Below, piece after piece: positions 1-13,645 of a DNA stretch of 13,645 nucleotides; position 1 is the first letter of the stretch; every line of letters starts with the position of its first letter. The position numbers were made by a program, and so were the translations under genes. The DNA comes from Bdellovibrionales bacterium (GTDB lineage: Bacteria > Bdellovibrionota > Bdellovibrionia > Bdellovibrionales > UBA840): positions 1 to 13,645 of the forward strand of contig JBBKWS010000173.1 in assembly GCA_037969075.1 (NCBI GenBank). The letters are read 5' to 3'. Under the pieces are notes generated by a model. The model worked only from the letters and a program-made list of their open reading frames with translations. It had not been told where the DNA came from and searched no databases.

Positions 1-842
1 AACTCTTGCTCGATCTCTCTTGCTCTATTGACGGCTTTATTAAAGCTGGCGGCGATCAAGTTTTCAACTTCAAGGGATCTTAAGTGATTAAGCCCTGCGT
101 GCGTTGTACCTTTTTTAGAGGTAACTTGATTTTGTAGATCAGAAAGGCTCAATGACTTATTATCGACGGCCAGCTTTACACTTCCTAAAAATGTTTGTAG
201 CGCCATCTCTCTTGAGATACCAGCTGGAAAACCAGAAGCCTCTAACCAAGATTGCCAAACCATAATAAATTCATAAATAAATGCAGGCCCACTTGCACAT
301 GCTATCGTAAGCGCATTCATCTCATCTCCTTCTTCGACCGGAACTACCAGACCGAGAGGGCTTAAAAGATTTTCTGAAAGTTGTGCTAGCGTTTCGGACT
401 CATGAAGTAAACTATATCCAACAATTCCCTCTTGAATTTTAAGAGGAGTGTTTGGCATCCAGCGAATCAGTTGATCGGTTCCAGGGATAAGTGCTTTTAA
501 AGACTGAAGACTAACCCCTGCTGCCAAACTAATAACAATATGCTCTTTGGTAAAAAGACCTCGCACTGACTCTACTGCTGTGACTAAATCTTGCGGCTTG
601 ACGCCTAAAATTATAATTCCGCAGTTTTCAATTAGCTCAGCACTTGAACTGACTACTTGTAAGCCTGGAAACTCGGCCTGTAAAGCATGCAATTTTTCAG
701 GATTTCGATTGGTTACATAGATATCTTTTAAATCTATCACGCCTGCTTTTAAAAAACCTGAAAGTATGGATCTGGATAGGTTTCCCGCCCCTAAAACTCC
801 AATTTTTTTTGCTTTAATAAAACTATGAATCCATGTTTGCAT
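1..842 (-). CDS. proC: Pyrroline-5-carboxylate reductase (3' end runs off the window)
   Basis: Not in the ORF track; translated by hand from ATG at 842: MQTWIHSFIKAKKIGVLGAGNLSRSI... It has the Rossmann GxGxx motif and ProC motifs GVKPQ, SLAAG, RWMPNTP, ACASGPAF and VTSKKGTTHAGL. The frame is open to the window edge (...AVNRAREIEQE). SD GAGGT at 848-852 overlaps the maf stop codon. Confidence 0.95.
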   Translation of the reverse strand, partial: MQTWIHSFIKAKKIGVLGAGNLSRSILSGFLKAGVIDLKDIYVTNRNPEKLHALQAEFPGLQVVSSSAELIENCGIIILGVKPQDLVTAVESVRGLFTKEHIVISLAAGVSLQSLKALIPGTDQLIRWMPNTPLKIQEGIVGYSLLHESETLAQLSENLLSPLGLVVPVEEGDEMNALTIACASGPAFIYEFIMVWQSWLEASGFPAGISREMALQTFLGSVKLAVDNKSLSLSDLQNQVTSKKGTTHAGLNHLRSLEVENLIAASFNKAVNRAREIEQE

Positions 843-851
843 AAAATACCT

Positions 852-1442
852 CTATGAAATTTTCCAACCCTTGAGGGCAATCAACTCTAAAACTCTTTCT
901 ATAGGTAGTCCCATTATATTAAAAAATGAATTATCAAAAGAAGATACAAAAGATCTGCCAATTCCCTGAATGCCGTAAGCCCCAGCTTTATCATACGGCT
1001 CATCTGTCGATACATAGGACTCAACTTCATCATCTGTCAGTTTCTTAAACTCGACCTTAGACGTAATACACTCTGTTATAATTTCTTTTGTATCTAAATT
1101 CCAAAGGCAAAACGCAGTCTTAACCTCATGCGATCTGCCCGAAAGTCTGGTTAAATAGTTTTTTGCCTCGTTTTTATCGACGGGCTTGCCCAGAATATCT
1201 TTGTCTAAAACGACTACCGTGTCTGCCGCGAGAACTATTGATGGCCTAGACCAAAGACTTGCGTATTTATCAAAAACTGCACTAGCTTTACGTCTAGATA
1301 ATTCGCGAAGTGCATCATCCAAGCTCATATTTTCACTCAGATTTTCCGATATTTCTACTGAGAAAGTATGAAATGGAAGATTTGCATTTTTAAGAATTTC
1401 TTTACGTCTTGGTGATTTAGAAGCAAGGACTAACTGATACAT
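852..1442 (-). CDS. maf: Maf family nucleoside triphosphate pyrophosphatase, YhdE-type (dTTP/UTP)
   Basis: Motifs LASKSPRR, AADTVV, LGKP, LSGRSH, DKAGAYGIQG and NIMGLP. The SPRR / D-T / IQG residues match the YhdE subfamily rather than YceF. Confidence 0.95.
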   Translation of the reverse strand: MYQLVLASKSPRRKEILKNANLPFHTFSVEISENLSENMSLDDALRELSRRKASAVFDKYASLWSRPSIVLAADTVVVLDKDILGKPVDKNEAKNYLTRLSGRSHEVKTAFCLWNLDTKEIITECITSKVEFKKLTDDEVESYVSTDEPYDKAGAYGIQGIGRSFVSSFDNSFFNIMGLPIERVLELIALKGWKIS

Positions 1443-1465
1443 ATTTTCTCTAAAGGTTAGGTTAT

Positions 1466-2371
1466 ATGGGTTTAGCAGAAATTATTCTTTTCTTTAGCTT
1501 ACTGCTTTTAGGTATTTCTGTATATCTATTTGTGTCATTCTTCATGGGTGAAGGCGAAGAGCAATCTGCACTATCTTGGGCTTCAGGCGAAGAACCAGAA
1601 AAATCAAAATCAGGATTCATTGAGTTTTCTCGTCCTATAGCACATCGTTTCGCCTTAAACTTAGCAAAAAAAGTAACTAACAAAAGGTACCGAGATAATA
1701 CATTCAGAAATATCAAGGTGGCTGGCTTATCACGTGAATTAAATGTTGATGAGTTTATTAGTATACAGTTTTTATGGGGATTAATATTTCCTGTATTTTT
1801 ATTTATCTTGAATTTCGCCTTACAGTTAGGCTTCCACCCCTTCTTAATTATTTCTATGAGTATTGTAGGCGCGGCGTTTCCGATCATTCACTGTAACACT
1901 GAAAGAAAAAAGCGGTACCAGTCGGTTGTTATTGATCTACCATTTTTTATTGATCTCTTAGCGCTCTCGACTGAAGCTGGACTTGATTTTATCGGAGCTA
2001 TACAACGAGTTGTTGATAAAGCTGAAAACTCTGTCTTGGCTGATGAACTAGAAATCGTACTTCGAGATATTAAGCTTGGTCGATCTAGAAAAGAAGCTCT
2101 GCGTGATATGTCAGAACGACTTGAGATGTCAGAGATCACCAGTTTCATAGCGGTACTAGTAGATGCGGACTCCACTGGTGCCAGTATCGGAAAAGTTTTA
2201 AAGCAGCAATCGGAGCAAATGCGTATGGAAAGATTTTCTCGTGCAGAGAAAGCAGGGGCCAGAGCGTCGCAATTAATGCTTGTACCAATGATGTTATTTA
2301 TTATGCCAGCGATTTTTATAATGGTTTTTGGTCCTGTGATATTACAATTCATGGGTCAGGGAGGAAAGTAG
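1466..2371 (+). CDS. tadC: Tad pilus inner-membrane platform protein TadC (T2SSF family)
   Basis: Motifs LPFFIDLLALSTEAGLDFIGAIQRV, LGRSRKEAL, TGASIGKVLKQQSEQMRMERFSRAEKAG, and the C-terminal TM LVPMMLFIMPAIFIMVFGP. One N-terminal and two central TM segments. Confidence 0.92.
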   Translation: MGLAEIILFFSLLLLGISVYLFVSFFMGEGEEQSALSWASGEEPEKSKSGFIEFSRPIAHRFALNLAKKVTNKRYRDNTFRNIKVAGLSRELNVDEFISIQFLWGLIFPVFLFILNFALQLGFHPFLIISMSIVGAAFPIIHCNTERKKRYQSVVIDLPFFIDLLALSTEAGLDFIGAIQRVVDKAENSVLADELEIVLRDIKLGRSRKEALRDMSERLEMSEITSFIAVLVDADSTGASIGKVLKQQSEQMRMERFSRAEKAGARASQLMLVPMMLFIMPAIFIMVFGPVILQFMGQGGK

Positions 2372-2372
2372 T

Positions 2373-2714
2373 TTGCTATTACGTAATTTACATTCTGATC
2401 AAATCATAAGTGAACATGTGGATGTAGCCACAAGTTTTACTTCAAGATTTTTTGGACTAATGGGAAAAAAATCTATAGAGCCAAAGCAATGTCTATGGAT
2501 AACCAAATGTAATAGTATACATACTTGTTTTATGAGATTTACTATCGATGTTGTATTTTTAGATAGTGATATGAAAGTTATCGCAATAAAAGAAAAAATT
2601 AAGCCGTGGAAATTTACATGGCCAGTAATGAATGCAAAATCAGTGTTAGAGTTTTACGAACAGAACATTGGTTTAAAAATGAAACTTGGAGATCAATTGC
2701 ATGTGGGCAATTAG
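2373..2714 (+). CDS. DUF192 family protein
   Basis: Signature VATSFTSRFFGLMG...CNSIHTCFMRFTIDVVFLD...KPW...AKSVLE. TTG start lies 1 nt after the tadC stop, with SD GGAGG at 2360-2364. Confidence 0.88.
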   Translation: MLLRNLHSDQIISEHVDVATSFTSRFFGLMGKKSIEPKQCLWITKCNSIHTCFMRFTIDVVFLDSDMKVIAIKEKIKPWKFTWPVMNAKSVLEFYEQNIGLKMKLGDQLHVGN

Positions 2715-4266
2715 AATTTTAAACGGAGCATTAGCAGGAAAGACCTATTCCCTGAAAGAGGGGGATAACTATATAGGTCGTGGAGCACAAGCGGACATCC
2801 GCTTGCAAAGCACCGGTGTATCCAAGGATCATTGCGTAATTCATGTAAATGGCAACAAAATCATTCTTTTGGATAAAAATTCTAGTAATGGTACATTTGT
2901 TAATGGATCTAAAATAGCACAAAAACAATTAAACAATGGTGATAAAATTGGGATACATGACGTGCTTGCAGATGTGCAATACAACGTCATTCCTTTTCCA
3001 AAAATGAATCAGCAAACTTCAAACAGCTTTTCAGAAAATGCAGGAAACTTTAATCCTACAGAGAATATGTATGAGCAAGGTGATCTAAACAATCAGCAGT
3101 CTGTGACTAAAGCTCCGACGAATCTAAAAGAAAGTATAGAAGTATATATAGACAACGTAGTAATGCCAGCTATCTATAGATTAATCGAAGTTTTCGAAAT
3201 GAAATGGGTTCTTGGATCGTTTGTGCTAGGCTTTATACTATTAGTTACCAGTCTGTCCATGATACCTATGATGCAAATTACTAAACGTGGAATAGAAAAA
3301 GAAAGTCAACGAAGAGCTCTTACCATTGCTAGAAATATCGCAAATATTAATGGTAGACTTTTAGAGCAAGGACTAACTGGATCATTAAGCGTGGCCTCTG
3401 CCAGCAGAGAAGAAGGTGTAAAGCTTGCCGTGATTGTAGATGCAAAGACTAGTCAGATTATTGCACCAGCGAGTAAAGTTGGTACATTTGAAAACAATCC
3501 TTTTATTAACACAATCCGTAGTAAACCTTATGAATTTGTGAACAATCTAGGTAGCAGTACCATTGGAGCAAGTGTTCCTATGCAAGCCTACAACGCTGAA
3601 TTACAAACAGCCACAGTGGCTGCCTACGCTGTTGTTATATATGATATAGGTGCACTAAGCATGGATGATGGACAAACACTTAGTTTGTTTGTACAAACTT
3701 TAGCGATAGCACTAATACTGGGATATATTCTGTTCTATTTTATGTATAGAATTATTGAAAAACCAATTTATGAGCTAAATAGATCCATTGACGATGCCTT
3801 GAAGCAAACAGGTTCGGTAACAAATAAATACATCTTCCCTATCTTACAACCATTGATTGTGAATATTAACAGTTTACTCAATCGATCTAGTTCAAATACC
3901 GAATCAGGCACCTCTTTCTTTGTTGATAGAAACTCAGAGGCGCAAAATATTGTTAGACTCTTTGAGGGACCAAGTTTTGCTGTAAATAAGGATCTACAAA
4001 TCATTGATTGCAATTTAGGTTTTGAAAATCTAACTGGAATTATATCCGGTAACATTCAGCAACAAAGCCTAGATAGACTAAATGATCAAGCTTTGATTTT
4101 AAGTATACAGGATCTAATTGAGAGAGCTAAAATGCAACCTAACTTAATAGCTAGTAATGCTATTGAGTTTAATGGCAATTCAATGGAAATTGACATCCAA
4201 GCTATCAGCTCAGACAAAGAAATTGTGTACTATGTCTTTAGTATTAAGACCGGAGGTATTGCATAA
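2701..4266 (+). CDS. Inner-membrane protein with FHA, TM, periplasmic domain, TM, HAMP-like and PAS-like regions
   Basis: Start reassigned to ATG 2701 (SD GGAGA 2688-2692; MWAIRILNG). Canonical FHA motifs IGRG, VSKDH and SSNGTFVNG. TMs WVLGSFVLGFILLVTSLSMIPMM and LFVQTLAIALILGYILFYFMY. HAMP-like RIIEKPIYELNRSID and PAS-like GPSFAVNKDLQIIDCNLGFENLTG. Confidence 0.85.
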   Translation: MWAIRILNGALAGKTYSLKEGDNYIGRGAQADIRLQSTGVSKDHCVIHVNGNKIILLDKNSSNGTFVNGSKIAQKQLNNGDKIGIHDVLADVQYNVIPFPKMNQQTSNSFSENAGNFNPTENMYEQGDLNNQQSVTKAPTNLKESIEVYIDNVVMPAIYRLIEVFEMKWVLGSFVLGFILLVTSLSMIPMMQITKRGIEKESQRRALTIARNIANINGRLLEQGLTGSLSVASASREEGVKLAVIVDAKTSQIIAPASKVGTFENNPFINTIRSKPYEFVNNLGSSTIGASVPMQAYNAELQTATVAAYAVVIYDIGALSMDDGQTLSLFVQTLAIALILGYILFYFMYRIIEKPIYELNRSIDDALKQTGSVTNKYIFPILQPLIVNINSLLNRSSSNTESGTSFFVDRNSEAQNIVRLFEGPSFAVNKDLQIIDCNLGFENLTGIISGNIQQQSLDRLNDQALILSIQDLIERAKMQPNLIASNAIEFNGNSMEIDIQAISSDKEIVYYVFSIKTGGIA

Positions 4267-5186
4267 GCCAAACTGCTGTAAACACCTCAGGAATAGCCTT
4301 CTTATTGAAAGTACAAAATGGTACTGACATGGGAGTGGTATATCAAATGGCTGGCGATAGCCTTAAACTAGGTCGGGCAGATGATAATGACATTATTGTT
4401 AAAGACAATAAGTGCAGTCGCTATCACGCAGTTCTTGAAATGAAAGAGCATGGTCTTGTAATAAAAAATGTTAGTAGCAATAACCGCATTTTTGTAGATG
4501 GCCTAGAGGTCAATGAAACCCTTTTACAGCCAAATGCAATTATAAAATTAGGCGACACTGAGATACAATTATTTGTAAGCGGACTAGAGGCTTTGGCTGT
4601 AGCGCCAGATATGCCCGCTGACCTTGCAATGCCGACAGCGGCTCCACTAAAAAAGAAAAACCCTCTTTTTTATGCATATATAGCAATCGCAGGTATTGGC
4701 CTTTATTTACTTCTATCAGATGGAGCTACTGAAGCCCCAGACAAAGCATTAAATGATGATGGAAAAATTCAAACTGAAATTGTTGAGGCGCAAAAAATTA
4801 CAGAACAATTACAAAATTTAAAATACACCTCAGGCAGAGACTCTAAACAATACTTGGATGCACAAGAAGAATACCTAAAAGGATTCAGAGATTACCGAGA
4901 AGGTAATTACTCCAGATCAATCACCTCATTTCAAGCGGCATTGGCGCTATATCCAAAGCATGAACTTGCTAGAAAATATGAAATCTTGTCAAAAAGAAAG
5001 TTGGATGAGTCAATCCAAGCTTCTATGCAAGAAGGAAATCGCTACATGGAGCAAGGTAGATACAATGAAGCTATTTCATCTTATAGAAACGTTATGATAC
5101 TTATAAAATCGCCGGATAACTTAACTTATAAAGAAGCAAAAGCTAAGTATGACCAAGCACAGGCCATTATCGAAGGAGATTTCTAA
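4263..5186 (+). CDS. FHA-TM-TPR membrane protein (start either ATA 4263 or TTG 4305)
   Basis: FHA motifs LGRADDNDI and CSRYH, with a variant SNNRIFVDG. Pro/Ala linker, then KKK followed by TM PLFYAYIAIAGIGLYLLL. TPR-like helices YLKGFRDYREGNYSRSITSFQAALALYP and GNRYMEQGRYNEAISSY. The stop overlaps the next start (TAATG). Confidence 0.85.
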   Translation: MSQTAVNTSGIAFLLKVQNGTDMGVVYQMAGDSLKLGRADDNDIIVKDNKCSRYHAVLEMKEHGLVIKNVSSNNRIFVDGLEVNETLLQPNAIIKLGDTEIQLFVSGLEALAVAPDMPADLAMPTAAPLKKKNPLFYAYIAIAGIGLYLLLSDGATEAPDKALNDDGKIQTEIVEAQKITEQLQNLKYTSGRDSKQYLDAQEEYLKGFRDYREGNYSRSITSFQAALALYPKHELARKYEILSKRKLDESIQASMQEGNRYMEQGRYNEAISSYRNVMILIKSPDNLTYKEAKAKYDQAQAIIEGDF

Positions 5187-7132
5187 TGGCTAAGTTGACG
5201 ATTTTTGTAAATTCAAAAGAATTAGACACCTTAACTCTAGATGAAAGCAAAGAGTACATCATTGGACGCGCTAGTGATGCTGATATTAAAATCAGGGATA
5301 CAACATTTTCTAGAAAACATTTGCGACTATATTTTGAAGCTGGATGGAAAATCGAATGTTTATCAAAGTTCGCTGATATCCAGTCTCCTGCTGGCCAAAC
5401 AAAACAGTTAGATTTAACAGAAACCGTAGACTTTATGGTGTCACAATATCGGTTTTCATTTCAAATAGAGCCTAGTGATCATGCTAGCAGCGCTTTAGAG
5501 TTCGATGTTGAAGAGGATTATTTAGAAGATTCTGCCCCTGCCAATGAAAAATTAATAGAGGAAGAAGATACAGATGTGAATTTTCAAGTCACACAGCCCT
5601 ATTTAACAATTACCTTTGCTGATAAAGCTGTAAACAAGCTTAAGCTAGAGGGCTCCGAGTGGAGCATCGGTAGAACCGATGAGTCTATTGTACAAATAGA
5701 TGATACGAAAGCGAGTCGTAAACATTGCCAAATCACTAAAGATGGAAACACCTTTTTTGTTATGGATCTAGGAAGTTCAAACGGCACATATTTAAATCGT
5801 AGACGAATGAAAGCTAACAAAATCGCCCCTCTCAATGGTGGTGATGTTATCAGAATAGGAAGCACACAACTAGTATTCGAAATGATTGATGAATCTTTTC
5901 AATCAAAACTTATGAATGTGCCCGCCGTGAAATCGCAACTACCAGCAGTGGCGGCACAGCCGCAAAACCCTTATGCCGCACTACAAATCAGACAACCTGG
6001 TGAGCTGCAGGCACAAGGTGCTGTAAGAATATTTAATCCGCAAACTAATAAAAAAGCAGATAAGAAAAAATTTATTGCTATATTCTGCGTCGTTATTGCT
6101 TTACTAGCATATCTACTTAAGGGAGAAAAAGCTGGTACAAAAAATGGCACTAAAAACTTAGCATCAAATGTTGAACAACGCTCTCCATTTGAATTGCTAT
6201 CGAAAGATAATAAAGATTTAGTCATACGTTTTTATGACCAAGCATATAAGCTATACATTCAAGGTAACTATGAGTTAGCTCTGAGTGAAACAAGAAAGAT
6301 ACACCGTTTATTACCAGAGTCTGGATATTTAGATTTGGCAGTTGAGAAAGATTCTAAAGATTTAGAAAAATTGATCACGGTAGCCATAGAATTGAATCGT
6401 CAAAAGCAAGTAATACAGCGCAGTCAAGAGCAACAACAACAACTTATTGAAGAAGTTAATACGATCGTTAATCGTTGCAATACAATGGCAAGGCCTGGAA
6501 CGAATATCCAGTCAGCCAGAGCCTGCCTTTCGCCTGCACTAGAATTAGATCCCGAAAATCAAAAAGCAGCCCTTATTATCGCAAGACTTGAGGCAGAAGA
6601 AGAGAGCAGACGCGCACTAGCCTCTCAAAGAGCCTATACAGAGGGACAAATTAATAAGGGTGAGGATCTTTATCAATCTGCTGTTAACCTAGAGAAAAAG
6701 GATAAGCTGTTAGATGCCATCGCCGCATACAATAGACATATCGCCTCTACACTGCCTGATCCAGGCAACTTAAAAGAGAAATCAAAAGAGCGAAAACAGC
6801 AAATCTCTATTGAGCTAAAAAAACGTATAGATGTATTAATGAAAGAAGCTACAACAGACTATGAATCAAAAAACTATAAAGATTCTATTGCAAAATTAAC
6901 CAAAGCCTTAAGACTTGATCCGTCCGTACAAGAAGCTAAGGATTTACTTGGATCAGTCACAAATGATCTAAATAAAAACATGAAAACTATTTATAGCGAT
7001 TCAGTACTAGAAGAATCTCTTGGAAACATAGAGTCTGCAAAATCATTATGGAAAAAAATCTTAGATACTGACGTTGCTTCTGGCGACTATTATAGAAAAG
7101 CAAATTCTAAACTTAAGAAGTATGGTAGGTAG
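5186..7132 (+). CDS. FHA-FHA-TM-TPR membrane protein
   Basis: FHA1 has IGRAS and FSRKH but lacks the N-G-T motif. An acidic linker follows. FHA2 is canonical (IGRT, ASRKH, DLGSSNGTYLN). KKK precedes TM FIAIFCVVIALLAYLL. Periplasmic TPR/coiled-coil region includes ALELDPEN and ALRLDPS. Confidence 0.88.
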   Translation: MAKLTIFVNSKELDTLTLDESKEYIIGRASDADIKIRDTTFSRKHLRLYFEAGWKIECLSKFADIQSPAGQTKQLDLTETVDFMVSQYRFSFQIEPSDHASSALEFDVEEDYLEDSAPANEKLIEEEDTDVNFQVTQPYLTITFADKAVNKLKLEGSEWSIGRTDESIVQIDDTKASRKHCQITKDGNTFFVMDLGSSNGTYLNRRRMKANKIAPLNGGDVIRIGSTQLVFEMIDESFQSKLMNVPAVKSQLPAVAAQPQNPYAALQIRQPGELQAQGAVRIFNPQTNKKADKKKFIAIFCVVIALLAYLLKGEKAGTKNGTKNLASNVEQRSPFELLSKDNKDLVIRFYDQAYKLYIQGNYELALSETRKIHRLLPESGYLDLAVEKDSKDLEKLITVAIELNRQKQVIQRSQEQQQQLIEEVNTIVNRCNTMARPGTNIQSARACLSPALELDPENQKAALIIARLEAEEESRRALASQRAYTEGQINKGEDLYQSAVNLEKKDKLLDAIAAYNRHIASTLPDPGNLKEKSKERKQQISIELKKRIDVLMKEATTDYESKNYKDSIAKLTKALRLDPSVQEAKDLLGSVTNDLNKNMKTIYSDSVLEESLGNIESAKSLWKKILDTDVASGDYYRKANSKLKKYGR

Positions 7133-7133
7133 T

Positions 7134-7796
7134 ATGCTAAAAGAAAAATCCTACCGCACTAAAGAATCAAAGTTTCCGACGGCCAAACTATCTTTTGAGC
7201 AGAATGACAATCTACTTATTGCTGTTTGGTCTTGGGGGGCTGCCGATGGTGGACCAAAAGCATTAGACATCATTAAGGACTACTACTTATCTGCAAGAAC
7301 AGATATAGAGGCCACATCACCATTTCCACTAAATCCTGATCTAAGCTTATCCGCCAATCACTTACGAATCGGTGTAATGCTTGCCAATGATATCATTGCA
7401 AAAGAAAATAATAATGAAGAGTACACTACTGGAATCGAAGTAATTTGCATGTCTAAAAATAAAAAAGAAGTTAGCTTTGTACATGTTGGTGGCCCATCAT
7501 TAATTAGCCTTAGGGAAAATCAATCTCCTGTAACCTACATACAGCAAAGCCAGTTAGGAAATGAATTTGACTTTAAAGTCACATCTCCACTTCCAAGAGA
7601 GTTATTAGGAATAAAACCTAGGCAGAATGTAATATGTAAAAGCATCAGAACTTTAGAAAAAGAACGATTTCTATTGGTCCAAAGAAACTATATGCCACAA
7701 TTAACACAGGAAAATAATACTCTAGAAAAAATAGAGGCTGAACTAATCAGGGACAATAAGGATTTGCCATTTTGGATTTGCGAATTTACATTTTAA
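7134..7796 (+). CDS. Degenerate PP2C/PPM-fold protein (putative pseudo-phosphatase)
   Basis: Start reassigned to ATG 7134, 1 nt after the upstream stop; ATG 7122 is also possible. Collinear PP2C blocks: LLIAVWSWGAADGG, EATSPF..LS..ANHLRIGVMLANDII, FVHVGG, RELLG and ERFLL. The metal-binding Asp residues are not visible. Confidence 0.7.
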   Translation: MLKEKSYRTKESKFPTAKLSFEQNDNLLIAVWSWGAADGGPKALDIIKDYYLSARTDIEATSPFPLNPDLSLSANHLRIGVMLANDIIAKENNNEEYTTGIEVICMSKNKKEVSFVHVGGPSLISLRENQSPVTYIQQSQLGNEFDFKVTSPLPRELLGIKPRQNVICKSIRTLEKERFLLVQRNYMPQLTQENNTLEKIEAELIRDNKDLPFWICEFTF

Positions 7797-8371
7797 CGTA
7801 CTTTTTTATAATACCGCTTACGATCGCGGTCCCAATGGTAGGCGATCCCTACAAATAATTGCGCCCCTATACCACTATCCCCCGAAAGATTCGCAACAAC
7901 AGCTAGCTCAGTTCTAATCGCAAAATTTGAATTAACAAACATATAGTCCAAACCAACAAATCCTCTAAGCCCAAATAAGAAGTCGTCTTCTTCATCACCA
8001 TCGCCAACTTCCTTACCTAAAACTAAGCCTGGGCCATAATAGAAGTAAGCTGAATTCCAAAAATCTTTGGACTTAATTTTATCTCTAGCATCGTAATAAT
8101 AAAATACGTAGTTAAACTGACCCAAAACTTGCTCTTTGGTATGATAAGCAAAATCTAGATTATACGCTGATTTTGAACTAAGGTACTTTTGATACCTTAC
8201 GCCTGATGGCTGTCCCAACAATAGCTCTATAGATTTTTCACCAGGCTGAAACCCTATGAGTTTTCTGATAACTTTTGGTTCAGATTTAGCATTGTCATTG
8301 TTTACTGGTTTCCGAGCGAAAGAAATTGCAGGTAATAATAAAAAAATTAAACTAATATACAACTTTTTCAT
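7793..8371 (-). CDS. Small outer-membrane beta-barrel protein (DUF3996-like)
   Basis: Signal peptide MKKLYISLIFLLLPAISFA. LLLGQPSGVRYQKYL...AYNLDF resembles the LGxPTG motif of DUF3996-like barrels. Alternating amphipathic strands YFYYGPGLVLG, FGLRGFVGLDYMF and AQLFVGIAYHW. Confidence 0.7.
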   Translation of the reverse strand: MKKLYISLIFLLLPAISFARKPVNNDNAKSEPKVIRKLIGFQPGEKSIELLLGQPSGVRYQKYLSSKSAYNLDFAYHTKEQVLGQFNYVFYYYDARDKIKSKDFWNSAYFYYGPGLVLGKEVGDGDEEDDFLFGLRGFVGLDYMFVNSNFAIRTELAVVANLSGDSGIGAQLFVGIAYHWDRDRKRYYKKVR

Positions 8372-10169
8372 ACTGAACCAGCTCCATTCTTCTCTTAATA
8401 ACGGTATAGTAGGTTCTGTATTTATTCAAAGATAAAATTAAATCACTTGCACTTGGTCCTGCAGGATACCTAAGACTCATATCCCAAGAAAGGTCGGCGA
8501 TATAATTTAATTTATACATACTATCGGATATACTTTTTTCTAAATAATGACGAATAAATAATTCTCTAAATCTATCTCTTCTTTGCGTTCTCTCATGCAC
8601 CCACTTATAAAGCAGGTCCAACTGCGGATCAGTACATGACACAGGAGAAATACGGTTCTTAATGGGGTTCTCGGTTTGCAAAAACTGTAAAAAGCATGGA
8701 TCGTGCAGGTTTTCCCAATCCTCCGTAACCAAAATCCCTAAATTAAATTTTGCAGTAAAAATCCATAGTGAATTATTAGCCTTATTTCCTGCTTGCAATA
8801 GTAAATCCCATTTTTCTTGTTTAATTGCTAGCGTTGCAAGCCATTCCATAACTTGTAGATCTTGTGTGGCTTCAAATATATTAAAAAAGTCTTTTGGGTT
8901 CTGCTCTAAATCAAAAGGATCCCAAAGTTTGCGAGCAAGCTTCCATTTTAATATTTTCATTTCATCAATATGTTCCCACGCTTTAATTCCTAAACTATTA
9001 ATCCACGCCTGGATTTTATTATCAAGTGGCTGTCCCCAATTAGTAACTTGCGGATTAGTTTCCATCTGATCAATCAAATTATTATAGGTATAAATTTTTT
9101 CATCAAAAATGTAATTATAGTTTCCATTCCTAAGTGAAAACCGTGATGTCGAATAATTTTTCCACTGCGGCCATGCTGATTCAACCATAATCCATCGATC
9201 TGAATCCGCTTCAGAGTAATCTTTATTAAAAATATTCTTCAATACAAACATGCTATCGTTAGGCTGCATATCATTTTGCACAAACAAACTATGCCCTAAA
9301 TCCACTAATGAATAATTGTAATCAACTTTCCAACTGTGGCCTAAATCACGCTTTTTATCGCTAGGCTTAAAATAAAATGCAACTTTTGTATTCTCTGAAT
9401 GTAAGTTGTAGGCATCCATCTCATTCTTGCGAAATGCTTCTCCCTTCCCATTCAATCCAAACACAATGATGTTGGTTTTATGCCAAAGATCGCGTTTTTT
9501 AAGGGCACTAGACATATAACCTATAGAATCTAATAAAGAGCCATACTGCCCATCATAAGTACTCTCTCTCTTCAATCCCTCTTCATCCTGAGTAGAGATA
9601 GATGGAAAAAGAAGGTCAGGCAGATAAACTACCGCAAAAAATGGTTTTGATGGCTCATTATCCAACCAATCAAAATAGGCATTCAAAGATTTTTTAGCTG
9701 GACGATAGTATGAATTCCAATGCATTGGAAAAGTGTCATCAAAATAACTAAACCCCTGAGCTAGACCTGATTTACGCCAAATGGCTCCACCACCAGAAAA
9801 AAAAGCTGTTCGCCAACCCTTTTTAAAAAGTAGCTCGGGCGCGGTAACAAATGACTCTTTTAAATAAACATTTCCATTATGCCAGACCTTGTGTTCATTG
9901 GGATACAAACCAGTAAGAACAGAGGCCAATGCCGCTTGTGATTGCGTAGAAGGCGTATACATGTGAGTAAATCGAATTGCTTCGTTACACAACAGGTCAA
10001 AAGCTTCCTTAGATTGATCGACTGTAATGGTCTGTGAACACAAACTGCCTGTAAAGGGCAGTTTTTCAACAGCAATCAATAAATAAGAAGGTTTTTCGCT
10101 ATGATCCGGCGAACATCCCAATACACACAAAAGTAATGCTACAAAAGTCTGGCGAAAGACGCGTCCCAA
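8352..10169 (-). CDS. Sulfatase-like (alkaline phosphatase superfamily) lipoprotein with a degenerate active site
   Basis: TTG start with SD AGGAG and lipobox-like LLCVLGC. Sulfatase scaffold motifs KPSYLLIAVE, FTHMYTPS, ASVLTGLYPNEH, GWRTAFF, GLAQGFSYFDD, KPFFAVVYL and YNNLIDQMETNP. Helical C-terminal extension. Overlaps the barrel gene by 20 bp. Confidence 0.8.
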   Translation of the reverse strand: MGRVFRQTFVALLLCVLGCSPDHSEKPSYLLIAVEKLPFTGSLCSQTITVDQSKEAFDLLCNEAIRFTHMYTPSTQSQAALASVLTGLYPNEHKVWHNGNVYLKESFVTAPELLFKKGWRTAFFSGGGAIWRKSGLAQGFSYFDDTFPMHWNSYYRPAKKSLNAYFDWLDNEPSKPFFAVVYLPDLLFPSISTQDEEGLKRESTYDGQYGSLLDSIGYMSSALKKRDLWHKTNIIVFGLNGKGEAFRKNEMDAYNLHSENTKVAFYFKPSDKKRDLGHSWKVDYNYSLVDLGHSLFVQNDMQPNDSMFVLKNIFNKDYSEADSDRWIMVESAWPQWKNYSTSRFSLRNGNYNYIFDEKIYTYNNLIDQMETNPQVTNWGQPLDNKIQAWINSLGIKAWEHIDEMKILKWKLARKLWDPFDLEQNPKDFFNIFEATQDLQVMEWLATLAIKQEKWDLLLQAGNKANNSLWIFTAKFNLGILVTEDWENLHDPCFLQFLQTENPIKNRISPVSCTDPQLDLLYKWVHERTQRRDRFRELFIRHYLEKSISDSMYKLNYIADLSWDMSLRYPAGPSASDLILSLNKYRTYYTVIKRRMELVQYEKVVY

Positions 10170-10225
10170 GCTTGCTCCTATTCTTCTTTCAAGAGATACT
10201 ATAACAAAAAAAACACGAGGTATAT

Positions 10226-10852
10226 ATGCTTACTGAAAATTTATTTCGAATCGCGCAATACGGTGCAGAATCAATTCTATATCTTTTACTTATTCTTAGC
10301 GTGATTAGCGTATCAATTATCTTAGAACGCTTCTTTACACTTCGTGGCGTTAGGGCTCGCAGTCGGAAGGTGCAAATTAAAATAGAAGACGCCTTAGTCT
10401 CCAACCACCTATCGGATCTTGAGCATATCAGTAGTTCACGTGACTCTATAGAGGCAAAAGCCCTGTCTTATGGTATCAGGTACGTAAAAGACAATGGTCC
10501 CACAGGTGTTGCCGAGGTCTTTAATTCATTTGCTATTATTGAAAAGCAAAAACTTGAAAAATCATTAAACTTTCTAGGCACTATTGGTTCAAATGCTGTG
10601 TTTATCGGTCTTCTTGGTACCGTACTTGGTATTATGAAAGCATTTAAAGATTTAGGTGTGAGCCAAGGGGATGTTTCAATGGTTATGACCGGAATTGCAG
10701 AGGCTCTTACAGCTACTGCCATTGGTCTTTTTGTGGCAATTCCTGCTGTTATTGCTTACAACTACTTTCAAAAGCAAGTTAAGATTATCGTCAGTAGCGT
10801 AGAGAGCGTGAGAGAACTTTGTATTGCTTACGCTAATCAGAAGGAAAAATAG
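10226..10852 (+). CDS. exbB: MotA/TolQ/ExbB proton-channel family protein
   Basis: Three TMs; motifs [25 protein letters not shown] and [33 protein letters not shown] upstream. Confidence 0.9.
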
Positions 10853-10854
10853 TC

Positions 10855-11259
10855 ATGGCTTCTAAACTAGGCGGAGACAATGATGATCCAATAGTAGATA
10901 TTAACATCACTCCCTTTGTGGACGTGATCTTGGTTGTACTAATTATATTCATGGTTACTACTCCCATGTTAGTAAACCAAAGCATACAAATACAGCTGCC
11001 TAAAGCTGTTACTGGTGAAGATACTCCCCCCACGAATATTCAACTCACCATCTCTAAAGAGGGTGATGTTTATGTGGATGGAAAAAAAGTTAATGAAGAT
11101 GAAATTGAAAATATAGCGAAAGAAAAAATTTCATTTAATTCTAATGTGCAAGCATCTATTGCCGCTGATCAGAACACCACTCATGGTCAAGTAATCAGAG
11201 TCATTGATTTGATCAAAAAAGGTGGTATTCATAAATTTGCCATTAGCACTACAAAATAG
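10855..11259 (+). CDS. exbD: ExbD/TolR family protein
   Basis: DINITPFVDVILVVLIIFMVTTP contains the conserved TM Asp. Also IQLPKA and IAADQNTTHGQVIRVIDLIKKGGI. Confidence 0.92.
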   Translation: MASKLGGDNDDPIVDINITPFVDVILVVLIIFMVTTPMLVNQSIQIQLPKAVTGEDTPPTNIQLTISKEGDVYVDGKKVNEDEIENIAKEKISFNSNVQASIAADQNTTHGQVIRVIDLIKKGGIHKFAISTTK

Positions 11260-11270
11260 GAATTAAACAA

Positions 11271-12653
11271 TTGCAACAAACATCGACATTACAAAAAGCA
11301 TTTGAAATAAACTTAGAGCCAACCATATACGGAACATTTGCGGAAATTGGCGCTGGTCAAGAAGTAGCTAGACAATTTTTTGAAGCCGGAAAAGCTTCAG
11401 GAACCGTTGCCAAGACTATCTCAGCTTACGACATGGTATTTAGTGACAGCATTTATGGTAAAGAAAAAACAGGTCGCTATGTCTGCCAAAGTCGAGTTGA
11501 AAAAATGCTGTCCTACGAATTTGATCTATTGATAGAGCGTCTTAAAACAACCAGAGGTGATTCTACCAACTTCTTTTCGTTTGCAAACACCGTAACCACC
11601 GGTAGTAAATCTAGAAACATAGACTCGCACGGCTGGATTGGCGTTCGTTTTCAATTAAAACCCAATGGACCAGTTAATCAAATCGTAGCACACATTAAAA
11701 TGAAAAATAGATCGAACAGCCTTCAGCGTGAAGCTCTAGGTATTGTTGGGGTTAATTTAATTTATGCGGCTTTTAATCACACGGATAATCCCGAACAGTT
11801 CATCTTGTCGCTGATAGACAATCTTGATACCTCTCGAATCGAGATGGATATGATAGATTTTCAGGGAGATGATTTAAAACATATCGACAACCGTTTGATG
11901 AGTTTAAAGTTAGTGGCAAATCATCTTACCAATGCCGCCCTATTTTCACCCGAAGGCAAGGTTTTGCATATAGCTGATGTCTTATTTAAAAAACCCCTAG
12001 TTCTTTTACGCGGAAGCTTTTCGCCAGTAACTAATATCCATGTGGATATGATTGGTTCTGCCCTAAAGCAAATCAAGAGCGCCACCAAAGAAACACCTGT
12101 AGTATTTTTAGAACTTACTATTCATGACTTAATTCAGGATGGAGAGTTTAAAAATGCCAACTTCTTAGAAAGAGTAGATGTACTACAAACCCTAGGGCAT
12201 CCAGTTTTAATCAGTAATTTCTTTTTATTTTTTGAACTTAAAAAATATCTAGAGAAATTTACCACAGAGACTATATCAATGATAATGGGCGCCAATCTTT
12301 TATCTAAGCTTTTTGAAGAAGAATTTTATAAAAATGTAAACGGTGGTCTATTAGCTGGAATCGGACAGCTGACAGAGGGTAATTCTAAAATACTAATATA
12401 CCCGTTTAAAAAATCTGACACTGCCATGCTTACTTTGAGTAATTATAAGCCAGCGCAAAGTTCTTCTCAAATATTTGAACATCTAAAACAAAAAGATGTA
12501 TTTACTGAACTAGACTGTCTTGAAGTGTGTAAAGAAATCCACTCTGAGAATATTTTAACTATGATAAAAAATAAAGACGCCTCTTGGGAAAATTTTGTTC
12601 CAAAGAAAGTAGCGTCTTTGATTAAAGATCGAAAATTGTTTGGCTATAAATAA
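11271..12653 (+). CDS. Cytoplasmic two-domain protein: CinA-C-like N-terminus plus NadD/NMNAT-like nucleotidyltransferase
   Basis: N-terminal INLEPTIYGTFAEIGAGQEVARQFF..GKASGTVAKTISAYDM. C-terminal LLRGSFSPVTNIH is a (T/H)xxH nucleotidyltransferase motif, and the end WENFVPKKVASLIKDRKLFGY is NadD/NadM-like. No signal peptide. TTG start with AGGA at 11258-11261. Confidence 0.7.
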   Translation: MQQTSTLQKAFEINLEPTIYGTFAEIGAGQEVARQFFEAGKASGTVAKTISAYDMVFSDSIYGKEKTGRYVCQSRVEKMLSYEFDLLIERLKTTRGDSTNFFSFANTVTTGSKSRNIDSHGWIGVRFQLKPNGPVNQIVAHIKMKNRSNSLQREALGIVGVNLIYAAFNHTDNPEQFILSLIDNLDTSRIEMDMIDFQGDDLKHIDNRLMSLKLVANHLTNAALFSPEGKVLHIADVLFKKPLVLLRGSFSPVTNIHVDMIGSALKQIKSATKETPVVFLELTIHDLIQDGEFKNANFLERVDVLQTLGHPVLISNFFLFFELKKYLEKFTTETISMIMGANLLSKLFEEEFYKNVNGGLLAGIGQLTEGNSKILIYPFKKSDTAMLTLSNYKPAQSSSQIFEHLKQKDVFTELDCLEVCKEIHSENILTMIKNKDASWENFVPKKVASLIKDRKLFGYK

Positions 12654-13043
12654 TTACTTTTTAAATAGTAGTTTTATTGTATTTGAATACGGTTTTGCAA
12701 AAAACGATAGATACACCATCAATATTACAATCACGATTGCTATTGGCAGACCACTTGGTTGCAAAAAGGCATGAACCATAAAAATGTTTAGAGCGATAGG
12801 CGCAAGTACTACTAAAGCCAATGGCACAAACCTGCCTGATAATAATAAGGCACCACAAACTATCTCGGTGATTTTTAATAATGGAAAGAAATAAACACTC
12901 GCTATCAATCCCCCCATAAATACCATCAAACTCTCTGGCATATCCGGTGGAGGTGGTATTAGATTAAATAACCCTGCAATTCCGAAGATAAAAAATACTA
13001 GACCCAGTAAAATTCGTGCGATTAACGGAAGTTTTGCTTTCAT
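12654..13043 (-). CDS. DoxX family membrane protein
   Basis: ARILLGLVFFIFG, YFFPLLKITEIVCGALLLSGRFVPLALVVLAPIALNIFMVH; four TMs. SD AGGAG at 13052-13056. Confidence 0.9.
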   Translation of the reverse strand: MKAKLPLIARILLGLVFFIFGIAGLFNLIPPPPDMPESLMVFMGGLIASVYFFPLLKITEIVCGALLLSGRFVPLALVVLAPIALNIFMVHAFLQPSGLPIAIVIVILMVYLSFFAKPYSNTIKLLFKK

Positions 13044-13079
13044 GATGTTTTCTCCTATGTAAATAGGATGATAGACTTT

Positions 13080-13098
13080 AAATCTTGTGACAAGGTTT
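13080..13098. promoter_or_regulatory. Palindromic putative operator upstream of the DoxX gene
   Basis: AAAtCTTGT-G-ACAAGgTTT, a 19-bp dyad with one mismatch, 37-55 bp upstream of the DoxX start codon. Confidence 0.35.
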
Positions 13099-13154
13099 TA
13101 GCTGCTTACACATTGGTGTCAGCGAAGCTTCGCGTTAAATCTCCCACCATATCC

Positions 13155-13229
13155 GCCAACCGAATTAGATGTCCGTTAATACCGACCTTAAAAATCCGTA
13201 GGCCCAAATACTCGCATCTAATTTTTGGC
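13155..13229 (-). ncRNA. Candidate structured RNA (75-nt rod-like hairpin; possible antisense RNA or DoxX leader)
   Basis: Outer stems GCCAA/UUGGC and AAUUAGAUG/CAUCUAAUU. The inner stem AGUAUU-(UG)-GGCCU / AGGUC-GGUAUU needs four G-U pairs that exist only on the - strand. Confidence 0.3.
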
Positions 13230-13259
13230 ACAAACTTGCAATAGAGAGCTTGCTGCAAG

Positions 13260-13285
13260 AAAAAACCCCGCCTGAAAGGAGGGGT
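13260..13285 (-). terminator. Hairpin that reads as an intrinsic terminator on the - strand and as an SD-sequestering stem on the + strand
   Basis: On the - strand: ACCCCtCCT-TTC-AGGcGGGG followed by TTTTTT. It lies about 160 nt downstream of the phnA stop. Confidence 0.5.
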
Positions 13286-13288
13286 AAA

Positions 13289-13393
13289 ATGATCTATAAA
13301 GACTATAGATTGTTTCGGATTGTTATTAGGATACTTGAGTTAATAATTAAGATTTTGAAAATTATTTTAATACTTAAACTTTTGGGCTTATAG
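13289..13393 (+). CDS. 34-aa cationic amphipathic peptide, candidate type I toxin (MIYKDYRLFRIVIRILELIIKILKIILILKLLGL)
   Basis: Below the ORF-track cutoff. Perfect SD AAAGGAGG (13275-13282) 6 nt before ATG 13289, TAG at 13391-13393. 20 of 34 residues are I/L/V, and charged residues 7, 10, 14, 17, 21 and 24 show helical periodicity. Confidence 0.65.
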   Translation: MIYKDYRLFRIVIRILELIIKILKIILILKLLGL

Positions 13394-13444
13394 ATAATTC
13401 GCTGCCATGCTCTTTTAATCTGGATGGGGTTTTCTCTTGTGGCA

Positions 13445-13645
13445 CTATACTTTTTTAACAAATTCAGATTTTAGATTGATCGATCCAATTCCATCAATTT
13501 TGCACGCAATATCATGCCCATCACCGGCGTCCATTATTCGGATATTTTTTACTTTAGTACCCACTTTTACTGCCGAAGTAGAGCCTTTGATTCTTAATTC
13601 TTTAATCACTGTTACGGTATCACCCGTTACTAATAGGTTCCCAAA
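13445..13645 (-). CDS. phnA: PhnA/YjdM family protein, C-terminal part (5' end outside the window)
   Basis: Not in the ORF track; translated by hand: [66 protein letters not shown], matching the PhnA/YjdM C-terminal domain. Confidence 0.93.

Follow-up and report, generated by a model that had tools for sequence, protein, structure and literature searches.

The intergenic cassette described here is probably a type I toxin-antitoxin module, chromosomal in location and part of a so far undescribed family of the Bdellovibrionales. It lies near the end of the 13,645-nucleotide stretch of DNA that we analysed (the window), between a DoxX gene and a phnA-domain gene that are both on the - strand. 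The phnA-domain gene is convergent with the peptide gene, and its stop codon abuts the 3' end of the cassette. An earlier note on this DNA had put forward the type I reading, which is supported by a multicopy family with conserved frame, Shine-Dalgarno sequence (SD) and amphipathy under purifying selection, and further by antisense signals, a promoter and a terminator, that are conserved, and by long-range pairing of the two mRNA ends. The long-range helix, the embedded antisense promoter and a sigma54-type motif were absent from that first reading. Sequence comparison establishes the family and the selection on its coding sequence; it also shows the two promoter motifs, the stem resembling a terminator and the pairing between the mRNA ends. 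The elements of the cassette are as follows.

13116..13137, + strand: 22-bp genus-specific repeat GTGTCAGCGAAGC...GCGTTA, left edge of the variable cassette site
13225..13242, + strand: sigma54-type -24/-12 motif TTGGCAC-N4-TTGCAAT (GG-N9-GC), predicted +1 at 13251
13251..13444, + strand: predicted peptide mRNA of ~194 nt, fold z=-5.0, closed by the long-range helix
13251-13275 with 13419-13444, + strand: arms of the 5'-3' long-range helix, from the pair list, starting at the predicted +1
13257..13304, - strand: predicted antisense RNA of ~47-49 nt, deduced from promoter and terminator, covering start codon and SD
13265..13285, + strand: SD-sequestering hairpin of the nascent mRNA, from folding and alignment; on the - strand, the antisense terminator stem
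13275..13282, + strand: Shine-Dalgarno sequence AAAGGAGG, 6 nt before the ATG
13287..13315, + strand: 12-bp start-codon hairpin, from folding; in the close copies, four in number, 97.9% of cells are paired
13289..13393, + strand: peptide ORF; its 34-aa product, cationic, amphipathic and modelled as a single helix, is a putative type I toxin
13313..13338, - strand: FliA/sigma28-type antisense promoter TCAAG-N15-CCGAAA, inside codons 9-17
13404..13416, + strand: downstream anti-SD GCCAUGCUCUUUU, of which 13408-13416 pairs with 13278-13286 in the full-length RNA
13419..13444, + strand: long-range helix, 3' arm, whose end adjoins the convergent phnA-domain stop codon

The peptide and its family

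Translation of the ORF at 13289-13393 reproduced the 34-aa peptide of the earlier note, and the perfect SD described there was found as AAAGGAGG at 13275-13282 with a 6-nt spacer. Seven K/R and two D/E residues give the claimed net charge of +5, and the charged residues show the same 3-4-3-4-3 spacing. The proposed amphipathic helix is borne out by a best 18-residue hydrophobic moment of 0.85, against a shuffle mean of 0.44 (p=0.001), and by an AlphaFold model consisting of one helix (residues 2-31, mean pLDDT 87). A 47-aa TTG-start extension of the ORF was rejected: it lacks an SD, its first codon contains the predicted +1, and the C76 copy has no start codon at that place.

Elsewhere in the window, positions 11271-12653 hold a conserved 460-aa ORF that has no Pfam match and ends beside the DoxX stop codon. 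Positions 1466-7132 hold a TadC-type gene followed by several ORFs whose products resemble FHA/TPR proteins. The guess that the host is a predator holds at the level of the order, since the cluster of the window's TadC-type protein has a named Bdellovibrionales bacterium member.

Type I loci are often multicopy, and a search of this genome and its relatives found homologues. BLASTN recovered two more copies in the window's own assembly, G000 (contigs C176 and C76), and the congeneric G001 holds two. A fourth G000 copy, on C86, is more distant than those on the window, C176 and C76. An RNA model built from four close copies, together with a peptide profile, reached the genomes G003 and G233. 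Of 384 genomes in the order, 56 had a match to an 8-row peptide profile (E<=0.01). The DNA fetched around the matches of this 8-row profile (30 loci and 80 regions) contained 115 distinct ORFs with a start codon and 2 matches without one. The start codon is ATG in 113/115, an SD match of at least 4 nt precedes 114/115, and the ORF encodes 31-44 aa in 109 and 26-60 aa in 113 of these; family members are related, and such counts overstate their independence. In a sample of the phylum, matches to an 81-row profile turned up in 41 of 101 other Bdellovibrionales genomes and in 0 of 299 from outside the order, and we have seen the family only in this order. Matches per genome range from 1 to 12, some of them in tandem, and presence is patchy.

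The homologous regions conserve all three features on which the proposal had been staked: frame, SD and amphipathic pattern. Median charge across the family is +6, a 19-residue hydropathy window reaches at least 1.6 in 100/108 peptides, and amphipathy exceeds that of the peptide's own shuffles in 61/108. In 27 disjoint close pairs, pN/pS is 0.25 outside the codons of the embedded promoter and 0.38 inside them, and by this measure the peptide is under purifying selection.

These data bear on a rival explanation in which the ORF would be incidental and the locus would act through its RNA, whether a structured repeat RNA or a small RNA driven by FliA. The strongest nucleotide conservation across the family does lie in the promoter boxes and the hairpin, and the few frameshifted or truncated members (6/115 fall outside 31-44 aa) would fit such a product. 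We nevertheless judge it very unlikely, given the pN/pS of 0.25, an indel of 3 nt among the four close copies, and the retention of SD, ATG and a 31-44-aa ORF in 7/7 copies found by DNA or RNA-model search alone; in addition, ten loci gave no Rfam match at the gathering score.

Several smaller features of the copies were observed. The copy at L002:1574-1669 (G001:C80) has a TAG three codons early and encodes a 31-aa peptide, with its RNA signals all intact. A TCCGGWATTCGTAC motif follows just past the 3' end of the cassette in L008, L009 and L002; it is absent after the window copy, where the phnA stop codon adjoins the cassette. Public gene calls (P0014, P0016, P0017 and P0018) often start too early, at or near an ATG inside the -12 promoter box, giving mis-annotated proteins of 59-66 aa. 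None of the nine intact family peptides looked up was on record with its true start; gene callers mostly miss these peptides.

Catalogue searches, neighbours and insertion site

The earlier note did not recognise the family, and neither did the catalogues, none of which (Pfam, NCBIfam, PHROG, PDB, Rfam) held a matching one. Pfam, NCBIfam and PHROGs offered no family common to more than 4 of 81 members (best E-value 0.001), and PDB sequences gave no match to the peptides at E<=10. E-value matches to Rfam in the window were dismissed as generic terminator matches below the gathering score. A profile of the four close peptides found nothing among 1.84 billion representatives. In a word-index search, 0 of 17 candidates obtained with the extended 4-row alignment belonged to the family, and the 81-row alignment returned 12 proteins, all family-like and none functionally named. 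With the narrow alignment, a scan of GTDB contigs gave 1 weak match, unrelated when inspected, and viral contigs gave 0 of 233 candidates; tblastn with the single peptide found no match in phages or plasmids. No RNA run was among the sequencing runs listed for this sequence, a result without bearing on expression. Matches in the ESM Atlas (all <0.8) were discarded, as were 10/10 loci from a metagenome pattern scan for SD plus downstream anti-SD, which were chance matches, and a weak RNA-model match in G032 that had no SD-ORF.

Among the flanking ORFs, of which 89/96 were scanned, we found varied housekeeping genes and no integrase, transposase, conserved exporter or transporter, protease or immunity gene. 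This bears on the alternative, raised in the earlier note, of an antimicrobial-peptide-like role, in which the predator would direct the peptide at its prey. The charge (+5, family median +6) and the high hydrophobic moment do resemble those of helical antimicrobial peptides, and the host order is predatory. The family sequences, however, have no signal or leader peptide, none of the genes that would export the peptide or confer immunity is conserved beside them, and a FliA-driven antisense RNA would silence the peptide in attack phase. Of all the explanations weighed, we consider this one the least probable.

The left edge of the cassette site is marked by the 22-bp repeat, which has 10 matches in G000 and 5 in G001, and none in 5 further genomes with family members. 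In 5/6 genus copies checked, the distance from the repeat to the ATG downstream of it is 162-197 nt. Other positions in G000 are C108:13305, 15487 and contig end, and contigs C24, C35, C86, C125, C142 and C192; on C108 the repeats are in direct orientation and separate accessory genes. Five of 11 repeat copies stand ~90-100 nt upstream of a sigma54-like motif. The repeat could be a recombination site or an activator site, and an integron attC or dif-like nature was considered. TCCG...CGGA-like dyads likewise occur, with the 22-bp repeat, upstream of the sigma54-type motif.

A stretch of G000 (C108:200-13327) is syntenic with window positions 1-13138 and 84% identical to them. C108 is without the cassette: its synteny with the window ends at the 22-bp repeat, beyond which it carries other genes. 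A contig in run X2 has position 13140 joined to 13449. The break and this junction together indicate that the cassette sits at a variable site. Since the assembly contains this 84%-identical second copy of 13 kb, it probably mixes two close relatives, and its four copies of the cassette need not share one chromosome.

Promoter motifs and predicted RNA structures

The sigma54-type motif upstream of the peptide gene is one base shorter in the window than the canonical form. With a variable spacer, it is conserved in the four close copies and in the G001:C87 copy. When the family is aligned on GC, GG occurs at N10 in 67/96 members, at N9 in 4 and at N11 in 5; the GC anchor was our choice, and only the GG spacing and the helix start described below are thus independent observations. 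G(-24) is 95% conserved, and GG-N10-GC stood upstream in 12/15 further members examined. Every close copy in the window's subfamily has GG-N9-GC, and a further variant was seen; the C86 copy in G000 has N10 spacing. The genome G000 carries 17 sites of the form TGGCAC-N5-TTGC against 6 with N4, and 3 of the latter are cassettes. As far as is known, sigma54 strictly needs N10 spacing. The N9 form could be a weaker promoter, one that is read with an offset of one base, or one that a different factor recognises. The -12 box of the family is usually AAATGC, not TTTGC, and its A-run doubles as the U-tract of the antisense RNA.

G000 encodes RpoN, and its canonical sigma54 sites precede a flagellar rod gene, fliL and others (6/20 downstream genes scanned). 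A sigma70 promoter was rejected, with 2 weak sites against 3.8 expected. As a separate observation, at least six paralogous coiled-coil proteins of 113-161 aa in G000 (C47, C55, C58, C65, C70, C138) each follow a canonical sigma54 motif; one of them is weakly CCDC90-like, below the Pfam cut-off. In addition, GGTTCTGCGAAAGGA, upstream of the C76 copy (G000:C76 ~105-125, L009), resembles by eye the start of APsRNA5, reported as a highly expressed attack-phase sRNA (PMC3627812).

On the opposite strand, the window carries a -35 box at 13338-13334 and a -10 box at 13318-13313. From these, transcription would start at ~13304, cross the AUG and the SD and reach the hairpin and U-run at 13285-13257, the RNA overlapping the ORF by a predicted 16 nt (13289-13304). 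Its +1 was set ~9 nt after the -10 box, as in mapped FliA promoters of B. bacteriovorus. In that species, the available part of the published analysis gives a FliA consensus of TTAAG-N16-CCGATA in 92/140 mapped attack-phase promoters, and its promoter table has TTAAG-N15/16-CCGAWA examples with the +1 ~9 nt after the box (PMC3627812).

Codon usage indicates that this promoter is conserved within the coding sequence. An anchor Arg is present in 114/115 family peptides; its codon is CGG in 79, CGA in 25, CGT in 10 and AGA or AGG in none, and other Arg codons of the same ORFs are AGR in 134/294. The base before the anchor codon is T in 113/114. The preceding codon is T-ending in 107/108 cases of Tyr, Phe, Ile or Val (TAT 44, TAC 0; TTT 41, TTC 0; ATT 15/16; GTT 7/7). 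Read on the - strand, this gives YCGAWA, with TTAAG-, TCAAG- or TTAG-like boxes 15 nt upstream. Both FliA boxes match in 75/114 members and the -10 box in 95/114, the mapped promoters having been compared by eye. The T before the CGN codon is kept in 15/15 further members examined from the 81-row profile search. In the 27 disjoint close pairs, pS drops from 0.279 outside to 0.162 inside the promoter codons. As far as these comparisons reach, the antisense promoter is conserved and kept at silent sites. G000 encodes FliA, above the curated cut-off, and genome-wide the FliA motif is weakly enriched there, with 51 and 59 sites at N15 and N16 against 37-48 at other spacings.

The hairpin at 13265-13285, read on the - strand in the alignment, has a terminator-like stem and a U-run, a combination present in 80/96 members by our own loose rule. 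A consensus terminator scan of the window found none, probably because the stem has a mismatch. A role of this hairpin solely as the phnA terminator was rejected, the stem being conserved beside unrelated neighbours.

On the sense strand, the earlier note had placed the SD in the hairpin at 13265-13285 and the AUG in a second hairpin at 13287-13315. The latter indeed folds, at -7.8 kcal/mol. The former, at -11.2 kcal/mol, is expected from folding only while the transcript is nascent or short at its 3' end; when the full RNA (13251-13444) is folded, the 5'-3' long-range helix replaces it. The fold of the full-length RNA (z=-5.0) was equalled in stability by 0/200 shuffles. Across the family, pairing between the 3' flank and the initial 30 nt of the mRNA reaches z<-3 in 63/89 members; for the control, the 30 nt upstream of the +1, it does so in 2/89. 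The 5'-3' duplexes have a median of -30.6 kcal/mol for cognate and -18.5 for non-cognate partners, and the cognate duplex fails to beat all 25 non-cognate partners in 38/89 members. The helix begins at -1 to +5 of the sigma54-predicted +1 in 47/81 members, with a peak at +2/+3, and in the window exactly at 13251; the arm of the local hairpin continues upstream of this start. The coincidence of helix start and predicted +1 lends the start site independent support.

In the window, the predicted unpaired probability of the SD is 0.08-0.17, and in silico the SD stays paired at every 3' end tried. GCTGCCATGCTCTTT of the downstream anti-SD is invariant in the four close copies. Across 45 of the 89 members, the median opening cost was 10.1 kcal/mol for full-length against 12.0 for truncated RNA, both from equilibrium folding. 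The translatable form might arise by 5' processing or by kinetic access. Taken by themselves, the four close copies show no significant covariation (114/500 shuffles reach the same level).

From these elements we infer transcription from the motifs, the identity of the sigma factors, translation, membrane action and toxicity. A sigma54-type promoter would produce an mRNA of 190-300 nt (predicted family median ~280 nt), whose ribosome site would be closed first by local hairpins and then by the 5'-3' long-range fold. The cationic amphipathic helix would most likely insert in the cell's own inner membrane and lower the membrane potential. From the opposite strand, the FliA (sigma28) promoter in the coding sequence would yield a short antisense RNA spanning both start codon and SD, which would end at an intrinsic terminator overlapping the mRNA's 5' end and block translation by pairing.

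The module is possibly coupled to the switch between attack and growth. We tentatively entertain a two-sigma toxin-antitoxin system, a reading with perhaps a minority chance of being correct, in which sigma54 would load a stable, locked mRNA and FliA, the master sigma factor of attack phase, would supply a short-lived antitoxin. The peptide would then be released only where FliA activity is missing: at prey entry, in long starvation or at a failed flagellar checkpoint. If this holds, the module would be more than a selfish element: it would time development in the Bdellovibrio cycle or act there as a switch for quality control.

It is also conceivable that the same sense and antisense control governs a peptide that is a non-lethal regulator of a membrane protein or membrane state at one step of the life cycle. 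Retention in many lineages among housekeeping genes, the lack of mobile-element genes in the 89 neighbours scanned, two promoters belonging to the motility and attack programme, and purifying selection would all fit. Nonetheless, a triple translation lock with an antisense RNA is a toxin hallmark according to the consulted parts of T1TAdb and PMC6733600, genomes carry anything from 1 to 12 copies, some in tandem, and presence is patchy, and other genes replace the cassette at the orthologous site in a close relative. We regard a non-lethal regulator as unlikely, and the toxin reading as the better account.

Comparison with known type I systems

In the portions of the published sources available to us, T1TAdb defines type I systems by a protein of 20-60 aa, an mRNA of 150-400 nt with an anti-SD, and an antisense RNA of 60-200 nt (PMC8594479). 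The peptide here has 34 aa, and 113/115 family ORFs encode 26-60 aa, within that range. The predicted mRNA (194 nt here, family median 280) also falls within the mRNA range, with the SD predicted to be occluded. Predicted antisense spans, counted a few bases past the U-run, are mostly 91-111 nt in the family; in the window the span is 47-49 nt, short of the 60-nt lower bound. The definition further asks for a peptide toxic to its own cell and for neutralisation through pairing with the antisense RNA; the peptide resembles such toxins in physicochemical terms, and the overlap of the two predicted RNAs entails complementarity.

The closest resemblance is to AapA/IsoA of Helicobacter and Campylobacter, likewise a multicopy chromosomal module (T1TAdb Table S1, PMC8594479; PMC6733600). 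As described there, its antisense RNA falls inside the mRNA, on the 5' side of the ORF, with which it shares 10-40 nt; its antisense promoter is inside the ORF (IsoA3, PMC6733600); its SD is held by transient hairpins and then by a 5'-3' long-range interaction; and its product is a short basic membrane-type peptide. The predicted elements of our cassette reproduce this layout, including the 5'-3' bottom stem. The two differ in that AapA peptides are given as 28-32 aa, against mostly 31-44 aa, the bulk of them 33-43 aa, in the Bdellovibrionales family, and AapA mRNAs as 150-250 nt, against a median of ~280 nt. The family's promoters are of sigma54 and sigma28 type, whereas T1TAdb annotates TANNNT -10 boxes (PMC8594479). 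Truncation at the 3' end is reported to open AapA mRNA, but truncated family forms were no more open than full-length ones in silico. Homology to AapA found no backing in the Pfam, NCBIfam and PDB-sequence libraries, on whose searches this statement rests. Given these differences in the peptide's length and sequence, in the types of promoter and in the predicted mode of activation, we have not filed the family under AapA.

Hok/Sok and Ldr/Rdl, too, are described as having an antisense RNA within the 5' region of the mRNA, and Hok as having 5'-3' pairing (tac/fbi). In those systems the antisense RNA is reported not to overlap the toxin ORF, mRNAs are 300-450 nt and there is a leader ORF; in the Bdellovibrionales family the predicted antisense RNA overlaps the start codon, and the peptides have no Pfam or NCBIfam match. 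DinQ/AgrB and TisB/IstR1 share short amphipathic single-helix peptides with the family, but their antitoxins are listed as separate upstream genes without overlap. Pfam DinQ matched none of 81 members, and a DinQ-like cluster that came first in the Atlas, at 0.78, was set aside as within the range of shuffled proteins.

For Bdellovibrio itself, the embedded antisense promoter has the same form as promoters of the attack-phase FliA regulon of B. bacteriovorus (PMC3627812). By eye, the eight attack-phase sRNAs given there are outside the peptide family, and the word toxin is absent from the main text of that study. A standard survey, in the part available, records no known type I locus in B. bacteriovorus HD100 (PMC2887945), with one 54-aa candidate, Bd3114, in its supplement that we know by listing and not by sequence. 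A literature search at title and abstract level, with subscription journals and the T1TAdb site outside its scope, returned neither a Bdellovibrio type I system nor one driven by sigma54 and FliA, and within that scope we found no description in print of the peptide family or of the predicted sigma54-toxin/sigma28-antitoxin wiring.

If our reading is true, an order-wide type I family exists in a lineage where the survey lists none of a known family. An antitoxin under the attack-phase sigma factor and a toxin under an activator-dependent one would tie membrane-active peptides to the attack/growth switch, and the same codons would encode both a promoter and an amphipathic helix. One copy adjoins an fxsA gene that clusters with sequences whose named sources are B. 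bacteriovorus, which should make the module testable in a tractable, non-pathogenic model.

Follow-up and report, generated by a model that had tools for sequence, protein, structure and literature searches.

Near one end of the window analyzed here (13,645 nucleotides, the whole of contig C173 of the source genome, G000), a conserved long-range RNA duplex is predicted to close a ~195-nt mRNA of an unannotated 34-aa peptide ORF. We consider it probable that this cassette is a member of a Bdellovibrionales-wide type I toxin-antitoxin-like family, in which a sigma54-dependent mRNA would be off at every stage, a FliA-dependent antisense RNA would act as the antitoxin, and activation would come from a 5' event or from assisted melting. 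The ORF, the duplex, the promoter-like sites, and the antisense hairpin are established by sequence comparison (Table 1). The cassette family is real and conserved, and it is apparently undescribed.

Table 1. Coordinates of the cassette elements in the window.
Feature	Position	Strand	Details
21-bp genus-specific repeat (motif 2)	13117..13137	+	10 copies in G000, 4 in G001 (the only other genome of the genus)
Sigma54-like -24/-12 site	13222..13242	+	GG 13227-28, GC 13238-39; GG-N9-GC
Duplex 5' arm, predicted mRNA 5' end	13251..13272	+	starts 12 nt after the -12 C
Parts of the 5' arm	13251-13264; 13265-13272	+	toehold, mostly unpaired in nascent RNA; anti-SD1
Predicted ~47-nt antisense RNA, candidate antitoxin	13258..13304	-	5' tail against the AUG region, then terminator hairpin over the SD
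Co-transcriptional SD-hiding hairpin	13265..13285	+	SD GGAGG 13278-13282 (SD region 13278-13285)
AUG-hiding hairpin	13287..13315	+	13287-13298 with 13304-13315
ORF of 34-aa basic, hydrophobic, amphipathic single-helix peptide, candidate type I toxin	13289..13393	+	unannotated
FliA/sigma28-type promoter inside the ORF	13313..13338	-	-35 TCAAG (13338-13334), -10 CCGAAA (13318-13313)
Invariant 3'-UTR block with anti-SD2	13401..13416	+	anti-SD2 13408-13416; 15 invariant columns in 4 copies
Duplex 3' arm, predicted mRNA 3' end	13422..13444	+	pairs with 13251-13272

Conservation of the duplex and of the cassette family

The two arms of the duplex form 21 pairs with one A-C mismatch and one bulge, at -29.0 kcal/mol on the plus strand and -25.9 kcal/mol on the minus strand. 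Three of the plus-strand pairs are G-U, and the A-C mismatch turns into a single G-U pair on the minus strand. Similarly, the fold of 13245-13450 has a z-score of -5.95 on the plus strand (0 of 200 shuffles) and -2.67 on the minus strand. With 25-nt ends, the duplex reaches -30.2 kcal/mol, and none of 5000 random genomic 194-mers is as strong (best, -22.8 kcal/mol), which confirms the 21-pair interaction proposed in a preliminary description of this DNA. That description also favored a plus-strand RNA structure over a DNA repeat, and the homologues agree: a duplex of -19 kcal/mol or stronger is present in 75 of 79 cassettes with enough flank versus 7 of 137 ordinary control genes, the sense strand forms the more stable duplex in 57 of these 75 and the antisense strand in 9, and G-U pairs number 140 versus 35. 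Moreover, covariation, which had been suggested as a check, was found in the 26 main-family sequences, where a 13-bp helix is 97.6% paired with seven pairs changed on both sides, while sliding the helix partners leaves only 33-50% paired. The four close copies, the window cassette included, show two-sided change in 2 of 60 pairs and are too few sequences to test; among nine more distant, later-found members, eight have the duplex. Collectively, the covariation identifies the duplex as a conserved RNA helix.

The same comparisons make it extremely improbable that the cassette is a DNA element bounded by terminal inverted repeats (a MITE or REPIN-like element). The arms begin with TG and end with CA, the copies are scattered, and a site may lack its cassette or carry a different one. 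The preliminary description had named dispersal with target-site duplications as the mark of a MITE; the dispersal is there, but no target-site duplication occurs in any of four flanks, and conservation runs ~30 nt outside the arms, so that this reading fails. Additionally, arms that are wholly different between members are nevertheless paired, with a G-U bias to one strand, and the peptide ORF is under purifying selection (family dN/dS 0.44, 24 disjoint pairs).

The window peptide is predicted to be helical from residue 3 to residue 32 (pLDDT 87.6), with a maximum 19-aa hydropathy of 2.52 and a net charge of +5. Family peptides are 31-44 aa long with a median net charge of +5, and a hydrophobic 19-mer is present in 79 of 81; their predicted mRNAs span 195-308 nt, the window's cassette combining 195 nt with 34 aa. 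These sizes lie within the 20-60 aa of hydrophobic type I toxins and the 150-400 nt of their mRNAs, as given in PMC8594479. The G001 copy (L002 1574-1669) is three codons shorter, at 31 aa, with all RNA elements intact. The C24 peptide is weakly hydrophobic, and some members are more amphipathic than transmembrane. Two other ORFs, a 47-aa extension from TTG 13250 and a 58-aa ORF at 13068-13244, were rejected as lacking an SD or family support.

Close copies of the window cassette, forming subfamily A with it, lie on C176 and C76 of G000 and once in G001, thus in 2 of 61 genomes. The repeat upstream of these copies led to a second subfamily, B, in G000 (on C86, on C24, and one copy divided between C169 and C141), through which cassettes in other families of the order were reached. 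The count of six cassettes in G000 is an upper bound, and they may not all belong to one organism, since contamination of the assembly is 5.7% and its contig C108, 84% identical over 13.1 kb to window positions 1-13138, represents a co-binned relative. Tandem copies occur in G053, G085, G210, and G003; intergenic, multi-copy, or tandem loci are also a trait of type I systems. Of 384 genomes of the order, 48 had matches to a 12-peptide profile, and a wider 68-peptide profile matched 40 of 401 genomes of the phylum, 39 of them within the order and the remaining one weakly, with an internal stop. In total, 81 distinct cassettes were collected from 30 returned loci and 40 further regions, the weakest listed matches being left out; the members are kin, so their counts overstate independence and significance.

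In sequence databases, the family DNA motif was found in 20 named records, all from Bdellovibrio sp. or Pseudobdellovibrionaceae, and 10 proteins match the family, all unnamed or "hypothetical". Searches of the peptides against Pfam, NCBIfam, PHROGs, and PDB sequences gave no relevant match, and neither the window nor 14 homologous loci reached the Rfam gathering score (nine sub-threshold matches). DNA patterns of the window's subfamily were not found in viral contigs, none of their 39 metagenome matches was real, and a four-sequence profile had no match among 1.84 billion representatives. The family motif had a single chance match in viral contigs, in a tRNA-like stretch beside an integrase.

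The cassette lies between a DoxX gene (12654-13043, minus strand) and the 3' end of a convergent yjdM (phnA) gene (minus strand), whose stop codon at 13445 adjoins the 3' arm. The 21-bp repeat precedes five of the six G000 cassettes. It occurs in G000 on C24, C76, C86, C108 (two copies, plus a partial one at the contig end), C125, C142, C176, and C192, in G001 on C80, C143, C422, and C424, and in none of five other family genomes. Homology of the window contig to C108 and to C422 of G001 stops at this repeat; the position of the window's A-type cassette is taken in C422 by one of B type, and C143 of G001 is the empty site of the C76 cassette. Based on these comparisons, gain, loss, or exchange of cassettes takes place at a variable site marked by the repeat. 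The repeat may serve in recombination, or it may bind an activator ~100 bp upstream of the sigma54 site. Elsewhere in the window, the gene of a 460-aa protein with a weak, below-cut-off nucleotidyltransferase-like match (11271-12653) overlaps the stop region of the DoxX gene, end to end. The region 1466-7796 holds in one run a TadC-like gene, DUF192, three FHA(/TPR) proteins, and a phosphatase-like ORF (by eye), an arrangement resembling typical pilus/signalling clusters of predatory bacteria.

Predicted sense and antisense transcription

Canonical sigma54 promoters have the spacing GG-N10-GC. Of 79 homologues, 49 have a canonical site 6-18 nt ahead of the 5' arm (chance expectation 0.7%), and the scan found none in 25; a sigma54 site is present in eight of the nine more distant members. 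In homologues, the duplex starts 12-15 nt after the sigma54-type site. The window's subfamily is one base below the canonical spacing, with GG-N9-GC in all four close copies and a variable spacer sequence, and short -24/-12 spacing normally kills sigma54 promoters. G000 encodes an RpoN domain, and 20 of its 21 canonical N10 sites are intergenic. No sigma70 promoter signal above chance was found on either strand of the locus. Since the sigma54-like site lies just before the 5' arm, the transcript should start at the arm, and the window transcript probably begins at ~13251. A start at 13084 was rejected, as homology begins at ~13220. Inverted CCG...CGGACA motifs, possibly enhancer-binding-protein sites, lie 40-60 bp upstream of sigma54 sites (L178, L179, L190, L184; window 13150-13190). 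GG-N9-GC also occurs upstream of an ORF on C152 of G000 (position 1103) that is RelE/HigB-type by eye.

On the opposite strand, the coding sequence itself points to a promoter. The sole invariant residue of the peptides is an arginine, and its codon is CGG in 68 of 80 members, compared with 21 of 170 other arginine codons and 2.9% genome-wide. Together with the preceding codon, this CGG gives the minus-strand sequence CCGA(T/A)A, and T(T/A/C)AA lies 16 nt upstream of it. FliA promoters of B. bacteriovorus are described as TTAAG-N16-CCGATA and account for 92 of 140 attack-phase promoters (PMC3627812); the cassette spacing is one base below that consensus and equals that of the mapped promoters Bd0606 and Bd0760 (PMC3627812). 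A score of at least 9/10 is reached in 53 of 81 ORFs, whereas 200 synonymous recodings gave a mean of 22.5 and a maximum of 32, and a spacing of 16 scores best. The -10 element ends 21 or 24 nt after the A of the AUG in 60 members. The window site scores 8/10, and FliA is encoded in G000. Among the nine distant members, two pass the strict score, and most keep a weaker site in the same place.

The putative antisense RNA also has a conserved end. In 45 of 46 homologues, at least five pairs of a hairpin draw on bases upstream of the predicted sense start, and this hairpin is therefore excluded from the mRNA. The minus strand gives the better fold (29 versus 3), with at least five U following in 35. 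On the minus strand of the window, the SD hairpin reads as a hairpin with a U-tract, that is, the predicted antisense terminator, and the C176 variant keeps its closing pair on the minus strand only. The U-tract overlaps the -12 element, so these two constraints are not independent. The antisense RNA predicted in the window is short (47 nt, z = -2.6), while those of the main family would be ~90-100 nt long with two hairpins (z = -4.4 and -5.8). The 5' tails in the window's subfamily are predicted to pair at -23 to -25 kcal/mol with cognate targets and at -8 to -21 kcal/mol with non-cognate ones. Collectively, the antisense promoter and terminator are supported statistically, and the RNA itself is predicted. 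By eye, the cassette RNA does not resemble the seven APsRNAs and the merRNA presented in PMC3627812.

Predicted locks on the ribosome-binding site

The folding results are equilibrium predictions without pseudoknots, proteins, or kinetics, and the order of the folds and their accessibility are likewise predicted. Without the 3' arm, the local SD hairpin forms with a probability of 1.00; in the full-length RNA this falls to 0.00 and the long-range pairing reaches 1.00. The preliminary description had recognized a segment of the duplex, here placed at 13265-13272, as also the anti-SD arm, regarded the two folds as mutually exclusive, and taken the nascent RNA to be off. The predictions bear out all three points, with an opening cost without the 3' arm of 11.2 kcal/mol for the SD and 17.0 kcal/mol for the SD-to-AUG region. 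It had further proposed that completion of the 3' end would strip the anti-SD and expose the SD. The stripping is reproduced, and the costs fall to 7.1 and 12.3 kcal/mol; the exposure is not, because anti-SD2 recaptures the SD, with a probability of 0.81 in the window RNA and 0.66-0.97 across the four close copies, and the AUG remains within its hairpin (0.97 and 0.97-0.99, respectively). The switch thus replaces a strong lock with a weaker one. In 150 ordinary genes, opening costs have medians of 2.8 (SD) and 5.6 kcal/mol (SD-AUG) and 95th percentiles of 7.3 and 11.6 kcal/mol, so the full-length window RNA stands at about the 95th percentile. Compared with these controls, the ribosome-binding site (RBS) is predicted to be sequestered at all lengths, as expected of type I systems. 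In the AUG hairpin, the loop (13299-13303) differs between paralogues, and stem changes are one-sided (U-G/U-A, G-U/G-C).

These values also bear on an alternative in which the full-length RNA is itself translated, the duplex serving as an anti-anti-SD in a timP-like manner without processing and 3' trimming switching the message off. We regard this as unlikely. The full-length RNA is the most open unprocessed form in subfamily A, and among the 52 members with a located promoter and duplex, completion of the 3' end lowers the SD cost by more than 1 kcal/mol in 28 and raises it in 4, with medians of 8.3, 7.0, and 5.6 kcal/mol from nascent to full length. Additionally, a second covarying helix in the main family takes the base of the SD hairpin (73% paired, four of six pairs changed on both sides), and the active fold of timP is also less stable than its SD hairpin, at -7 versus -11 kcal/mol as reported in PMC13000454. 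However, the SD is recaptured and the AUG paired in all four close copies, opening remains near the 95th percentile of the controls, the full-length SD opens for less than 2 kcal/mol in 1 of 52 homologues, anti-SD2 is invariant, and subfamily B shows no change, its long duplex leaving the SD hairpin and anti-SD untouched.

Trimming was simulated from both ends. None of the 3' cuts, made in 5-nt steps in 13 members, reached the SD-AUG control median, and 3' trimming of the window copy tightens it to 17 kcal/mol. In contrast, 5' trimming of the window copy by 20-24 nt lowers the costs to 1-3 and 5-7 kcal/mol. The polarity opposite to hok and aapA that had been suggested for this RNA is therefore retained in part: 3' trimming is predicted to re-lock the message, but the full-length form is predicted not to be on.

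Some further 3'-UTR elements were observed. No covariation was seen for a pseudoknot joining the 5' U-rich linker to the conserved 3'-UTR loop (545 of 2000 shuffles). In subfamily B and the main family, the 3' UTR (A6 columns 262-276) contains a hairpin (96% paired) whose 7-nt loop, of the CUNAAAA type, is conserved. This hairpin may be a protein- or RNA-binding site and is absent from the window's subfamily. After a flagellin gene of G000 (C152 950-1005, L181) lies a short element of hairpin and U-tract. Its 5' part complements the 3'-UTR block conserved in both subfamilies, and the element is predicted to lower SD opening in subfamily A to ~3 kcal/mol. It was not found in five related genomes, so it was treated as a probable remnant and set aside as a trans-activating RNA.

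Under the toxin-antitoxin reading that we prefer, transcription of both RNAs, repression, toxicity, and the activation route are suggested by analogy. As judged from motif and position, sigma54 polymerase would start the mRNA at ~13251, at a site whose spacing in the window's subfamily is one base short. During synthesis, the SD and AUG hairpins, both predicted and conserved, would block initiation. The emerging 3' end would pair first with the free 5' toehold and then displace anti-SD1, whereupon anti-SD2 would catch the SD. The RNA is predicted to end up closed and probably stable, still off but 4-5 kcal/mol easier to open. A further event would then be needed for activation, 3' trimming being predicted not to work; the likeliest would be a 5' cut removing anti-SD1, or ribosome- or protein-assisted melting of the weak, G-U-rich SD:anti-SD2 helix. 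The FliA-driven antisense RNA would start in codons 5-6, end at the terminator hairpin, bind the AUG/SD region of its own copy, and block or destroy the message. By analogy only, the peptide may insert in the inner membrane and arrest growth once antisense synthesis stops.

The same architecture could instead serve a non-toxic small membrane protein under antisense control, either a phase-specific regulator or a prey-acting peptide, with the fold providing mRNA stability and dosage; we find this very doubtful. The peptides match no toxin family in the four databases searched, the more amphipathic members have been mentioned, alternative sigma factors on both strands suit developmental control, and among the candidates of Fozo 2010, YhzE-2 has an antisense RNA and is described as not toxic. 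However, triple locking of the RBS, paralogue-specific antisense tails, and a patchy multi-copy spread with gain and loss at hot spots are typical of toxin modules, and the nearest neighbor of the peptide in a language-model atlas is DinQ (0.78, a lead only).

Comparison with known systems and biological meaning

The comparison with hok and aapA drawn in the preliminary description was in the right neighborhood, and a second anti-SD, an AUG hairpin, and an antisense unit are now predicted in addition. As described for aapA/IsoA of Helicobacter pylori, successive SD-hiding hairpins give way to a 5'-3' duplex with a distal anti-SD, and several chromosomal copies exist (PMC5416894, PMC6733600). 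The cassettes share with it the ~200-290-nt mRNA, the ~30-40-aa peptide, the several chromosomal copies, and paralogue specificity in loops (PMC5416894, PMC6733600). They are also predicted to share an antisense RNA inside the mRNA over the ORF start and 5' UTR, with its promoter in the ORF (PMC5416894, PMC6733600, PMC8594479), and metastable hairpins replaced by the duplex and distal anti-SD in a silent full-length RNA. In contrast, the antisense promoter described there is TATAAT, whereas sigma54-type and FliA-type sites occur here; the predicted window antisense RNA is one hairpin and a tail, the two-hairpin form being that of the main cassette family; and 3' trimming, which activates aapA, is predicted to re-lock the cassette RNA. 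Homology to aapA/IsoA was not detected in the searches of Pfam, NCBIfam, PHROGs, PDB sequences, and Rfam. Because of the 3'-trimming prediction and this lack of detected homology, we do not file the cassette under aapA/IsoA.

Similar to hok/Sok as described in PMC9841398, the cassette is predicted to have a 5'-3' stem in the full-length RNA, a metastable nascent hairpin, and a short antisense RNA with a single-stranded 5' tail. According to the same source, hok/Sok needs mok and 3' trimming (PMC9841398), whereas the cassette has no mok leader, the only upstream in-frame start, at 13250, preceding the predicted transcript start. Furthermore, none of 68 cassette peptides matched Hok in Pfam, and no fold was found with the anti-SD trapped by a 5' element once the 3' end is trimmed. 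In timPR, as reported, long-range pairing also removes the anti-SD arm of the SD hairpin without processing; both timP partners belong to a long, pseudoknot-containing 5' UTR, and the SD becomes free (PMC13000454). It is therefore a precedent for activating long-range pairing, but within a 5' UTR: in the cassette, the partner is the 3' end, the 5' UTR has 38 nt, a second anti-SD recaptures the SD, and the predicted antitoxin overlaps in cis. Finally, tisB, dinQ, and zorO likewise encode a short amphipathic helix, and 5' processing, as reported for tisB (PMC13000454), is the route that opens the RBS in the cassette trimming scans. Their antisense genes are described as upstream and non-overlapping (PMC8594479), unlike here, and the cassette peptides have no Pfam match.

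We found no description of the cassette family in the openly accessible literature. The article text of T1TAdb does not mention Bdellovibrio (PMC8594479), and for strain HD100, Fozo 2010 gives no known type I loci and one 54-aa candidate, Bd3114. The unannotated multi-copy cassettes appear to form a new toxin-antitoxin family that may be linked to the predator life cycle. Their RNA would add a third solution to the problem of activating a locked toxin mRNA, because the 3'-trimming route is predicted not to work. A stronger version, in which the family is wired to the predatory cycle with reverse polarity, is in our view quite improbable: sigma54 would make a locked, stable peptide mRNA that is licensed by its own 3' end and turned off by 3' trimming, and attack-phase FliA would make the antitoxin. 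If such wiring were true, the peptide would appear on leaving the attack phase, arresting the predator or acting on the prey membrane.

Cultured Bdellovibrio species commonly carry this unannotated family, and it is open to direct testing: the antisense promoter should be silenced by exchanging a single codon for a synonymous one, as in the work on IsoA1. Should the link to FliA hold, the cassette would provide a concrete handle on the attack/growth switch of predators that have been proposed as living antibiotics.
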